This document shows, one piece after another, positions 1 through 64,000 of a DNA stretch of 64,000 nucleotides. The notes beneath the pieces were generated by a model. That model worked only from the letters and a program-made list of their open reading frames with translations, ran no database searches and was not told where the DNA came from. Within the stretch, counting starts at the first letter, position 1; each line of letters begins with the position of its first letter. Source of the stretch: Escherichia coli (GTDB lineage: Bacteria; Pseudomonadota; Gammaproteobacteria; Enterobacterales; Enterobacteriaceae); the NCBI RefSeq assembly GCF_030013595.1, contig NZ_CP122768.1; one strand, 5' to 3'. The translations under genes were made by a program, and so were the position numbers.

Positions 1-115
1 TGTTCGGTTGCTGCAGTCATACACTCCTGCATTGTCCTGTGAACACTGTCTGCAATATCAACTGGCTCTCCGGAAACAAGAAAAACTGTCAGAACAAGCG
101 CAAATGCTGAATTCA
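1..115 (-). CDS. N-terminal part of a small secreted/membrane protein (YdfD-like by operon position); start at 115, continues beyond window start
   Basis: Reverse strand reads MNSAFALVLTVFLVSGEPVDIADSVHRTMQECMTAATE from an ATG overlapping the dicB stop (ATGA); identity inferred from remembered dicB-ydfD order. Confidence 0.45.
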
Positions 116-301
116 TTGTGTACATCCTTTTGGCATCAGACGTAAACGAGCCAGCATTGAAACAATGCATATTTTATTTAATAGCTCCCGTTCTTGTTTT
201 CTCTTGTTAATGGCATCTTCAGTAAATACAGGGTTACTGATAGTGACACCAATTTCAAAACAACCTTCAGACGTATTAACGTTTGGTAATAACGTTTTCA
301 T
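113..301 (-). CDS. dicB: Cell division inhibitor DicB (62 aa)
   Basis: Internal Met of the 113..406 ORF gives MKTLLPNVNTSEGCFEIGVTISNPVFTEDAINKRKQERELLNKICIVSMLARLRLMPKGCTQ, matching remembered DicB; lies downstream of DicF as expected. Confidence 0.8.
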   Translation of the reverse strand: MKTLLPNVNTSEGCFEIGVTISNPVFTEDAINKRKQERELLNKICIVSMLARLRLMPKGCTQ

Positions 302-470
302 TATCGCGTCCTCAACAATGAATTTTGTGATGCAGTGCCTGGTGCCTCCAGGTGACGTTAACCAGTTAACAATTAACGCCGGATACAGAGAATCCACCCA
401 TAACACTGTTTTTGGTTTTAACTGTTCCGCGTGCGCTTAGCCGCATTCACCGCATCACAAAATTCACTTT

Positions 471-528
471 AAAAACGGCGGCAGAGCAGTCACGGAGTAA
501 AACTGATACCGCCAAACGTCACCAGAAA
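471..528 (-). ncRNA. dicF: DicF small regulatory RNA
   Basis: Reverse complement of 471..528 is UUUCUGGUGACGUUUGGCGGUAUCAGUUUUACUCCGUGACUGCUCUGCCGCCGUUUUU, matching remembered DicF; GC stem plus U-run at 3' end; located between early ORFs and dicB. Confidence 0.75.
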
Positions 529-803
529 ATTGATAACAGAGGGCGTTGCAGCGGGGTTGTCACTTAAGCGTATGGTCAACCTGACAACTCGGTGTCCTCA
601 ACGGGGAAGGAATAACCCCGCCATACTTACCGCCGCGCCATTTCGCGGGTTGCCACAACCGGAAGCGCACGGTCGAATTAAATTTAACGACACCGTACAG
701 TGAGACGAACTTCGCCGTGCGCTTTCGTGTTGTGTGCCTGCTTTTAACCACGTCAGGCGAGGTGGTATCCTTCTTATCCCGAATAACCAAGAAGGAAATC
801 TAT

Positions 804-1004
804 ATGACTAAAGAAGAATTTGTCTCTTATATTTTTGATAAAAAGGTTGAAATGTATGCCGCTACTTACGGGTCCTGTAATCCTCTGAATAAACCAGAGG
901 GGAAAGATGATTTCGACAAAATTTACCGCTTCTTGGAGGACCGCTATATCAAAAGGTTAGAGGACGCAGGGATCAAATCCCCAGTGAAGTCACCATTGTC
1001 CTGA
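804..1004 (+). CDS. Hypothetical 66-aa protein, opposite orientation to the dicB operon
   Basis: ATG at 804 preceded by AAGGAA Shine-Dalgarno; product MTKEEFVSYIFDKKVEMYAATYGSCNPLNKPEGKDDFDKIYRFLEDRYIKRLEDAGIKSPVKSPLS; no homolog recognised. Confidence 0.3.
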   Translation: MTKEEFVSYIFDKKVEMYAATYGSCNPLNKPEGKDDFDKIYRFLEDRYIKRLEDAGIKSPVKSPLS

Positions 1005-1338
1005 GAACTTGCAGGACGTCATGATCGTAACTTCCATCCAAACCGCGACGGCAAATTGCTTCTCGTATTACCGGAAGCAGTTCGCTGGAAATCTCGGTGC
1101 ATATTTCACCTGATAATACGCCTGGCTCAAGTGAGAATATTGGTGAACTTACGGTCTTGGTCTCGACAGTTTCAGAGTCAGTGCCAACATTATAAAGCTC
1201 AACGAAAGCGGTCTTGATTTTCCGGGCCAGATCTTTTGCTGGCTCGCTTGCAATATCTTTCCCGATTTCTCGCAGCACAGAATGCAATGTATGAGCTGCT
1301 GTTTTCTGTACATCAGACGGTAAATCTTTAAATTCCAT
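973..1338 (-). CDS. Hypothetical prophage early-operon protein (YdfB/YdfC position)
   Basis: 125-aa ORF (MEFKDLPSDVQK... from second Met) in the leftward operon downstream of the ydfA-like ORF; start 1338 or 1350. Confidence 0.5.
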   Translation of the reverse strand: MEFKDLPSDVQKTAAHTLHSVLREIGKDIASEPAKDLARKIKTAFVELYNVGTDSETVETKTVSSPIFSLEPGVLSGEICTEISSELLPVIREAICRRGLDGSYDHDVLQVLRTMVTSLGI

Positions 1339-1349
1339 CGTCAGCCTCA

Positions 1350-1502
1350 TCAGTCAGTGTTTCTGGCTAACCAGCAACGCGCGCCAGATTCGGTTTTAAA
1401 CGTTTTGCTTTTGGTATACGTCATCGCGGTGAACGTGCCGTCCTGGTTGGGGAACACGCCACATACCAGAGATTCGCTGTTGCCAAGATCGATAGTATCC
1501 AT
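1350..1502 (-). CDS. Small protein YdfA-like (50 aa)
   Basis: Internal Met of ORF 1350..1556 gives MDTIDLGNSESLVCGVFPNQDGTFTAMTYTKSKTFKTESGARCWLARNTD; first gene of the operon leftward of dicA. Confidence 0.5.
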   Translation of the reverse strand: MDTIDLGNSESLVCGVFPNQDGTFTAMTYTKSKTFKTESGARCWLARNTD

Positions 1503-1582
1503 GCTGACCTCATTTCCCCTTAACGCCGGGGTAGCGGAACTGTTTGCTGAGAACACCGTGCGGTGTCTTGATGGAAAGTAAT

Positions 1583-1633
1583 TTAGAATAACCTAACATA
1601 AGAGGCAAGTGTTTTTTGTTAGATTAGTCTAAC
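1583..1633. promoter_or_regulatory. Two palindromic operator-like sites (TTAG-N6-CTAA; GTTAGA-N4-TCTAAC) in the dicB-operon promoter region
   Basis: TTAGAATAACCTAA at 1583..1596 and GTTAGATTAGTCTAAC at 1618..1633, between dicA stop and the leftward operon start. Confidence 0.5.
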
Positions 1634-1670
1634 AAAAAGAGTGGGCGCAACTAATCACTTGAAAAGAATG

Positions 1671-2078
1671 TTATTTTATTGATTTATTTTTACGCGCTTT
1701 AAGCATTTCTTCGAAGAGTTTGTTGAAGTTTTCTACTCTTGCGCGCATTTCAGACAGCAAGGCTTCCTGCTCGGAAGATGGAAGAGCATCGAATAATTCG
1801 ATCAATTCTTTGTGGTTGGGAGTTAGCTCTGTTTCCACATGAAGTTCTTGTGCCGGCACTGGTGCCTTGTCTTCGTCACCAAACATTAGCCATGTAGGTG
1901 AGCACTTCAGAGCATCCGCTAAAGCAAACAATCGTTTTCCGACTGGCTGGGTTTCGTCTCTTTCCCATTGTGAAATTGTGACGTGAGCAACCCCAGCGAG
2001 GCGCGCAGCTTCTCGTTGTGTTAAGCGTAATTCTTTTCGTCGCGCCAGAACTCGCTGGCCTAGGGTTCTTGTATCCAT
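1671..2078 (-). CDS. dicA: Repressor DicA (HTH, XRE family, 135 aa)
   Basis: Full-length similarity to remembered DicA (..TISQWERDETQPVGKRLFALADALKCSPTWLMFGDEDK.. ..MRARVENFNKLFEEMLKARKN..); divergent from a Cro-like gene. Confidence 0.85.
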   Translation of the reverse strand: MDTRTLGQRVLARRKELRLTQREAARLAGVAHVTISQWERDETQPVGKRLFALADALKCSPTWLMFGDEDKAPVPAQELHVETELTPNHKELIELFDALPSSEQEALLSEMRARVENFNKLFEEMLKARKNKSIK

Positions 2079-2080
2079 AG

Positions 2081-2144
2081 TTAGGTAATTCTAATTTTTC
2101 TTGACTTAGGTATCCCGCGCACAATAATGTTAGAAAAGTCTAAC
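2081..2144. promoter_or_regulatory. Divergent dicA/dicC promoter-operator region
   Basis: Palindromes TTAGGTAATTCTAA (2081..2094) and GTTAGAAAAGTCTAAC (2129..2144); candidate rightward promoter TTGACT (2101..2106), 17-bp spacer, ATAATG (2124..2129). Confidence 0.55.
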
Positions 2145-2158
2145 AATAGGAGGCTTTG

Positions 2159-2386
2159 ATGCTTAAAGCTGACGCAATTACTTTTTTTGGCAGCAAAACA
2201 AAGCTTGCCAATGCCGCAGGAGTGAGACTGGCAAGTGTTGCTGCTTGGGGGATACTGGTTCCTGAAGGTCGCGCGATGCGTCTACAGGAGGCATCTGGCG
2301 GGGAGCTTCAGTATGATCCCAAAGTTTATGACGAATATCGTAAGACGAAGCGGGCGGGGCGGTTGAACAATGAAAATCACTCCTGA
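2159..2386 (+). CDS. dicC: Cro-like regulator DicC
   Basis: ATG 6 nt after AGGAGG; 75 aa (MLKADAITFFGSKTKLANAAGVRLASVAAWG...); divergent from dicA. Confidence 0.7.
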   Translation: MLKADAITFFGSKTKLANAAGVRLASVAAWGILVPEGRAMRLQEASGGELQYDPKVYDEYRKTKRAGRLNNENHS

Positions 2387-2891
2387 ACAGGCTCGTGAGG
2401 CTCTGGATGCCTGGATATGTCGACCAGGAATGACACAGGAGCAGGCGACGATATTAATCACTGAAGCATTCTGGGCTTTGAAAGAGCGCCCGAACATCGA
2501 TGTTCAGCGTGTCACAGATGAAGGTGGCGCGGTTGATCAGCGAGCGCTTGGCGTTAATCGAGTGAAGATATTCGAACGCTGGAAGGCTATCGACACTAGG
2601 GATAAGCGTGAAAAGTTCACGGCGCTAGTGCCTGCAATTATGGAGGCTATCCGGATTAATGATTTCAGGTTGTATCGTGAAATTAGTGACGGAAAAAGCA
2701 TCACGTACATGATCGCCGGGTTAAACAAAGAATATGGCGATGTGGTGGAGTCCGGACTGCTTTTTGCTGATCCTGCCGTAGTGGATCGTGAAACTGACGA
2801 ACTTATAGAAAAAGCAATTGCTTTCAAACTTGCGTATCGACTGCAATACCAACAAAAAGCTGGATGGAATTATGAGCCTTCTTTTTGCTGA
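2370..2891 (+). CDS. YdaT-like prophage regulatory protein (CII-position protein)
   Basis: 173-aa ORF directly after the cro-like gene, overlapping its stop; resembles the YdaT family from memory. Confidence 0.55.
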   Translation: MKITPEQAREALDAWICRPGMTQEQATILITEAFWALKERPNIDVQRVTDEGGAVDQRALGVNRVKIFERWKAIDTRDKREKFTALVPAIMEAIRINDFRLYREISDGKSITYMIAGLNKEYGDVVESGLLFADPAVVDRETDELIEKAIAFKLAYRLQYQQKAGWNYEPSFC

Positions 2892-3837
2892 ACGCCCACT
2901 GGTTATAAACACACAGCTTGCGATGAAGATTGGCTTAAATGAAGCCATTGTGTTGCAGCAGTTGCATTACTGGTTGAGAGATACCAATTCCGGCATGGAA
3001 TGTGATGGTGTTCGCTGGATTTACAACACAACGGAACAATGGCTGGAACAGTTCCCATTCTGGCCAGAGTCAACGTTAAAGCGCGCGTTTGCAAGTCTGA
3101 AAACGCTGGGGCTTTTGCGTTGTGAAAAGCTCAATAAATCAAAGCGCGATATGACCAATTTCTACACGATCAACTATGGGAGCGAGCTTTTAGATGGTGG
3201 CAAATTGAACGAATCCATCGGTTCAAAATGCGCCGCTCCATCAGGTCAAAATGACACGATGGAAGAGGTCAAAATGAAACGCTCCATTGGTTCAAAACGA
3301 CCCAATGTCATCGGGTCAAAATGGCCTGATGATCTTACAGAGAATACAACAGAGATTACTACAGAGAATAAAAACACTTTTCGTCCGGAAGCTTCGCAAC
3401 CGGACCCGCAGACCGCTGAACAGGATTTTTTAACCCGGAACCCCGACGCGGTTGTGTTTAGTGCGAAAAAACGCCAGTGGGGTAGCAGGGAGGATTTGGC
3501 GTGTGCGCAGTGGATTTGGGGGCGGATCGTGAACCTTTACGAACAGGCTGCCAGCGACGATGGAGAGATCATGCGACCAAAAGAGCCTAACTGGACAGCC
3601 TGGGCCAATGACGTGCGCACAATGCGGATGCTGGATGGCAGAAGCCACAGACAAATTTGCGAAATGTTTGGTCGGGTACAGCGAGATCCATTCTGGGTAA
3701 AAAACATCATGAGCCCGTCAAAACTCCGCGAAAAATGGGACGAACTGGTCATCCGCTTGGGACGTTCACCTGTACAGCGTTGTGTGAATCATATTTCTGA
3801 ACCGGATACAGAAATTCCGCCTGGTTTCAGGGGATAA
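2872..3837 (+). CDS. Replication initiation protein, lambda O-like
   Basis: Position after cro/cII-like genes; contains iteron-like DNA repeats internally (translated as repeated IGSK motifs), as in lambda O/ori; start at MSLLFAERP. Confidence 0.65.
   Translation: MSLLFAERPLVINTQLAMKIGLNEAIVLQQLHYWLRDTNSGMECDGVRWIYNTTEQWLEQFPFWPESTLKRAFASLKTLGLLRCEKLNKSKRDMTNFYTINYGSELLDGGKLNESIGSKCAAPSGQNDTMEEVKMKRSIGSKRPNVIGSKWPDDLTENTTEITTENKNTFRPEASQPDPQTAEQDFLTRNPDAVVFSAKKRQWGSREDLACAQWIWGRIVNLYEQAASDDGEIMRPKEPNWTAWANDVRTMRMLDGRSHRQICEMFGRVQRDPFWVKNIMSPSKLREKWDELVIRLGRSPVQRCVNHISEPDTEIPPGFRG
3219..3324 (+). repeat. Putative replication origin iterons (about five copies of GGTCAAAATG-like repeat)
   Basis: cGGTTCAAAATG 3219..3230, GGTCAAAATG 3244..3253 and 3267..3276, GGTTCAAAACG 3289..3299, GGGTCAAAATGG 3314..3324, inside the O-like gene. 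Confidence 0.6.
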
Positions 3838-3877
3838 GTGTTGATTTCAGGTCATGAGGTAATTTTAAGGAGGACTT

Positions 3878-4273
3878 GTGGCAAAAGTTTTTACACAGGA
3901 AGAGCGGGAAAAAATTAAAGAGCAGGTGGTCGAACTTGTGCGCCAGAGCGGTCGCGAGACATTACGACAGTTGGAAGCTAAAACAGGTGCGACAAGATAT
4001 CTGATGAGCATTCTTGCCAGAGAGCTGGTTGCCAGTGGTTATGTATACAACTCCGGCTACGGGTTATTCCCGTCTGAACAGGCACGAAAGGACTGGCAAA
4101 ATGCCCGCAAAAAACTCTCTAGGGCGAAGGTGAAGAAACCCGCTGTGGTTGATCCGGACCTTATCTGGTCACTACCTGATGGAGAAATACGTCGCTACGA
4201 CAGTCGTCTAAACATAATCTGTCGCGAGTGCCGGAAGAGCGAAGTTATGCAGCGCATATTGTCGTTTTATTAG
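3878..4273 (+). CDS. Hypothetical 131-aa protein at the position where a helicase loader (P/DnaC) would be expected
   Basis: GTG start 4 nt after TAAGGAGG; no Walker motif seen; function unknown. Confidence 0.5.
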   Translation: MAKVFTQEEREKIKEQVVELVRQSGRETLRQLEAKTGATRYLMSILARELVASGYVYNSGYGLFPSEQARKDWQNARKKLSRAKVKKPAVVDPDLIWSLPDGEIRRYDSRLNIICRECRKSEVMQRILSFY

Positions 4274-4615
4274 GGAAATGTTCGGTATCTATTTAAGTGA
4301 CGAGATTAAAGTGCATTAGTTAAGATGTAAATTGACATTTTCATGGCATAGGGTAGAGGTAGCGTGGTTGTCTGCTTTGTGCCATGAACTGATGTCGCTT
4401 GTGTGCGTGGCAATTAGTGTATAACGGATATCATCAGACTCCAGCAGTAGCATTGCTTGAGCATACTAACATATGAAATCTTTAGTTAACGTAAGATAAA
4501 TTAGATTTAGTTTTTTTGAGTATGAGCTCATAAATAATCAAAAAAACTTGATACGCCATATGACTTTGATTTATTTTGGGAAAATATAAAGGTAATGTAA
4601 TGTAAAGAGGAAAAT

Positions 4616-6103
4616 GTGGACATTAGAGACTGGCTACCAGAATTTCAAGTTTCAGCAGAAACAGATCGGGACTTACAGACCTATTTTTTTAAGCTACCGG
4701 CGATAAAGGATATTATTGAAAGTAGGGCTTGGTTGGTTCTTGGAAGAAAAGGTACTGGTAAAACAGCCATTTATGAACACCTTAGAAGAGGAAAACCAGC
4801 CAATCTCAACGGGTTTTACTCAGTATGTCTAAATTTTAGTGACTATCCATGGCCAGCCCATCAACTTTACAAGGATGCAATGGCTGGAGAACTTTCCGCT
4901 TATCAAAAAAGTTGGATGTATCTTTTTTATATTAAGGCATTATCTAAACTTATTGAAATAAAAAATGATGCTGGAGAGACTTTAAACAAAGATCTAACGT
5001 GGGCACATAATTATATCAAAACTATCTTTGGTAGTCCCGACCCAACTCTTAGGGAGGTTTTGTTTTCAAAAATAACCAGATTAAAAACCATAAAAGGGCC
5101 CAGTGCTGGTCTTAATGAAGTATCATTGGACGCAGGTGAAATTTCGTTAGAGGAAGTTGCTGAGAATGCTCAGCTAAAGCAAAAGCTAAGAGCTAATGCT
5201 TTCACATTGCTTACGTATTTTGAAAAAATTTTTAAAGATAACATTGGTAATGAAAAAATAATTATCGCCCTTGACCAATTAGACGAAAACTGGCTAGAGG
5301 GGCAAATTGAAGAATATAGTAAGGTTTTAATAAATCTGCTAAATGTCTGTAGAAACATAGCATCTGATGAACGCCTCAATGATAAATTAAAAGTCATTCC
5401 CTTCCTACGAACGGATATTTATCATTCTTTGAAATTCAATGATAAAAACAAATTATTGCAAGATAGTGCTATCATAATCTCATGGAATGAAAATAATCTA
5501 AACGATATGTATTATGAGAGGATAAAGAAATACAAACCTAATGATCTCATATTAGATGACGAAAAGGACAGATCTGGGAAAGTATTTGAGGTTTCATTCG
5601 TTAGGCAGGGGACTCCTCCATTTAAATATATATGTCGCCGTTCTTTCTTTAGGCCTAGGGATATTATTGTCTACTTCAACAAAATTAGGGCATGTCATAA
5701 AAATAATGTCTCAGGTCTTTACACTTCCAATGAGCTTTATGAAGCTGACCGTGAAGCATCTATAAGTGTGTACAATGAGGTGATTGATGAATGGTCCAAC
5801 CAATTCCCTGAAATTGAGAACTTACTAACTGTTCTTCAAACTATCCAAGTAGAAACATTCGATTTTAATGATTTCTCCGAGAAGTGCCGTAATGAATTTG
5901 CAGGTATTTCTGATGGGGTGATACGTCAATATATCAACTTCCTGTTTGATAACTCACTTATCGGACAAAAAAAACAAGGTAGATGGGAATACGTAAGTAG
6001 TTTGCCTAACTTAAAAATTAATCTACAAAATGAGTTTAGGACACATCATGCTTTAAAATACAGGTTGCATTTAATAGAAAGCAGACCGAGCCAAAATATT
6101 TAG
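4616..6103 (+). CDS. AAA+/STAND-like P-loop NTPase (495 aa), AT-rich moron; candidate defence gene
   Basis: GTG start 6 nt after AAGAGG; Walker A GRKGTGKT (4742..4765); Walker B-like IIIALDQLDE (5258..5287); AT-rich codon usage unlike flanking phage genes. Confidence 0.8.
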   Translation: MDIRDWLPEFQVSAETDRDLQTYFFKLPAIKDIIESRAWLVLGRKGTGKTAIYEHLRRGKPANLNGFYSVCLNFSDYPWPAHQLYKDAMAGELSAYQKSWMYLFYIKALSKLIEIKNDAGETLNKDLTWAHNYIKTIFGSPDPTLREVLFSKITRLKTIKGPSAGLNEVSLDAGEISLEEVAENAQLKQKLRANAFTLLTYFEKIFKDNIGNEKIIIALDQLDENWLEGQIEEYSKVLINLLNVCRNIASDERLNDKLKVIPFLRTDIYHSLKFNDKNKLLQDSAIIISWNENNLNDMYYERIKKYKPNDLILDDEKDRSGKVFEVSFVRQGTPPFKYICRRSFFRPRDIIVYFNKIRACHKNNVSGLYTSNELYEADREASISVYNEVIDEWSNQFPEIENLLTVLQTIQVETFDFNDFSEKCRNEFAGISDGVIRQYINFLFDNSLIGQKKQGRWEYVSSLPNLKINLQNEFRTHHALKYRLHLIESRPSQNI

Positions 6104-6266
6104 CTTACATCCATCTCCATTAAGAAATCTTGCTATTGTTCTTATGGATCGTCTTTCTGACTGATTTCATATTGGCGAGGTAAAGGTAGTTAAGTAGAAT
6201 GGCTGCGGGTGCTTGAGGCTATCTGCCTCGGGCATGAACACCAAAGGCAGATAGAGAAAAGCCCCA

Positions 6267-8141
6267 GTTAACATTACGCGTCCTGCAAGACGCTTAACAT
6301 TAATCTGAGGCCAATTTCATGCTAGACACATGTAGGTTAGCCTCTTACGTGCCGAAAGGCAAGGAGAAGCAGGCTAGTGTTAACACCAAGCTGTAATGTC
6401 CCCTTTGAACCATTCTAAAATGTCCCCAGACAATTCTCTGGGGGATTTTTCATGATCAAAGAGACTGTTACGATGAGTCATAAGGAACTCCACCGACTTC
6501 AGATTATTCAGGAGTCAATTAATCGACATATTACTCAGGAACAAGCTGCGGCACGCATTGGCATTTCTATTCGGCAGGTTAAACGTCTGGTGCAACGGTA
6601 TAGAAATGAAGGGCCTTCTGGTCTGGTTTCCCACCGACGTGGAAAGCGTCCTAATAATTCCTTTTCTACTGAATTCAGAGCAACAGTAATTTCACTCCTC
6701 AAAGGCCGTTACGCTGATTTTGGACCTACGTTTGCGTGCGAAAAATTGCGCGAGATACACGGTTTATCTTTATCCGTTGAAACTCTCAGAAAGTGGATGA
6801 TAGAAGAGGGGTTATGGCGTGAACGCCGTCGTAAAATTGCCCGTATATATCAACGCCGCATGCGACGACCATCTTACGGTGAACTGATCCAGATTGATGG
6901 CTCACCTCATGACTGGTTTGAAAATCGAGGCCCCAGATGTACACTGATCGTTTTCATTGATGATGCCACCAGTGCGTTGATGGCGTTGCGTTTTGTGCCT
7001 GCTGAAACAACCCGGGCTTACATGGAAACCCTCCGGGGTTACCTTAATGATCATGGCGTACCGCTCGCTCTCTACTCTGATAGACACAGTATATTCAGGG
7101 TAAATAACCCAGAGCGGGAAGGTGAGCTGACCCAGTTCACTCGTGCGATAAAGACACTGGGCATCGAGCCAATCCATGCCAACAGCCCGCAGGCAAAAGG
7201 GCGGGTAGAGCGCGCCAATCAGACACTACAGGACAGGCTGGTCAAAGAAATGCGGCTTCAGAATATCAGTGATATTGAAACAGCAAATGCATGGTTGCCG
7301 ACCTTTATTGAAGCCTATAACAACCGGTTCGCTACGTCGCCTCGTACTACTGATAATGCTCATCTTGATGAGCACCATTCTGAAGAGGAACTGGGTTATA
7401 TCTTCAGCCTACAGGCGAAGCGCGTTCTGTCTAAAAATCTCACTTTCCAGTACAAAAGCAGTGCGTTTCAGGTACGCAGTGAGGGCCGGGGATATCGACT
7501 TAGGCATTCGGTTGTTACTGTATGCGAGAACTTTGACGGTGAAATTAACGTTCTGTATGACGGGAAAGCGCTGGGCTGGGAAAAGTATGTTGATGGCCCG
7601 GAGCCTATACCACTGGATGATGAAAAGAGTGTCCATGAACGAGTGGATAATGCCCGTATTGATTTACGCTCAAAATACTATGTTAAACCTAAAGCTGACC
7701 ATCCCTGGCTTACGCGCCGAACGCAAAGTCATCAGCAAGTTAAGCCCCCGAAGTTACCTAAAAAGAAGCCTGATCCCGATAAAAAAGATTGAAACCAAGA
7801 TCGATTCGGTTGAGTGCATATCCATTCATAGGGTAGATTCTTAAGTCGCGTTTCTGGTGTTCATTTTCGGGTGGTTTGTTACTTGTTTTACCGGGGATAT
7901 GCCAGAAACGCGCTGAGTCAGTCTGGGCGGTGCGCGTAATGAGGCGTTATGGTAAATAGCCTATGCTAATGTCCGCTAAGAGCAAGAAGCGGAAGTTGGC
8001 AGTTTTGTGGACTGTCCCCACAAAAGTGACTACAGAAATAGTTGCAATTCATAATTGATCATGGGTTGTCAGTTAAACTCGTGGCGATTTAAATAGACTA
8101 ATTGGGAGTGCGTCCATTACTTATATCTTGTAATGTTAACT
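6267..8141. mobile_element. Insertion sequence (single-ORF DDE/rve transposase; IS481 or ISNCY-like); boundaries approximate
   Basis: 446-aa transposase ORF; 12-bp inverted match AGTTAACATTAC at 6267..6278 and 8130..8141 proposed as termini; no clear target-site duplication. Confidence 0.45.
6452..7792 (+). CDS. Transposase with N-terminal HTH and integrase-core (DDE) domain
   Basis: 446 aa; HTH (AARIGISIRQVKRLV) and rve-like core (..IQIDGSPHDWF.. ..LYSDRHSIF..); basic lysine-rich C-terminus. Confidence 0.85.
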   Translation: MIKETVTMSHKELHRLQIIQESINRHITQEQAAARIGISIRQVKRLVQRYRNEGPSGLVSHRRGKRPNNSFSTEFRATVISLLKGRYADFGPTFACEKLREIHGLSLSVETLRKWMIEEGLWRERRRKIARIYQRRMRRPSYGELIQIDGSPHDWFENRGPRCTLIVFIDDATSALMALRFVPAETTRAYMETLRGYLNDHGVPLALYSDRHSIFRVNNPEREGELTQFTRAIKTLGIEPIHANSPQAKGRVERANQTLQDRLVKEMRLQNISDIETANAWLPTFIEAYNNRFATSPRTTDNAHLDEHHSEEELGYIFSLQAKRVLSKNLTFQYKSSAFQVRSEGRGYRLRHSVVTVCENFDGEINVLYDGKALGWEKYVDGPEPIPLDDEKSVHERVDNARIDLRSKYYVKPKADHPWLTRRTQSHQQVKPPKLPKKKPDPDKKD

Positions 8142-8228
8142 ATCAGAAATGATACAAAGATAATATGTCTTTAAAGAAAAGGCTGATGGCGAAAAGTGGC
8201 CCGATGAGGGCCACAATACGGCTGTCAC

Positions 8229-8561
8229 TTAGACGTAAATATCAATGGTGCCAGCGGTATTTGTATCGTCTTTTTTCTCTTCTTTTTTATCAGGCTGAAC
8301 TGTCGCGTCTTCATTCTTTTTCTCTGCCTGCTGCCTTAACAACTGCTCCAGTTGAGCCCAGAGGCTTTCAATTTGCTTCTGTACCAATGCAGCCATTTCT
8401 TTTTTCTGCTGTGTCGTCATCCCCTCTTCCGATGAGATTTTCCCAAGCTTTTCAGTCAGCACCTGAATTTGTCTTGTGATTTTGGCTATTTCTGATGTTC
8501 CTTCCGGGGCGGAGTTGTTTGAAATAACGGTTGAGGTATTTCCCTGAATTGTGACAGACAT
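8229..8561 (-). CDS. flxA: FlxA (sigma-28-dependent prophage protein)
   Basis: 110-aa product MSVTIQGNTSTVISNNSAPEGTSEIAKITRQIQVLTEKL... matches remembered FlxA. Confidence 0.8.
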   Translation of the reverse strand: MSVTIQGNTSTVISNNSAPEGTSEIAKITRQIQVLTEKLGKISSEEGMTTQQKKEMAALVQKQIESLWAQLEQLLRQQAEKKNEDATVQPDKKEEKKDDTNTAGTIDIYV

Positions 8562-8584
8562 AGATTTCTCCTTTTAAAAAAGCA

Positions 8585-8611
8585 CTATCGGCATGCACAA
8601 AAAAATCTTTA
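8585..8611 (-). promoter_or_regulatory. Sigma-28 (FliA) promoter of flxA
   Basis: Reverse strand TAAAGATT (8604..8611), 11-nt spacer, GCCGATAG (8585..8592), close to consensus TAAAGTTT-N11-GCCGATAA, just upstream of flxA. Confidence 0.6.
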
Positions 8612-8763
8612 ATCGTATTTCTTGTGTCATTAATTGTTTGATGTTCAGATTGTTTTCCTCGCGGGCTGGCGCGCCTCAGAAAGTAAAGCTTGTTGACAGG
8701 GGTAAACGTTCGGCAATAATTTTCTGCCGCATGCGGGTGTTGCATAAAACGTGTTACGTTCCT

Positions 8764-9069
8764 TTATCGACAGGTCAGGTCACCGCTCACCCGCCGACGA
8801 GAAAGCAACACTGACATGCTAAAGCAAAAAATAGATGAATAAGTTGAGTTGTGCATATGTAGCCTGACCGTCACAAAGTATATGGTGTCTGTACCAGTAA
8901 GATGATGGCCGGACTCTTTAAAAACGAGCTGACCTGCACAATACAGGATGGACTTAGCAATGGCTGCTCCTGGCAGAAAGCGGACAGTGATCACCGTTCT
9001 TACGACTACTTTCTGACTTCCTTCGTGACTTGCCCTAAGCATGTTGTAGTGCGATACTTGTAATGACAT
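8764..9069 (-). CDS. YdfV-like hypothetical ORF (101 aa), doubtful
   Basis: ORF of the length remembered for ydfV between flxA and relB; low-complexity product, overlaps relB operator. Confidence 0.25.
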   Translation of the reverse strand: MSLQVSHYNMLRASHEGSQKVVVRTVITVRFLPGAAIAKSILYCAGQLVFKESGHHLTGTDTIYFVTVRLHMHNSTYSSIFCFSMSVLLSRRRVSGDLTCR

Positions 9070-9082
9070 TTGTAATTACAAG
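9057..9082. promoter_or_regulatory. relBE operator/promoter palindrome (relO)
   Basis: CTTGTAATGACATTTGTAATTACAAG, inverted repeat just upstream of relB. Confidence 0.6.
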
Positions 9083-9093
9083 AGGTGTAAGAC

Positions 9094-9333
9094 ATGGGTA
9101 GCATTAACCTGCGTATTGACGATGAACTTAAAGCGCGTTCTTACGCCGCGCTTGAAAAAATGGGTGTAACTCCTTCTGAAGCGCTTCGTCTCATGCTCGA
9201 GTATATCGCTGACAATGAACGCTTGCCGTTCAAACAGACACTCCTGAGTGATGAAGATGCTGAACTTGTGGAGATAGTGAAAGAACGGCTTCGTAATCCT
9301 AAGCCAGTACGTGTGACGCTGGATGAACTCTGA
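9094..9333 (+). CDS. relB: Antitoxin RelB
   Basis: 79 aa MGSINLRIDDELKARSYAALEKMGVTPSEALRLMLEYIADNERLPF... matches RelB. Confidence 0.9.
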   Translation: MGSINLRIDDELKARSYAALEKMGVTPSEALRLMLEYIADNERLPFKQTLLSDEDAELVEIVKERLRNPKPVRVTLDEL

Positions 9334-9620
9334 TGGCGTATTTTCTGGATTTTGACGAGCGGGCACTAAAGGAATGGCGAAAGCTGGGCTCGACGGTACG
9401 TGAACAGTTGAAAAAGAAGCTGGTTGAAGTAATTGAGTCACCCCGGATTGAAGCAAACAAGCTCCGTGGTATGCCTGATTGTTACAAGATTAAGCTCCGG
9501 TCTTCAGGCTATCGCCTTGTATACCAGGTTATAGACGAGAAAGTTGTCGTTTTCGTGATTTCTGTTGGGAAAAGAGAACGCTCGGAAGTATATAGCGAGG
9601 CGGTCAAACGCATTCTCTGA
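9333..9620 (+). CDS. relE: mRNA interferase toxin RelE
   Basis: 95 aa MAYFLDFDERALKEWRKLGSTVREQLKKKL... matches RelE; start overlaps relB stop. Confidence 0.9.
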   Translation: MAYFLDFDERALKEWRKLGSTVREQLKKKLVEVIESPRIEANKLRGMPDCYKIKLRSSGYRLVYQVIDEKVVVFVISVGKRERSEVYSEAVKRIL

Positions 9621-9691
9621 ACCAAAGCATGACATCTCTGTTTCGCACCGAAGGTGACACTTCTGCTTTGCGTTGACAGGAGAAGCAGGCT

Positions 9692-9847
9692 ATGAAGCAG
9701 CAAAAGGCGATGTTAATCGCCCTGATCGTCATCTGTTTAACCGTCATAGTGACGGCACTGGTAACGAGGAAAGACCTCTGCGAGGTACGAATCCGAACCG
9801 GCCAGACGGAGGTCGCTGTCTTCACAGCTTACGAACCTGAGGAGTAA
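9692..9847 (+). CDS. hokD: Hok-family type I toxin HokD (RelF), 51 aa
   Basis: Translation MKQQKAMLIALIVICLTVIVTALVTRKDLCEVRIRTGQTEVAVFTAYEPEE; below ORF-track size cut-off, found by reading. Confidence 0.8.
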   Translation: MKQQKAMLIALIVICLTVIVTALVTRKDLCEVRIRTGQTEVAVFTAYEPEE

Positions 9848-9915
9848 GAGACCCGGCGAGGGAGAAATCCCTCGCCACCTCTGATGTGTCAGGCATCCTC
9901 AACGCACCCGCACTT

Positions 9916-9945
9916 AACCCGCTTCGGCGGGTTTTTGTTTTTATT
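9916..9945 (+). terminator. Rho-independent terminator after relBE-hokD
   Basis: AACCCGC-TTCG-GCGGGTT hairpin followed by a T-run. Confidence 0.6.
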
Positions 9946-10063
9946 TTCAACGCGTTTGAAGTTCTGGACGGTGCCGGAATAGAATCAAAAATACTTAAGT
10001 AGCGCGCAGGGATAAGAGGGATGGTCCCTTAAAGGGGAGAGCTAATTATCCGGAAGGATTCTG

Positions 10064-10315
10064 ATGATGAACATCGAAGAACTGCGTAAAATTTTTTGTG
10101 AAGATGGCCTCTATGCTGTGTGCGTTGAAAATGGAAATCTTGTTAGTCATTACCGCATTATGTGTTTGCGAAAGAATGGGGCTGCGTTAATTAATTTTGT
10201 GGATGGTCGAGTGACAGACAGATTTATCTTGCGCGAAGGTGAGTTTGTCACTTCATTACAGGCACTGAAAGAGATCGGAATAAAAGCAGGCTTTTCAGCT
10301 TTTGCAGAAGAATAA
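10064..10315 (+). CDS. rem: Rem-like small prophage protein (83 aa)
   Basis: 83-aa ORF MMNIEELRKIFCEDGLYAVCVENG... at the position of rem between hokD and ydfU. Confidence 0.55.
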   Translation: MMNIEELRKIFCEDGLYAVCVENGNLVSHYRIMCLRKNGAALINFVDGRVTDRFILREGEFVTSLQALKEIGIKAGFSAFAEE

Positions 10316-10381
10316 ACTCATCTACAATCTTGCGCGGGGCTGAACTCCCGCTGAGTAACACCGTGCCACCGGAGAAAACCG

Positions 10382-10660
10382 ATGGCACGCAACGTAAAAT
10401 ATTACAATTCTGATAATTCGCCCGTTCTTGCCTGCACGCACGAGCGGTATTCTCACGCATTCAAGTCTGAATGGTTCCAACACCCTCCATGCACTGAAGA
10501 GCAGGCTGAATGGATAATTCAGTGTTACCGCAGGCGCGGATACGAGGTTAAGAAAGCCCTTAGTCTCGACTACCGTCACTGGATAATCTCAGTCAGATTG
10601 CCTTACTCCGAACGCCCACCACGTGCGTCCCGCACTTTCCAGCAACGGATCTGGAGGTAA
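10382..10660 (+). CDS. Hypothetical 92-aa protein immediately upstream of ydfU
   Basis: ORF ends 1 nt before the proposed ydfU GTG start; Cys/His-rich N-terminus. Confidence 0.4.
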   Translation: MARNVKYYNSDNSPVLACTHERYSHAFKSEWFQHPPCTEEQAEWIIQCYRRRGYEVKKALSLDYRHWIISVRLPYSERPPRASRTFQQRIWR

Positions 10661-10661
10661 C

Positions 10662-11711
10662 GTGCGGGTATTACTTAGACCTGTTCTGGTGCCTGAGCTT
10701 GGGCTGGTGGTCCTTAAGCCGGGCCGTGAATCCATACAGATATTTCATAATCCTCGAGTGCTGGTGGAACCGGAACCAAAAAGCATGCGTAATCTGCCAT
10801 CCGGAGTCGTTCCTGCCGTTGGCCAGCCGCTGGCGGAAGACAAAACATTGCTGCCGTTTTTTAGTAACGAACGGGTGATTCGTGCTGCTGGCGGCGTTGG
10901 CTCATTGTCTGACTGGCTATTACGTCATGTTACATCCTGCCAGTGGCCTAATGGCGATTACCATCACACTGAAACAGTCATTCACCGTTATGGTACCGGC
11001 GCAATGGTGTTGTGTTGGCACTGCGACAACCAACTGCGTGACCAGACATCGGAATCACTGGAGCTGCTTGCTCAACAAAATCTGACAGCATGGGTGATTG
11101 ACGTCATCCGTCACGCAATAAGCGGTACGCAGGAGCGGGAATTATCTTTGGCTGAATTATCCTGGTGGGCGGTCTGCAATCAGGTGGTGGATGCACTACC
11201 TGAGGCTGTATCGCGTCGTTCGCTGGGATTACCAGCGGAAAAAATCTGCTCGGTGTACCGCGAAAGCGACATCGTACCGGGAGAGCAGACCGCCACCAGC
11301 ATATTGAAACAACGCACAAAAAATCTTGCACCGTTGCCTTACGCCCACCAGCAACAAAAACTACCACAGGAAAAGACGGTGGTAAGCATCACCGTTGATC
11401 CAGAGTCTCCGGAATCTTTCATGAAGCTGCCTAAACGTCGCCGCTGGGTTAAGGAGAAATACACACGTTGGGTTAAGACACAGCCGTGTGCTTGCTGCGG
11501 TATGCCAGCCGACGATCCGCATCATCTGATTGGTCACGGGCAGGGCGGAATGGGAACAAAAGCACATGATCTCTTTGTGTTGCCTTTGTGCAGAAAGCAT
11601 CACAACGAGCTGCATACGGATACAGTGGCATTTGAAGAGAAGTATGGCTCCCAACTGGAGCTGATATTTCGTTTTATCGATCGCGCGCTGGCAATTGGCG
11701 TACTGGCGTAA
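10662..11711 (+). CDS. ydfU: YdfU-like DUF968 protein with C-terminal HNH-like nuclease motif
   Basis: GTG after GGAGG gives 349 aa; motif CACCG..DDPHHLIGHGQGG..LCRKHHNELH at 11487..11615. Confidence 0.65.
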   Translation: MRVLLRPVLVPELGLVVLKPGRESIQIFHNPRVLVEPEPKSMRNLPSGVVPAVGQPLAEDKTLLPFFSNERVIRAAGGVGSLSDWLLRHVTSCQWPNGDYHHTETVIHRYGTGAMVLCWHCDNQLRDQTSESLELLAQQNLTAWVIDVIRHAISGTQERELSLAELSWWAVCNQVVDALPEAVSRRSLGLPAEKICSVYRESDIVPGEQTATSILKQRTKNLAPLPYAHQQQKLPQEKTVVSITVDPESPESFMKLPKRRRWVKEKYTRWVKTQPCACCGMPADDPHHLIGHGQGGMGTKAHDLFVLPLCRKHHNELHTDTVAFEEKYGSQLELIFRFIDRALAIGVLA

Positions 11712-11724
11712 GTGGAGAACGAGC

Positions 11725-12477
11725 ATGAACCTTGAAGCCTTACCAAAATATTACTCCCCAAAATCTCCAAAATTGAGCGATGACGCTCCAGCGACAGGCA
11801 CCGGTTGTTTAACAATTACGGATGTAATGGCAGCGCAGGGGATGGTGCAGTCGAAAGCACCACTTGGGTTGGCCTTATTTCTGGCAAAAGTTGGTGTTCA
11901 GGACCCTCAGTTTGCGATTGAAGGCCTGCTAAATTACGCGATGGCACTGGATAACCCGACATTGAACAAATTGAGTGAAGAAATCCGGTTACAGATTATT
12001 CCTTACCTCGTGAGTTTTGCCTTTGCTGATTACTCCAGGTCTGCGGCAAGTAAGGCTCGCTGTGAGCATTGTTCAGGTACGGGATTTTATAATGTATTGC
12101 GCGAAGTGGTGAAACACTACAGACGCGGGGAATCTGTAATCAAGGAAGAATGGGTGAAGGAACTATGTCAGCATTGCCATGGTAAGGGCGAAGCCAGCAC
12201 AGCGTGCAGAGGGTGTAAGGGTAAAGGGATTGTTCTGGATGAAAAAAGAACCCGGTTTCATGGCGTACCGGTATATAAGATTTGTGGGCGTTGTAATGGA
12301 AACCGGTTTAGTCGTTTACCGACCACGCTGGCACGACGTCATGTCCAGAAGCTGGTACCAGACCTGACCGATTATCAGTGGTATAAGGGGTATGCGGACG
12401 TCATTGGTAAACTGGTAACAAAGTGCTGGCAGGAAGAAGCATACGCGGAAGCGCAATTGAGGAAGGTGACGAGATAA
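11725..12477 (+). CDS. quuQ: Late-gene antiterminator Q
   Basis: 250 aa from MNLEALPKYY with GGAG upstream; Cys-rich zinc-binding region (CEHCSGTGF..CQHCHGKG..CRGCKGKG); followed by promoter and terminator. Confidence 0.75.
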   Translation: MNLEALPKYYSPKSPKLSDDAPATGTGCLTITDVMAAQGMVQSKAPLGLALFLAKVGVQDPQFAIEGLLNYAMALDNPTLNKLSEEIRLQIIPYLVSFAFADYSRSAASKARCEHCSGTGFYNVLREVVKHYRRGESVIKEEWVKELCQHCHGKGEASTACRGCKGKGIVLDEKRTRFHGVPVYKICGRCNGNRFSRLPTTLARRHVQKLVPDLTDYQWYKGYADVIGKLVTKCWQEEAYAEAQLRKVTR

Positions 12478-12508
12478 ATGATTTTTGCTGAAGATGGCGA
12501 CATGATGT

Positions 12509-12538
12509 TTGCATTTTTCAAAAAATATGGATAAAATT
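12509..12538 (+). promoter_or_regulatory. Candidate late promoter (PR'-like)
   Basis: TTGCAT (12509..12514), 17-bp spacer, TAAAAT (12532..12537), about 35 bp after the Q stop. Confidence 0.4.
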
Positions 12539-12582
12539 TTTTCAACGATGGGCTTTGTATACCCGACGTTAAGAAAAAGTAG

Positions 12583-12610
12583 AAAACCCGCTGATGAGCG
12601 GGTTTTGTGC
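12583..12610 (+). terminator. Rho-independent terminator (tR'-like) downstream of late promoter
   Basis: CCCGCT-GATG-AGCGGG hairpin followed by TTTTGTGCTTT. Confidence 0.6.
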
Positions 12611-12898
12611 TTTAAATGGGGCAATGGTAATGTTGAATCTCATCCCGGGACTCATGTCTGTTAACTTATTATTTAGCTGGTGACTTGGTTATTTGCCTGA
12701 TGTTTAAAATGTTTTCTTCCAGTACAATGTCCCTAAACACAATGAGTCTGCTTATTATATTATTAGCAGAGCTATTACGGCCAAAGTACAGCATAAGCTT
12801 TTAAAGCCAATCAACCAGTCATCAAGACAGACGGGGTTATTCATAAAAACTCTCCATGTGTGATCCGATGGGGCCTGAAATTAAAGCTTTAATATAGC

Positions 12899-13111
12899 TC
12901 ATGAAAGGTAAACATTGGCAGCTGAAGGGCCACGCAGACCATTTATCCGGCAAAATTCCACGCGTAATCCGGTGGTAATTTCTTCTGCATCGCGGAGATT
13001 GAGCGCTGAAACATGAAGCTGGACATCGATACGACCATCGGATGGGGTGATAAGACCCTTGCCGCTTTTGCCGTCAAAGGTTTTGACAATTCCTGTCATT
13101 TTACGGGACAA
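12899..13111 (-). CDS. cspF: Cold shock protein CspF
   Basis: 70 aa [45 protein letters not shown]..., CspA-family fold. Confidence 0.8.
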
Positions 13112-13411
13112 AAAAATTCCTTAATACTGATAACTTGGCGCACTATACACACGTTCCTGAAGAAAGCTATAGTTTTTTGATGGGGTTGAAGATGGCTGGA
13201 TGTCTAAAATAAACATTGCTTCATATGTTCAACTATGCGTTAATGATTGCGTCGGTTTGAAGAACAGACGATATACGAAGTAGTTTACTAAAGCAGTTCT
13301 CATTTCAGGTGTTATTCACTTATTCCTTCTTTGAGTCTCTCCAATTAAGTACGAAGTCGTTTCTGTTATGCAAACCATTTATGCCGAAAGGCTCAAGTTA
13401 AGGAATGTAGA

Positions 13412-13627
13412 ATGTCAAATAAAATGACTGGTTTAGTAAAATGGTTTAACGCTGATAAAGGTTTCGGCTTTATTTCTCCTGTTGATGGTAGTAAAGATGT
13501 GTTTGTGCATTTTTCTGCGATTCAGAATGATAATTATCGAACCTTATTTGAAGGTCAAAAGGTTACCTTCTCTATAGAGAGTGGTGCTAAAGGTCCTGCA
13601 GCAGCAAATGTCATCATTACTGATTAA
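13412..13627 (+). CDS. cspB: Cold shock protein CspB
   Basis: 71 aa [38 protein letters not shown]..., RNP motifs. Confidence 0.9.
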
Positions 13628-13917
13628 AATTCATCGCTCGTCTGTATACGATAACGAAGAAGGCTGATGCCTGAGTAGAGATACGGACAGAGTAGTGAAT
13701 ATTGGATTTCTTTAATAAAAATTAAGGAGGTCCAATACATGAAACAATGGTCAGCATATTTGGCAAAATCTTAATCAGGAAAAGTATGCTAACCATTGTG
13801 GTGAAGTGCAGGTTTGCTGCATGAATAGTTTTACAGCAGAAGCTAACTGCTGGCATGGCAAAACAAAGTGCGTAAGTGGATGACTCCCACAAAAAGCACC
13901 ACAATCTCAAACCCGCT

Positions 13918-13940
13918 CAGGCGGGTTTTTTATTATCTGC
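13918..13940 (+). terminator. Rho-independent terminator after cspB
   Basis: AAACCCGC-TCAG-GCGGGTTTTTT. Confidence 0.55.
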
Positions 13941-13990
13941 TTTAAATATATTATTAAAATATAAAAAATACTTGTTACTAATAAAATCAA

Positions 13991-14161
13991 TCAGGCTACA
14001 GCTTTAAGATTTGTCTGGAATACTTTGTTGCAATGAGGGCAGATCAAAAGGGCACCTTTTTGTACTCTTGAAAAACTGTGTTCTGACTCTTGGGTGCAGT
14101 TTGGGCAGGAACATTTAACGAGATAATTACGGCGTGATTTTGAGTCTTTACGTTCTGACAT
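13991..14161 (-). CDS. Small zinc-ribbon protein (56 aa), hypothetical
   Basis: MSERKDSKSRRNYLVKCSCPNCTQESEHSFSRVQKGALLICPHCNKV... with CxxC..CxxC; AGGAAAAG before ATG. Confidence 0.35.
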   Translation of the reverse strand: MSERKDSKSRRNYLVKCSCPNCTQESEHSFSRVQKGALLICPHCNKVFQTNLKAVA

Positions 14162-14380
14162 AGGCTTTTCCTGTATAAATGGCCGTATACAGTACACTAA
14201 ATATGAAAACATTTCTCGTATTATTATTTTATATATGACTTTCTTTCAAAATAATTACTCACATTTTTAATGTGTATGTTTCTTTAGCGCCGTTGAGAAC
14301 AGCGTGTGCTGTCAAAACTACCCCGTAGACTCCGATCTTTTCAAACATATTGCACCATCCGTGTACATCGGGGTGAGGAT

Positions 14381-14596
14381 ATGAAATCAATGGATAAGTT
14401 AACAACAGGTGTTGCCTATGGCACATCGGCGGGTAATGCTGGTTTCTGGGCATTGCAGTTACTCGATAAAGTAACTCCGTCACAGTGGGCTGCAATCGGT
14501 GTGCTGGGTAGCCTGGTTTTTGGCCTGCTGACGTATCTGACAAATCTTTATTTCAAGATTAAAGAAGACAGGCGTAAGGCTGCGAGAGGAGAATAA
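14381..14596 (+). CDS. essQ: Holin, phage 21 S-type (pinholin class), 71 aa
   Basis: [71 protein letters not shown]; GGGGTGAGG before ATG. Confidence 0.8.
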
Positions 14597-14907
14597 TCCA
14601 ATGACTCAAGGCTATGAACTGGTTGTGAAAGGAGTCCGTAATTTTGAGAATAAAGTTACGGTAACTGTAGCCTTACAGGACAAAGAACGCTTTGACGGTG
14701 AAATTTTTGGCCTGGATGTCGCCATGGACCGTGTTGAAGGAGCTACGCTGGAGTTTTATGAGGCAGCAGCCAGAATGAGCGTCCGGCAAGTCTTCCTGGA
14801 AGTAGCAGAAAAATTGTCAGAAAAGTTGAGTCTTATCTGCAGCATCAGTACTCCTTTAAGATTGAAAATCCTGCCAATAAGCACGAGCGTCCTCATCATA
14901 AATATCT

Positions 14908-15935
<1,028 letters not shown>

Positions 15936-16296
15936 GGTAATATTAAATCGGAACATTTACATCGCGGAATGTAAAATTTAAATAAAAAGGACTCTTCCAT
16001 GAGCCAAAATTCCTGAAATCTTAAGGGTAAGATAAAAGGTCTTAATCAGAATGACACGTTTTATTAATAAATAAAGCTATTCTTTCATTGCTGTGTTTTT
16101 CTTTACAAAAGTAATCCTTGCTATGGGTGGTTAATCATGCGTTAATGGTGTTCTGGTTTGTTACAAATTTATCTGAAGCAGTCATTGTTATAATTTTATT
16201 ATTTGTACCTCTTGAGATTTCCTTGTTGGTTTTTCTCTCTGATATTTTTTTCGGACCATTCTGCCCAAGGGCTAATTTCTTCAAAAGGTAATAATT

Positions 16297-16509
16297 ATGT
16301 CTAACAAAATGACTGGTTTAGTAAAATGGTTTAACCCTGAAAAAGGTTTTGGTTTCATCACGCCGAAAGATGGCAGCAAAGATGTGTTTGTCCATTTCTC
16401 AGCAATTCAGAGCAACGATTTCAAAACATTAACTGAGAATCAGGAAGTTGAATTTGGTATTGAGAACGGACCTAAAGGTCCTGCCGCTGTTCATGTAGTG
16501 GCGCTTTGA
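16297..16509 (+). CDS. cspI: Cold shock protein CspI
   Basis: 70 aa [43 protein letters not shown]... Confidence 0.9.
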
Positions 16510-16780
16510 GGTAGACAATATTACAAACCATATTCACTTTAGATGCCCGTGTTGTCATGGTTCCCAGTATAGAACATCATCTTTTGATGTTTCTGACATG
16601 AATCCTTTCGGGGCAAAATGTATCTTTTGTAAATCAATGATGATTACATTTGATAATATTTCACAATACTTAAATGCCAGCCGTCTGTCGTTGGATTTAA
16701 AAAAGTGAAAATGAAGGCTCCTTCGGGAGCTTTTTGGCTTGGTGTCTATTCGATGGATACTCACATACTACGGTAACATC

Positions 16781-17011
16781 ATGAAAAAAATCATAGTTTT
16801 TTTTAACTCTGAACCAGCAGTGGTAGTGCCAGCGATGACTGGAGTTAACACCATCATGCGTGAATATCCAAATGGCGAAAAAACACACCTTACTGTAATG
16901 GCCGCAGGGTTTCCATCTCTGACCGGAGATCATAAAGTCATTTATGTAGCCGCGGATCGACATGTTACTTCAGAAGAAATTCTGGAAGCAGCAATAAGGC
17001 TCTTGAGTTGA
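16781..17011 (+). CDS. Hypothetical 76-aa protein
   Basis: ATG at 16781 (MKKIIVFFNSEPAVVVPAMTGVN...); no recognised homolog. Confidence 0.3.
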   Translation: MKKIIVFFNSEPAVVVPAMTGVNTIMREYPNGEKTHLTVMAAGFPSLTGDHKVIYVAADRHVTSEEILEAAIRLLS

Positions 17012-17182
17012 TTTGATGCTATTGCATTGATAATTCAGGAAAATTCTCTTTGTCTGTTTGTGTAAAATTTAGACTATCGTATGTTGATTATTGCGATGTT
17101 TCATCTTATCTTTTACACGTTTGCACCATATAATCGACTTACTGTGTAACTGGAAAGTCATAACAGACTAAAAGAGGAAATG

Positions 17183-17356
17183 ATGAATATTGAAAACTTA
17201 AAAACAAAAGCAGAAGCAGATATTTCTGAATATATAACAAAAAAAATTATTGAACTTAAGAAAAAGACCGGGAAAGAAGTTACCAGTATTCAGTTTACCG
17301 CACGGGAAAAAATGACGGGTCTTGAAAGCTATGATGTCAAGATTAATTTAATCTGA
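17183..17356 (+). CDS. gnsB: GnsB-family small protein (57 aa)
   Basis: MNIENLKTKAEADISEYITKKIIELKKKTGKEVTSIQFTAREKMTGLESYDVKINLI after AAAGAGGAAA; below ORF-track cut-off. Confidence 0.7.
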   Translation: MNIENLKTKAEADISEYITKKIIELKKKTGKEVTSIQFTAREKMTGLESYDVKINLI

Positions 17357-17507
17357 TGTATTCAATAATAAAATTTATCCATAAACCTCGTTTTTACGGG
17401 GTTTTGTTATATTTGAATGGTTCCGAATATCTAAATCACAATTGTTGATGGTTTTTATTAAACCAATGCAGTCCGGCTCAGGAGTGAGAGAAGCCGGACG
17501 TTATGGT

Positions 17508-17918
17508 TTAGCGTGGTAAGATCTGTGTAGTTTTCTGGATGCTTTCAGTAAATAGTAATGAATTATCAAAGGTATAGTAATATCTTTTTTGTTCGTGGAT
17601 ATTTGTAACCCACCGAAAAACTCCTGCTTTAGCAAGGTTTCTTCTGTATTCCTGAAATGTGATCTCTCTGGATTTCAGCTTATTAGAGGTCGTTTCTATA
17701 AGATGCCTATCCTTTGAAAATTTGACAGACACAATGTTTTTTAGGCCCTTTAATAACACTGTATTATCATTTTTTAATACAATATGAACATTCTCTGTGG
17801 CTAAATAGTAAATGTAATGTGAGACATTGTGACGTTTTAGCTCAGAATAAAACCATTGATAGTTTAAATCGTTTCGAACTTTATCAAATATTTGTTTAAA
17901 AATGACTACCTGATCCAT
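17508..17918 (-). CDS. ydfO: YdfO-like DUF1398 protein
   Basis: 136 aa from [32 protein letters not shown]... Confidence 0.65.
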
Positions 17919-17975
17919 AGATAAACCTTCCATGTGATATGAGGGGGCGTAGTCTGCACGATTATCTAAATTGCT

Positions 17976-18209
17976 TCAATCTGGTCTGACCTGTTTTCTG
18001 AGCAATTCAGTAATGTCACTCTTTTCTTTGTTTGCTTCAGAAGAAACTCTTTTTTCTGAGCACAGTCTCCGGCGGCAGGCTTCAATGACCCAGGCTGAGA
18101 AATTCCCGGACCCTTTTTGCTCAAGAGCGATGTTAATTTGTTCAATCATTTGGTTAGGAAAGCGGATGTTGCGGGTTGTTGTTCTGCGGGTTCTGTTCTT
18201 CGTTGACAT
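17976..18209 (-). CDS. Small ribbon-helix-helix-like protein (YnfO-like), 77 aa
   Basis: MSTKNRTRRTTTRNIRFPNQMIEQINIALEQKGSGNFSAWVIEACRRRL...; basic N-terminus. Confidence 0.5.
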   Translation of the reverse strand: MSTKNRTRRTTTRNIRFPNQMIEQINIALEQKGSGNFSAWVIEACRRRLCSEKRVSSEANKEKSDITELLRKQVRPD

Positions 18210-18379
18210 GAGGTTGTCCCGTATTCAGTGTCGCTGATTTGTATTGTCTGAAGTTGTTTTTACGTTAAGTTGATGCAGATCAATTAATACGATATCTGCG
18301 TCATAATTGATTATTTGACGTGGTTTGATGGCGTAGATGCACGTTGTGACATGCAGATGATAATTATTATCATTTTGCG

Positions 18380-18597
18380 GGTCCTTTCCGGCGATCCGAC
18401 AGGTTACGGGGCGGCGACCTCGCGGGTTTTCGCTATTTATGAAAATTTTCCGGTTTAAGGCGTTTCCGTTCTTCTTCGTTGTAACTTAATGTTTTTATTT
18501 AAAATACCCCCTGAAAAGAAAGGAAACGACAGGTGCTGAAAACGAGCTTTTGGGCCTCTGTCGTTTCCTTTCTCTGTTTTTGGCCGTGGAATGAACA
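18380..18597 (+). other. Phage cos site (cosQ-cosN-cosB); 12-nt cohesive end GGGCGGCGACCT at 18409..18420
   Basis: Sequence GTTACGGGGCGGCGACCTCGCGGGTTTTCGCTATTTATGAAAATTTTCCGGTTTAAGGCG matches the lambda genome termini from memory; directly upstream of Nu1. Confidence 0.85.
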
Positions 18598-19117
18598 ATG
18601 GAAGTCAACAAAAAGCAGCTGGCTGACATTTTCGGTGCGAGTATCCGTACCATTCAGAACTGGCAGGAACAGGGAATGCCCGTTCTGCGAGGCGGTGGCA
18701 AGGGTAATGAGGTGCTTTATGACTCTGCCGCCGTCATAAAATGGTATGCCGAAAGGGATGCTGAAATTGAGAACGAAAAGCTGCGCCGGGAAGTTGAAGA
18801 ACTGCGGCTGGCCAGCGAGACAGATCTCCAGCCAGGGACTATTGAGTACGAACGCCATCGACTTACGCGTGCGCAGGCCGACGCACAGGAGCTGAAAAAT
18901 GCCAGAGACTCCGCTGAAGTGGTGGAAACCGCATTCTGTACTTTCGTGCTGTCGCGGATCGCAGGTGAAATTGCCAGTATTCTCGACGGGATCCCCCTGT
19001 CGGTGCAGCGGCGTTTTCCGGAACTGGAAAACCGACATGTTGATTTCCTGAAACGGGATATCATCAAAGCCATGAACAAAGCAGCCGCGCTGGATGAACT
19101 GATACCGGGGTTGCTGA

Positions 19118-19143
<26 letters not shown>
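18598..19143 (+). CDS. nu1: Terminase small subunit Nu1
   Basis: 181 aa MEVNKKQLADIFGASIRTIQNWQEQGMPVLRGGGKGNEVLYD..., near-identical to lambda Nu1. Confidence 0.9.
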
Positions 19144-22824
<3,681 letters not shown>

Positions 22825-22844
<20 letters not shown>

Positions 22845-24144
22845 TCTCCCGCATATTGCCAGCATGGCCTTTAATGAGCCGCTGATGCTTGAACCCGCCT
22901 ATGCGCGGGTTTTCTTTTGTGCGCTTGCAGGCCAGCTTGGGATCAGCCGCCTGACGGATGCGGTGTCCGGCGACAGCCTGACTGCCCAGGAGGCACCCGC
23001 GACGCTGGCATTATCCGGTGATGATGACGGACCACGACAGGCCCGCAGTTATCAGGTCATGAACGGCATCGCCGTGCTGCCGGTGTCCGGCACGCTGGTC
23101 AGCCGGACGCGGGCGCTGCAGCCGTACTCGGGGATGACCGGTTACAACGGCATTATCGCCCGTCTGCAACAGGCTGCCAGCGACCCGATGGTGGACGGCA
23201 TTCTGCTCGATATGGACACACCGGGCGGAATGGTGGCGGGAGCATTTGACTGCGCTGACATCATCGCCCGTGTGCGTGACATAAAGCCGGTATGGGCGCT
23301 GGCCAACGACATGAACTGCAGTGCAGGTCAGCTGCTTGCCAGTGCCGCCTCCCGGCGTCTGGTCACGCAGACCGCACGGACAGGCTCCATCGGCGTCATG
23401 ATGGCTCACAGTAATTACGGCGCTGCGCTGGAGAAACAGGGCGTGGAAATCACGCTGATTTACAGCGGCAGCCATAAGGTGGATGGCAACCCCTACAGCC
23501 ATCTTCCGGATGACGTCCGGGAGACACTGCAGTCCCGGATGGATGCAACCCGCCGGATGTTTGCGCAGAAGGTGTCGGCATATACCGGCCTGTCCGTGCA
23601 GGCTGTGCTGGATACCGAGGCTGCAGTGTACAGCGGTCAGGAGGCCATTGATGCCGGACTGGCTGATGAACTTGTCAACAGCACCGATGCGATCACCGTT
23701 ATGCGTGATGCACTGGATGCACGTAAATCCCGTCTCTCAGGAGGGCGAATGACCAAAGAGACTCAATCAACAACTGTTTCAGCCACTGCTTCGCAGGCTG
23801 ACGTTACTGACGTGGTGCCAGCGACGGAGGGCGAAAACGCCAGCGCGGCGCAGCCGGACGTGAACGCGCAGATCACCGCTGCGGTTGCGGCAGAAAACAG
23901 CCGCATTATGGGGATCCTCAACTGTGTGGAGGCTCACGGACGCGAAGAACAGGCCCGCGTGCTGGCAGAAACCCCCGGTATGACCGTGGAAACGGCCCGC
24001 CGCATTCTGGCCGCAGCACCACAGAGTGCACAGGCGCGCAGTGACACTGCGCTGGATCGTCTGATGCAGGGGGCACCGGCACCGCTGGCTGCAGGTAACC
24101 CGGCATCTGATGCCGTTAACGATTTGCTGAACACACCAGTGTAA
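22825..24144 (+). CDS. C: Capsid assembly protease C
   Basis: GTG after AGGAGGAG gives 439 aa MTAELRNLPHIASMAFNEPLMLEP..., lambda gpC. Confidence 0.9.
23749..24144 (+). CDS. nu3: Scaffold protein Nu3 (in-frame internal start within C)
   Basis: Internal ATG in the C frame giving MTKETQSTTVSATASQADVTDVV... as in lambda Nu3. Confidence 0.7.
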   Translation: MTKETQSTTVSATASQADVTDVVPATEGENASAAQPDVNAQITAAVAAENSRIMGILNCVEAHGREEQARVLAETPGMTVETARRILAAAPQSAQARSDTALDRLMQGAPAPLAAGNPASDAVNDLLNTPV

Positions 24145-24153
24145 GGGATGTTT

Positions 24154-24486
24154 ATGACGAGCAAAGAAACCTTTACCCATTACCAGCCGCTGGGCAACAG
24201 TGACCCGGCTCATACCGCAACCGCGCCCGGCGGATTGAGTGCGAAAGCGCCTGCAATGACCCCGCTGATGCTGGACACCTCCACCCGTAAGCTGGTTGCG
24301 TGGGATGGCACCACCGACGGTGCTGCCGTTGGCATTCTGGCGGTTGCTGCTGACCAGACCAGCACCACACTGATGTTCTACAAGTCCGGCACGTTCCGTT
24401 ATGAGGATGTGCTCTGGCCGGAGGCTGCCAGCGACGAGACGAAAAAACGGACCGCGTTTGCCGGAACGGCAATCAGCATCGTTTAA
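24154..24486 (+). CDS. D: Head decoration protein D
   Basis: [33 protein letters not shown]..., lambda gpD. Confidence 0.9.
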
Positions 24487-24541
24487 CCTTACCCTTCATC
24501 ACTAAAGGCCGCCTGTGCGGCTTTTTTTATGGGATTTTTTT

Positions 24542-25567
24542 ATGTCGATGTACACAACCGCCCAGCTGCTGGCGGCAAATGAGAAGAAATTTAAGTTTGA
24601 TCCGCTGTTTCTGCGTCTCTTTTTCCGTGAGAGCTATCCCTTCACCACGGAGAAAGTCTATCTCTCACAAATTCCGGGACTGGTAAACATGGCGCTGTAC
24701 GTTTCGCCGATTGTTTCCGGTGAGGTTATCCGCTCCCGTGGCGGCTCCACCTCTGAATTTACACCGGGATATGTCAAGCCGAAGCATGAGGTGAATCCGC
24801 AGATGACCCTGCGTCGCCTGCCGGATGAAGATCCGCAGAATCTGGCGGACCCGGCTTACCGCCGCCGTCGCATCATCATGCAGAACATGCGAGACGAAGA
24901 GCTGGCCATTGCTCAGGTCGAAGAGATGCAGGCAGTTTCTGCTGTGCTTAAGGGCAAATACACCATGACCGGTGAAGCCTTCGATCCGGTTGAGGTGGAT
25001 ATGGGCCGCAGTGCGGCGAACAACATCACACAGTCCGGTGGTACGGAGTGGAGCAAGCGTGACAAGTCCACGTATGACCCGACCGACGATATCGAAGCCT
25101 ATGCGCTGAACGCCAGCGGAGTGGTGAATATCATCGTGTTTGATCCGAAAGGCTGGGCGCTGTTCCGTTCCTTCAAAGCCGTCAGGGAGAAGCTGGATAC
25201 CCGTCGCGGCTCTCATTCCGAGCTGGAGACAGCGGTAAAAGACCTGGGCGAAGCGGTGTCCTATAAGGGGATGTATGGCGATACGGCGATCGTCGTGTAT
25301 TCCGGACAGTACGTGGAAAACGACGTCAAAAAGAACTTCCTTCCGGACAACACGATGGTGCTGGGGAACACTCAGGCACGCGGTCTGCGCACCTATGGCT
25401 GCATTCAGGATGCGGACGCACAGCGCGAAGGTATTAACGCCTCTGCCCGCTACCCGAAAAACTGGGTGACCACCGGCGATCCGGCGCGTGAGTTCACCAT
25501 GATTCAGTCAGCACCGCTGATGCTGCTGGCTGACCCTGATGCGTTCGTGTCCGTACAACTGGCGTAA
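24542..25567 (+). CDS. E: Major capsid protein E
   Basis: 341 aa MSMYTTAQLLAANEKKFKFDPLFLRLFFRESYPFTTEKVYL..., lambda gpE. Confidence 0.95.
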   Translation: MSMYTTAQLLAANEKKFKFDPLFLRLFFRESYPFTTEKVYLSQIPGLVNMALYVSPIVSGEVIRSRGGSTSEFTPGYVKPKHEVNPQMTLRRLPDEDPQNLADPAYRRRRIIMQNMRDEELAIAQVEEMQAVSAVLKGKYTMTGEAFDPVEVDMGRSAANNITQSGGTEWSKRDKSTYDPTDDIEAYALNASGVVNIIVFDPKGWALFRSFKAVREKLDTRRGSHSELETAVKDLGEAVSYKGMYGDTAIVVYSGQYVENDVKKNFLPDNTMVLGNTQARGLRTYGCIQDADAQREGINASARYPKNWVTTGDPAREFTMIQSAPLMLLADPDAFVSVQLA

Positions 25568-25608
25568 TCATGGCCCTTCGGGGCCATTTTCTCTCTGTGG
25601 AGGAGTCC

Positions 25609-26004
25609 ATGACGAAAGATGAACTGATTGCCCGTCTTCAGGTGCTGGGTGAGCAACTGAACCGTGATGTCAGCCTGACGGGGACGAAAGAAGAACTGGT
25701 GCTCCGTGTGGCAGAGCTGGAAGAGGAGCTTGATGACACGGATGACGCTGCCGGTCAGGACACATCTGTCAGCCCGGAAAATGCGCTGACCGGACATGAA
25801 AATGAGGTGGTATCAGCGCAGCCGGATACCGTGACTGATACGGCTGATCTGGTCACGGTTGTGGCACTGGTGACGCTGCATACTGATGCACTTCACGCCA
25901 CGCGGGATGAGGCTGTGGCATTTGTGCTGCCGGGAACGGCGTTCCGTGTCTCTGCCGGTGTGTCAGCTGAAATGACAGAGCGCGGCCTGGCCAGAATGCA
26001 ATAA
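25609..26004 (+). CDS. FI: DNA packaging protein FI
   Basis: MTKDELIARLQVLGEQLNRDVSLTGTKEELVLRVAELEEEL..., lambda gpFI. Confidence 0.85.
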   Translation: MTKDELIARLQVLGEQLNRDVSLTGTKEELVLRVAELEEELDDTDDAAGQDTSVSPENALTGHENEVVSAQPDTVTDTADLVTVVALVTLHTDALHATRDEAVAFVLPGTAFRVSAGVSAEMTERGLARMQ

Positions 26005-26015
26005 CGGGAGGCGCT

Positions 26016-26369
26016 GTGGCTGATTTCGATAACCTGTTCGATGCTGCCATTGCCCGCGCCGATGAAACGATACGCGGGTACATGGGAACGTCAGCCACCA
26101 TGACATCCGGTGAGCAGTCCGGTGCTGTGATACGTGGTGTTTTTGATGACCCTGAAAATATCAGCTATGCCGGACAGGGCGTGCGCGTTGAAGGCTCCAG
26201 CCCGTCCCTGTTTGTCCGGACTGATGATGTGCGGCAGCTGCGGCGCGGCGACACGCTGACCATCGGTGAGGAAAACTTCTGGATAGACCGGATTTCGCCG
26301 GATGATGGCGGAAGCTGTCATCTCTGGCTTGGGCGGGGCGTACCGCCTGCCGTTAACCGTCGCCGCTGA
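26016..26369 (+). CDS. FII: Head-tail connector FII
   Basis: 117 aa MADFDNLFDAAIARADETIRGYMGTSA..., lambda gpFII. Confidence 0.9.
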   Translation: MADFDNLFDAAIARADETIRGYMGTSATMTSGEQSGAVIRGVFDDPENISYAGQGVRVEGSSPSLFVRTDDVRQLRRGDTLTIGEENFWIDRISPDDGGSCHLWLGRGVPPAVNRRR

Positions 26370-26380
26370 AAGGGGGATGT

Positions 26381-26959
26381 ATGGCCATAAAAGGTCTTGA
26401 GCAGGCCGTTGAAAACCTCAGCCGTATCAGCAGAACGGCGGTGCCCGGTGCCGCCGCAATGGCCATTAACCGCGTTGCTTCATCCGCGATATCGCAGTCG
26501 GCGTCACAGGTTGCCCGTGAGACAAAGGTACGCCGGAAACTGGTAAAGGAAAGGGCCAGGCTGAAAAGGGCCACGGTCAAAAATCCGCAGGCCAGAATCA
26601 GGGTTAACCGGGGGGATTTGCCCGTAATAAAGCTGGGTAACGCGCGGATTGTCCTGTCCCGACGCAGGCGTCGTAAAAAGGGGCAGCGTTCAGCCCTGAA
26701 AGGTGGCGGCAGCGTGCTTGTGGTGGGAAACCGTCGTATTCCCGGCGCGTTTATTCAGCAACTGAAAAATGGCCGCTGGCATGTCATGCAGCGTGTGGCC
26801 GGGAAAAATCGTTACCCCATTGATGTGGTGAAAATCCCGATGGCGGTGCCGCTGACCACGGCGTTTAAACAGAATATTGAGCGGATACGGCGTGAGCGTC
26901 TTCCGAAAGAGCTGGGCTATGCGCTGCAGCATCAACTGAGGATGGTAATAAAGCGATGA
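26381..26959 (+). CDS. Z: Tail completion protein Z
   Basis: 192 aa, lambda gpZ-like. Confidence 0.9.
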   Translation: MAIKGLEQAVENLSRISRTAVPGAAAMAINRVASSAISQSASQVARETKVRRKLVKERARLKRATVKNPQARIRVNRGDLPVIKLGNARIVLSRRRRRKKGQRSALKGGGSVLVVGNRRIPGAFIQQLKNGRWHVMQRVAGKNRYPIDVVKIPMAVPLTTAFKQNIERIRRERLPKELGYALQHQLRMVIKR

Positions 26960-27351
26960 AACATACTGAACTCCGAGCAGCCGTACTGGATGCACTGGAG
27001 AAGCATGACACCGGGGCGACGCTTTTTGATGGTCGCCCCGCTGTTTTTGATGAGGAAGATTTTCCGGCAATTGCCGTTTATCTCACCGGCGCTGAATACA
27101 CGGGCGAAGAGCTGGACAGCGATACCTGGCAGGCGGAGCTGCATATTGAAGTTTTCCTGCCTGCTCAGGTGCCGGATTCAGAGCTGGATGCGTGGATGGA
27201 GTCCCGGATTTATCCGGTGATGAGTGATATCCCGGCACTGTCAGATTTGATCACCAGTATGGTGACCAGCGGCTATGACTATCGGCGCGACGATGATGCG
27301 GGCCTGTGGAGTTCAGCCGATCTGACTTATGTCATTACCTATGAAATGTGA
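26956..27351 (+). CDS. U: Tail terminator protein U
   Basis: 131 aa, lambda gpU-like. Confidence 0.9.
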
Positions 27352-27358
27352 GGACGCT

Positions 27359-28099
27359 ATGCCTGTACCAAATCCTGTAATGCCGGTGAAAGGGGCCGGG
27401 ACCACCCTGTGGGTTTATAAGGGGAGTGGTGACCCTTATGCGAATCCGCTTTCAGACGTTGACTGGTCGCGTCTGGCAAAAGTTAAAGACCTGACGCCCG
27501 GCGAACTGACCGCTGAGTCTTATGACGACAGCTATCTCGATGATGAAGATGCAGACTGGACTGCGACCGGGCAGGGGCAGAAATCTGCCGGAGATACCAG
27601 CTTCACGCTGGCGTGGATGCCCGGAGAGCAGGGGCAGCAGGCGCTGCTGGCGTGGTTTAATGAAGGCGATACCCGTGCCTATAAAATCCGCTTCCCGAAC
27701 GGCACGGTCGATGTGTTCCGTGGCTGGGTCAGCAGTATCGGTAAGGCGGTGACGGCGAAGGAAGTGATTACCCGCACGGTGAAGGTCACCAATGTGGGAC
27801 GTCCGTCGATGGCAGAAGATCGCAGCACGGTGACGGCGACAACCGGCATGACGGTGACACCCGCCAGTGCTTCCGTAGTGAAAGGGCAGAGCACCACGCT
27901 GACCGTGGCATTCCAGCCGGATGGCGCAACCGACAAGAGCTTCCGTGCGGTGTCTGCGGATAAAACAAAAGCCACCGTGTCGGTCAGTGGTATGACCATC
28001 ACCGTGAAAGGTGTTGCTGCAGGCAAGGTCAACATTCCGGTCGTATCCGGTAATGGTGAGTTTGCTGCGGTTGCAGAAATCAACGTCACCGCCAGTTAA
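27359..28099 (+). CDS. V: Major tail protein V
   Basis: [45 protein letters not shown]..., lambda gpV with C-terminal Ig-like domain. Confidence 0.9.
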
Positions 28100-28114
28100 T
28101 CCGGAGAGTCAGCG

Positions 28115-28537
28115 ATGTTCCTGAAAACCGAATCATTTGAACATAACGGTGTGACCGTCACGCTTTCTGAACTGTCAGCCCTGCAGCGTATTGAGCATCT
28201 CGCCCTGATGAAACGGCAGGCAGAACAGGCGGAGTCAGACAGCAACCGGAAGTTTACTGTGGAAGACGCCATCAGAACCGGTGCTTTTGTGGTGGCGATG
28301 TCCCTGTGGCATAACCATCCGCAGAAGACAAAGCTGCCTTCCATGAATGAAGCCGTTAAACAGATTGAGCAGGAAGTGCTTACCACCTGGCCCACAGAGG
28401 CAATTTCTCATGCTGAAAACGTGGTGTACCGGCTGTCCGGTATGTATGAGTTTGTGGTGAATGATGCTCCTGAACAGGCAGAGGACGCCGGGCCTGCAGA
28501 GCCTGTTTCTGCGGGAAAGTGTTCGACGGTGAGCTGA
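28115..28537 (+). CDS. G: Tail assembly chaperone G
   Basis: 140 aa MFLKTESFEHNGVTVTLSELSALQRIEHLALMKRQAEQ..., lambda gpG. Confidence 0.9.
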   Translation: MFLKTESFEHNGVTVTLSELSALQRIEHLALMKRQAEQAESDSNRKFTVEDAIRTGAFVVAMSLWHNHPQKTKLPSMNEAVKQIEQEVLTTWPTEAISHAENVVYRLSGMYEFVVNDAPEQAEDAGPAEPVSAGKCSTVS

Positions 28538-28953
28538 GTTTTGCCCTGAAACTGGCGCGTGAGATGGGGCGACCCGACTGGCGCGCCATGCTTGCCGGGA
28601 TGTCATCCACGGAGTATGCCGACTGGCACCGCTTTTACAGTACCCATTATTTTCATGATGTTCTGCTGGATATGCACTTTTCCGGGCTGACGTACACCGT
28701 GCTCAGCCTGTTTTTCAGCGATCCGGAGATGCATCCGCTGGATTTCAGTCTGCTGAACCGGCGCGAGGCTGACGAAGAGCCTGAAGATGATGTGCTGATG
28801 CAGAAAGCGGCAGGGCTTGCCGGAGGCGTTCGTTTTGGCCCGGACGGGAATGAAGTTATCCCCGCTTCCCCGGATGTGGCGGACATGACGGAGGATGACG
28901 TAATGCTGATGACAGTATCAGAAGGGATCGCAGGAGGAGTCCGGTATGGCTGA
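28115..28953 (+). CDS. T: Tail assembly protein G-T, made by programmed -1 frameshift at G GGA AAG (28513..28519)
   Basis: Slippery heptamer GGGAAAG near the end of G; the -1 frame continues as VFDGELSFALKLAREMGRPDW... to 28953. Confidence 0.75.
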
Positions 28954-31525
28954 ACCGGTAGGCGATCTGGTCGTTGATTTAAGTCTGGATGCGGCCAGAT
29001 TTGACGAGCAGATGGCCAGAGTCAGGCGTCATTTTTCCGGTACGGAAATTGATGCGAAAAAAACAGCGGCAGTCGTTGAACAGTCGCTGAGCCGACAGGC
29101 GCTGGCTGCACAGAAAGCGGGGATTTCCGTCGGGCAGTATAAAGCCGCCATGCGTATGCTGCCTGCACAGTTCACCGACGTGGCCACGCAGCTTGCAGGC
29201 GGGCAAAGCCCGTGGCTGATCCTGCTGCAACAGGGTGGTCAGGTTAAGGACTCCTTCGGCGGGATGATCCCCATGTTCAGGGGGCTTGCCGGTGCGATCA
29301 CCCTGCCGATGGTGGGGGCCACCTCGCTGGCGGTGGCGACCGGTGCGCTGGCGTATGCCTGGTATCAGGGCAACTCAACCCTGTCCGATTTCAACAAAAC
29401 GCTGGTCCTTTCCGGCAATCAGGCGGGACTGACGGCAGATCGTATGCTGGTCCTGTCCAGAGCCGGGCAGGCGGCAGGGCTGACGTTTAACCAGACCAGC
29501 GAGTCACTGACGGCGCTGGTGAATGCCGGTGTGCGTGGTGGTGAGCAGTTTGAGGCGATCAGCCAGAGTGTGGCGCGTTTCTCCTCTGCATCCGGCGTGG
29601 AGGTGGACAAGGTCGCTGAAGCCTTCGGGAAGCTGACCACAGACCCGACGTCGGGACTGACAGCGATGGCACGTCAGTTCCATAACGTGACGGCGGAGCA
29701 GATTGCGTATGTTGCTCAGTTGCAGCGTTCCGGAGATGAAGCCGGGGCATTGCAGGCGGCGAACGAGGCCGCAACGAAAGGGTTTGATGACCAGACCCGC
29801 CGCCTGAAAGAGAACATGGGCACGCTGGAGACCTGGGCAGACAGGACAGCACGGGCATTCAAATCCATGTGGGATTCGGTGCTGGATATTGGTCGCCCGG
29901 ACACTGCCCAGGGAATGCTGGAGAAAGCAGAAAAGGCTTTTGATGAGGCGGACAAAAAATGGCAGTGGTATCAGAGCCGGAGCCACCGGCGCGGTAAAAC
30001 CTCAGCATTTCTTGCCAATCTCCGGGGAGCATGGGAGGACAGAGCGAATGCGCAACTTGGGCTTTCAGCCGCCACGTTGCAGGCCGATCTTGAAAAGGCC
30101 AGAGAGATGGCAGCAAAGGACTGGGCCGAGTCTGAGGCATCACGGCTGAAATATACCGAAGAGGCGCAGAAGGCTTACGAACGCCTGCAGACGCCGCTGG
30201 AGAAATATACCGCCCGTCAGGAAGAACTGAACAAGGCACTGAAGGACGGGAAAATTCTGCAGGCAGATTACAACACGCTGATGGCGGCGGCGAAAAAGGA
30301 CTATGAAGCGACGCTGAAAAAGCCGAAACAGTCCGGCGTGAAGGTGTCTGCGGGCGATCGTCAGGAAGACAGTGCTCATGCTGCCCTGCTGACGCTTCAG
30401 GCAGAACTCCGGACGCTGGAGAAGCATGCCGGAGCAAATGAGAAAATCAGCCAGCAGCGCCGGGATTTGTGGAAGGCGGAGAGTCAGTTCGCGGTACTGG
30501 AGGAGGCGGCGCAACGTCGCCAGCTGTCTGCACAGGAGAAATCCCTGCTGGCGCATAAAGATGAGACGCTGGAGTACAAACGCCAGCTGGCTGCACTTGG
30601 CGACAAGGTTACGTATCAGGAGCGCCTGAACGCGCTGGCGCAGCAGGCGGATAAATTCGCACAGCAGCAACGGGCAAAACGGGCCGCTATTGATGCGAAA
30701 AGCCGGGGGCTGACTGACCGGCAGGCAGAACGGGAAGCCACGGAACAGCGCCTGAAGGAACAGTATGGCGATAATCCTCTGGCGCTGAATAACGTCATGT
30801 CAGAGCAGAAAAAGACCTGGGCGGCTGAAGACCTGCTTCGCGGGAACTGGATGGCAGGCCTCAGGTCCGGCTGGAGCGAGTGGAAAGAGAGTGCCACGGA
30901 CAGTATGTCGCAGGTTAAAAGTGCAGCCACGCAGACCTTTGATGGTATTGCGCAGAATATGGCGGCGATGCTGACCGGCAGTGAACAGAACTGGCGCAGC
31001 TTCACCCGCTCCGTGCTGTCCATGATGACAGAAATTCTGCTTAAGCAGGCAATGGTGGGGATTGTCGGGAGTATCGGCAGCGCTATTGGCGGGGCTGTTG
31101 GTGGCGGCGCATCCGCGTCAGGCGGTACAGCCATTCAGGCCGCTGCGGCGAAATTCCATTTTGCAACCGGAGGATTTACGGGAACCGGCGGCAAATATGA
31201 GCCAGCGGGGATTGTTCACCGTGGTGAATTTGTCTTCACAAAGGAGGCAACCAGCCGGATTGGCGTGGGGAATCTCTACCGGCTGATGCGCGGCTATGCC
31301 ACCGGTGGTTATGTCGGTACACCGGGCAGTCTGGCTGACAGCCGGTCGCAGGCGTCCGGGACGTTTGAGCAGAATAACCATGTGGTGATTAACAACGACG
31401 GCACGAACGGGCAGATAGGTCCGGCTGCTCTGAAGGCGGTGTATGACATGGCCCGCAAGGGTGCCCGTGATGAAATTCAGACACAGATGCGTGATGGTGG
31501 ACTGTTCTCCGGAGGTGGACGATGA
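28946..31525 (+). CDS. H: Tail tape measure protein H
   Basis: 859 aa, lambda gpH-like. Confidence 0.95.
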   Translation: MAEPVGDLVVDLSLDAARFDEQMARVRRHFSGTEIDAKKTAAVVEQSLSRQALAAQKAGISVGQYKAAMRMLPAQFTDVATQLAGGQSPWLILLQQGGQVKDSFGGMIPMFRGLAGAITLPMVGATSLAVATGALAYAWYQGNSTLSDFNKTLVLSGNQAGLTADRMLVLSRAGQAAGLTFNQTSESLTALVNAGVRGGEQFEAISQSVARFSSASGVEVDKVAEAFGKLTTDPTSGLTAMARQFHNVTAEQIAYVAQLQRSGDEAGALQAANEAATKGFDDQTRRLKENMGTLETWADRTARAFKSMWDSVLDIGRPDTAQGMLEKAEKAFDEADKKWQWYQSRSHRRGKTSAFLANLRGAWEDRANAQLGLSAATLQADLEKAREMAAKDWAESEASRLKYTEEAQKAYERLQTPLEKYTARQEELNKALKDGKILQADYNTLMAAAKKDYEATLKKPKQSGVKVSAGDRQEDSAHAALLTLQAELRTLEKHAGANEKISQQRRDLWKAESQFAVLEEAAQRRQLSAQEKSLLAHKDETLEYKRQLAALGDKVTYQERLNALAQQADKFAQQQRAKRAAIDAKSRGLTDRQAEREATEQRLKEQYGDNPLALNNVMSEQKKTWAAEDLLRGNWMAGLRSGWSEWKESATDSMSQVKSAATQTFDGIAQNMAAMLTGSEQNWRSFTRSVLSMMTEILLKQAMVGIVGSIGSAIGGAVGGGASASGGTAIQAAAAKFHFATGGFTGTGGKYEPAGIVHRGEFVFTKEATSRIGVGNLYRLMRGYATGGYVGTPGSLADSRSQASGTFEQNNHVVINNDGTNGQIGPAALKAVYDMARKGARDEIQTQMRDGGLFSGGGR

Positions 31526-31851
31526 AAACCTTCCGCTGGAAAGTGAAACCCGGTATGGATGTGGCTTCGGCCCCTTCTGTAAGAAAGGTGCGCTTTGGTG
31601 ATGGCTATTCCCAGCGAGCGCCTGCCGGGCTGAATGCCAACCTGAAAACGTACAGCGTGACGCTTTCTGTCCCCCGTGAGGAGGCCACGGTACTGGAGTC
31701 GTTTCTGGAAGAGCACGGGGGCTGGAAAGCCTTTCTGTGGACGCCGCCTTATGAGTGGCGGCAGATAAAGGTGACCTGCGCAAAATGGTCGTCGCGGGTC
31801 AGTATGCTGCGTGTTGAGTTCAGCGCAGAGTTTGAACAGGTGGTGAACTGA
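31522..31851 (+). CDS. M: Tail tip protein M
   Basis: 109 aa MKTFRWKVKPGMDVASAPSVRKVRFGDGYSQRAP..., lambda gpM. Confidence 0.9.
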   Translation: MKTFRWKVKPGMDVASAPSVRKVRFGDGYSQRAPAGLNANLKTYSVTLSVPREEATVLESFLEEHGGWKAFLWTPPYEWRQIKVTCAKWSSRVSMLRVEFSAEFEQVVN

Positions 31852-32549
31852 TGCAGGATATCCGGCAGGAAACACTGAATGAATGCACCCGTGCGGAGCA
31901 GTCGGCCAGCGTGGTGCTCTGGGAAATCGACCTGACAGAGGTCGGTGGAGAACGTTATTTTTTCTGTAATGAGCAGAACGAAAAAGGTGAGCCGGTCACC
32001 TGGCAGGGGCGACAGTATCAGCCGTATCCCATTCAGGGGAGTGGTTTTGAACTGAATGGCAAAGGCACCAGTACGCGCCCCACGCTGACGGTTTCTAACC
32101 TGTACGGTATGGTCACCGGGATGGCGGAAGATCTGCAGAGTCTGGTCGGCGGAACGGTGGTCCGGCGTAAGGTTTACGCCCGTTTTCTGGATGCGGTGAA
32201 CTTCGTCAACGGAAACAGTGACGCCGATCCGGAGCAGGAGGTGATCAGCCGCTGGCGCATCGAGCAGTGCAGCGAACTGAGCGTGGTGAGTGCCTCCTTT
32301 GTACTGTCCACGCCGACGGAAACGGATGGCGCTGTTTTTCCGGGACGTATCATGCTGGCCAACACCTGCACCTGGACCTATCGCGGTGACGAGTGCGGTT
32401 ATAGCGGTCCGGCTGTCGCGGATGAATATGACCAGCCAACGTCCGATATCACGAAGGATAAATGCAGCAAATGCCTGAGCGGTTGTAAGTTCCGCAATAA
32501 CGTCGGCAACTTTGGCGGCTTCCTTTCCATTAACAAACTTTCGCAGTAA
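31851..32549 (+). CDS. L: Tail tip protein L
   Basis: 232 aa, lambda gpL-like with C-terminal Cys cluster. Confidence 0.9.
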   Translation: MQDIRQETLNECTRAEQSASVVLWEIDLTEVGGERYFFCNEQNEKGEPVTWQGRQYQPYPIQGSGFELNGKGTSTRPTLTVSNLYGMVTGMAEDLQSLVGGTVVRRKVYARFLDAVNFVNGNSDADPEQEVISRWRIEQCSELSVVSASFVLSTPTETDGAVFPGRIMLANTCTWTYRGDECGYSGPAVADEYDQPTSDITKDKCSKCLSGCKFRNNVGNFGGFLSINKLSQ

Positions 32550-32554
32550 ATCCC

Positions 32555-33298
32555 ATGACACAGACAGAATCAGCGATTCTGGCGCACGCCCGGCGATGTG
32601 CGCCAGCGGAGTCGTGCGGCTTCGTGGTGAGAGCGCCGGAGGGGGAACGATATTTTCCCTGCGTGAATATTTCCGGTGAGCCGGAGGATTATTTCCGGAT
32701 GGCTCCGGAGGACTGGCTGCAGGCAGAGATGCAGGGTGAGATTATGGCACTGGTCCACAGTCATCCCGGTGGTCTGCCCTGGCTGAGTGAGGCTGACCGG
32801 CGGCTGCAGGTGCAGAGTGATTTGCCGTGGTGGCTGGTCTGCCGGGGGGCGATTCATAAGTTCCGCTGTGTGCCGCATCTCACCGGGCGGCGCTTTGAGC
32901 ACGGGGTGACGGACTGTTATACGCTGTTCCGCGATGCCTATCATCTTGCAGGTATCGATTTGCCGGATTTTTACCGACATGATGACTGGTGGAAATCAGG
33001 TCAGAATCTCTATCTGGATAATCTGGAGGCCACAGGGCTGTATCAGGTGCCGTTGTCAGCGGCGCAGCCGGGCGATGTGCTGCTGTGCTGTTTTGGTTCA
33101 TCGGTGCCGAATCATGCCGCCATTTACTGTGGTGACGGCAAGCTGCTGCACCATATTCCTGAACAACTGAGCAAACGAGAGAGGTATACCGACAAATGGC
33201 AGCGACGCACACACTCCCTCTGGCGTCACCAGGCATGGCACGCATCTGCCTTTACGGGGATTTACAACGATTTGTCCGCCGCATCGATCTGCGTGTGA
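32555..33298 (+). CDS. K: Tail assembly protein K
   Basis: 247 aa MTQTESAILAHARRCAPAESCGFVV... with JAB/MPN and NlpC/P60-like regions, lambda gpK. Confidence 0.9.
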   Translation: MTQTESAILAHARRCAPAESCGFVVRAPEGERYFPCVNISGEPEDYFRMAPEDWLQAEMQGEIMALVHSHPGGLPWLSEADRRLQVQSDLPWWLVCRGAIHKFRCVPHLTGRRFEHGVTDCYTLFRDAYHLAGIDLPDFYRHDDWWKSGQNLYLDNLEATGLYQVPLSAAQPGDVLLCCFGSSVPNHAAIYCGDGKLLHHIPEQLSKRERYTDKWQRRTHSLWRHQAWHASAFTGIYNDLSAASICV

Positions 33299-33837
33299 AA
33301 ACGGGGGCCGAAGCTATCCGGGCGCTGGCCATGCAGATCCCGGCGTTTCGTCAGAAGCTGAGCGACGGCTGGTATCAGGTACGCATTGCCGGGCGTGATA
33401 CAGGTGAAACGGAATTATCAGCCCGTCTTAATGAACCGCTGGCAAATGGTGCTGTGATCCATATCGTGCCGCGTCTGGCAGGAGCCAAAAGTGGCGGTGT
33501 GTTTCAGGCTGTGCTGGGGGCGGCTGTTATGGCGGTTGCTATATGGATGCCGGGGGTAGGAATTATGGCGAGTAATCTGCTGTTTTCTCTCGGTGCCAGT
33601 ATGACGCTTGGCGGTGTTGCACAGATGCTGGCCCCTAAACCCAAAACCCCCCGCACACAGACAACGGATAACGGCAAACAGAATACGTATTTCTCCTCAC
33701 TGGATAACATGGTTGCCCAGGGCAATGTTCTGCCCGTTCTGTACGGTGAAATGCGCGTGGGGTCGCGGGTGGTTTCTCAGGAGATCAGCACGGCAGACGA
33801 AGGGGATGGTGGTCAGGTTGTGGTGATTGGTCGCTGA
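33196..33837 (+). CDS. I: Tail assembly protein I
   Basis: MAATHTLPLASPGMARICLYGDLQRF..., lambda gpI; start overlaps the 3' end of K. Confidence 0.85.
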   Translation: MAATHTLPLASPGMARICLYGDLQRFVRRIDLRVKTGAEAIRALAMQIPAFRQKLSDGWYQVRIAGRDTGETELSARLNEPLANGAVIHIVPRLAGAKSGGVFQAVLGAAVMAVAIWMPGVGIMASNLLFSLGASMTLGGVAQMLAPKPKTPRTQTTDNGKQNTYFSSLDNMVAQGNVLPVLYGEMRVGSRVVSQEISTADEGDGGQVVVIGR

Positions 33838-33897
33838 TACAACATGTTTTATGTGAAACCGCCTGCGGGCGGTTTTATCGTTTATGGAGCATGACGA

Positions 33898-36800
33898 ATG
33901 GGTAAAGGCAGCAGTAAGGGGCATACCCCGCGCGAAGCGAAGGACAACCTGAAATCCACGCAGCTGCTGAGTGTGATTGATGCCATCAGCGAAGGGCCGG
34001 TTGAAGGTCCGGTGGATGGATTAAAAAGCGTGCTGCTGAACAGTACGCCAGTGCTGGACAGTGAGGGGAATACCAACATCTCCGGCGTCACGGTGGTGTT
34101 CCGGGCCGGTGAGCAGGAGCAGACACCGCCGGAGGGATTTGAATCCTCCGGCTCCGAGACGGTGCTGGGTACGGAAGTGAAATACGACACGCCGATCACC
34201 CGGACCATCACGTCGGCAAACATTGACCGACTGCGTTTTACCTTCGGCGTGCAGGCACTGGTGGAAACCACCTCAAAGGGGGACAGGAATCCGTCGGAAG
34301 TCCGCCTGCTGGTTCAGATACAGCGTAACGGTGGCTGGGTGACGGAAAAAGACATCACCATTAAGGGCAAAACCACCTCGCAGTATCTGGCCTCGGTGGT
34401 GGTGGGTAACCTGCCGCCGCGCCCGTTCACTATACGGATGCGCAGGATGACGCCGGACAGCACCACAGACCAGCTGCAGAACAAAACGCTCTGGTCGTCA
34501 TACACCGAAATCATCGATGTGAAACAGTGCTACCCGAACACGGCACTGGTCGGCGTGCAGGTGGACTCGGAGCAGTTCGGCAGCCAGCAGGTGAGCCGTA
34601 ATTATCATCTGCGCGGGCGTATTCTGCAGGTGCCGTCGAACTATAACCCGCAGACGCGGCAATACAGCGGTATCTGGGACGGAACGTTTAAGCCAGCATA
34701 CAGCAACAACATGGCCTGGTGTCTGTGGGATATGCTGACCCATCCACGCTACGGCATGGGGAAACGTCTTGGTGCGGCGGATGTGGACAAATGGGCGCTG
34801 TATGTCATCGGCCAGTACTGCGACCAGTCGGTGCCGGACGGCTTTGGCGGCACGGAGCCGCGCATCGCCTGTAATGCGTACCTGACCACACAGCGCAAGG
34901 CCTGGGATGTGCTCAGTGATTTCTGCTCGGCGATGCGCTGTATGCCGGTATGGAACGGGCAGACGCTGACGTTCGTGCAGGACCGACCGTCGGATAAGGT
35001 GTGGACCTATAACCGCAGTAATGTGGTGATGCCGGATGATGGCGCACCATTCCGCTACAGCTTCAGCGCCCTGAAAGACCGCCATAATGCCGTTGAGGTG
35101 AACTGGATTGACCCGGATAACGGCCAGGAGACGGCGACAGAGCTTGTGGAGGACTCGCAGGCCATTGCCCGTTACGGTCGTAACGTCACGAAGATGGATG
35201 CGTTTGGCTGTACCAGCCGGGGGCAGGCGCACCGCGCCGGGCTGTGGCTGATTAAAACAGAACTGCTGGAAACGCAGACCGTGGACTTCAGCGTGGGTGC
35301 CGAAGGGCTTCGCCATGTACCGGGCGATGTCATTGAAATCTGCGATGATGACTATGCCGGTATCAGCACCGGCGGGCGCGTGCTGGCGGTGAACAGCCAG
35401 ACCCGGACGCTGACGCTCGACCGTGAAATCACGCTGCCATCCTCCGGCACCACGCTGATAAGCCTGGTTGACGGAAGTGGCAATCCGGTCAGCGTGGAGG
35501 TCCAGTCCGTCACCGACGGCGTGAAGGTGAAAGTGAGCCGGGTTCCTGACGGCGTTGCCGAGTACAGCGTGTGGGGGCTGAAGCTGCCGACGCTGCGCCA
35601 GCGCCTGTTCCGCTGTGTGAGTATCCGTGAGAACGACGACGGTACGTATGCCATCACTGCAGTGCAGCATGTACCGGAGAAAGAAGCCATCGTGGATAAC
35701 GGGGCGCACTTTGACGGTAACCAGAGCGGCACGGTGAATGGTGTCACGCCGCCAGCAGTGCAGCATCTGACCGCAGAAGTCACCGCAGACAGCGGGGAAT
35801 ATCGGGTGCTGGCCCGCTGGGACACGCCGAAGGTGGTGAAGGGCGTGAGCTTCCTGCTTCGCCTGACCGTGGCAGCGGATGACGGCAGTGAGCGGCTGGT
35901 CAGCACGGCCCGGACGACGGAAACCACTTACCGCTTCACACAACTGGCTCTGGGGAACTACAGGCTGACAGTCCGGGCAGTAAATGCGTGGGGGCAGCAG
36001 GGCGATCCGGCGTCGGTATCGTTCCGGATTGCCGCACCGGCAGCGCCGTCGCGGATTGAGCTGACGCCGGGCTATTTTCAGATAACCGCCACGCCGCATC
36101 TTGCGGTTTATGATCCGACGGTACAGTTTGAGTTCTGGTTCTCGGAAAAGCGGATTGCGGATATCAGGCAGGTTGAAACCACAGCACGCTATCTTGGCAC
36201 GGCGCTGTACTGGATAGCCGCCAGTATCAATATCAAACCGGGCCATAATTATTATTTTTACGTTCGCAGTGTGAACACCGTTGGCAAATCGGCATTCGTG
36301 GAGGCTGTTGGTCAGCCGAGTGATGACGCATCCGGCTATCTGGATTTTTTCAAAGGCGAGATAGGGAAAACCCATCTGGCTCAGGAGCTGTGGACGCAGA
36401 TTGATAACGGTCAGCTTGCGCCTGACCTGGCTGAAATCAGGACGTCCATTACGGATGTCAGCAATGAAATCACACAGACCGTCAATAAGAAACTGGAAGA
36501 CCAGAGTGCAGCAATTCAGCAGATACAGCAGGTTCAGGTTGATACAAGTAATAACCTGAACAGCATGTGGGCTGTGAAGTTGCAGCAGATGCAGGACGGA
36601 CGCCTTTATATTGCGGGTATCGGTGCCGGTATTGAGAACACCCCCGACGGCATGCAGAGTCAGGTGCTGCTGGCGGCAGACAGGATTGCGATGATTAATC
36701 CTGCAAATGGCAACACAAAACCGATGTTTGTTGGTCAGGGTGATCAGATATTCATGAATGAAGTGTTCCTGAAATATCTGACGGCTCCCACCATTACCAG

Positions 36801-37377
36801 CGGCGGTAATCCTCCTGCATTTTCCCTGACACCGGACGGAAAGCTGACCGCTAAAAATGCAGATATCAGTGGCAGTGTGAATGCGAACGCCGGGACGCTC
36901 AACAACGTTACGATAAATGAAAACTGTCAGATTAAAGGGAAACTGTCAGCCAACCAGATTGAAGGCGATATTGTCAAAACAGTGGGTAAGGCTTTCCCGC
37001 GGGACTCCCGGGCACCGGAGCGGTGGCCATCAGGGACCATTACCGTCAGGATTTATGACGATCAGCCGTTTGACCGGCAGATTGTTATTCCGGCGGTGGC
37101 ATTCAGCGGTGCTAAACATGAGAGAGAGCATACTGATATTTACTCCTCATGCCGCCTGATAGTGAAGAAAAATGGTGCTGAAATTTATAACCGTACCGCG
37201 CTGGATAATACGCTGATTTACAGTGGTGTTATTGATATGCCAGCTGGTCACGGCCACATGACGCTGGAGTTTTCGGTGTCAGCATGGCTGGTAAATGACT
37301 GGTATCCCACAGCAAGTATCAGCGATTTGCTGGTTGTGGTGATGAAGAAAGCCACCGCAGGCATCAGTATCAGCTGA
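33898..37377 (+). CDS. J: Central tail fibre / host specificity protein J
   Basis: 1159 aa [54 protein letters not shown]..., lambda gpJ-like. Confidence 0.95.
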
Positions 37378-37396
37378 ATTTTATAACCCATATACG

Positions 37397-37420
37397 GGCG
37401 CCAGAAATGGCGCCTTTTTT
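37397..37420 (+). terminator. Rho-independent terminator between J and lom
   Basis: GGCGCC-AGAAAT-GGCGCC followed by TTTTTT. Confidence 0.6.
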
Positions 37421-37444
37421 ATTGCAGAAAAGCGAGAGGTAATT

Positions 37445-38044
37445 ATGCGTAAAGTTTGTGCAGCCATTTTGTCCACAGCCATCTGTCTGGCCGTATCCGG
37501 TGCGCCTGCATGGGCGTCTGAGCAGCAGGCCACACTGAGCGCAGGGTATCTTCATGCCCGTACGAACGCTCCCGGCAGCGATAATCTGAACGGGATTAAC
37601 GTGAAATACCGTTATGAGTTTACGGACACGCTGGGGCTGATTACGTCATTCAGTTATGCCAACGCTGAAGATGAGCAAAAAACGCATTACAGCGATACCC
37701 GCTGGCATGAAGATTCCGTGCGTAACCGCTGGTTCAGCGTAATGGCGGGGCCGTCTGTGCGCGTGAATGAATGGTTCAGCGTGTATGCGATGGCGGGTGT
37801 GGCTTACAGCCGTGTGTCGACTTTCTTCGGGGATTATCTCCGCGTAACTGACAACAAGGGGAAAACGCACGATGTGCTGACCGGAAGTGATGACGGTCGC
37901 CACAGCAACACGTCTCTGGCGTGGGGGGCTGGCGTGCAGTTTAACCCGACCGAATCCGTGGCCATTGATATTGCTTATGAAGGCTCCGGCAGTGGTGACT
38001 GGCGCACTGACGGTTTCATCGTGGGTGTCGGTTATAAATTCTGA
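37445..38044 (+). CDS. lom: Outer membrane protein Lom (Ail/Lom family)
   Basis: 199 aa [38 protein letters not shown]..., signal peptide plus beta-barrel. Confidence 0.9.
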
Positions 38045-38070
38045 TTAGCCAGGTAACACAGTGTTATGAC

Positions 38071-38097
38071 AGCCCGTCGGTTCAGGCGGGCTTTTTT
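38071..38097 (+). terminator. Rho-independent terminator after lom
   Basis: AGCCCG-TCGGTTCAG-GCGGGCT followed by TTTTTTG. Confidence 0.6.
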
Positions 38098-38102
38098 GTG
38101 GG

Positions 38103-41100
38103 GTGAATATGGCAGTAAAGATTTCAGGTGTACTGAAAGACGGCACAGGAAAACCGGTACAGAACTGCACAATCCAGCTGAAAGCAAAACGTAACAGCAC
38201 CACGGTGGTGGTGAACACGCTGGCCTCAGAAAATCCGGATGAAGCCGGGCGTTACAGCATGGACGTTGAGTACGGTCAGTACAGCGTTATTCTGTTGGTG
38301 GAAGGATTCCCGCCGTCACATGCCGGGACCATCACCGTGTATGAAGACTCCCGACCCGGTACGCTGAATGATTTTCTCGGTGCCATGACGGAGGATGATG
38401 CCCGGCCAGAGGCACTGCGCCGTTTTGAGCTGATGGTGGAAGAGGTGGCGCGTAACGCGTCCGCGGTGGCACAGAACACGGCAGCCGCGAAGAAGTCAGC
38501 CGGCGATGCCGGCACATCAGCCCGTGAGGCGGCAACCCATGCGACTGATGCTGCAGGCTCAGCACGCGCAGCCAGCACGTCAGCCGGACAGGCCGCGTCG
38601 TCGGCTCAGTCAGCGTCTTCCAGCGCAGGAACGGCATCAACAAAGGCCAGTGAAGCATCGAAAAGTGCTGCTGCTGCAGAGTCCTCAAAAAGCGCGGCAG
38701 CTACCAGTGCCAGTGCCGCGAAAACGTCAGAAACGAATGCCGCAGCGTCACAACAATCAGCAGCCACTTCTGCATCCACCGCGACCACGAAAGCGTCAGA
38801 AGCTGCCACCTCAGCCCGGGATGCGGCGGCCTCAAAAGAGGCAGCGAAATCATCAGAAACGAACGCATCCTCGAGCGCCAGTAGCGCAACTTCCTCGGCA
38901 ACGGCGGCAGGAAATTCCGCGAAGGCGGCAAAAACGTCCGAGACGAACGCTAAGTCTTCTGAGACGGCAGCGGGACAGAGCGCCTCAGCTGCGGCAGGCT
39001 CAAAAACAGCGGCTGCATCATCTGCCAGCGCCGCGTCAACAAGTGCCGGGCAGGCCTCAGCCAGTGCCACCGCCGCCGGAAAATCGGCAGAAAGCGCCGC
39101 ATCATCCGCTTCAACAGCCACAACGAAGGCTGGCGAAGCCACTGAACAGGCCAGCGCAGCAGCGAGTTCTGCTTCCGCAGCGAAGACATCCGAAACGAAC
39201 GCGAAAGCGTCGGAAACCAGCGCAGAATCCTCAAAAACGGCTGCCGCATCGTCAGCCAGTTCGGCGGCGTCATCGGCATCATCGGCGTCTGCTTCAAAAG
39301 ATGAGGCGACCAGACAGGCGTCAGCAGCGAAGGGCAGCGCCACGACAGCATCCACGAAGGCGACAGAGGCAGCTGGTAGTGCGACAGCGGCAGCTCAGAG
39401 CAAAAGTACGTCGGAATCTGCAGCAACGCGTGCCGAGACAGCAGCAAAACGGGCAGAGGATATTGCATCTGCCGTGGCGCTTGAGGATGCGAGCACGACG
39501 AAAAAGGGGATAGTACAGCTCAGCAGTGCGACCAACAGTACGTCTGAAACGCTGGCGGCAACGCCAAAGGCAGTAAAATCAGCCTATGACAATGCAGAGA
39601 AACGTCTGCAGAAAGACCAGAACGGCGCTGATATACCCGATAAGGGACGCTTCCTGAACAACATTAACGCGGTCAGTAAAACAGACTTTGCTGATAAGCG
39701 TGGTATGCGTTATGTGCGGGTTAACGCTCCTGCAGGTGCAACATCTGGAAAATATTACCCTGTTGTTGTTATGCGTTCTGCTGGCTCAGTAAGCGAACTG
39801 GCATCAAGGGTCATTATCACCACGGCAACGCGAACCGCAGGCGATCCGATGAATAACTGCGAGTTTAACGGATTTGTTATGCCTGGTGGCTGGACTGACA
39901 GGGGGCGTTATGCTTATGGAATGTTCTGGCAATATCAAAACAATGAACGAGCCATCCACTCAATAATGATGAGTAATAAGGGCGATGATTTGCGCTCTGT
40001 GTTCTATGTTGATGGCGCTGCTTTCCCTGTTTTTGCGTTTATCGAAGATGGCCTGTCAATATCCGCACCTGGTGCTGATCTCGTTGTTAATGATACGACC
40101 TATAAGTTTGGGGCAACAAATCCAGCGACTGAATGTATCGCGGCGGACGTTATCCTTGATTTTAAGAGTGGGCGTGGTTTTTATGAGTCTCATTCGTTAA
40201 TCGTTAACGATAATTTGTCGTGCAAAAAACTTTTTGCCACAGACGAAATTGTAGCGCGTGGTGGTAATCAGATTCGAATGATAGGTGGGGAGTATGGTGC
40301 ATTATGGCGTAATGATGGCGCTAAAACTTACCTGCTGCTTACCAATCAAGGTGATGTTTATGGTGGCTGGAATACATTAAGACCGTTTGCTATTGATAAC
40401 GCAACCGGCGAACTGGTTATTGGAACCAAACTGTCCGCAAGTCTGAACGGTAATGCATTAACAGCAACAAAGCTGCAAACGCCAAGACGGGTTTCTGGTG
40501 TTGAGTTTGATGGTTCCAGAGATATTACTTTAACCGCCGCGCATGTGGCTGCTTTTGCCAGAAGGGCAACGGATACATATGCCGATGCGGATGGTGGCGT
40601 TCCCTGGAATGCCGAATCAGGTGCTTACAATGTCACCCGCTCTGGCGACAGCTATATTCTGGTTAACTTCTATACCGGAGTCGGAAGTTGCCGGACCCTG
40701 CAGATGAAGGCGCATTACAGAAATGGTGGTCTGTTCTACCGTTCTTCAAGAGACGGTTATGGTTTTGAGGAAGACTGGGCAGAAGTTTATACCTCGAAAA
40801 ATCTTCCACCAGAAAGCTACCCAGTCGGCGCACCAATCCCGTGGCCATCAGATACCGTTCCGTCTGGTTATGCCCTGATGCAGGGGCAGACTTTTGACAA
40901 ATCTGCTTACCCGAAACTTGCAGCCGCTTATCCGTCAGGCGTGATCCCTGATATGCGTGGCTGGACGATTAAGGGCAAACCTGCCAGTGGTCGGGCCGTA
41001 TTGTCTCAGGAACAGGACGGCATTAAATCGCATACCCACAGCGCCAGCGCATCCAGTACGGATTTGGGGACGAAAACCACATCGTCGTTTGATTACGGCA

Positions 41101-41459
41101 CTAAATCCACGAATAACACCGGGGCGCATACCCATAGTGTTAGCGGTACGGCTGCTTCAGCCGGTGCACATACCCATTCGATGACATTTGTTTCAGGTGG
41201 TTCCAGTGGTGCTCCGGGAAGTGGAGCATCTGATTATTCTAAATACAGTGTTAACACTTCTTCTGCAGGCGCTCATACGCACTCTGTATCGGGTACTGCT
41301 GCAAGCGCAGGTGCACACGCACATACTGTGGGTATTGGTGCTCATACGCACTCCGTTGCGATTGGTTCACATGGACACACCATCACCGTTAACGCTGCTG
41401 GTAACGCGGAAAACACCGTCAAAAACATCGCATTTAACTATATTGTGAGGCTTGCATAA
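38103..41459 (+). CDS. stf: Side tail fibre protein Stf (long form, 1118 aa)
   Basis: Conserved N-terminus, long Ala/Ser-rich repeat region, C-terminal tip with repeated GAHTHS motifs; followed by tfa. Confidence 0.9.
38650..39450 (+). repeat. Degenerate tandem coding repeats inside stf (unit encodes A-K-T/S-S-E-T-N-A)
   Basis: Repeated gcgaaaacgtcagaaacgaatgc-like units; produces long spurious ORFs in other frames and on the opposite strand. Confidence 0.6.
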
Positions 41460-42034
41460 TGGCATTCAGAATGAGTGAACAACCACGGACCATAAAAATT
41501 TATAATCTGCTGGCCGGAACTAATGAATTTATTGGTGAAGGTGATGCATATATTCCGCCTCATACAGGTCTGCCAGCAAACAGTACCGATATTGCACCGC
41601 CAGATATTCCGGCTGGCTTCGTGGCTGTTTTCAACAGTGATGAGTCATCGTGGCATCTCGTTGAAGATCATCGGGGTAAAATGGTTTATGACGTGGCTTC
41701 CGGCGACGCGTTATTTATTTCTGAACTCGGTCCGTTACCGGAAAATGTTACCTGGTTATCGCCGGAAGGGGAGTTTCAGAAGTGGAACGGTACAGTCTGG
41801 GTGAAGGATACGGAAGCAGAAAAACTGTTCCGGATCCGGGAGGCGGAAGAAACAAAAAACAGCCTGATGCAGGTAGCCAGTGAGCATATAGCGCCACTTC
41901 AGGATGCTGTAGATCTGGAAATCGCAACGGAGGAAGAAACCTCATTGCTGGAAGCCTGGAAAAAGTATCGGGTGTTGCTGAACCGTGTTGATACATCAAC
42001 TGCACAGGATATTGAATGGCCAGCACTGCCGTAG
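41459..42034 (+). CDS. tfa: Tail fibre assembly protein Tfa
   Basis: 191 aa [42 protein letters not shown]...; start overlaps stf stop. Confidence 0.85.
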
Positions 42035-42131
42035 GGTAAAACATATAAATTCTATAATTAGATGTATCTTTCCATTTACGGCAAGGAAGGGGGCTTGGAA
42101 GACGTAAAGCATCTCACACCGAGATTATTTT

Positions 42132-42722
42132 TTATATGTCAGGTGTCTGAAGTTTTGCTTTGGCTCTTAAAATGGTTTGCCGCGAGGTTTTGAATTCCCG
42201 GGCAATGGCACTTATACTTACACCTGACTTAATTCGTTCGAATACCACCTGTTTCTGTTCTTCATTTAACACAGGTGGTCGACCAAAACGTTTCCCTGCG
42301 CCGCGGGCTCTTACTATCCCGGAATGAGTGCGTTCAAGTAAAAGGTCTCGTTCAAATTCAGCGACTGCTGAAATTACGTGCATCATCATTTTTCCTGTTG
42401 GACTGGTCAGGTCAATGCCCCCCAATGCTAAGCAATGCACTCTGATACCTGTTTCGGTCAGTTGTTCCACTGTTTTCCTGATATCCATTGCATTACAACC
42501 AAGGCGATCCAGTTTTGTCACAATCAATTGATCACCACATTTCAGGCGAGCAAGCAACCGGTTAAAACCAGGACGCTCACTGGTTGCTGCTGAGCCGCTA
42601 ATGTGTTCTTCGATTATTTGCTGAGGTTTGATTTTAAAACCTGCACTTTCGATTTCCCGGCGTTGATTTTCGGTGGTCTGATCCAGCGTTGATATCCGAC
42701 AGTAAGCAAAAATTCGAGACAT
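42132..42722 (-). CDS. pinQ: Serine recombinase / DNA invertase PinQ-like
   Basis: 196 aa [29 protein letters not shown]...; catalytic Ser region plus C-terminal HTH. Confidence 0.85.
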
Positions 42723-43038
42723 AGTGAGACTCTATACGAAATTGGTGTTCATATCATAATGCATCTCAGAAAATAATTTTGATTATTTTTGTGCATATTT
42801 GTATGTACACGTTCGAAAATAAACGAATGCGTATGCAACCCCGTAATTTTGGTGAGACCCAAAATCGATTTTGTGAAAAATGGCTTTAACTCGGTTTGTT
42901 TTTCGAGTTCCGGGCAGACTCAAGGAAGAAGAATAGTGTTGCGTGTTATTTTAACCAGATTTCAATTTGTTTGGTCGTGGAAAAGTGGAGCAAAATGTTG
43001 TTAAAGTGGAAAAATGATAAAAAAGTAAGTTTGTTATA

Positions 43039-43272
43039 TTACATTTTACCATTTAAATTTTGGTTGTCTTTAAGAACTGATATCGCTGTTTGTAATAATT
43101 CTTTGTTATCCAGCCATGATTTTTTCTTTATGTTTCCTTCAATGTAATCAAGCAATGTTCTGGTATTGATAGGTCTTCCCTGTTTTGCTACTTCCACTAC
43201 AGCATCCCCTAGGATAATTCTTACTTCAGGAAGCTGCGCAGGGAACCACTTTAGGGTGTCTTTTGATTTCAT
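43039..43272 (-). CDS. ydfK: YdfK-like small prophage protein (77 aa)
   Basis: MKSKDTLKWFPAQLPEVRIILGDAVVEVAKQGRPINTRTLLDYIEG...; AAGGAA before ATG. Confidence 0.7.
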   Translation of the reverse strand: MKSKDTLKWFPAQLPEVRIILGDAVVEVAKQGRPINTRTLLDYIEGNIKKKSWLDNKELLQTAISVLKDNQNLNGKM

Positions 43273-44056
43273 GAAGATATTCCTTAAAATATTATTGATT
43301 TTCATTGCGATATTGTATGTCTGATTCAGGATATGTTGACTTATACATCGGTTTTGTCTGGGTTATTGGATATGCCAATCCCTAATTTTATTAGGGCATG
43401 ACTAAAAATGCTGAATATGATAAGGAGAGAAGTGATTATCAGTATGCTGTTCATATAGCCTCGAATTAGTAATGTGTTATATATGATATAGTTGACAATT
43501 TTTATCTTGGGTGTTCTTAAAGTTCGTAGATAAACATTGTCGTTTCAGGTATACAGGAATGCTAACAGGTGGCGGCAAAAATCAGGCGGTTTATGGCGCA
43601 ATCTGAAGTGGCAACTGCAAACTATCTTATGCAGAGACTCTACACGGATTGGGTTTAAAAGTATACATAGATAACAATTTTTATCTGAAGAAGAAAAATA
43701 TCAAGGTGATATAGCCTATATGCCTTTGATGCGGAGGAATGAATGTGATGGGAGTGATGTATCTGAATAGTTGAAAAACCGCAGACACGCCTTATGCAAG
43801 AACGTGCTGCGGTTGGCTGGTAAATTTTTCGATAGTGCGAGTATTGAATGATTTCCAGCCGTTATTGATTTTACGCGTAAATCCATGAAAAAACTACTTA
43901 TCTGTTGGGGAGTTTTTTGGGGCATATATGGGACAGAAATAGGCCCCAGATAGACACTGAGATCGAACTTAGGATGCTTTTAAAAAAATGCAACTATCTG
44001 AAAAAACCTAGAAAACGCCAAGGAAACCACAGGATGGGAAAAAACACCTGTGAATT

Positions 44057-45340
44057 ATGGATTTCCAGTTATATTCGCTCGGCGCAGCGTTAGTGTTTCA
44101 TGAAATATTTTTTCCTGAATCATCAACGGCAATGGCGTTAATTCTGGCAATGGGAACCTACGGTGCAGGTTATGTGGCGCGTATTGTCGGAGCATTTATT
44201 TTCGGCAAAATGGGCGACAGAATCGGGCGTAAAAAAGTACTCTTTATTACCATCACCATGATGGGGATCTGTACCACCTTAATTGGTGTGTTACCGACCT
44301 ATGCACAGATTGGTGTTTTTGCACCCATCTTGCTGGTGACGCTGCGTATTATTCAGGGATTGGGTGCAGGTGCGGAAATTTCCGGTGCCGGTACGATGCT
44401 GGCGGAATATGCGCCAAAAGGTAAGCGCGGAATTATCTCCTCATTTGTGGCTATGGGGACTAACTGCGGAACCTTGAGCGCAACGGCAATCTGGGCCTTT
44501 ATGTTCTTCATTCTCAGTAAAGAGGAACTGCTTGCGTGGGGATGGCGTATACCGTTCCTGGCGAGCGTTGTCGTGATGGTCTTTGCTATCTGGTTGCGTA
44601 TGAATCTGAAAGAAAGCCCGGTCTTTGAGAAGGTTAACGACAGCAACCAACCGACAGCAAAACCTGCACCTGCTGGTAGCATGTTCCAGAGCAAATCCTT
44701 CTGGCTGGCAACAGGGCTGCGTTTTGGTCAGGCTGGTAACTCCGGTTTAATTCAGACTTTCCTTGCAGGCTATTTAGTGCAGACGTTATTGTTTAACAAA
44801 GCAATTCCAACAGATGCATTGATGATCAGTTCGATTCTCGGCTTTATGACCATTCCGTTCCTTGGTTGGTTATCCGATAAAATTGGTCGCCGGATCCCGT
44901 ATATTATTATGAATACCTCTGCGATTGTGCTGGCGTGGCCAATGCTTTCTATCATCGTAGATAAAAGCTATGCCCCGAGCACCATTATGGTTGCACTGAT
45001 TGTGATTCATAACTGTGCGGTGCTGGGATTATTTGCTCTGGAAAACATTACCATGGCAGAAATGTTCGGCTGTAAAAACCGCTTTACCCGGATGGCTATT
45101 TCTAAAGAAATTGGTGGTCTTATCGCTTCCGGTTTTGGTCCTATCCTAGCGGGTATTTTCTGCACCATGACGGAATCCTGGTATCCGATCGCCATTATGA
45201 TCATGGCATATTCAGTGATTGGTTTAATCTCTGCGCTGAAAATGCCAGAAGTGAAAGACCGTGATTTAAGTGCACTGGAAGATGCCGCGGAAGATCAACC
45301 GCGTGTTGTAACAGCTGCGCAACCTTCAAGAAGTCTGTAA
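44057..45340 (+). pseudogene. ydfJ: MFS transporter YdfJ, 5'-truncated by prophage integration
   Basis: ORF begins MDFQLYSLGAALVFHEIFFPESS, which corresponds to the middle of TM1 in related full-length MFS proteins (about 30 N-terminal residues missing); in-frame stop directly upstream. Confidence 0.65.
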
Positions 45341-45429
45341 ATCCTCCATCCCTTCTCTTACCGGAGAGGGGATTTTTTATTCATATAACAAAACATGCAG
45401 CTTGCCATATTTAAATTTAAGGAATTGTT

Positions 45430-46890
45430 ATGGGAAATAATTTGTTATCAGCAAAAGCGACACTCCCTGTTTATGATCGTAATAACCTGGCCCCAAGAAT
45501 TGTTCATTTAGGCTTTGGTGCATTTCACCGTGCGCATCAGGGCGTGTATGCCGATATTCTTGCTACAAAACATTTCAGTGATTGGGGATATTATGAGGTC
45601 AATTTAATCGGCGGCGAACAGCAAATTGCCGATTTACAACAGCAAGATAATCTTTATACCGTTGCGGAAATGTCGGCCGATGCGTGGACGGCTCGCGTCG
45701 TTGGCGTCGTTAAAAAAGCCTTGCACGTACAGATTGATGGCTTAGAAACCGTGTTGGCTGCGATGTGTGAACCGCAAATCGCGATTGTCTCTCTGACAAT
45801 CACCGAAAAAGGGTATTTCCACTCTCCGGCGACCGGACAGTTAATGCTCGATCACCCGATGGTCGTTGCCGACGTACAAAATCCCCACCAGCCGAAAACT
45901 GCAACAGGGGTGATTGTCGAGGCGCTGGCTCGCCGTAAAGCGGCAGGACTTCCCGCATTTACCGTCATGTCATGTGACAACATGCCAGAAAACGGTCATG
46001 TTATGCGCGACGTTGTCACTTCCTACGCGCAAGCTGTTGATGTAAAACTGGCACAATGGATCGAAGAAAACGTGACTTTCCCATCAACAATGGTGGACCG
46101 TATTGTGCCCGCAGTGACGGAGGATACGCTGGCGAAAATCGAACAACTTACCGGTGTGCGCGATCCTGCTGGCGTTGCCTGTGAACCTTTCCGCCAGTGG
46201 GTAATAGAAGATAACTTTGTTGCCGGACGTCCGGAATGGGAAAAAGCGGGAGCCGAACTGGTTAGTGATGTGCTGCCTTATGAAGAGATGAAGTTGCGCA
46301 TGCTCAACGGCAGTCATTCATTCCTGGCGTATCTGGGGTATCTTGCCGGATATCAGCACATTAATGACTGCATGGAAGATGAACATTATCGTCATGCAGC
46401 GTATGCCTTGATGTTGCAGGAACAAGCGCCGACGTTGAAAGTGCAGGGTGTTGATTTGCAAGATTACGCTAACCGATTAATTGAACGCTATAGCAACCCG
46501 GCGCTACGTCATCGAACCTGGCAGATTGCGATGGATGGCAGCCAGAAATTGCCACAGCGGATGTTGGATTCTGTTCGCTGGCTTCTGGCGCATGACAGCA
46601 AGTTCGATCTGCTGGCGCTGGGCGTCGCAGGTTGGATGCGTTATGTCGGTGGTGTTGATGAACAGGGAAATCCGATAGAAATCAGTGACCCACTGTTACC
46701 TGTTATTCAGAAGGCTGTACAAAGTAGTGCCGAAGGGAAAGCGCGCGTCCAGTCATTGCTGGCGATTAAGGCGATCTTTGGTGATGATTTGCCAGACAAT
46801 AGCTTGTTTACTGCAAAAGTGACGGAAGCGTACTTGTCTTTATTAGCGCATGGTGCGAAAGCGACCGTGGCGAAATATTCCGTGAAGTAA
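45430..46890 (+). CDS. ydfI: Mannitol-dehydrogenase-family oxidoreductase YdfI
   Basis: 486 aa with N-terminal Rossmann motif [12 protein letters not shown]. Confidence 0.85.
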
Positions 46891-46898
46891 AAAAAGCA

Positions 46899-46919
46899 AT
46901 GCCGCCATCGGCGGCATTC
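46899..46919. terminator. Bidirectional terminator hairpin between ydfI and ydfZ
   Basis: AATGCCGCC-ATC-GGCGGCATT. Confidence 0.5.
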
Positions 46920-46925
46920 ACACGC

Positions 46926-47129
46926 TTAGTTCATGCCGAGACGAATCAGGTCCAGAGGTGCCAGTTTCTCTTCACAACCTTCAACAACTACGGTTTTTCC
47001 GCGGCGGATTTGCTCAGCGGTCAGACCTTCAGTATCAATCGACAGGATCTTGCCAGTGTGACCGGTGCCGCTAACCATAACACGGCTGCCAGTGGTGATT
47101 GCGTTACGGTTACGATCGTAGGTCGTCAT
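46926..47129 (-). CDS. ydfZ: Small protein YdfZ (67 aa)
   Basis: [45 protein letters not shown]... Confidence 0.8.
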
Positions 47130-47305
47130 AGGTGTTTTCTCCTTTCTGATTTACAGTCGAAGCCCACGTAACGGGCGCAATATAAATACTCCTGTCGAGT
47201 GAAATATTTTTTGTTTTTGATCAAGCTCACATCTTTTTTGATGCATGCATGAGCCATAAGGCGGGGGGAGAGACTCTCACCCCGAATGGGATGAGAGGAA
47301 ATGAA

Positions 47306-47992
47306 TTACTCTTCGCTAAACCAGTCGCTGTTTTCCTGGCGGATCTGGCGCACGGATTCGCTGATTTCCTGCAAATGTTGCGTCATTGCACGTTCTACCG
47401 CATCGCCATCACGTTTTTGCAGGGCAGAGAAAATATCAAGATGCTGGCGTAACAGCATTTCTGGTGGAGAAACGTGGTCGAAACTCATATAGCGCACGCG
47501 ATCAACGGTCGCTTTCAGGTTCTCAATGGTATCCCACGCCAGTTGACAGTCGGCAATCTGCGTCAGGAGTTGATGGAAGTTGTCATCAAGTTCAAAAAAA
47601 TCATCCAGTTGCTTGCGCTCAATGGCAATGCGTTGCTGGTGAAGATTTTGTTCCAGTTGGTAGCACTGGCTTTCGGTAATCATGCTCGCCGCCCGACGCG
47701 CCACCGCGCACTCAATGGCCTGACGGATAAAACTGCCGTTGCGCACCTGGGCCATGGAAATTTTGTTGACGTAGCTGCCACGCTGCGGACGAATTTGAAT
47801 CAGGCCGTTTTCCGCCAGTTTAATAAAGGCTTCACGAACCGGCTGGCGTGACACATTGAAACGAACAGAAACTTCTTTTTCCGACAACGGTGTGCCTGGT
47901 GCAATCAGGCAATGGACAATGTCGCGACGAAGAATACGATAAATCTGCTGATTGACAGGCTGTGTGGGATTAAGTTGCGTTTCGACGGTCAT
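47306..47992 (-). CDS. ydfH: GntR/FadR-family transcriptional regulator YdfH
   Basis: 228 aa with N-terminal GntR HTH and FCD-like C-terminal domain. Confidence 0.8.
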
Positions 47993-48080
47993 TCGTTCTT
48001 GCTTGTGAGTGAGTTAACTGCATGAGTCTACCACTTTTTTGTGACAAGCAATAACCCGGCAGTTACGCCGGGTATAAAAA

Positions 48081-48827
48081 TTACTGACGGTGGACATTCA
48101 GTCCGGCATAGCTTTGGGTAACCGGCATCATTTCCAGGGTATTGATATTAACGTGAGCAGGCAGCGTTGATACCCACCAGACGGCTTCGCTGACATCTTC
48201 TGGCGTCAATGCAACGGTATTTTGATAGGTTTTTTCCGCTTTACCGTCATCGCCTTTAAAGCGGACATTGGAAAACTCGGTGCCACCCACCAGACCCGGT
48301 TCGATGTCGGTGACGCGCACCGCCGTACCATGCAGGTCCGTACGCAGATTCAGGCTAAACTGACGAACAAACGCTTTCGTCGCACCGTAAACGTTACCAC
48401 CGGCATACGGCCAGCTACCTGCCGTTGAGCCAATGTTAATAATATGACCATGATTACGTTCAACCATACCCGGTAAGACGGCGCGCGTCATATATACCAG
48501 GCCTTTATTGTTGGTATCAATCATCGTTTCCCAGTCTTCAACGCTGGCTTTATGCGCAGGCTCCATGCCCAACGCCAGGCCGGCATTATTTACCAGGATA
48601 TCAATATTGCTCCACTCGGCAGGAAGCGATGCCAGCATCTCTTCAATAGCGGCGCGGTTGCGAACGTCCAGTTGGGCGATATAAAGATTATCTCCCAGTT
48701 CGTCTTTTAACTCCTGCAACCGCTCCTGGCGACGGCCAGTGGCGATAACTTTATGCCCTTGTTGAATAAAACGACGAGTAATGCATTCACCAAAACCTGC
48801 CGTTGCTCCAGTTACTAAAACGATCAT
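48081..48827 (-). CDS. ydfG: Short-chain dehydrogenase (NADP-dependent 3-hydroxy acid dehydrogenase) YdfG
   Basis: MIVLVTGATAGFGECITRRF... with TGATAGFG Rossmann motif and YxxxK. Confidence 0.85.
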   Translation of the reverse strand: MIVLVTGATAGFGECITRRFIQQGHKVIATGRRQERLQELKDELGDNLYIAQLDVRNRAAIEEMLASLPAEWSNIDILVNNAGLALGMEPAHKASVEDWETMIDTNNKGLVYMTRAVLPGMVERNHGHIINIGSTAGSWPYAGGNVYGATKAFVRQFSLNLRTDLHGTAVRVTDIEPGLVGGTEFSNVRFKGDDGKAEKTYQNTVALTPEDVSEAVWWVSTLPAHVNINTLEMMPVTQSYAGLNVHRQ

Positions 48828-48963
48828 CTCACTGTTCCTCAACGCTTTTGTGTGTCAATAACATAGCACGTGATGCTTAAGAGCGGGTAATACTGGTTTG
48901 CAAGATTGCACTCCGTTATCAGTAAGCCTACGCTATGGAACACCTCGCGTTCAGGAGAAGAAA

Positions 48964-51009
48964 ATGACAACAATGAATCCTTTCCTTGTGCAAAGCACAC
49001 TGCCGTATCTGGCTCCCCATTTTGATCAAATTGCCAATCATCACTATCGCCCGGCATTCGATGAGGGAATGCAGCAAAAGCGGGCAGAAATTGCTGCCAT
49101 CGCGCTTAACCCGCAAACACCTGATTTCAACAATACTATTCTGGCACTGGAACAAAGCGGAGAATTACTTACCCGCGTTACCAGCGTCTTTTTTGCGATG
49201 ACTGCGGCGCATACTAATGATGAATTACAGCGTCTTGATGAACAGTTTTCCGCTGAACTGGCGGAACTGGCTAATGATATCTATCTGAACGGTGAATTAT
49301 TCGCGCGGGTAGATGCTGTCTGGCAACGCCGTGAATCCCTGGGACTTGATAGTGAATCCATCCGCCTGGTGGAGGTCATTCATCAACGTTTTGTCCTTGC
49401 CGGAGCCAAACTTGCACAAGCTGATAAAGCAAAATTAAAAGTCCTGAATACAGAAGCTGCGACCCTGACCAGCCAGTTTAACCAGCGGTTACTGGCAGCA
49501 AATAAATCCGGCGGTCTGGTTGTGAACGATTTCGCGCAGCTGGCAGGAATGAGTGAGCAAGAGATTGCGCTGGCGGCAGAGGCGGCTCGCGAGAAAGGTC
49601 TGGATAACAAATGGCTGATTCCGTTGCTGAATACCACCCAGCAACCAGCGCTTGCTGAACTGCGCGATCGCGCGACGCGTGAAAAACTGTTCACTGCGGG
49701 CTGGACGCGAGCGGAAAAAAATGATGCCAATGATACCCGCGCTATCATTCAACGTCTGGTGGAGATCCGCGCGCAGCAGGCGAAACTGCTTGGTTTCCCT
49801 CATTATGCCGCATGGAAAATCGCCGATCAGATGGCAAAAACGCCAGAAGCAGCACTCAACTTTATGCGGGAAATTGTTCCAGCGGCGCGTCAACGTGCGA
49901 GCGATGAATTAGCCTCCATACAGGCGGTTATCGATAAGCAGCAGGGCGGGTTTAGCGCGCAGCCGTGGGACTGGGCATTTTATGCCGAGCAGGTAAGACG
50001 TGAGAAATTCGATCTCGATGAATCGCAGCTCAAGCCATATTTTGAATTAAACACGGTGTTGAATGAAGGTGTATTCTGGACCGCGAATCAGCTCTTCGGT
50101 ATTAAGTTTGTCGAACGTTTTGATATTCCTGTCTACCATCCTGACGTTCGTGTATGGGAAATTTTTGATCATAATGGCGTGGGGCTGGCGTTATTTTACG
50201 GTGATTTCTTCGCCCGTGATTCAAAAAGCGGCGGTGCATGGATGGGCAATTTTGTTGAGCAATCAACGCTTAATGAAACGCATCCGGTAATTTATAACGT
50301 CTGCAATTATCAGAAACCCGCTGCCGGTGAGCCTGCGTTGTTACTCTGGGATGATGTCATAACCTTATTCCATGAATTTGGTCATACGTTGCACGGCCTC
50401 TTTGCCCGCCAGCGTTATGCCACACTTTCCGGCACCAACACGCCGCGTGATTTTGTCGAATTTCCGTCGCAAATCAACGAACACTGGGCAACGCATCCGC
50501 AGGTATTCGCTCGCTACGCCCGGCATTATCAGAGCGGGGCAGCAATGCCTGACGAACTGCAACAGAAAATGCGTAATGCCAGCCTGTTCAATAAAGGGTA
50601 TGAGATGAGCGAACTGCTTAGCGCCGCACTTCTCGATATGCGCTGGCATTGCCTGGAAGAAAACGAAGCAATGCAGGATGTCGATGATTTCGAATTGCGG
50701 GCGCTGGTGGCAGAAAATATGGATCTTCCCGCTATACCGCCACGCTATCGCAGCAGTTATTTCGCCCATATTTTTGGTGGCGGATATGCCGCAGGTTATT
50801 ACGCTTATCTGTGGACGCAAATGTTGGCCGATGATGGTTACCAGTGGTTTGTTGAGCAGGGCGGATTAACGCGTGAAAATGGGCGGCGTTTTCGCGAGGC
50901 GATTCTTTCCAGAGGTAACAGCGAAGATCTGGAACGCCTGTATCGACAATGGCGCGGTAAGGCACCTCAGATTATGCCGATGCTGCAACATCGTGGCTTG
51001 AACGTATAA
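48964..51009 (+). CDS. dcp: Peptidyl-dipeptidase Dcp (M3 metallopeptidase)
   Basis: 681 aa from MTTMNPFLVQS... after AGGAGAAG; HEFGH zinc motif. Confidence 0.9.
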   Translation: MTTMNPFLVQSTLPYLAPHFDQIANHHYRPAFDEGMQQKRAEIAAIALNPQTPDFNNTILALEQSGELLTRVTSVFFAMTAAHTNDELQRLDEQFSAELAELANDIYLNGELFARVDAVWQRRESLGLDSESIRLVEVIHQRFVLAGAKLAQADKAKLKVLNTEAATLTSQFNQRLLAANKSGGLVVNDFAQLAGMSEQEIALAAEAAREKGLDNKWLIPLLNTTQQPALAELRDRATREKLFTAGWTRAEKNDANDTRAIIQRLVEIRAQQAKLLGFPHYAAWKIADQMAKTPEAALNFMREIVPAARQRASDELASIQAVIDKQQGGFSAQPWDWAFYAEQVRREKFDLDESQLKPYFELNTVLNEGVFWTANQLFGIKFVERFDIPVYHPDVRVWEIFDHNGVGLALFYGDFFARDSKSGGAWMGNFVEQSTLNETHPVIYNVCNYQKPAAGEPALLLWDDVITLFHEFGHTLHGLFARQRYATLSGTNTPRDFVEFPSQINEHWATHPQVFARYARHYQSGAAMPDELQQKMRNASLFNKGYEMSELLSAALLDMRWHCLEENEAMQDVDDFELRALVAENMDLPAIPPRYRSSYFAHIFGGGYAAGYYAYLWTQMLADDGYQWFVEQGGLTRENGRRFREAILSRGNSEDLERLYRQWRGKAPQIMPMLQHRGLNV

Positions 51010-51373
51010 ACACCACCAATGGCTGGCCTGGATTTATCGCCAGACCAGCCTCGTTATAGCAGTAATTGCAGCAGCTGGGTGAGGGCAAACTTCACCGCTA
51101 ATGCGAATGCCGTTTCGCAGTCGCCAGCAAAATTACTTTTTTTGTATACCCTTCCGTTATAATAATTTTCAAATTTATAAATCTGATTGTTCTGAAATAT
51201 GTTTAAGACTCTTTAATCTTCTTCTTACTTTAGTGAGTTAAATTCTCTTAATATTTGACAGCTAGTTGCCTGATTTTAAATGCCTTATAACAATTGGCAG
51301 TATTCTTATTTGTCAATTATAAAAATAGCAACCAGACTTAATAAGTCAAACCAAACGCAATTAAGGAGTCAGT

Positions 51374-51766
51374 ATGAAATTTCAGGCCATTGTATTAGCA
51401 AGTTTTCTTGTCATGCCTTATGCGTTGGCAGATGACCAGGGCGGATTAAAACAGGATGCAGCGCCACCGCCGCCTCATGCAATAGAAGATGGCTATCGCG
51501 GAACCGATGATGCAAAAAAAATGACCGTTGATTTCGCAAAAACCATGCATGATGGCGCTTCGGTTTCACTACGCGGTAATTTGATTTCTCACAAAGGAGA
51601 GGACCGTTACGTTTTTCGCGATAAGAGCGGTGAAATTAATGTTGTTATTCCTGCGGCAGTCTTTGATGGACGAGAAGTTCAGCCGGACCAGATGATCAAC
51701 ATTAGCGGTAGTCTGGATAAGAAAAGCGCTCCGGCCGTCGTTCGGGTCACTCATTTGCAGAAATAA
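51374..51766 (+). CDS. ydeI: OB-fold periplasmic protein YdeI (YgiW/BOF family)
   Basis: 130 aa with signal peptide [19 protein letters not shown]. Confidence 0.8.
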
Positions 51767-51803
51767 AAATAAATTAGCCTGATGGCCTGAACTACTGGGC
51801 CAT

Positions 51804-51835
51804 TAGGTTATTGGGTTATTGGGTTATTGGGTTAT
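51804..51835 (+). repeat. Short tandem repeat (GGGTTATT, about 3.5 copies)
   Basis: aggttattgggttattgggttattgggttat downstream of ydeI. Confidence 0.5.
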
Positions 51836-52036
51836 GCTATTTGTCATCCTTTTAATTGCGATAATGCAGGCTTAATTTACAGAATTAAACACTTTTTTAT
51901 CTGCTGATTTTGTTTCAAATCACAATGTTATCTCAGAGGTGATTCATAACTTCGGATTTCTATGAAAATATTGACGTAATTTTGCTTTTCTCTCGTTAGA
52001 ATAGCGCGCACAAGGAACTGTGAAAAAGGAGTGGCA

Positions 52037-52927
52037 ATGATCAAGAAGACAACGGAAATTGATGCCATCTTGTTAAATCTCAATAAGGCTATCGATGCCC
52101 ACTACCAGTGGCTGGTAAGTATGTTTCGCAGCGTAGTCGCGAGAGATGCCAGTAAGCCAGAAATAACGGATAACCATTCTTATGGACTGTGCCAGTTTGG
52201 TCGGTGGATTGATCATCTGGGACCACTCGATAACGATGAATTACCTTATGTTCGGCTAATGGATTCTGCCCATCAACATATGCATAACTGTGGTCGGGAA
52301 TTAATGCTGGCTATTGTTGAAAATCACTGGCAGGACGCGCATTTCGACGCCTTTCAGGAAGGGTTGCTTTCTTTTACTGCGGCATTAACCGATTACAAAA
52401 TTTATTTGCTGACGATCCGTAGCAATATGGATGTTTTGACGGGATTGCCGGGTCGTCGGGTTCTTGATGAATCCTTTGATCATCAGTTACGCAACGCTGA
52501 GCCTCTGAATCTTTATTTAATGTTGTTGGATATTGACCGATTTAAATTGGTTAATGATACCTACGGGCATTTAATCGGCGATGTAGTATTACGCACCCTG
52601 GCAACTTACTTAGCCAGTTGGACGCGCGATTACGAAACGGTTTATCGCTACGGTGGCGAAGAATTTATCATTATTGTCAAAGCGGCTAATGATGAAGAAG
52701 CATGTCGTGCAGGTATCAGAATTTGCCAGTTAGTCGATAACCATGCCATCACACATTCTGAAGGGCATATCAACATTACTGTGACAGCAGGTGTGAGTCG
52801 CGCATTTCCTGAAGAGCCTCTGGATGTGGTCATTGGAAGAGCGGACCGGGCAATGTATGAGGGTAAGCAAACCGGAAGAAATCGCTGTATGTTTATTGAC
52901 GAACAAAACGTGATTAACCGAGTTTAA
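52037..52927 (+). CDS. dgcZ: Zinc-sensing diguanylate cyclase DgcZ (YdeH)
   Basis: 296 aa MIKKTTEIDAILLNLNKAIDAHYQWL... with GGEEF motif (RYGGEEFIII). Confidence 0.85.
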   Translation: MIKKTTEIDAILLNLNKAIDAHYQWLVSMFRSVVARDASKPEITDNHSYGLCQFGRWIDHLGPLDNDELPYVRLMDSAHQHMHNCGRELMLAIVENHWQDAHFDAFQEGLLSFTAALTDYKIYLLTIRSNMDVLTGLPGRRVLDESFDHQLRNAEPLNLYLMLLDIDRFKLVNDTYGHLIGDVVLRTLATYLASWTRDYETVYRYGGEEFIIIVKAANDEEACRAGIRICQLVDNHAITHSEGHINITVTAGVSRAFPEEPLDVVIGRADRAMYEGKQTGRNRCMFIDEQNVINRV

Positions 52928-53367
52928 GCTCCGTTTAACATTCATTGAGAAAACTGATGCTACTGTGTCAACGATCCGTTATCAGTGCAGGAAAATGCCT
53001 GTTAGCGTAAAAGCAAAACACAAATCTATCCATGCAAGCATTCACCGCCGGTTTACTGGCGGTTTTTTTTCGCCGTCATAAAAATCAGGCCCCTTGTACA
53101 CAGTTGTAACAAGGGGCCGGTTAGGTGAGGGATTATCTCCGTTCATTAGTCATCCCATTTGTGGCTGAAATACGCGGCCAGAAAACCAGAAAATAAAATT
53201 ATTCCCAGTACGGCCATAAAAACATTCATATTACCCAGCATTATTTGCCTCCGTTTATGGTGTGGTGTGTTTCCTCGCTTACCTTAATTTTCATCTCAAT
53301 GAGAAAGATATTAGCAGAGGTAACCTAAACGAAGGCTGAATTAAATTTTTATTGTGTTCGACTTAAA

Positions 53368-54555
53368 TCAACAAAGCGCGGGCTGCCCCCACGGTCTTGC
53401 ACGAATTCCTTTTAACATAAGCACCCACGCAGCAATGATCACCAACGCTAAGATGATAAACAGCGAGAAAGGCGGCAGACTGGTAAGCACTATGCCACTC
53501 ACTAATGGGTTAATCGCCGCACCAAGCCAGCCTAAAGACTGAGCGGAAAAATAGCTGGCTTTCATTCCTGGCGGTGCAATATGGTCAATCAACATATACT
53601 CGCCCGGCGCATAAATGATTTCACCGACAGTAAATACCGCAGCTGACATACCCCACAATAGCAGGCTGTTGCCGGAAAAAATAAAACCGACCAGCCCAAT
53701 GACGAAACAGAGGGTGCCTGCTGTCATCAGCGCGCGGATGTTAGCCGGGTTAAGGCGGCGGCCCACGGAATATTGCAACGTAACCACCATGGCAGCATTC
53801 ACCGGAAGAACAACCGCGACCACCTTTTCGGCAAAATCACCATCAGCAATCACCATCACATATTGTGAAATGCATGAAGCAAATGCGCCGCTAACAAAAG
53901 AAGCCAGAAAGCCAGAGCAGGTAAACCACAACAGTGCTTTATCTTGTAATAAAACTTTCGGCGACCAGACACTGCCTGTTTCCGTGGCGATGATTTTCTC
54001 GCTGCGCTTTACCCAAATTTGAATGAAAAGCATGGGAAACGCGGAACAGATAGCTGCCAGCCAAAAGGGCAGATTGATGCTCTGCATCACCAACAGCGTG
54101 CCGAGCGGCGGACCGATGGTCCAGCCAATGTTGAGCATGGTGTAGTTGATTGAGAAGATTTTCGTTTTGCTGGTGGAGGAAAGATTGTCGGCAAACCAGG
54201 CTTTCAACACGGTAGCAAAAACGGAATAGGCGCAGTTAATAAGGGCAAAAAAGAGCACCACCAGCGTCACGTTATTCACTAAAGGAATGGCAATAAAACC
54301 GCTGGCGAAGGCGGTAATTGCAAGTAACATATAGCGTTTCTTGTCGAACTTATCCGCCAGGATACCAAAACCGAGGCTAAAAACGACGCCAATAGTGAGC
54401 GCAATTGTCATCGCATAACCGATTAGATCGACACTCAGGCTGTACTGGCGACTCAAGTAAATGGTCATAAACGGCAGCGTAGCGCCGCGTCCGATGGTTA
54501 ATAACAACGACGAGGCAAGAAGGGCGCTGGTAGAGCGTCGTAGGGATAAGTTCAT
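53368..54555 (-). CDS. ydeE: MFS transporter YdeE
   Basis: 395 aa, 12-TM MFS-like. Confidence 0.8.
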   Translation of the reverse strand: MNLSLRRSTSALLASSLLLTIGRGATLPFMTIYLSRQYSLSVDLIGYAMTIALTIGVVFSLGFGILADKFDKKRYMLLAITAFASGFIAIPLVNNVTLVVLFFALINCAYSVFATVLKAWFADNLSSTSKTKIFSINYTMLNIGWTIGPPLGTLLVMQSINLPFWLAAICSAFPMLFIQIWVKRSEKIIATETGSVWSPKVLLQDKALLWFTCSGFLASFVSGAFASCISQYVMVIADGDFAEKVVAVVLPVNAAMVVTLQYSVGRRLNPANIRALMTAGTLCFVIGLVGFIFSGNSLLLWGMSAAVFTVGEIIYAPGEYMLIDHIAPPGMKASYFSAQSLGWLGAAINPLVSGIVLTSLPPFSLFIILALVIIAAWVLMLKGIRARPWGQPALC

Positions 54556-54749
54556 TTGTCTGTCCGGCAGTGCGTTTCGTTATGTTTTGTTTTAGAGATG
54601 TAAAGAAATAGCATGGCAAAAATCCGAAGTATAGCGACTTATTTGCGCATTAATGCCGTCGTAATCGGCGACTAACGAATCAACTGTTAAAGAAAAGTAA
54701 ATTCAGCTAAGTTGATTGCTTACAAAAGATGAAATTCAGAGGCGGTAGA

Positions 54750-55649
54750 ATGTCGCGAAAAGATGGGGTGTTGGCGCTACTGGTAGTGGTCGTATGGGGG
54801 CTAAATTTTGTGGTCATCAAAGTGGGGCTTCATAACATGCCACCGCTGATGCTGGCCGGTTTGCGCTTTATGCTGGTCGCTTTTCCGGCCATCTTTTTTG
54901 TCGCACGACCGAAAGTACCACTGAATTTGTTGCTGGGGTATGGATTAACCATCAGTTTTGCGCAGTTTGCTTTTCTTTTTTGTGCCATTAACTTCGGTAT
55001 GCCTGCTGGACTGGCTTCGCTGGTGTTACAGGCACAGGCGTTTTTTACTATCGTACTTGGCGCATTTACTTTCGGTGAGCGGCTGCATGGCAAACAATTG
55101 GCGGGGATTGCCTTAGCGATTTTTGGCGTACTGGTGTTAATCGAAGATAGTCTGAACGGTCAGCATGTGGCGATGCTCGGCTTTATGTTGACCCTGGCGG
55201 CAGCATTTAGTTGGGCGTGTGGCAACATCTTCAATAAAAAGATCATGTCGCACTCAACGCGCCCGGCGGTGATGTCGCTGGTAATCTGGAGCGCATTAAT
55301 CCCAATCATTCCCTTCTTTGTTGCCTCGCTGATTCTCGATGGTTCCGCAACCATGATTCACAGTCTGGTCACTATCGATATGACCACCATCTTGTCTCTG
55401 ATGTATCTGGCGTTTGTGGCGACAATTGTTGGTTATGGGATCTGGGGGACGTTACTGGGACGCTATGAAACCTGGCGGGTTGCACCGTTATCGTTACTGG
55501 TGCCCGTAGTAGGACTGGCAAGTGCGGCACTATTGTTGGATGAACGCTTAACGGGTCTACAATTTTTCGGTGCGGTGCTCATTATGACCGGGCTGTATAT
55601 CAATGTATTTGGCTTGCGGTGGCGTAAAGCGGTAAAGGTTAGAGGCTAA
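54750..55649 (+). CDS. eamA: Cysteine/O-acetylserine exporter EamA
   Basis: 299 aa MSRKDGVLALLVVVVWGLNFVVIKVGLHNMPPLMLAGLRF..., DMT superfamily. Confidence 0.85.
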   Translation: MSRKDGVLALLVVVVWGLNFVVIKVGLHNMPPLMLAGLRFMLVAFPAIFFVARPKVPLNLLLGYGLTISFAQFAFLFCAINFGMPAGLASLVLQAQAFFTIVLGAFTFGERLHGKQLAGIALAIFGVLVLIEDSLNGQHVAMLGFMLTLAAAFSWACGNIFNKKIMSHSTRPAVMSLVIWSALIPIIPFFVASLILDGSATMIHSLVTIDMTTILSLMYLAFVATIVGYGIWGTLLGRYETWRVAPLSLLVPVVGLASAALLLDERLTGLQFFGAVLIMTGLYINVFGLRWRKAVKVRG

Positions 55650-55693
55650 ACCATACGCACAGAATGTGATGCCAGCACTCTGTGCGTATGCTT

Positions 55694-56392
55694 TTATCGC
55701 GGGAAAAAGTACTTTACCTGGAACTCGAAAATATTGCTGTAAAGTAACGAATAATCCAGCGGAATAGAGTTACTGTCCACAGCCTGGGTCTGAATTTTAA
55801 GTATGGGATCCCGTGGGCTGATCCGTAAAATACTGGCGATTTCTGGGGTAGGAAAAGTAGGGGAGAAAGTTTCAAAGGTGCCAATGATTTTGATCCCGCA
55901 TTCGTTCTCAATATACGAAAATTTGGATTTTTGCATATGTGCTACGGTTAAATCAGGAAAACGTGCCACTGACATCCACGTTTCTTCTAATTGTGCTGCA
56001 TTATCCTCAATGAATCGCAGTCTCTTTATGTAATAAACCTGCTCACCAGTCACTAAATTCAGCTCAGTCGCAATAGGGGGAGAAGCATCCTGCACTTCAA
56101 ATTTCATAATCTGACTTCCTGCCTCCTTGCCGCTTTTATGCGCAATTTCACTGAAGCTGTTCATGTGATCAATGTGTGCAACAAAATTCTTTTTTTGAAT
56201 ATATGTTCCTGAACCATGCTTTCTATGAATAATTCCTTCGCCTTCCAGCAAGGATAATGCCTTACGCAGGGTATTACGCGAAACATTATAACGAACAGCG
56301 AGTTCAGCTTCTGACGGCAACAAATCACCAACATGCCATGAATAGCCATTGATCTCGGATTTAAGTAAGCGGGCAATCTTTTGAAAAATCAC
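55694..56392 (-). CDS. GntR-family regulator (HTH plus UTRA-like effector domain)
   Basis: 232 aa; GntR HTH (ELAVRYNVSRNTLRKALSLLEGEGII); divergent from a PTS operon. Confidence 0.8.
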   Translation of the reverse strand: MIFQKIARLLKSEINGYSWHVGDLLPSEAELAVRYNVSRNTLRKALSLLEGEGIIHRKHGSGTYIQKKNFVAHIDHMNSFSEIAHKSGKEAGSQIMKFEVQDASPPIATELNLVTGEQVYYIKRLRFIEDNAAQLEETWMSVARFPDLTVAHMQKSKFSYIENECGIKIIGTFETFSPTFPTPEIASILRISPRDPILKIQTQAVDSNSIPLDYSLLYSNIFEFQVKYFFPR

Positions 56393-56590
56393 TTTTGCAC
56401 CTTTTAAGAGCCATTGAAAACAAGGAGTTGAGTCCTGATTGGTTTATCGTATGGCCGAGTCGTTTAATTATTACCCTGATGTTGAACAACTTTATTGCTG
56501 TATTACTGTGATCAATGTACCAGGACGTATAGCTACTGCGGGATATGATATTTACACAATGTAATCTGTTATATACCAGTAAGGGAAAAT

Positions 56591-56902
56591 ATGAAAAAGA
56601 TATTGTTAGTTTGCGCTGCGGGCATGTCAACCAGTATGCTGGTTAAACGTATGATTGATCATGCTAACGCTATTTCACTTGAAGTTAATATTTCCGCATT
56701 GGCGATTGCAGAGGCTAAAGGGAAAATTAAAAATAACGAAGTTGACGTTGTTTTACTTGGCCCGCAAGTTCGCTTTCAGAAACCAGAGATTGAAGCTGTT
56801 GCACAGGGGAAAATGCCTGTAGCTGTTATCGAGATGAAAGACTATGGCACCATGAACGGACAGGCAGTTCTTGAATTTGCGATGAAACTACTGCAAGAGT
56901 AA
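56591..56902 (+). CDS. PTS enzyme IIB, lactose/cellobiose family
   Basis: 103 aa MKKILLVCAAGMSTSMLVKRM... with catalytic Cys in CAAGMSTS. Confidence 0.85.
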   Translation: MKKILLVCAAGMSTSMLVKRMIDHANAISLEVNISALAIAEAKGKIKNNEVDVVLLGPQVRFQKPEIEAVAQGKMPVAVIEMKDYGTMNGQAVLEFAMKLLQE

Positions 56903-57016
56903 GAATCTAATATTATTAAACTATTACCTGAACTAACTTTTCACACATCATAAAATGGATATGGCATACATGCTTTATTGGGATGTATAAATATCCAGAA
57001 CAACAGGTATAAAAAA

Positions 57017-58339
57017 ATGGGATTAATGACCTCATTCGAACGTGGAATGGAACGTTTTCTTGTTCCAGTTGCTATCAAGTTAAACTCACAAAAACATGTT
57101 GCAGCGGTGAGAGATGGATTCGTTTTTACGTTTCCAATTATCATGGCAAGCTCATTAATTATATTAATAAACTTTGCCATATTATCGCCAGACGGCTTTA
57201 TTGCCGGACTGCTGCATCTGAACAGCGTTTTTCCCAACCTTGAAAAAGCACAAGCTATTTTTACTCCGGTAATGAATGGCTCTGTAAATATCATGTCAAT
57301 TATGATTGCTTTCCTGGTCGCCAGAAATATGGCGATTAGCTATGAGCAAGATGATCTTTTATGCGGATTAACGGCAATAGGAGCATTTTTTATTGTTTAT
57401 ACGCCATATCAGATGATAGATGGGCAAGCATTCCTGACGACCAAATATCTCGGCGCACAGGGGTTGTTTGTTGCTGTTATCGTTGCATTAATCACCAGTG
57501 AAATATTTTGTCGCTTAGCTCGAAACCCAAAAATCACCATAACGATGCCGGCAGCTGTACCTCCTGCGGTAGCGCGTTCATTTAAAGTTTTATTGCCAAT
57601 ATTTTTTGTCATGGTGTTCTTTTCCGCACTTAATTATTGCCTGACACTGATATCCCCGGCAGGATTAAACGATCTCATTTACACATTAATCCAGACGCCG
57701 CTCAAACATATGGGAACGAATATCTTTGCGGTAATTATCCTGGGAGCTGTGGGTAATTTCCTGTGGGTGCTGGGTATCCACGGACCTAATACCACGTCGG
57801 CAATTCGAGAAACTGTTTTTTCTGAGGCTAATCTGGAGAATCTCTCCTGGGCCGCTCAACACGGCACTACCTGGGGCGCGCCATATCCGATTACCTGGAC
57901 TTCTATTAATGATGCATTCGCCAACTGCGGCGGTTCAGGTATGACGTTGGGATTATTGTTGGCTATTTTTATCGCGTCTAAGCGTGCGGAATACCGTGAT
58001 CTGGCAAAAATGTCGTTTATCCCCGGTATTTTCAATATCAATGAACCGATAATGTTCGGCCTTCCTATTGTACTTAACCCCATCATGATGGTGCCGTTTA
58101 TTCTGGTTCCCATTGTTAATTGTGCCATTGGTTACTTCTTTGTTTCGATGGAAATTATTCCACCGGTTGCTTATGCCGTGCCCTGGACTACGCCCGGACC
58201 TTTAATTGCTTTCCTCGGAACCGGGGGAAACTGGCTGGCGTTACTGGTGGGTTTTTTATGTTTAGGTGTGGCGACAATGATCTATTTACCTTTTGTTATT
58301 GCCGCCAACAAGGTCAATAACATGACAACTAACGGATAA
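57017..58339 (+). CDS. PTS enzyme IIC, lactose/cellobiose family permease
   Basis: about 440 aa polytopic membrane protein; operon context IIB-IIC-IIA. Confidence 0.85.
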   Translation: MGLMTSFERGMERFLVPVAIKLNSQKHVAAVRDGFVFTFPIIMASSLIILINFAILSPDGFIAGLLHLNSVFPNLEKAQAIFTPVMNGSVNIMSIMIAFLVARNMAISYEQDDLLCGLTAIGAFFIVYTPYQMIDGQAFLTTKYLGAQGLFVAVIVALITSEIFCRLARNPKITITMPAAVPPAVARSFKVLLPIFFVMVFFSALNYCLTLISPAGLNDLIYTLIQTPLKHMGTNIFAVIILGAVGNFLWVLGIHGPNTTSAIRETVFSEANLENLSWAAQHGTTWGAPYPITWTSINDAFANCGGSGMTLGLLLAIFIASKRAEYRDLAKMSFIPGIFNINEPIMFGLPIVLNPIMMVPFILVPIVNCAIGYFFVSMEIIPPVAYAVPWTTPGPLIAFLGTGGNWLALLVGFLCLGVATMIYLPFVIAANKVNNMTTNG

Positions 58340-58366
58340 TCCCATTTACACAGGAAGGAGATGTTG

Positions 58367-58678
58367 ATGTTTGCAGATGAAGAACTTGTTATGGAGTTAC
58401 TGATCAACGCGGGACAGGCACGTTCTGATGCGATGGAAGCCATACGTTGTGCCGGGCAAAAAGACTGGCAGGGCGCAACTCAGCTAATGGCCAGTTCGGA
58501 ATTAGCCTGTCTTCAGGCACATAAGATTCAGACCGCGTTAATTAGTCAGGATGAAGGTTGTGGCAAAATAGAAGTTAATTTAATTCTGGTTCATGCACAG
58601 GATCATTTGATGAATGCAATATTATGCCAGGATTTAGCCAGGGAAATTATTTCATTAAGAAAAGAGCTCCATCCCTGA
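58367..58678 (+). CDS. PTS enzyme IIA, lactose/cellobiose family
   Basis: about 103 aa MFADEELVMELLINAGQARSDAMEAIR...; ATG 6 nt after AGGAAGGAG. Confidence 0.8.
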   Translation: MFADEELVMELLINAGQARSDAMEAIRCAGQKDWQGATQLMASSELACLQAHKIQTALISQDEGCGKIEVNLILVHAQDHLMNAILCQDLAREIISLRKELHP

Positions 58679-58730
58679 TTTTTTCCTCCAGTGCGATAGC
58701 TGGAGGAAATTATTACACTCTTAAGGATAA

Positions 58731-61871
<3,141 letters not shown>

Positions 61872-61927
61872 GACTTCAGGAAGATATTACGGAGATGTCA
61901 GGCTCTGTGATCAGAGCCTGACAATAA

Positions 61928-62146
61928 CTACATAGCGTGTTGATTATAATAGGGCACGCCGAGCGCATCCGACTTATCACTGCCAGTATCCATGTGATTT
62001 AAATCAAACGGTGGCTGTTCCTGCGATGGGGGAACAACCACGACATTGGCACAGGAAGTAACAACCGGCTGCGTGGTTTGTTCCGCAATGCCCTGCGTGG
62101 AAAAGAGAATAAGCGCAGCTGCTATTGCGGATAAAAGTGGTTTCAT
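61928..62146 (-). CDS. marB: MarB periplasmic protein
   Basis: 72 aa with signal peptide MKPLLSAIAAALILFSTQGIA; downstream of marA. Confidence 0.8.
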   Translation of the reverse strand: MKPLLSAIAAALILFSTQGIAEQTTQPVVTSCANVVVVPPSQEQPPFDLNHMDTGSDKSDALGVPYYNQHAM

Positions 62147-62177
62147 GATTGCCTCAGTGACGTTGTCACGTTATCAA

Positions 62178-62561
62178 CTAGCTGTTGTAATGATTTAATG
62201 GATGTAAAAAGCGCGATTCGCCCTGCATATTGGTCATCCGGTATTTATGCGGCGGAACATCAAAGTAATTTTTGAAGGTTCGGGTCAGAGTTTGTTGCGA
62301 CTCGAAGCCATATCGTTCTGCCAGATAGAGTATCGGCTCGTTACTTTCCTTCAGCTTTTGCGCGATTTCCGTCATCTTACGGCTGCGGATGTATTGGCCT
62401 AATGAATGACCGGTTTCTTTTTTAAACATCCGTTGCAGGTGCCATTTGGAGTAACCCGAACGCTCTGACACTTTCTCCAGTGACAGTGGCGATTCCAGGT
62501 TGTCCTCGATCCAGTCCAAAATGCTATGAATGGTAATAGCGTCAGTATTGCGTCTGGACAT
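62178..62561 (-). CDS. marA: Transcriptional activator MarA (AraC/XylS family)
   Basis: 127 aa [62 protein letters not shown]... Confidence 0.9.
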
Positions 62562-62581
62562 CGTCATACCTCTTTTTTTGT

Positions 62582-63016
62582 TTACGGCAGGACTTTCTTA
62601 AGCAAATGCTCAAGTGTTGCCACTTCGTCCGCCGTCAGGTTTTTTGTTAATTCTTGATGCAGGTCCTGGCCAACTAATTGATGGCATTGTTCACATATTG
62701 CCGCGCCGCTGGTGGTAAGTTTTACCAGTACGCCGCGCTTGTCATTCGGGTTCGGCAACCTTTCCACCCAGCCTTTACAGACCAGGCGATCCAGCATACG
62801 GGTCAGCGCTCCCAGGTCGACCGACAACACTTTTTTCAGTTCAACCGGAGTAATACACGCCGCGCAGCGGATAGAGCAGAGCACCTTAAACTGTGCCGCG
62901 GTAATATCCAGCGGAGACAGATACTCATTAAGCAGGCGATCTTTCTTCTGATTAACCATATGGATTAAGCGACCCAATGGAATAATTTCATTGAACAGAT
63001 CGCTGGTACTTTTCAC
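62582..63016 (-). CDS. marR: Repressor MarR
   Basis: 144 aa [50 protein letters not shown]... Confidence 0.9.
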
Positions 63017-63227
63017 ATTAGTTGCCCTGGCAAGTAATTAGTTGCAGGGGATAATATTGCCCAGGCAAGTATAAGTCAAATGAATGAATTGACCGATGCC
63101 ACGTTTTGCTAAATCGGTTCAAGTTTTGGTCAGTGCGATGCAAGGCTAGCTAAAGAGTGACACTTTATCGTTGTTTACCCCTTATACTTTTCGCTGATAA
63201 CCCAGATACACAGGATAACAACCACCA
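63017..63227. promoter_or_regulatory. marO operator/promoter region between marR and marC
   Basis: Two TTGCC-N-GGCAA palindromes (TTGCCCTGGCAA near 63021; TTGCCCAGGCAA near 63056) consistent with MarR binding sites. Confidence 0.65.
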
Positions 63228-63893
63228 ATGTTAGATTTGTTTAAAGCAATAGGCCTGGGGCTGGTGGTGTTACTGCCGTTAGCTAACCCATTAACAACTG
63301 TCGCGTTATTTCTTGGCCTGGCAGGCAACATGAACAGTGCCGAACGTAATCGTCAGTCGTTGATGGCCTCGGTGTACGTATTTGCCATCATGATGGTGGC
63401 GTATTACGCCGGGCAACTGGTGATGGATACATTTGGCATTTCGATTCCCGGTCTGCGAATTGCAGGCGGCTTAATCGTCGCGTTTATCGGTTTTCGGATG
63501 CTCTTTCCGCAACAGAAAGCGATTGATTCACCGGAGGCGAAAAGCAAGTCGGAAGAGCTGGAAGATGAACCCAGCGCCAATATTGCTTTTGTACCACTGG
63601 CAATGCCAAGTACCGCCGGTCCGGGAACCATTGCAATGATTATTAGCTCGGCGTCCACAGTGCGTCAGAGTTCAACCTTCGCTGATTGGGTGCTGATGGT
63701 TGCGCCGCCGCTGATCTTTTTCCTGGTGGCGGTTATTTTGTGGGGAAGTCTACGCAGCTCTGGCGCAATTATGCGGCTGGTGGGTAAGGGGGGCATTGAA
63801 GCGATCTCCCGTCTGATGGGATTCCTGCTGGTATGTATGGGGGTGCAGTTTATTATTAACGGCATCCTGGAAATCATTAAAACGTACCACTAA
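63228..63893 (+). CDS. marC: Inner membrane protein MarC
   Basis: 221 aa [33 protein letters not shown]... Confidence 0.85.
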
Positions 63894-63896
63894 AAA

Positions 63897-63917
63897 AGGC
63901 CCAAATGGGCCTTTCAA
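63897..63917 (+). terminator. Terminator hairpin after marC
   Basis: AGGCCCAAATGGGCCT followed by TTC. Confidence 0.45.
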
Positions 63918-64000
63918 CTATTGTGTCTGTTCTTCGAGTGTCACTGGCCAGCGGCGGAAAATGATGATTGACCATATTAACGCGGCAAAGGCAGGCACCG

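Follow-up and report, generated by a model that had tools for sequence, protein, structure and literature searches.

The stretch between positions 38650 and 39450 of the window (the 64,000 nucleotides of Escherichia coli DNA from contig NZ_CP122768.1 analysed here, to which all coordinates refer) raises a simple question: is the repetitive, Ala/Ser-rich sequence found there an array of DNA repeats, a low-complexity segment of protein or an ordered structural element, and are the long open reading frames (ORFs) that overlap it, out of frame or on the opposite strand, real genes? The original prediction had described degenerate repeats encoding AKTSETNA-like units, a low-complexity shaft and spurious ORFs, an observation and an interpretation that hold in part. 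Our preferred answer, to which we assign a probability of about 0.9, is that the Ala/Ser-rich sequence codes for a three-stranded coiled coil forming the proximal rod of a lambda/Rac-type side tail fibre.

Positions 33898-42722 of the window belong to a lambdoid prophage, of which they form the tail-fibre end. There, ORFs and Pfam matches revealed the J-lom-stf-tfa order of the lambdoid tail module, the same as in lambda and Rac: J (1159 aa), lom (Pfam Ail_Lom), stf and tfa, the last encoding a tail fibre assembly chaperone (41459..42034, + strand; Pfam Caudo_TAP, E=1e-43), with a Pin-type serine invertase gene beyond them on the opposite strand. The phage_tail_N, gp34-like, collar and gp37-like tip domains that it encodes identify the long ORF as the lambda-type stf (side tail fibre) gene of a lambdoid prophage. 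Its N-terminal tail-attachment (collar) domain (PfN/phage_tail_N; 38109..38411, + strand) matches the full 134-position profile of Pfam PF08400 (E=9e-72) as well as the lambda Stf structures PDB 9e7m/9mgh, which comprise residues 1-94 of that protein (E=2e-51). In the distal fibre, a T4 gp34-like trimerisation domain (40095..40394, + strand; Pfam PF21446, E=3e-27; PDB 4uxe/5nxf) precedes a T4 gp37-like receptor-binding tip made of a collar and a His-rich needle (40812..41456, + strand; PDB 2xgf, E=2e-88, residues 904-1118; Pfam Collar and Phage_fiber), and the phage Mu fibre gpS (PDB 5yvq) matches Stf residues 444-523. Both the phage_tail_N match and the J-lom-stf-tfa context therefore bear out the claim that the region belongs to the shaft of a side tail fibre. 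The program-made ORF list had begun stf at GTG 38103 (1118 aa), a codon that falls within the ribosome-binding site. The true start is ATG 38109: the lom terminator and a GGGGTGA ribosome-binding site lie ahead of it, and both the stf homologs and the lambda Stf chain (PDB 9e7m) begin with MAVKISG. From this ATG, stf (38109..41459, + strand) encodes 1116 aa. Of 5426 complete E. coli genomes, 4929 carry DNA similar to stf, at up to 15 places per genome.

Examination of the encoded protein revealed 50 uninterrupted A-x-x-S-A-x-x heptads in the proximal rod (38445..39494, + strand; Stf residues 115-464). The array is longer than had been proposed, extending ~200 nt further upstream and 45 nt further downstream than 38650-39450, and the coil itself probably starts at ~38412, with 14 residues of more conventional heptads. 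Its register is unbroken, with Ala at position a in 46, Ser at position d in 37 and Ala at position e in 35 of the 50 heptads. Ala, Ser and Thr account for 37%, 25% and 12% of the residues, or 73% of the rod taken together, and large hydrophobic residues are almost absent. Residue identity reached 0.38-0.43 at lags of 7, 14 and so on up to 49, versus ~0.18 at the remaining lags, and the Fourier power of Ala, which never exceeded 9.2 in 2000 shuffles, rose to 17.3 for period 7 and 41.6 for period 3.5. The periodicity of the rod is thus far beyond chance.

The copies of AKTSETN are what had first drawn attention to this region. AK[TSA]SET[NSA] occurs six times in the rod: the first AKTSETN heptad lies at 38718..38738 and belongs to a DNA family that we call D3, while further copies or near-copies are found at 38844-38864, 38928-38948, 38949-38969, 39180-39200 and 39201-39221, all on the + strand. 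The final A of the AKTSETNA unit simply opens the heptad that follows. The periodicity behind the original prediction is thus real and strong, but the unit has seven residues rather than eight and it repeats at the level of the protein rather than the DNA. Beyond the heptad no higher-order super-repeat of the rod was significant (best z 3.0 versus a 95% shuffle threshold of 3.3); a weak similarity of five heptads was seen at lag 16. A module of 15-17 heptads, considered as the source of length classes of 17, 34 and 50 heptads and of indels of 105 and 112 residues, was rejected on the same figures.

Rod length was compared across 80 IMG/VR loci, which were retrieved with the N-terminal domain as the only query to keep the sample unbiased with respect to rod length. 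A heptad HMM—trained on the heptads of the window's own rod and then used to score the homologs—assigned a single continuous register to the window and to 79 of the 80 related loci, and rods in these loci ranged from ~126 to 346 residues. The number of heptads is 50 here, 35 in lambda and 34 in Gifsy-2, it varies from ~18 to 50 among close homologs, and it covers ~0-50 among representatives of clusters at 50% identity, with the 50 heptads of the window forming the longest class. Counted in heptads, the predicted variation in copy number between strains is therefore real. In the distant PfN-bearing fibres of Yersinia, Plesiomonas and Seuratvirus phages the Ala-heptad coils are shorter, and in some fibres most of the coil is replaced by a collagen G-X-Y helix.

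The length differences themselves were measured, independently of any alignment, as the distance between two non-repeat anchors, DDARPE and GIV[QK]LSS; gap placement in a periodic sequence favours in-register gaps, and only anchor-to-anchor differences are unbiased. Relative to the window these differences were -14, -28, -105 (at three different junctions) and -112 residues, with -3, +3 and -220 as exceptions. The comparison of stf lengths among strains that had been suggested as a check thus gave multiples of seven in 6 of 9 changes (P(>=6/9)=4.8e-4 under random in-frame lengths), and the three exceptions, all 3 or 4 modulo 7, correspond to the tolerated breaks in coiled coils known as ‘stutters’ and ‘stammers’. 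Natural indels therefore preserve the heptad register, either in steps of 7n or through a stutter or stammer of 3 or 4 residues. Two loci with an anchor distance of 415 (L027 and L056), an apparent gain of 44 residues, were set aside, since in both of them the post-coil motif is duplicated (44 aa) outside the rod and the coil is unchanged. This conserved motif (28 residues; 39495..39590, + strand), which is duplicated in some homologs, is also a frequent mosaic junction. Counted in nucleotides of stf, its homology to other loci breaks where the coil starts (nt 350), within the coil (nt 842, for ~20 loci, and nt 922-935) and just after it (nt ~1482-1487, in many loci); the rod is a mosaic boundary and a recombination zone, and the description of the region as recombination-prone proved correct.

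At the indel junctions the exact homology amounts to just 2-8 nt, and one of them, that of the 336-nt change in locus L071, lies in a 26-nt D3 direct repeat pair that is 88% identical. Classical unequal crossing-over via long junction homology was rejected on these grounds. Because the junction homologies are short, most of the 7-residue quantisation is more plausibly explained by selection for the helical register than by a slippage-prone DNA repeat. In our preferred explanation heptad number differs among prophages via in-frame deletions, insertions and mosaic recombination within the rod, and the surviving variants nearly always keep the register, with changes of seven-residue multiples or, rarely, a 3- or 4-residue discontinuity.

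The original prediction carried a different implicit model, namely a true, VNTR-like tandem array of AKTSETNA-coding DNA units that changes by replication slippage. Unit-number polymorphism between strains, as expected of such arrays, does exist here, and the 26-nt, AK(T/S)SETN-coding D3 family recurs with 77-88% identity at intervals divisible by 21 nt, the deletion in L071 having its junction exactly in two of its copies. There is also a micro-repeat of 9 nt x 2.4, CGGCATCAT, identified by Tandem Repeats Finder at 39265..39286 (+ strand) and encoding 14 residues, at which one homolog (P0046) is 3 residues (9 nt) shorter. This micro-repeat is, however, the only true DNA tandem repeat of the region. 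Apart from it, Tandem Repeats Finder reported no array across the flagged region at a minimum score of 30, so the tandem-repeat search proposed as a test, for which the absence of computed periodicity had been named as the refutation, came out negative. When 21-nt units were compared in register their mean nucleotide identity was 43%, versus 36% in out-of-register controls, and since the units are only ~43% identical in DNA this program is blind to the heptad array; a generic repeat finder recovered only short families of 60-88% identity, many of them spaced by multiples of 21 nt. Moreover, most indel junctions share 2-6 nt of exact homology, the identities of 25-29/60 in their neighbourhoods are the background for this composition, and the higher-order period is not significant. 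Head-to-tail units alike in nucleotides were thus found neither by Tandem Repeats Finder nor by the identity comparison, and we regard slippage in a DNA array as very unlikely. In our preferred explanation only the heptad pattern is under constraint, and the units have drifted to their present nucleotide identity for this reason. More generally, a perfect periodicity at the protein level can go unseen by DNA repeat finders.

A disordered, low-complexity Ala/Ser/Thr linker, whose periodicity would be left over from ancient duplications, is the other explanation to be weighed. Such a linker would suit the extreme composition of the rod, with its few large hydrophobic residues, and the pTM of its AlphaFold2 model is just 0.25. 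Against it, the register is intact over 50 heptads and has been kept through indels in independent lineages, which drift would not do. The AlphaFold2 model itself, covering Stf residues 96-472 (377 residues modelled, 73 homologs aligned), is helical at 6-191 and 201-371, with a pLDDT mostly between 70 and 90 (mean 75.5). As a monomer it forms an antiparallel hairpin, which is certainly an artefact of modelling a single chain and not the native arrangement. In a study of O157:H7 prophage fibre proteins that start with a PfN domain, the PCoil fragment homologous to the rod was alpha-helical by CD and trimeric by SEC-MALLS in vitro (Ghosh et al. 2012, PMC3368898), and lambda fibres appear as rods by cryo-ET (PMC12617516). 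Taken together these observations make a disordered linker highly improbable. The shaft was recognised correctly, but it is built as a coiled coil with strictly phased heptads and not as an unstructured, low-complexity chain.

How would such a coiled coil be organised? A sequence search of the PDB returned no solved structure over the rod, the deposited part of lambda Stf being residues 1-94 only. By analogy with the homologous fragment studied by SEC-MALLS (PMC3368898) and with the lambda fibre studied by cryo-EM—where a 2025 cryo-EM/ET paper on Ur-lambda assigns gpStf 102-393 to the proximal coiled coil of a trimeric fibre (PMC12617516)—the rod is probably a parallel trimer. Positions a, d and e, with their small residues, would make up its core, while b, c, f and g are polar. 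Position a is mostly Ala (small and apolar) and position d mostly Ser (polar), which is atypical for coiled coils, and the unusual core of the Ala/Ser coil was likewise remarked on for the O157:H7 fibres (PMC3368898). At a rise of ~0.15 nm per residue the rod would be ~52 nm long here, versus ~36 nm in lambda, and it would keep the N-terminal domain, which would clamp the fibre to the tail tip, apart from the distal gp34/gp37-like receptor-binding part. Both a loose Ala-X-X-Ala/Ser-X-X-Ser heptad and PCoil lengths that differ by multiples of seven had been reported previously (Ghosh et al. 2012, PMC3368898), so the heptad pattern and the quantised lengths are already known, and the feature is an ordinary one for this gene family.

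We also analysed the long ORFs that overlap the rod. The spurious ORFs of 249 and 335 aa listed in the original prediction both exist exactly as described: an Arg/Gln/Pro-rich one of 335 aa in the +1 frame relative to stf (38506..39513, + strand) and an Ala/Asp/Val/Phe-rich one of 249 aa in the antisense frame that shares the wobble positions of stf (38606..39355, - strand). A further antisense ORF encodes 172 aa (38950..39468, - strand). Across the 1050 nt of the rod, the three forward frames contain 0, 0 and 11 stop codons and the three reverse frames 28, 2 and 2. Residues whose codons carry T at the second position (Val, Leu, Ile, Phe and Met) occur just 5 times in the 350 positions of the rod, and the +1 frame is free of stops because a stop there needs precisely this nearly absent T; the same scarcity makes stops rare in two antisense frames. 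When the same protein was encoded by synonymous codon reshuffles, the +1 frame was open over 349 aa every time, and the antisense frame of the 249-aa ORF, in which the observed open run is 262 aa, had a mean open run of 267 aa (5-95%: 170-349). Since the reshuffles reproduce the open frames, the extra ORFs are by-products of composition. None of the three ORFs had a Pfam match and no promoter-like site was found in the region; they are not genes.

Could one of them, most plausibly the 249-aa antisense ORF, be a real gene nonetheless? All 42 homologs of the same length keep its frame open (262-295 aa), and 69% of the codon differences among them are synonymous in this frame. Both properties, however, follow automatically from the wobble positions that it shares with stf, as the reshuffles illustrate, and because these positions coincide, synonymous and non-synonymous counts are uninformative for this ORF. 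The predicted product, which lacks a Pfam family and a promoter-like site, would be a low-complexity Ala/Asp/Val/Phe polymer altered in length by every heptad indel. Among the same 42 homologs the first, second and third codon positions of the stf frame had diversities of 0.027, 0.024 and 0.140, and in the frame of the 335-aa ORF just 12% of the codon differences were synonymous. Neither the reshuffles, the Pfam search nor the promoter scan gave any sign that these frames are more open or better conserved than the stf frame requires, and a real gene overlapping the rod is extremely unlikely. Two practical points follow for annotation: the ORFs of 170-335 aa that arise out of frame or antisense over Ala/Ser-rich tail fibre rods should not be annotated as genes, and an antisense ORF with shared wobble positions mimics purifying selection (here 69% synonymous differences), defeating the usual test. 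For fibre engineering, the coiled-coil rod is a natural site for length steps of seven residues and for swaps of distal modules. These points on annotation, repeat detection and fibre engineering contain no new biology.

A more speculative idea is that heptad number is an adaptive setting of the ‘reach’ of the fibre, with classes of ~17, 34 and 50 heptads (roughly 18, 35 and 52 nm) matched to the depth of the host O-antigen or capsule and retuned quickly by register-preserving recombination among the up to 15 stf copies of a genome; we consider this rather doubtful.

The alanine-zipper of Braun's lipoprotein Lpp-56 and T4 fibritin, trimeric coiled coils whose cores are made of small residues, resemble the proposed rod in being parallel, three-stranded, heptad-phased helical rods that serve as spacers or fibres. 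Their cores consist mostly of Leu, Ile, Val and Ala, and the fibritin segments are interrupted, whereas the core of the rod studied here is almost exclusively Ala/Ser/Ala and continues without interruption for 50 heptads. In EPclA and EPclB of E. coli O157:H7 the PCoil also follows the PfN domain and is also made of Ala/Ser heptads, but it spans ~110-145 residues and leads into a collagen triple helix and PfC (PMC3368898), while the rod of the window spans 350 residues and leads into gp34/gp37-type modules. One locus from an O157:H7 Stx2a phage (L089) encodes a PfN-coil-collagen fibre with the same type of heptad as the window. Lambda Stf shares with the window a homologous N-terminal collar domain (PDB 9e7m, E=2e-51), the A-x-x-S-A-x-x heptads, the post-coil motif and a gp37-like tip. 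It differs in having 35 heptads instead of 50, which makes the rod of the window longer by 105 residues (~16 nm), and in its distal half, which in the window is ~340 aa longer and includes the T4 gp34-like trimerisation domain.

The most similar system is StfR of the K-12 Rac prophage, which is identical to the Stf of the window at 1075 of 1116 residues (96%) and has an identical 50-heptad rod, 337 of whose 350 residues match. As in the window, tfa and pin genes (tfaR and pinR) lie downstream of it. In contrast, the prophage of the window retains intact J and lom genes upstream, which in K-12 Rac are deleted or interrupted by IS5, and the two fibre proteins show a 4-residue difference near the tip.

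Across the 80 IMG/VR loci fetched with the N-terminal domain of stf, the side tail fibre gene, the register of the Ala/Ser coiled-coil rod was broken in only one, L069. The stf of this locus lacks 660 nt, equivalent to 38534-39193 in the window and corresponding to 31 heptads plus 3 residues, which leaves a rod of only about 18 heptads and makes L069 a natural 'stutter' variant. Another length change adjoins the rod but lies outside the rod itself: the motif immediately following the coil, TTKKG[IV]VQLSS...PKAVK, is duplicated in the IMG/VR loci L027 and L056, and likewise in H75/H76, from E. coli O104:H4 and LR-48, adding 44 aa (132 nt), a number of residues that is not a multiple of 7.

The rod can also be replaced. 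In two fibres bearing the N-terminal tail-attachment domain (PfN), those of L087 (Escherichia phage PhiR12_4, 4001-5563) and L089 (Stx2a_WGPS6, 3001-4224), long collagen-like G-X-Y repeats stand in place of most of the Ala/Ser coiled coil. Here one type of trimeric rod has been exchanged for another behind a common attachment domain, an exchange already known from the EPcl proteins.

When complete E. coli genomes were analysed, the N-terminal 1.5 kb of stf matched 16,138 places in 4929 of the 5426 genomes; a single genome has as many as 15 of them, and 211 are on plasmids. These matches form a vast reservoir of partners for recombination between prophages. Just downstream of tfa the window carries a Pin-type serine invertase gene (42132-42722, minus strand; Resolvase and HTH_7 domains), the same position that pinR occupies in the Rac prophage of K-12.

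Regarding the start of stf, the stretch 38060-38111 holds the lom terminator (GCCCG...CGGGC and then T6) and, immediately after it, GGGGTGA and the ATG at 38109, an arrangement implying that the mechanically listed start, GTG 38103, is two codons too early. Finally, a 625-aa ORF lies antisense within gene J (34498-36375, minus strand), longer than any of the phantom ORFs in stf. Its sole Pfam match, to a zinc ribbon, was below threshold (18.6 bits versus a cut-off of 27), and it is probably a further phantom ORF, compositional or wobble-sharing in origin.

What the first reader, a model, noticed from the sequence alone, without database searches (positions are those of the whole stretch)
41025..41400. 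His-x-His repeat motifs in the Stf tip
The C-terminal tip contains [20 protein letters not shown] twice, plus SHTHS, GAHAHT and GSHGHT. Established: HxH repeats coordinate metal ions in the T4 gp37 fibre tip. Inference: this tip may adopt a similar metal-stabilised needle fold.
Basis: partly seen in the sequence, partly recalled or inferred. Interest (0 to 1): 0.35.

Follow-up and report, generated by a model that had tools for sequence, protein, structure and literature searches.

The report
Known iron-binding phage tail-fibre tip
The His-x-His repeats are real, and they sit in a prophage side tail fibre whose last 215 residues are about 70% identical to the crystallised, iron-stapled receptor-binding needle of phage T4 gp37, so this is a textbook feature.

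Summary
The 1118-aa Stf ORF (window 38103-41459, +) carries seven H-x-H motifs between nt 41031 and 41378. These hold 14 of the protein's 20 histidines; composition-preserving shuffles give 0.3-1.4 motifs, and at most 2 of 20,000 reach seven.

One detail is wrong. The quoted 20-mer occurs once. What occurs twice is the 17-mer [17 protein letters not shown], and the second copy continues AHT.

The last 215 residues align end to end with PDB 2XGF, the T4 gp37 receptor-binding tip, at E = 8e-90 and 71-73% identity. All seven motifs fall in the same register: spacings are 32,14,35,14,9,9 here and 32,14,37,14,9,9 in T4.

In T4 each motif triplet coordinates one of seven iron ions along the trimer axis. 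The next gene is a Tfa chaperone 95% identical to lambda Tfa. The locus is a lambdoid prophage at the E. coli Qin site (J-lom-stf-tfa-pinQ).

Across 201 distinct tips of this family, five of the seven motifs are at least 98.5% conserved, while the loop between motifs 3 and 4 is hypervariable.

Structure prediction added little: a single chain gave a confident collar and a weak needle, and a linker-joined trimer failed. Metal content and receptor remain untested. The feature is already known and of low interest.

The parts
38103..41459 (+). stf: side tail fibre gene, 1118 aa (RefSeq start at 38109)
   Evidence: ORF. Pfam hits: phage_tail_N (aa 3-136), Gp34_trimer (aa 665-764), Collar (aa 909-956) and Phage_fiber. 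Annotated as an intact 'prophage tail fiber N-terminal domain-containing protein' in a 100%-identical E. coli genome.
38109..38510 (+). N-terminal lambda-Stf-type domain (PF08400), which attaches the fibre to the tail
   Evidence: Pfam E = 9.2e-72. The attachment role is taken from the Ur-lambda structure paper.
40095..40394 (+). Domain like the gp34 C-terminal trimerisation domain (PF21446)
   Evidence: Pfam E = 3.4e-27.
40542..40829 (+). Domain similar to phage Mu tail fibre S (aa 814-909)
   Evidence: phmmer against PDB 8ju3_A residues 321-415, E = 2e-21.
40812..41456 (+). Homologue of the T4 gp37 receptor-binding tip (collar + needle + head), aa 904-1118
   Evidence: 2xgf_A E = 8.3e-90 over the full length. 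71-73% identity. Foldseek top hit 2xgf_A at E = 1.4e-17. tblastn gives T4 70% and lambda Stf 68%.
40827..40970 (+). Phage tail collar domain (PF07484)
   Evidence: Pfam E = 7.5e-12. AF2 pLDDT 82-93. Foldseek hits to the gp12 collar.
41031..41039 (+). HxH motif 1 (H977/H979), aligned to T4 H883/H885
   Evidence: Both columns are 100% His in 202 aligned tips.
41127..41135 (+). HxH motif 2 (H1009/H1011), aligned to T4 H915/H917
   Evidence: 98.5% His.
41169..41177 (+). HxH motif 3 (H1023/H1025), aligned to T4 H929/H931; last site before the head
   Evidence: About 66% His in the family alignment, where it borders the variable head. T4 H929/H931 are essential.
41178..41273 (+). Head loop, aa 1026-1057 (32 residues, Gly/Ser-rich); hypervariable and presumed to contact the receptor
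   Evidence: Column identity is mostly below 30% across 202 tips. It differs from the T4 and lambda heads. The T4 head carries the residues critical for receptor binding.
41274..41282 (+). HxH motif 4 (H1058/H1060), aligned to T4 H966/H968
   Evidence: About 83% His.
41316..41324 (+). HxH motif 5 (H1072/H1074), aligned to T4 H980/H982
   Evidence: 99.5% His.
41343..41351 (+). HxH motif 6 (H1081/H1083), aligned to T4 H989/H991
   Evidence: 99.5-100% His.
41370..41378 (+). HxH motif 7 (H1090/H1092), aligned to T4 H998/H1000
   Evidence: 100% His.
41459..42034 (+). tfa: tail fibre assembly chaperone; its ATG overlaps the stf TAA (TAATG)
   Evidence: Pfam Caudo_TAP E = 1.1e-43. 95% identical to lambda Tfa. 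Sequence read.

Best explanation
The region encodes the C-terminal receptor-binding tip of a lambda-type side tail fibre (Stf) of a lambdoid prophage at the E. coli Qin site. The tip is a direct homologue of the collar-needle-head tip of T4 gp37.

Proposed mechanism, by homology:
- Three chains run up the needle carrying motifs 1-3, form the small distal head (aa 1026-1057), and run back down carrying motifs 4-7.
- At each of seven levels on the three-fold axis, the HxH motifs of the three chains supply six imidazoles that coordinate one metal ion octahedrally. The metal is Fe(II) in T4.
- These sites staple together a thin, Gly/Ala/Ser/Thr-rich fibre that has almost no hydrophobic core.
- Folding and trimerisation need the Tfa chaperone encoded immediately downstream.
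- The hypervariable head loop supplies receptor specificity. The HxH scaffold is the conserved frame on which heads are exchanged.

Shown here: the motifs, their statistical significance, the full-length homology and shared register with 2XGF, the family-wide conservation, and the adjacent chaperone. Inferred: trimer formation, metal binding and metal identity in this protein, and its receptor.
For: - Seven HxH motifs, against about 0.3-1.4 expected.
- Full-length alignment to 2XGF_A at E = 8.3e-90 with all 14 His aligned. HxH spacings are 32,14,35,14,9,9 here and 32,14,37,14,9,9 in T4.
- Pfam Collar and Phage_fiber domains.
- 2xgf_A is the only significant Foldseek hit (E = 1.4e-17).
- In 201 distinct tips plus the query (202 aligned rows), motifs 1, 2, 5, 6 and 7 are 98.5-100% His, and the head is below 30% identical. 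2072 cluster representatives match at E <= 1e-3, as do 644 phage records including T4 (70%) and lambda Stf (68%).
- Tfa is 95% identical to lambda Tfa.
- The two 17-aa repeat copies are identical in protein but differ at 17 of 51 nt, so selection acts on the peptide.
Against: No direct evidence that this protein binds metal, or which metal. AF2 on a single chain gave only pLDDT 50-70 for the needle and TM 0.39 to 2xgf_A. A linker-joined pseudo-trimer failed (pLDDT 32.5). The predicted structure therefore does not independently confirm a trimeric needle. Motifs 3 and 4 are absent from about a third and about a sixth of aligned family members, so not every site is obligatory. Whether this prophage still makes fibres is unknown.
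Confidence: 0.9

Rival explanations
1. The HxH 'boxes' persist mainly as conserved DNA or peptide linkers that let homologous recombination shuffle tip modules (a recombination-hotspot role), not because they bind metal.
For: The family is clearly modular. HxH number per tip ranges from 4 to 10. Extra ascending D[LY]G.K-type units go with extra descending HxH units in 176 of 193 tips. A 92%-identical scaffold (P0013) carries an unrelated head, while a 78%-identical scaffold (P0077) carries a closely related one. Short DNA repeats of 70-90% identity do exist at the motifs (family D1).
Against: The 17-aa duplicate is identical in protein but differs at 17 of 51 nt, which is poor substrate for recombination and points to protein-level selection. 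The His residues themselves are about 100% conserved. They coordinate Fe in the T4 crystal and are essential there. At best this is a secondary consequence, not an alternative function.
Confidence: 0.08
2. The fold is the gp37-type needle, but the sites hold a different metal (for example Zn(II), as I recall for the single His site of the T4 gp12 short tail fibre), or are partly empty.
For: Sequence cannot tell which metal is bound. The collar domain is shared with gp12-type short fibres (9cuy E = 3.4e-9; 1ocy and 5iv5 in Foldseek). Zn in gp12 is from my own knowledge and was not tested here.
Against: At about 70% identity, with all ligand residues and their neighbours (G-x-H-x-H-S/T) conserved, the same metal as T4 is the simplest expectation. 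Other HxH sites on fibre or spike axes are reported with Fe (R-pyocin fibres and the P2 spike apex: paper abstracts and titles listed).
Confidence: 0.1
3. The gene is an inert remnant of a cryptic prophage. The motifs reflect ancestry only, and no fibre is assembled in this host.
For: The locus is at the Qin site (pinQ, ydfK, ynfT, truncated ydfJ), where E. coli K-12 carries a defective prophage (my own knowledge). The adjacent pin invertase has no detectable target sites.
Against: stf (1118 aa) and tfa are intact and translationally coupled. The window carries long ORFs across the structural-gene stretch upstream of stf. The matching genome annotates the series from portal to J, lom, stf and tfa, although there an IS4 transposase sits among the head genes. 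Matching sequence occurs in 5256 of 5426 complete E. coli genomes, and most best matches are 90-99% identical. This reading would not change what the motifs do in the protein.
Confidence: 0.2

Closest known systems
Phage T4 gp37 long-tail-fibre receptor-binding tip (PDB 2XGF)
   Same: Residues 904-1118 align with gp37 811-1026 at 71-73% identity. It has the same collar, seven HxH motifs in the same register, and an identical C-terminal ...[16 protein letters not shown].
   Different: The head loop between motifs 3 and 4 is two residues shorter and mostly unrelated in sequence, so the receptor may differ. The rest of the protein is lambda-Stf-like, not gp37-like. The chaperone is lambda-type Tfa rather than gp38.
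Ur-lambda side tail fibre Stf plus Tfa
   Same: It has the same N-terminal PF08400 domain, the same J-lom-stf-tfa gene order, a gp37-type tip (68-77% identity) and a Tfa 95% identical.
   Different: Lambda's tip has eight HxH motifs, with one extra SFDYGTK unit on the way up and one extra GAHxH unit on the way down, and a longer, unrelated head. This Stf is 1118 aa long, with a long Ala/Ser-rich shaft plus gp34-like and Mu-S-like domains.
T4 gp12-type short tail fibre
   Same: It shares the Phage Tail Collar domain (PF07484; 9cuy E = 3.4e-9; Foldseek 1ocy and 5iv5, about 60 aligned residues).
   Different: Only the collar matches. There is no multi-site HxH needle, so this protein is not a member.
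HxH-iron sites in other fibres and spikes (R-type pyocin fibres, P2 gpV apex)
   Same: The same chemical principle applies: HxH from three chains forms an octahedral metal site on the trimer axis (literature listed).
   Different: No sequence homology was detected here. Those proteins have one or a few sites, not a stack of seven.

Membership tests
T4 gp37 / lambda Stf receptor-binding tip family (2XGF-type collar-needle-head) | C-terminal region of about 215 aa homologous over its full length to gp37 811-1026 | tested here: met
   phmmer E = 8.3e-90, query 104-318 against chain 27-242. 71-73% identity.
T4 gp37 / lambda Stf receptor-binding tip family (2XGF-type collar-needle-head) | Repeated HxH motifs in conserved register (three ascending, four descending in T4) | tested here: met
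   Seven motifs. Spacings are 32,14,35,14,9,9 here and 32,14,37,14,9,9 in T4. All are aligned.
T4 gp37 / lambda Stf receptor-binding tip family (2XGF-type collar-needle-head) | Phage tail collar domain preceding the needle | tested here: met
   PF07484 E = 7.5e-12 at aa 909-956. AF2 pLDDT 82-93.
T4 gp37 / lambda Stf receptor-binding tip family (2XGF-type collar-needle-head) | Dedicated assembly chaperone gene immediately downstream (gp38 or Tfa) | tested here: met
   tfa at 41459-42034, PF02413 E = 1.1e-43. 95% identical to lambda Tfa. TAATG overlap with stf.
T4 gp37 / lambda Stf receptor-binding tip family (2XGF-type collar-needle-head) | Intertwined homotrimeric needle fold | tested here: inconclusive
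   Single-chain AF2 gave needle pLDDT 50-70, with 2xgf_A as top Foldseek hit but TM only 0.39. The linker-joined trimer model failed at pLDDT 32.5. No multimer predictor was available.
T4 gp37 / lambda Stf receptor-binding tip family (2XGF-type collar-needle-head) | Metal ions (Fe) octahedrally bound by the HxH triplets | not testable with these tools
   This needs metal analysis or a structure. It is established for T4 only.
Lambda-type side tail fibre (Stf) | N-terminal PF08400 domain and position after J and lom in a lambdoid tail operon | tested here: met
   PF08400 E = 9.2e-72. Order gpJ, Ail/Lom, stf, tfa in the identical genome; lom at 37445-38044.
Invertible tail-fibre segments (Mu G, P1 C, e14 P; Gin/Cin/Pin systems) | Inverted crossover sites flanking alternative fibre C-termini next to the invertase | tested here: not met
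   A serine invertase is present at 42132-42722 (-). No suitably placed inverted repeat was found in 40000-43600. No AAACCNNGGTTT-like core lies near stf, tfa or pin. There is no second, inverted tip or tfa copy.

The most novel reading that the evidence does not exclude
The short, Gly/Ser-rich 32-residue head (aa 1026-1057), framed by a T4-length seven-site needle, may specify a receptor other than the OmpC/LPS sites used by T4 and lambda. A related head appears on a more divergent eight-HxH scaffold (P0077), while a 92%-identical scaffold (P0013) has an unrelated head. This suggests the head moves as an exchangeable cassette between HxH boxes. If so, it would be a defined new specificity module for engineering T4 or lambda fibres. 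A more speculative reading is that the fibre's iron is used as bait for siderophore receptors (the 'Ferrojan horse' idea). Nothing here supports that reading.
Probability: 0.3. Interest if true: 0.2.

Novelty: already known. Interest (0 to 1): 0.08.

Why it matters
This is useful mainly as annotation. It identifies the gene as a gp37-type, Tfa-dependent receptor-binding fibre and marks aa 1026-1057 as the segment likely to determine specificity. Tips like this are raw material for retargeting lambda- or T4-based delivery particles. It does not open any question that the T4 gp37 structure and the lambda Stf literature have not already addressed.

Tried and rejected
1. AF2 on the 215-aa tip with a 69-sequence alignment. 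The collar was confident and the needle was not (mean pLDDT 67.5, pTM 0.35). Foldseek still gave 2xgf_A as the only significant hit, but at TM 0.39. A single chain cannot represent an intertwined trimer.
2. A pseudo-trimer made of three copies joined by 25-residue GGS linkers, with a 7-row alignment. It failed (pLDDT 32.5, pTM 0.19) and is uninformative.
3. A search for an invertible segment that would explain the adjacent invertase. No flanking inverted repeats and no crossover-core matches near the locus. Rejected.
4. Tandem Repeats Finder on stf returned nothing. The protein-level repeats are too diverged at the DNA level.
5. The primary T4 structure paper (Bartual 2010, PMC2996694) is not held in the library, so its content is cited second-hand through PMC6957217, PMC9659904 and PMC11705849.
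6. A literature search for 'His box' with 'tail fiber' and 'gp37' found no papers.
7. The overlapping ORFs on other frames and on the minus strand within 40935-41448 were treated as by-products of the stf reading frame, because the stf frame is the one with deep homology.

Full report
**Observation.** Window 38103-41459 (+) is a 1118-aa ORF. Translated in that frame, it has seven H-x-H motifs:

| Motif | Sequence | First His (aa) | Window nt |
|---|---|---|---|
| 1 | KSHTHS | 977 | 41031-41039 |
| 2 | GAHTHS | 1009 | 41127-41135 |
| 3 | GAHTHS | 1023 | 41169-41177 |
| 4 | GAHTHS | 1058 | 41274-41282 |
| 5 | GAHAHT | 1072 | 41316-41324 |
| 6 | GAHTHS | 1081 | 41343-41351 |
| 7 | GSHGHT | 1090 | 41370-41378 |

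All lie inside the reported interval. Fourteen of the protein's 20 histidines are in these motifs. Residue shuffles give 0.34 motifs for the whole protein, 0.85 for the last 215 aa and 1.43 for aa 975-1100. Seven was reached in 0, 0 and 2 of 20,000 shuffles.

The true exact duplicate is the 17-mer [17 protein letters not shown] at aa 1007-1023 and 1056-1072.

**What the gene is.** Pfam finds four domains in the protein:
- the lambda-type 'Prophage tail fibre N-terminal' domain, aa 3-136, E = 9e-72;
- a gp34-type trimerisation domain, aa 665-764;
- the Phage Tail Collar domain, aa 909-956;
- the Phage tail fibre repeat.

The neighbours are an Ail/Lom gene upstream (37445-38044), a Caudo_TAP tail-fibre assembly gene downstream (41459-42034) whose ATG overlaps the stf stop as TAATG, and a serine invertase on the minus strand (42132-42722).

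The 1.6 kb around the tip is 100% identical to E. coli STEC17-190. There it sits in the order portal ... gpJ, lom, tail fibre, tfaQ, pinQ, ydfK, ynfT, ydfJ, which is a lambdoid prophage at the Qin site. Related sequence is present in 5256 of 5426 complete E. coli genomes, with a median of 3 places per genome.

**Decisive comparison.** A phmmer search of all PDB chains with the last 318 residues gives 2XGF_A (T4 long tail fibre protein gp37, receptor-binding tip) at E = 8.3e-90. It covers query residues 104-318 against chain 27-242, from the collar to the last residue. Identity is 71-73%.

All seven HxH motifs align with T4 H883/885, 915/917, 929/931, 966/968, 980/982, 989/991 and 998/1000. The spacing between successive motifs is 32,14,35,14,9,9 here and 32,14,37,14,9,9 in T4. 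The only difference is a head loop two residues shorter.

Residues 814-909 also resemble the phage Mu fibre S (8ju3, E = 2e-21), so the protein is a mosaic.

**What is established for T4.** The held literature supports the following:
[quoted passage not shown]' [quoted passage not shown]
- The HxH-iron coordination comes from X-ray crystallography, and HxH motifs are reported as conserved in coliphage lambda (PMC11705849).
[quoted passage not shown] T4 gp37' and binds OmpC (PMC12617516).
- A T4/lambda receptor-binding family defined by this 215-aa tip plus its adjacent chaperone has been described, and lambda Tfa can replace gp38 (PMC9659904).

The Tfa here is 95% identical to lambda Tfa.

**Family view.** The tip matches 2072 cluster representatives at E <= 1e-3, 261 of them at E <= 1e-30. 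It also matches 644 phage records, including T4 (70%), lambda Stf (68%) and Gifsy-2 (58%).

In an alignment of 201 distinct tips plus the query (202 rows), the His columns of motifs 1, 2, 5, 6 and 7 are 98.5-100% His. Motifs 3 and 4, which border the head, are about 66% and about 83% His. Residues of about aa 1026-1050 are below 30% identical. The number of HxH per tip ranges from 4 to 10, with a mode of 7 (110 of 201).

Needle length varies in a paired way. The number of D[LY]G.K-type units between motifs 1 and 2 equals (descending HxH minus ascending HxH plus 1) in 176 of 193 tips. Lambda, for example, has one extra SFDYGTK unit and one extra GAHxH unit.

Heads appear to be exchanged independently of scaffolds. 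P0013 is 92% identical overall but has an unrelated head. P0077 is 78% identical and has eight HxH, yet its head is closely related to this one.

**Structure prediction.**
- AF2 on one chain with 69 aligned sequences modelled the collar well (pLDDT 82-93) and the needle poorly (50-70).
- Foldseek against the PDB returned 2xgf_A as the only significant hit (E = 1.4e-17, TM 0.39), followed by gp12 collar fragments.
- A pseudo-trimer of three copies joined by GGS linkers failed (pLDDT 32.5).

These tools cannot model the homotrimer. About 70% identity to a crystal structure is stronger evidence than either model.

**Mechanism.**
- Three chains ascend with motifs 1-3, form the head, and descend with motifs 4-7.
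- At each of seven axial levels, three HxH motifs supply six imidazoles to one octahedral metal ion, which is Fe(II) in T4.
- These sites hold together a fibre made mostly of small residues.
- Tfa chaperones the assembly.
- The head loop contacts the receptor.

The motifs, homology, register, conservation and chaperone are shown here. Trimer formation, metal occupancy, metal identity and the receptor are inferred.

**Rival explanations.**
- A purely recombinational 'box' role is unlikely. The two 17-aa copies are identical in protein yet differ at 17 of 51 nt, including three Ser AGY/TCN codon switches.
- A different metal cannot be excluded from sequence.
- The prophage may be cryptic, but stf and tfa are intact.
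- The invertase has no detectable target sites, so this is not a Mu- or e14-type switching fibre.

**Verdict.** The feature is already known and of low interest. The only open item is the receptor specificity of this head variant.

Noticed in passing
window 41121-41171 and 41268-41318: The ascending and descending copies of [17 protein letters not shown] are identical in protein but differ at 17 of 51 nt (12 of 17 codons), all synonymous, including three Ser AGY/TCN switches. Twenty of the 202 aligned tips carry the same exact double copy. Possible reasons are strong peptide-level constraint, or selection against a recombinogenic direct DNA repeat that would delete the head.
   Followed up: partly
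family of tips (P0001-P0260), compared with window 40812-41456: Needle length varies in paired modules. The count of D[LY]G.K-type units between HxH 1 and 2 equals (descending minus ascending HxH plus 1) in 176 of 193 tips. HxH number ranges from 4 to 10 and head loops from about 30 to 55 residues.
   Followed up: partly
window 42132-42722 (-): A Pin-type serine invertase (pinQ in the matching genome) sits directly after tfa. No flanking inverted repeats, no crossover-site core and no alternative inverted tip or tfa copy were found, so it appears to be an orphan invertase.
   Followed up: yes
window 41802-42000 (+): An Rfam IS009 match (226 bits, full length) lies entirely inside the tfa coding sequence. 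Whether it is a real RNA or just conserved coding sequence was not examined.
   Followed up: no
window 38400-39600, both strands: The Ala/Ser/Thr-rich shaft of Stf (aa ~110-500, with recurring KTSETNA/SAAxSA-like stretches) produces long spurious ORFs in other frames: 38506-39513 (+), 335 aa, and 38606-39355 (-), 249 aa. Tandem Repeats Finder sees no DNA-level array.
   Followed up: partly
window 40095-40829: Stf is a mosaic. A gp34-type trimerisation domain (aa 665-764) and a Mu-S-like domain (aa 814-909; 8ju3 E = 2e-21) precede the gp37-type tip.
   Followed up: partly
window 476-527 (-), 6207-6373 (+), 13251-13643 (+), 16152-16536 (+), 52939-53152 (+): Other Rfam hits in the window are DicF sRNA, a sok antitoxin RNA, two cspA-type thermoregulator leaders and STnc560. 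DicF agrees with a Qin-type prophage (my own knowledge of E. coli K-12); STnc560 lies in the chromosomal genes beyond pinQ.
   Followed up: no
L001 3700-5028, compared with window ~25567-26381: The otherwise matching prophage in E. coli STEC17-190 has an IS4 transposase between the major capsid gene and FI. The corresponding gap in the window (about 0.8 kb) seems too short to hold it, so the window probably comes from a different strain.
   Followed up: no

Follow-up and report, generated by a model that had tools for sequence, protein, structure and literature searches.

In the 64-kb stretch of Escherichia coli DNA analysed here (the window), lambdoid phage genes run directly into a transporter gene, ydfJ, that appears to lack its beginning. 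This locus raises the question of where the phage DNA ends, how it came to be joined to ydfJ, and whether what remains of ydfJ is still a gene. The first-pass annotation had placed the right junction of a prophage inside ydfJ. We concluded, with a probability of about 0.97, that positions 43306..44075 form the right-hand terminus of a lambdoid, Qin-like prophage that passes through attR into truncated host ydfJ. The ydfJ attR junction is correct, and it is already known, common and well documented.

The attR junction inside ydfJ

To locate the junction, four att sites were aligned: attB from an intact ydfJ (L001), attP from the free phages HannyBb and mEp460_ev081 (L005 and L006), attL from the closest genome, HCP5S3_I2 (L004), and attR from the window. 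The aligned sequences were GCGCTTGAATTTATGGATTTCCAGTTATATTC for attB, CACCTGTGAATTATGGATTTCAAGAGTCATAC for attP, GCGCTTGAATTTATGGATTTCAAGAGTCATAC for attL and CACCTGTGAATTATGGATTTCCAGTTATATTC for attR. The change from phage to host DNA took place within TTATGGATTTC, a short core of 11 bp that was identical in all four sites, including attP and attB, and that contains the ATG of ydfJ codon 29 (Table 1). Alignment with an uninterrupted ydfJ, which had been proposed as the way to define the core, therefore gave an 11-bp identity embedded in a longer, imperfect att sequence. The latter was TGAATTTATGGATTTCCAG (19 bp) in attB and TGAATTATGGATTTCAAG in attP, and its length was 18 bp in attP and attR. 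An in-frame TGA at 44051..44053 came from the phage side, and it is in frame with Met29 because of the one-base length difference (TT versus TTT). The attP, attB, attL and attR of ydfJ prophages were determined earlier, and the "18- or 19-bp att sequence" given for them (Nakamura et al. 2021, PMC8112680, S7 Fig legend) agrees with the 18 and 19 bp found here. The same legend records a PCR across attP that revealed, in another strain, the excision of a ydfJ prophage.

Table 1. Positions of the junction and of neighbouring features in the window.
Feature	Position	Strand	Remarks
ydfK, RefSeq "cold shock protein"	43039..43305	-	last sizeable phage gene before the junction
ynfT, 37-aa small protein of the YnaM/YnfT family	43341..43454	-	Pfam PF23676 (E=6.5e-28), NCBIfam NF041477
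Distal mosaic module	43779..43880	+	hairpin, then repeat-bearing segment; not confined to ydfJ phages
Proximal P arm of attP	43917..44054	+	from alignment; common to window/K-12, F8111 and O157/Stx2a types
Tandem pair TGGGGCAtataTGGGACA (TGGGGCA-tata-TGGGACA, 11-bp register)	43918..43935	+	-137/-126 from the core
Extended imperfect att sequence TGAATTATGGATTTCCAG, 18 bp	44051..44068	+	
attR common core TTATGGATTTC	44055..44065	+	11 bp identical in attB, attP, attL and attR
ydfJ', 5'-truncated MHS-family MFS transporter	44057..45340	+	427 of 455 codons, from native Met29

The 750 bp before the junction had been described as AT-rich phage DNA, and both parts of this description held. The GC content was 0.32-0.41 over 42850..44050 versus 0.44-0.51 within the ydfJ ORF, and the arm to the left of the junction (43600..44068) was 97.5-98.7% identical to the free phage genomes HannyBb, Tritos, PhiR42_1 and mEp460_ev081. 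These four phages carry the same arm, the core and a P' arm as a contiguous attP beside int-xis. They differ from the window to the right of the core, where the P' arm and int (CAAGAGTCATAC...) follow in place of ydfJ.

The ORF begins with MDFQLYSLGA, two codons downstream of the TGA, as expected from the earlier description of an ORF that starts at DFQLY, in the middle of TM1, with an in-frame stop just upstream. The first hydrophobic stretch covers residues ~13-46, with Met29 in its middle. In strain LFB1-1-1R the locus is uninterrupted (rspA-rspB-ydfJ-ydfI) and collinear with the window only from 44051 on. YdfJ has 455 aa there, with 28 additional N-terminal residues, MTIEKHERSTKDLVKAAVSGWLGTALEF, followed by MDFQLY. 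Truncation had been called into doubt should full-length homologues start at the same residue, and they do not. The NCBIfam entry positions also moved, to 7 in the window ORF versus 1 in the intact protein for TIGR00883, 37 versus 12 for ShiA, and 40 versus 22 for ProP. The window ORF thus gave no full-length match to the MHS family (TC 2.A.1.6) profile including the N-terminal part of TM1, and YdfJ' is a truncated member of this family by descent. The prophage separates ydfJ' from the ydfJ promoter and codons 1-28. The site-specific insertion of Qin at ydfJ's 5' end, with loss of the promoter and of the 28 N-terminal codons, was described before (PMC6379469), and K-12 ydfJ (b4600) is annotated in RefSeq as a pseudogene, "incomplete; missing N-terminus".

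The other end of the prophage was absent from the 64-kb window: when the intact rspA..dcp locus was compared by blast, the only match was 44051..49395. The attL that the first-pass annotation had expected upstream was found in HCP5S3_I2 (NZ_CM149870.1), at L004:22356..22366, with the same core and flanked by rspB on one side and by int and xis on the other. There, ydfJ codons 1-31 continue into phage sequence and reach a stop after 42 codons. The integrase next to this reciprocal attL is intact (426 aa) and carries the domains Arm-DNA-bind_2 (PF12167) and Phage_integrase (PF00589). The HCP5S3_I2 prophage spans ~52 kb from attL to attR, with int and xis intact and IS insertions present. Window 42700..45400 was 100% identical to this genome, and the first 3 kb (1..3000) were 99.8% identical to sequence 5.7 kb to the right of its attL, which places attL ~5.7 kb to the left of window base 1. 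This distance is only approximate, because the left-end offset was shifted by 2,707 bp and the two sequences therefore differ by a 2.7-kb indel. Full collinearity was rejected from this offset and the 99.8% left-end identity. The source genome is thus a close relative whose prophage carries an indel, possibly an IS element. The prophage takes up at least 44 kb of the window and includes large head and tail ORFs.

The junction was then counted in 5,426 complete E. coli genomes. A 301-bp probe across intact attB was at least 80% covered in 2,010 of them, so that empty sites exist in related genomes, and the attR probe was present in 3,168 (~58% filled). A 2.7-kb probe (42700..45400) gave a match in 5,408 genomes and was at least 80% covered in 1,984, K-12 MG1655 among them; other genomes, such as LFB1-1-1R, matched from window 44051 onwards only.

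Together these sites give the following course of events. A phage integrase of the tyrosine type, with a domain for arm binding at its N terminus, recombined attP (CACCTGTGAATTATGGATTTCAAGAGTCATAC) with attB (GCGCTTGAATTTATGGATTTCCAGTTATATTC), which lies in codons 26-32 of ydfJ. Strand exchange took place inside the shared TTATGGATTTC, with the crossover point presumably somewhere within its 11 bp. One product is attL, outside the window, with rspB, ydfJ codons 1-31 and then the int side. The other is attR at window 44055..44065, with the P arm and then ydfJ from Met29. On the phage side, the 750 bp consist of ynfT, an intergenic stretch, the distal mosaic module and ~140 bp of proximal P arm. 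On the host side, ydfJ has lost its promoter and 28 codons, including half of TM1, so that the remnant is a pseudogene and probably non-functional. The integrase, seen here by its domain content, is a putative catalyst of integration and excision at the ydfJ site.

The phage arm and candidate integrase sites

The arm shared among ydfJ prophages starts at about 43917, and homology to O157-type prophages resumes exactly at GGGGCATATATGGGACA. Near its outer end lies the tandem pair TGGGGCAtataTGGGACA. In attP, the P' arm has a matching pair in the same orientation at +70/+81, and attL has one too. The pattern TGGGRCA-N4-TGGGRCA occurred once in the 64-kb window versus none in 100 shuffles. Two pairs were present in each free-phage attP (among them L005 3527..3544 and L006 3528..3545), one at attL (L004 22426..22443), located within int at its 3' end, and one in each attR examined, including those of K-12, F8111 and O157. 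No more pairs were found within 700 bp of the attP core. The motif recurs in each arm, well away from the core, and attB lacks it.

Phage lambda has a heterobivalent tyrosine integrase that binds core-type and arm-type sites, and its attP geometry was used for comparison. The ydfJ phages resemble lambda in an integrase with arm-binding and catalytic domains, in a short core of identity, and in repeated arm motifs ~130 bp away on one side of the core and ~75 bp on the other. Unlike in lambda, the arm-binding domain is Arm-DNA-bind_2, with the other Pfam arm-binding families unmatched, the core and arm sequences are different, and the target lies inside a coding sequence that is inactivated by the insertion. 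Since the integrase has an Arm-DNA-bind_2 domain and the pairs are present on both arms, the pairs are candidate arm-type sites. We put the odds at about even that they are bound as such by the Qin/mEp460 integrase. No earlier description of these candidate sites was found in the literature.

Between the proximal arm and the phage genes lies the distal mosaic module, which opens with a hairpin, CCGCAGACACG...CGTGCTGCGG, at 43779..43812. In O157-type prophages and in phage 2H10, a dinI-like gene was seen between this module and the proximal arm (L007 1266..1508; L011 2782..3030). The window and K-12 lack this gene, which points to a mosaic breakpoint or a deletion at ~43880..43916.

Further to the left, ynfT belongs to a pin-ydfK-ynfT module common to Rac-type prophages, and the Rac-like match H29 spans 42700..43830. 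For ydfK there was no Pfam or NCBIfam family match. Three copies of ACAATTTTTATCT, two direct and one inverted, were noticed in the intergenic region upstream of ynfT/ydfK (43494..43507, 43528..43541 and 43674..43686). The first copy overlaps a perfect TTGACA hexamer, and the copies may serve to regulate the ydfK/ynfT unit. A scan of 42600..44400 against Rfam gave only a spurious miRNA match and a sub-threshold match to CssrB, a Shigella chromosome-encoded sRNA, at 43674..43811 on the + strand (29.8 bits versus a gathering threshold of 76, E=0.0011). The last part of this CssrB-like stretch is the hairpin CCGCAGACACG...CGTGCTGCGG, after which comes a T-rich run; the stretch may represent an sRNA carried by the prophage, or else a terminator. 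In a scan for promoters and terminators, sites were no more numerous than in shuffles. A short ORF across the junction (43905..44093), with no family match, is probably spurious.

The region 38103..42722 holds a tail-fibre ORF of 1,118 aa, whose very long central part is of low complexity and rich in Ala, Ser and Thr, followed by tfa and then by the oppositely oriented pin invertase gene. Inversion driven by PinQ in Qin is reported to block adsorption of phage T2 (PMC12529663).

The upstream repeat and alternative readings of the junction

A partial repeat of the junction sequence had been noted upstream of the junction. The repeat exists: the 9-mer GATTTCCAG occurs at 43850..43858 and 44060..44068, and with gaps it extends to TGAAT, a 4-nt gap, GATTTCCA, a 3-nt gap and GTTAT. 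Its link to the junction did not hold up. An exact match of at least 9 nt with the 36-bp core region was shared by 302 of 2,000 dinucleotide-preserving shuffles of 43306..44040, and 260 of the 2,000 reached the observed gapped score (p about 0.13-0.15), which is the level of chance. The upstream copy was already present in unintegrated phage genomes, so integration did not make the repeat. One might still read the segment at 43845..43865 as functional, either as an att site of secondary or relic nature (for instance an attB for tandem integration) or as an additional core-type Int site. An exact 9-mer flanked by TGAAT and TTAT would fit such a role, as would the "prophage-in-prophage" attB sites reported in E. 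coli lambdoid prophages and the clusters at ydfJ (PMC8112680). Against this, the shuffles equal the match, and in the F8111-type arm the 9-mer carries two substitutions and reads AATTTCAAG. The repeat-bearing segment also lies beside dinI in phage 2H10, whose integrase is a different one and which lacks the ydfJ core. In O157-type prophages the whole dinI-like gene separates the segment from the core and proximal arm, and none of the breakpoint classes sampled in the E. coli genome matches falls at 43845..43865. A functional role for the segment is thus very unlikely; the upstream repeat is a chance similarity, and the phage mosaic module that holds it has nothing to do with integration at ydfJ.

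The junction itself might have formed by a deletion or rearrangement that fused phage DNA to ydfJ, rather than by recombination of attP with attB. Secondary rearrangements do occur at this locus in some genomes: in strain TOE17 an IS5-family insertion lies 44 bp away from the core, and inversions between the ompW and ydfJ prophages have been reported (PMC8112680). The junction, however, matches to the base the core of free-phage attP and of empty attB, it has a reciprocal attL beside int-xis, and it recurs in thousands of genomes with several distinct phage types. A rearrangement origin is effectively refuted by the alignment of the four sites, and we retained integration at attB. For the host side of the same junction, it could be argued that ydfJ' is alive, with a promoter in the phage arm and a start at Met29 giving a shortened transporter of kept or altered function. 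Because the conserved core includes the native ATG of codon 29, an intact ORF of 427 codons remains in every lysogen, and ydfJ was differentially expressed after DicC induction in K-12 (PMC11430063), so the locus is transcribed under some conditions. The shortened protein has nevertheless lost half of TM1, conserved positions of the MHS-family profile included. The + strand of 43700..44056 showed no consensus promoter, no Shine-Dalgarno-like sequence was read by eye within ~15 nt of the ATG, and RefSeq treats the gene as a pseudogene. We therefore consider a working ydfJ' unlikely, though less so than the other two alternatives.

Qin and other prophages at ydfJ

Among known prophages, the closest counterpart of this junction is that of Qin (Kim) in K-12. 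Over window 42700..45396 the identity to MG1655 Qin was 98.4%, and Qin has the same attR junction, a ydfJ' ORF of the same length (1,284 nt) and the order pinQ-ydfK-ynfT-arm. The window thus shows the Qin-type order of tail fibre, tfa, pin, ydfK, ynfT, arm and ydfJ' at near-identity to K-12. In K-12, ~20 kb of Qin remain and its integrase is defective; the window prophage is much longer.

The ydfJ prophages of STEC strains (PPydfJ of O157:H7, O26, O145 and others) use the same ydfJ attB and core and have the same proximal P arm with the TGGGGCAtataTGGGACA pair, but their proximal arm is ~82-90% identical to that of the window. The O157-type prophage examined also carries a dinI-like gene and T3SS effector genes of the NleG family beside the arm, whereas the window has no dinI-like gene. 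ydfJ is a recognised integration locus of lambdoid prophages in pathogenic E. coli, with tandem prophage clusters at the locus (Nakamura et al. 2021, PMC8112680).

Stx2a_JNE phage records were considered as independent ydfJ integrants and dropped; no attL was found in the first 3 kb of one record. These records may be hybrids, and recombination between an Stx2a phage and a ydfJ prophage was reported in other strains (PMC8112680). In strain TOE17 (L009 1374..2550), the IS5-like element ISKpn26 was seen at the equivalent of window 44007, with 44 bp of phage arm left beside ydfJ' and narU near. The TOE17 locus is a heavily eroded prophage remnant or a rearrangement at the same attR.

Apart from getting the annotation right, the junction has little importance. 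Knowing the core to the base is useful for marking the prophage boundary and for planning an excision PCR, and the candidate arm sites provide a testable map of the attP of ydfJ phages. We found no literature linking ydfJ, Qin, rspA and gulonate. The prophage splits ydfJ and ydfI from rspA-rspB, which we take to form one sugar-acid catabolic cluster with them. Few lambdoid integration sites in E. coli are occupied as often as ydfJ, and the junction explains the pseudogene status of ydfJ in K-12 and in many other strains.

Follow-up and report, generated by a model that had tools for sequence, protein, structure and literature searches.

The short interval between dcp and ydeI in this Escherichia coli genome is, with a probability of about 97%, the scar of a single old deletion of 475 bp that removed most of ydeJ, the gene that separates dcp and ydeI in strain K-12. 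The gene is not wholly absent, as had at first appeared, but is truncated to a dead tail. The strain cannot make YdeJ, and the genes on both sides of the scar, dcp and ydeI, are intact.

The window, i.e. the whole stretch of DNA that was analysed, comprises 64,000 nucleotides. Exactly 364 bp (51010-51373) lie between the stop of dcp at 51009 and the start of ydeI at 51374, and the ORF list contains no frame of 60 aa or more in this interval, only chance ORFs of 38-51 aa, in agreement with what the initial annotation had reported. Neighbouring genes are dgcZ and ydeE downstream and ydfG and rspR upstream. A 1.4-kb query covering window positions 50500-51900 is 100% identical to the corresponding regions of the closed swine isolates EC556, EC571 and EC581, and it has matches in 5,418 of 5,426 complete genomes of E. 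coli. For dcp, the coordinates are those of EC556, which has 100% identity here; the mechanical ORF begins at an upstream TTG at 48898. The features of the locus are the following:

48964-51009, plus strand: dcp, encoding peptidyl-dipeptidase Dcp, intact (NF007624 equivalog, 1490 bits), the left edge of the interval
51021-51050, no strand assigned: GC-rich hairpin in the gap where the 3' ends of dcp and the ydeJ remnant converge (by folding)
51054-51132, minus strand: 3' remnant of ydeJ (pseudogene), last 26 codons plus stop, 93.7% identity to K-12 ydeJ
51132/51133, no strand assigned: junction of the 475-bp deletion (by pairwise alignment and distance calculation)
51133-51373, no strand assigned: 241 bp left over from the divergent ydeI-ydeJ spacer, which today make up the entire region upstream of ydeI
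51174-51677, no strand assigned: segment kept in the window and lost elsewhere by a 504-bp deletion (by ST131 annotation, alignment and junction counts)
51374-51766, plus strand: ydeI, encoding a YdeI/BOF family stress-tolerance OB-fold protein of 130 aa, intact (NF007471 equivalog, 259 bits), the right edge of the interval

The initial annotation had suggested, with a proposal to check this by alignment, that a CinA-like gene ydeJ is located between ydeI and dcp in K-12. The annotation of MG1655 indeed gives the order ydeI (b1536), ydeJ (b1537, PF02464 family protein YdeJ) and dcp (b1538). When the proposed comparison was carried out, the distance between ydeI and dcp in K-12 was found to be 837 bp versus 364 bp in the window, so the short interval is not a property that K-12 shares. 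Pairwise alignment of the two regions gave one gap of 475 bp with collinear flanks. The missing DNA corresponds to positions 9739-10213 of the K-12 locus (L001), which comprise 35 bp upstream of ydeJ and bases 1-440 of its 519 bases. The sequences that meet at the junction share a microhomology of at most 1 bp (T), and the placement of the breakpoint is thus ambiguous by 1 bp. No IS sequence, terminal inverted repeats, target-site duplication or foreign bases were detected at this junction. A deletion mediated by an insertion sequence or another mobile element was considered and rejected, the junction being clean. Because there is almost no microhomology and no mobile-element sequence was left behind, the loss of the 475 bp would be explained by a simple event of illegitimate recombination or slippage.

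The 79 bp of ydeJ that remain are in frame with the C-terminus of the K-12 protein and translate to NFAGDCETAFALAVKFALTQLLQLLL followed by the stop. The start codon, the 5' part and the CinA domain are all missing, with codons 1 to about 147 gone. When compared with the NCBIfam model NF002972, the remnant matches profile positions 147-172 only, with E=3.3e-6 and a score of 26.9 bits as against a cut-off of 201, and a Pfam search of the remnant returned no match, thus no PF02464 CinA domain. An ORF of about 172 aa scoring above the NF002972 cut-off, as is to be expected for a functional ydeJ, is not present in the window, and neither is a second copy of the gene, as judged by tblastn against all 64 kb. 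The description of the interval as non-coding and devoid of ydeJ therefore holds for most of the gene, but not for this 3' tail. The locus and the orientation are as in K-12: the remnant is flanked by ydeI and dcp, converges with dcp and lies 44 bp past the dcp stop, and its 26 codons are homologous to the end of K-12 ydeJ; what differs is that b1537 is a full gene for a CinA/PncC-domain protein. Collinear flanks and a single gap that takes out the 5' part of the gene, an intact gene in the outgroups and a junction common to many genomes mark the remnant as a pseudogene. Several of its substitutions affect residues that are conserved from K-12 to Salmonella, namely V to A and L to F (a 'VL' pair that became 'AF') and the R of 'VRFALA', which is replaced by K. 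There are also lineage-specific changes, A to T in the window and L to R in ST131. This pattern would fit drift or decay after inactivation. In the genome of EC556, PGAP annotates an 81-bp pseudogene (QUE77_RS04800; 'incomplete; missing N-terminus') that is equivalent to window positions 51054-51134 and does not differ from the window remnant in position, strand or sequence. The ydeJ pseudogene has in fact already been annotated by PGAP in hundreds of RefSeq genomes; it is not new, and represents a routine gene-content polymorphism.

On both sides of the remnant, parts of the original arrangement are preserved. Folding of positions 51005-51065 gave -18.2 kcal/mol on the plus strand (z -3.2) and -26.6 kcal/mol on the minus strand (z -4.3), and the hairpin at 51021-51050 is probably a bidirectional terminator stem that was retained, even though its stem is not followed by a T-run and a terminator scan of 50950-51450 gave no site. 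The remaining spacer is 96.7% identical to K-12 over the 121 bp proximal to ydeI (51253-51373) and 91.4% identical over 51193-51252, whereas the 60 bp on the junction side (51133-51192) have strongly diverged, with 81.7% identity. An identity that falls toward the junction would be in line with relaxed constraint on the side of the former ydeJ promoter, which we regard as suggestive since the AT-rich spacer appears to be prone to indels in general. This is illustrated by strain 23AR0998 (L007 3848-4067), which has an independent deletion of 55 bp in the ydeI-ydeJ spacer, at about window positions 51245-51299, while both genes are intact; the deleted segment is flanked in K-12 by a direct repeat TATTTG.

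The YdeI protein encoded in the window shows no differences from that of K-12 over its 130 aa. Since the proximal promoter region is conserved as well, ydeI is expected to be still functional and its expression to be unaffected. No RNA family was found when positions 50900-52100 were compared with Rfam at E<=1, and a promoter consensus scan returned two promoter-like matches on the minus strand, which is chance level (2 found versus 1.4 expected). The regulator RcdA binds the ydeI-ydeJ spacer and alters expression of ydeI under some conditions; its box is TTGTnnACA, and its footprint on this spacer is unpublished (PMC3535384). The K-12 spacer has a sole RcdA-box-like site, TTGTCCACG, which has one mismatch and falls within the 35 bp that were deleted. 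In the window, another site, also with one mismatch, is found at 51142-51150; such matches are at chance level, as about 0.65 one-mismatch sites are expected in 241 bp when both strands are counted. The deletion may have had a regulatory side-effect on ydeI through loss of the K-12 site, with the reservation that this match, too, is at chance level.

Some further differences were noticed in the surroundings of the locus. Between ydeI and dgcZ, at 51802-51835, an 8-bp tandem repeat ATTGGGTT is present in 4.2 copies; the same repeat has two units fewer in the ST131 genome, and its copy number thus varies among strains. The region from eamA to marB (55694-61871) contains six ORFs that are absent from K-12, where the distance between these two genes is 30 bp. 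In the annotation of the closest genome, they encode a GntR regulator, the IIB, IIC and IIA components of a PTS of the lactose/cellobiose type, a carbohydrate porin and a 6-phospho-beta-glucosidase.

The distribution of the deletion was surveyed in 5,426 complete RefSeq E. coli genomes. By megablast, the deleted 475-bp segment is matched in 3,618 of these, K-12 and O157:H7 included. An interval of the window type, with at least 80% of the 364 bp covered in one collinear piece, occurs in 769 genomes, and 1,039 genomes have, inside one 100-bp stretch, the ydeJ junction together with a second one in ydeI. The three counts add up to exactly 5,426, from which we infer that the alleles are disjoint and exhaustive. 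Consequently, ydeJ is lost in 1,808 of the complete genomes, or about one third. The 50-bp sequence of the ydeJ junction occurs in 1,629 complete genomes or more, which is a lower bound because megablast requires an exact word of 28 bases, and the identity of the junction in all of these argues for one origin of the deletion. In a few of the genomes counted as having the K-12-type segment, the match is split over two separate places, with a best coverage of 53% (NZ_CP091691.1, H60, strain KMi006); such two-part matches suggest that ydeJ may have been interrupted there by an insertion, as a third independent route to inactivation.

The second junction results from a deletion of 504 bp, which was located in an ST131 genome and is equivalent to window positions 51174-51677. 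It takes away 200 bp upstream of ydeI and codons 1-101, leaves ydeI as a 90-bp pseudogene (L006 3164-3253), and has breakpoints with 2 bp (TT) of microhomology. Strains labelled O25b:H4-ST131, an ST131 isolate, E2348/69 and ABU 83972 are in this double-deletion class; these strains belong to phylogroup B2. The allele of ST131, E2348/69 and ABU 83972 is identical to that of the window in its ydeJ junction and remnant haplotype; it differs in that the ydeI promoter and codons 1-101 are gone, whereas ydeI of the window is intact. Since all genomes counted with the ydeI junction carry the ydeJ junction too, the deletion in ydeJ came first and the truncation of ydeI second. The window carries the intermediate allele of a series of three, in which the locus is intact, has lost ydeJ, or has lost ydeJ and has a truncated ydeI.

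Such a series raises the question whether removal of YdeJ was selected, with the later truncation of ydeI in B2 strains as a continuation of the same remodelling. The allele is old, it became fixed in large lineages, and a second deletion then occurred next door. Furthermore, a phenotype is known for Salmonella, where the YdeJ orthologue was renamed RdsA: its deletion raises negative supercoiling, and its promoter is itself supercoiling-sensitive (PMC7387798). On the other hand, the E. coli protein is a single-domain CinA/PncC paralogue that has no NMN deamidase activity and is described as belonging to a mildly decayed lineage (PMC3855486), and the spacer is prone to indels in general, as shown by strain 23AR0998. 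We consider an adaptive loss unlikely. The more specific proposal that stepwise loss of ydeJ and then ydeI represents selected remodelling of a stress/supercoiling module, rather than neutral decay, is derived from the pattern of sequential loss, and we regard it as quite improbable; if it were true, the strain studied here would stand between the two end states, and its supercoiling set-point would be altered.

The direction of change can be deduced from related species. A contig that we call E. fergusonii-type, as one of its encoded proteins is assigned to E. fergusonii by NCBI (L003), has the order marRAB-eamA-ydeE-dgcZ-BOF(ydeI)-CinA(ydeJ)-Peptidase_M3(dcp)-ydfG. On a Salmonella enterica contig (L005) the order is BOF-CinA-(small KGG-domain gene)-Peptidase_M3. 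The small gene between ydeJ and dcp in Salmonella (L005 5648-5830) encodes a KGG-domain protein of 60 aa, and has no counterpart at the E. coli and E. fergusonii-type loci. Because the ydeJ remnant implies a loss and both outgroup contigs keep the CinA gene in place, the intact ydeI-ydeJ-dcp arrangement is to be regarded as ancestral and the deletion in the window as derived. The reverse scenario, in which the short interval is ancestral and ydeJ was gained by insertion in K-12-type strains, could draw on the B2-type strains, which lack the gene and are often considered to branch early in the E. coli tree. It would leave unexplained, however, that an in-frame 3' fragment of ydeJ is present in the window, that the gene occupies the same position in the E. 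fergusonii-type and Salmonella contigs, and that the boundaries in K-12 show neither extra sequence nor repeats. Outgroup synteny and the remnant together refute a gain by insertion, which we consider highly improbable.

It is equally improbable that ydeJ was moved to another place in the genome instead of being lost, since genomes that match the deleted 475 bp number only 3,618 and the two deletion classes make up the complete remainder of the sample, and since the window has no other copy. An assembly or sequencing artefact is practically impossible and is refuted by the population data, as the full 364-bp interval is common to 769 independent complete genomes and the junction to at least 1,629, and several closed genomes match the 1.4-kb query with 100% identity.

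The deletion scenario can thus be outlined as follows. In the ancestor, ydeJ would have separated ydeI from dcp, being transcribed toward dcp and away from ydeI. One event of illegitimate recombination or slippage would then have removed the upstream 35 bp, the start and the first 440 of the 519 bases of ydeJ. It would have spared the dcp/ydeJ terminator hairpin, a tail of 79 bp from which no functional protein can be made, and 241 bp of spacer that still serve ydeI. The resulting allele, probably inherited, is common and forms the middle of a three-step series across E. coli.

The name under which YdeJ appears in databases deserves comment. In RefSeq, UniRef and NCBIfam NF002972, the family is called '2-oxo-tetronate isomerase' (K-12 ydeJ, L001 9774-10292), whereas Pfam identifies YdeJ as a CinA/PncC-domain protein (PF02464). 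The experimentally validated 2-oxo-tetronate isomerase of E. coli is b2739, which is a different gene (PMC12506659, Table 2), and we found no paper that backs this name for YdeJ. It may be a propagated misnaming. The possibility suggested by the PGAP label that a threonate-utilisation island was lost here was rejected, the label being simply the NCBIfam name of the YdeJ family.

That 1,808 of the 5,426 complete genomes of E. coli have lost ydeJ shows that natural strains can do without it. The three alleles at the dcp-ydeI locus could serve as a marker that aids lineage typing. Furthermore, results obtained with YdeJ/RdsA or YdeI of K-12 should be extended to the species with caution, as major pathogenic lineages are without one or both of these genes.

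Follow-up and report, generated by a model that had tools for sequence, protein, structure and literature searches.

The ydeI–dgcZ intergenic region

The window, by which we mean the whole stretch of 64,000 nucleotides of Escherichia coli DNA that was analysed, has the local gene order dcp–(ydeJ remnant)–ydeI–dgcZ, which is that of the E. coli region, and holds a short tandem array between ydeI and dgcZ. The features to which the text refers are the following, in window coordinates.

51054-51134, minus strand: ydeJ remnant, 81 bp as annotated; about 474 bp of K-12 between dcp and ydeI are absent
51374-51766, plus strand: ydeI, encoding a 130-aa YdeI family OB-fold stress tolerance protein, the gene upstream of the array (open reading frame list and RefSeq annotation of identical loci)
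51775-51810, plus strand: hairpin after the ydeI stop codon, with 5′ arm 51775-51788, loop 51789-51796 (8 nt) and 3′ arm 51797-51810 (RNA fold and per-allele folds)
51802-51835, plus strand: octanucleotide tandem array, ATTAGGTT followed by three copies of ATTGGGTT and a partial AT, 4.2 copies (Tandem Repeats Finder and direct reading)
51829-51871, plus strand: stretch of the nested cysB1, cysB2 and cysB3 deletion primers, which start at 51829, 51836 and 51848 (primers of PMC13131220 mapped onto the window)
51997-52002 and about 52008, plus strand: −10 hexamer TAGAAT of the dgcZ promoter (our own reading of the sequence) and transcription start (from the end points and primers of PMC13131220)
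52037-52927, plus strand: dgcZ (ydeH), encoding the diguanylate cyclase DgcZ, the gene downstream of the array, intact in the window (open reading frame list and annotation)

Tandem Repeats Finder reports a single array at 51802-51835, with a period of 8, 96% matches, a score of 61 and the consensus ATTGGGTT, from which the first unit, ATTAGGTT, departs by one mismatch. The unit GGGTTATT named in the original prediction belongs to the same array read in another register, and the approximately 3.5 copies claimed there were a fair estimate, the program counting 4.2 with one unit carrying the mismatch. The placement of the repeat outside coding sequence and after the stop codon of ydeI was likewise borne out: the stop codon occupies 51764-51766, dgcZ starts at 52037, and the non-coding array lies between the two, beginning 36 nt 3′ of the former. 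Neither the open reading frame list nor the small-frame listing contains a frame of at least 30 aa across the array; the sole frame that touches it, a TTG-started one of 26 aa (51827-51907), reaches no further than the last 9 bases of the array. A search of 51300-52200 on both strands against Rfam gave no covariance-model match up to an E-value of 1.

The tandem repeat is real and non-random. A two-unit probe allowing up to 2 mismatches finds 3 matches in the 64-kb window, every one of them within the array, where shuffled sequences lead one to expect 0.11, and in none of 100 shuffles were 3 matches reached. Six tandem arrays in total were found in the window at a score of at least 40, among which the octamer array has the shortest unit and the top match percentage. 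Two others lie near each other at 3214-3287 (period 23, 3.2 copies, 70% matches) and 3337-3370 (period 12, 2.8 copies).

The genes on either side have features of their own. DgcZ controls c-di-GMP, poly-GlcNAc-dependent adhesion and biofilm formation. Its mechanical open reading frame begins at a GTG at 52031 (298 aa) versus the ATG at 52037 (296 aa) that RefSeq annotates in identical loci, and the leader of about 29 nt that follows the mapped transcription start at 52008 contains two GGA motifs (CAAGGAAC and AAAGGAGU), which fits the reported control by CsrA. An IS91-family insertion interrupts dgcZ in HCP5S3_I2, which is one of the two strains in the collection most closely related to the window. 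On the other side of ydeI, the gene ydeJ (annotated as a 2-oxo-tetronate isomerase) is nearly wholly deleted in the window strain, with a junction near 51133; the annotations of pig strains, UTI89 and others show this remnant as well. The ydeI of UTI89 is annotated as a truncated pseudogene that has lost its N-terminus and adjoins the ydeJ remnant, the hairpin and a two-unit array being kept.

Copy number across complete E. coli genomes

The comparison of copy number across strains, which the original prediction had proposed as a check, was run on a sample of 5,426 complete E. coli genomes, with queries covering alleles of two or more units. A 201-bp query across the array finds a match in 5,378 of them, at a median of one place per genome. 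Among 40 rows sampled evenly down the ranking, the locus was 16 bp shorter than that of the window in 38, the other two being one exact match and one locus interrupted by an insertion sequence. The alleles could not be told apart with a 120-bp query, because megablast broke the alignment at the repeat into gap-free pieces; the allele counts given here come from short allele-specific queries, each first shown on local loci to match its intended allele only.

Exactly 23 of the 5,426 genomes perfectly match a 36-mer that is diagnostic of at least three units. The locus in these measures 193 bp in six genomes (3 units), 201 bp in nine (4 units), 209 bp in three (5 units) and 217 bp in five (6 units), as compared to 185 bp elsewhere, a series in exact 8-bp steps, and the flanks are perfect in all the expanded genomes but GMF054, where a single substitution falls inside the first repeat unit. 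Arrays that were read directly contain 3, 4, 5 and 6 units versus 2 in K-12 and others. The unexpanded state is dominated by a common two-unit allele, CCATTAGGGTATTGGGTTATGC (4,567 genomes), followed by an O157-type allele, CCATTTGGGTACTGGGTTATGC (321 genomes), and by ATTAGGTT ATTGGGTT (159 genomes), which we call the UTI89 type, its identity having been confirmed in that strain; some 300 further genomes with the locus were assigned to no allele class, and the rows sampled among them are all of two-unit length. About 99.6% of the genomes with the locus carry two imperfect units, with no length variation in the rows examined. Copy number is nonetheless not invariant, as complete E. coli genomes contain 2, 3, 4, 5 or 6 units.

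The expanded genomes come almost exclusively from one kind of host, 22 of the 23 being from pigs or wild boar and the remaining one from a human. The pig set comprises an ETEC series, O139:H1 strains and others, and extends over Belgium, the Netherlands, France, Denmark, the UK, Japan, Korea and Canada. Judging from the flanking sequences, shared local ancestry would explain this restriction, since all 21 best matches to the upstream flank of the window fall among the 23 expanded genomes; selection could explain it too.

One disruption of the array by a mobile element may be mentioned. In E. coli B379, an IS5-family element (ISKpn26-like) is situated inside the first repeat unit, after ...GGGCCATTAG, and thus directly 3′ of the ydeI hairpin and upstream of the dgcZ promoter. 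Four records in the 95–99% identity band are probably partial matches like this insertion.

Copy-number changes on near-identical flanks

Every added unit is an identical ATTGGGTT, and all length differences are multiples of 8. Compared over an 8.4-kb flank that begins at ydfJ and ends where dgcZ begins, nine of the expanded strains are 0–4 substitutions apart and fall into a single haplotype group, within which 3, 4, 5 and 6 units all occur. Two sets of strains in this group differ in copy number on flanks without a single substitution: W13-16 and ETEC1701 have 4 units where ETEC4068 has 3, and K_EC180 and ETEC4077 have 5 where ETEC1748 has 6. The window represents a second haplotype; its 8.7-kb upstream flank is 100.0% identical to those of the UK pig isolates HCP5S3_I2 and LCP30S3_I5, both of which contain 3 units as compared to the 4 of the window. 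Two more strains carry 3 or 4 perfect units, their first unit being ATTGGGTT, on yet other flanks. By our own count, at least five separate one-unit changes are needed among 24 sequences, with almost no substitutions over the same stretches. Changes in copy number between identical or near-identical flanks are the signature of replication slippage, and the proposal that this is a slipped-strand variable locus is supported by these whole-unit differences between closely related strains, with the qualification that the variation is confined to 23 of the 5,426 genomes, almost all of them from pigs.

The pace of change may be gauged from isolates that appear, by their strain names, sources and near-equal chromosome lengths, to belong to one clone. 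Such siblings agree on copy number (one set of five all have 6 units, one set of three all have 4, and three pairs share 5, 4 and 3, respectively), which argues against very high switching rates at the level of consensus assemblies, these being unable to reveal minority variants within a clonal population. The same agreement bears on whether the differences could be artefacts of assembly or sequencing. Uncorrected long-read assemblies can miscall short repeats; however, these arrays of 24–48 bp are spanned by single reads, the differences are exact multiples of 8 bp between perfect flanks, and independent assemblies of sibling isolates arrive at the same copy number, so that an artefactual origin is scarcely credible.

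Birth and nature of the array

We consider it likely that the array is a young octanucleotide microsatellite, that is, a small VNTR, which expands and contracts by slipped-strand mispairing and has most likely no function of its own. The alleles in the population suggest how it may have come into being, in an order of events that we infer. The starting state would be that of most E. coli, in which two adjacent imperfect octamers, ATTAGGGT and ATTGGGTT, differ at two positions. A G-to-T change would then have produced the UTI89-type pair ATTAGGTT ATTGGGTT with one difference left, and on this background ATTGGGTT would have been duplicated. Once at least three near-perfect units were present, slippage in replication could add and remove whole units, leading to the 3–6 copies now found in a few pig-associated lineages. 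The expanded alleles keep the UTI89-type first unit and the same right-hand flank (about 40 bases past the array, in sequences read directly), and are most simply derived from the UTI89-type allele by duplication of ATTGGGTT. The allele in the window is the 4-unit one, its added units merely standing between the ydeI hairpin on one side and the far-upstream stretch of dgcZ regulatory DNA on the other.

If this account holds, the locus provides a natural example of the birth of a microsatellite, in which imperfect octamers that are stable in thousands of genomes undergo one substitution and then become subject to expansion and contraction. On the practical side, the array is a possible fine-scale typing marker within the porcine ETEC and O139 lineages, as it separates strains that are identical over kilobases. 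As things are known now, its biological importance appears low: it is an ordinary small variable repeat, previously undescribed in the literature found by full-text search, with a small residual chance of modulating dgcZ.

The ydeI hairpin and the upstream edge of the dgcZ regulatory region

Whether the length of the array has consequences for its neighbors depends on the two elements between which it is inserted. On its left is the hairpin that directly follows ydeI, a stable and G+C-rich structure of 14 pairs, three of them G-U, with a centroid energy of −22.5 kcal/mol in a fold of 51760-51850. The 3′ arm closes with the first repeat unit, ATTAGGTT; the array thus starts inside the hairpin and runs on as its tail, and the folds of individual alleles predict that the G-to-T change lengthens the stem from 11 contiguous pairs to 14. 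Based on these folds, the structure is a probable ydeI 3′-end or terminator hairpin. On the right is the regulatory region of dgcZ, whose extent we take from reporter constructs made in EPEC (PMC13131220, 2026) by mapping the primers and the fusion end points of Table S1 onto the window. These fusions extend from −214 to +2 or +28, and from −75 to +2 or +28 (PMC13131220). Two reverse primers agree in placing +1 at about 52008, so that the array extends from about −206 to −173 relative to the start of dgcZ transcription. The same work proposes a CysB box upstream of dgcZ, a predicted site from RegulonDB whose exact limits are not in the text (PMC13131220). The cysB1 primer starts in the last repeat unit, and the predicted box therefore begins at or just after the array. 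The long fusion responded to copper and the −75 fusion did not, which makes the region from −214 to −75 necessary for copper induction of the dgcZ reporter in EPEC; cysteine and sulfate were without effect (PMC13131220). Our search of the literature found no source for a CysB site at dgcZ besides this paper.

Considering the hairpin alone, one might suppose that the array belongs to the terminator or 3′ UTR of ydeI, with a length that alters termination, read-through into dgcZ or the stability of the ydeI mRNA. The 14-pair hairpin directly after ydeI, with the first repeat unit in its 3′ arm, would suit such a role, as would the longer stem predicted for the very change that defines the expandable allele and the location of ydeI and dgcZ on the same strand. 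An intrinsic (Rho-independent) terminator likewise has a G+C-rich hairpin directly after a stop codon, and here the repeat would furnish part of the stem as well as the tail. That tail, however, is UUGGGUUA, which is U-poor and does not provide the U-run of a proper terminator; a terminator consensus scan requiring 5 T in 8 bases made no call at the hairpin, its T-run being weak; and no mapped 3′ end was found in supplements of two Term-seq papers for ydeI, a gene that was perhaps poorly expressed under those conditions. Furthermore, the first bases past the stem are identical in all alleles with at least three units, and additional units should therefore not change termination, so that we regard an effect of array length through the ydeI 3′ end as quite improbable. 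More improbable still is that the longer alleles form a G-quadruplex, of the form (GGG N5)x3 followed by a fourth GGG, whether in the coding-sense strand or in the 3′ UTR of ydeI, and thereby influence transcription or replication. On folding as single-stranded DNA, such a structure is predicted when an allele has 5 or 6 units, or four that are all perfect, the quadruplex energy parameters of the tool used being approximate. No quadruplex is predicted for the 4-unit allele of the window, whose array contains just three GGG runs, the fourth being 13 nt away, and which does not contain the canonical motif of (G3+ N1-7)x3 followed by G3+; nor is any allele predicted to form one as RNA.

The remaining alternative looks in the other direction, and would make the array a copy-number-dependent modulator of dgcZ transcription, in which added units change a regulator site, or the spacing or helical phase relative to the upstream DNA, and thereby tune c-di-GMP synthesis and adhesion in pig-adapted strains. 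What favors it is that the array, at about −206 to −173, borders the regulatory region on its upstream side, that the nested deletion primers named for cysB begin in the last unit (PMC13131220), and that nearly all expanded alleles come from pigs. Yet the added units are at the distal edge, beyond the predicted CysB box as seen from the promoter, and leave the distance from box to promoter unchanged. The broken dgcZ of the close relative HCP5S3_I2 gives no hint of strong selection on such tuning, and the association with pigs is also accounted for by shared local ancestry. We thus judge modulation of dgcZ by unit number unlikely, if somewhat less so than an effect on termination. A more ambitious version, in which the expansion in pig-adapted ETEC and edema-disease lineages is non-neutral because unit number tunes DgcZ-dependent c-di-GMP and surface adhesion via the upstream edge of the dgcZ regulatory region, strikes us as decidedly doubtful. 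If it were true, the array would constitute a heritable, slippage-driven “volume control” of a kind undescribed in E. coli, acting at the predicted CysB box and within the part that copper/Cpx induction requires. Since DgcZ controls c-di-GMP, adhesion and biofilm, an effect of unit number on dgcZ expression, if shown, would raise the importance of the locus. A neutral microsatellite remains our preferred reading. The array lies outside any open reading frame of at least 30 aa and outside the core promoter, which is not the location of a phase-variable switch, and phase-variable control of a gene finds no support; from the sequence context, the array appears to be tolerated where it is situated, and the best-supported function would be none in particular.

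Relation to known repeat systems

The closest counterparts of the array are the bacterial VNTR or microsatellite loci, such as those used in E. coli MLVA. Like them, it is an intergenic array of short units arranged head to tail, in numbers beyond chance, which differs by whole units between close strains in a way explained by slippage, changes faster than the flanking sequence accumulates substitutions, and shows instability only once several near-perfect units exist. It differs from them in its very small size, 2–6 units, and in its uniformity, about 99.6% of the species being monomorphic at the locus. No published MLVA panel includes the ydeI–dgcZ repeat, to our knowledge. A full-text literature search returned no mention of a tandem repeat at ydeI and no paper on the porcine ETEC strain series.

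Phase-variable contingency loci whose repeats precede a promoter offer a second point of comparison, the TAAA tract upstream of Neisseria meningitidis nadA being an example. The likeness consists in a short tandem repeat upstream of a promoter whose unit number could alter the spacing of regulators; any action of the array on dgcZ, should there be one, would be of this type. In contrast to these loci, the octamer array is located at the distal edge of the regulatory region, some 170–200 bp upstream; copy number is uniform among sibling isolates, and no effect on expression is known. We are not aware of promoter-upstream repeat switches of this sort in E. coli.

The Salmonella sRNAs between ydeI and ydeE (PMC2515195) lie beyond dgcZ in E. 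coli and are unrelated to the array. Species-representative genomes yielded no match to the exact hairpin 21-mer, which is present in K-12, or to a degenerate pattern of the ydeI end, a result that is uninformative as the E. coli representative itself was perhaps not covered. In a metagenome scan, a locus-specific 30-mer for the expanded alleles found no match. The bare three-unit array matched unrelated metagenome contigs, at least 120 in number, whose flanks differ, whose G+C contents span 18–55% and none of which resembles E. coli; these unrelated flanks and G+C contents rule out that the motif is a shared mobile element or family. The arrays in these contigs consist of 3–12 perfect ATTGGGTT units, are mostly internal to the contig, and often stand beside variant units such as ATTAGGTT or AATGGGTT.
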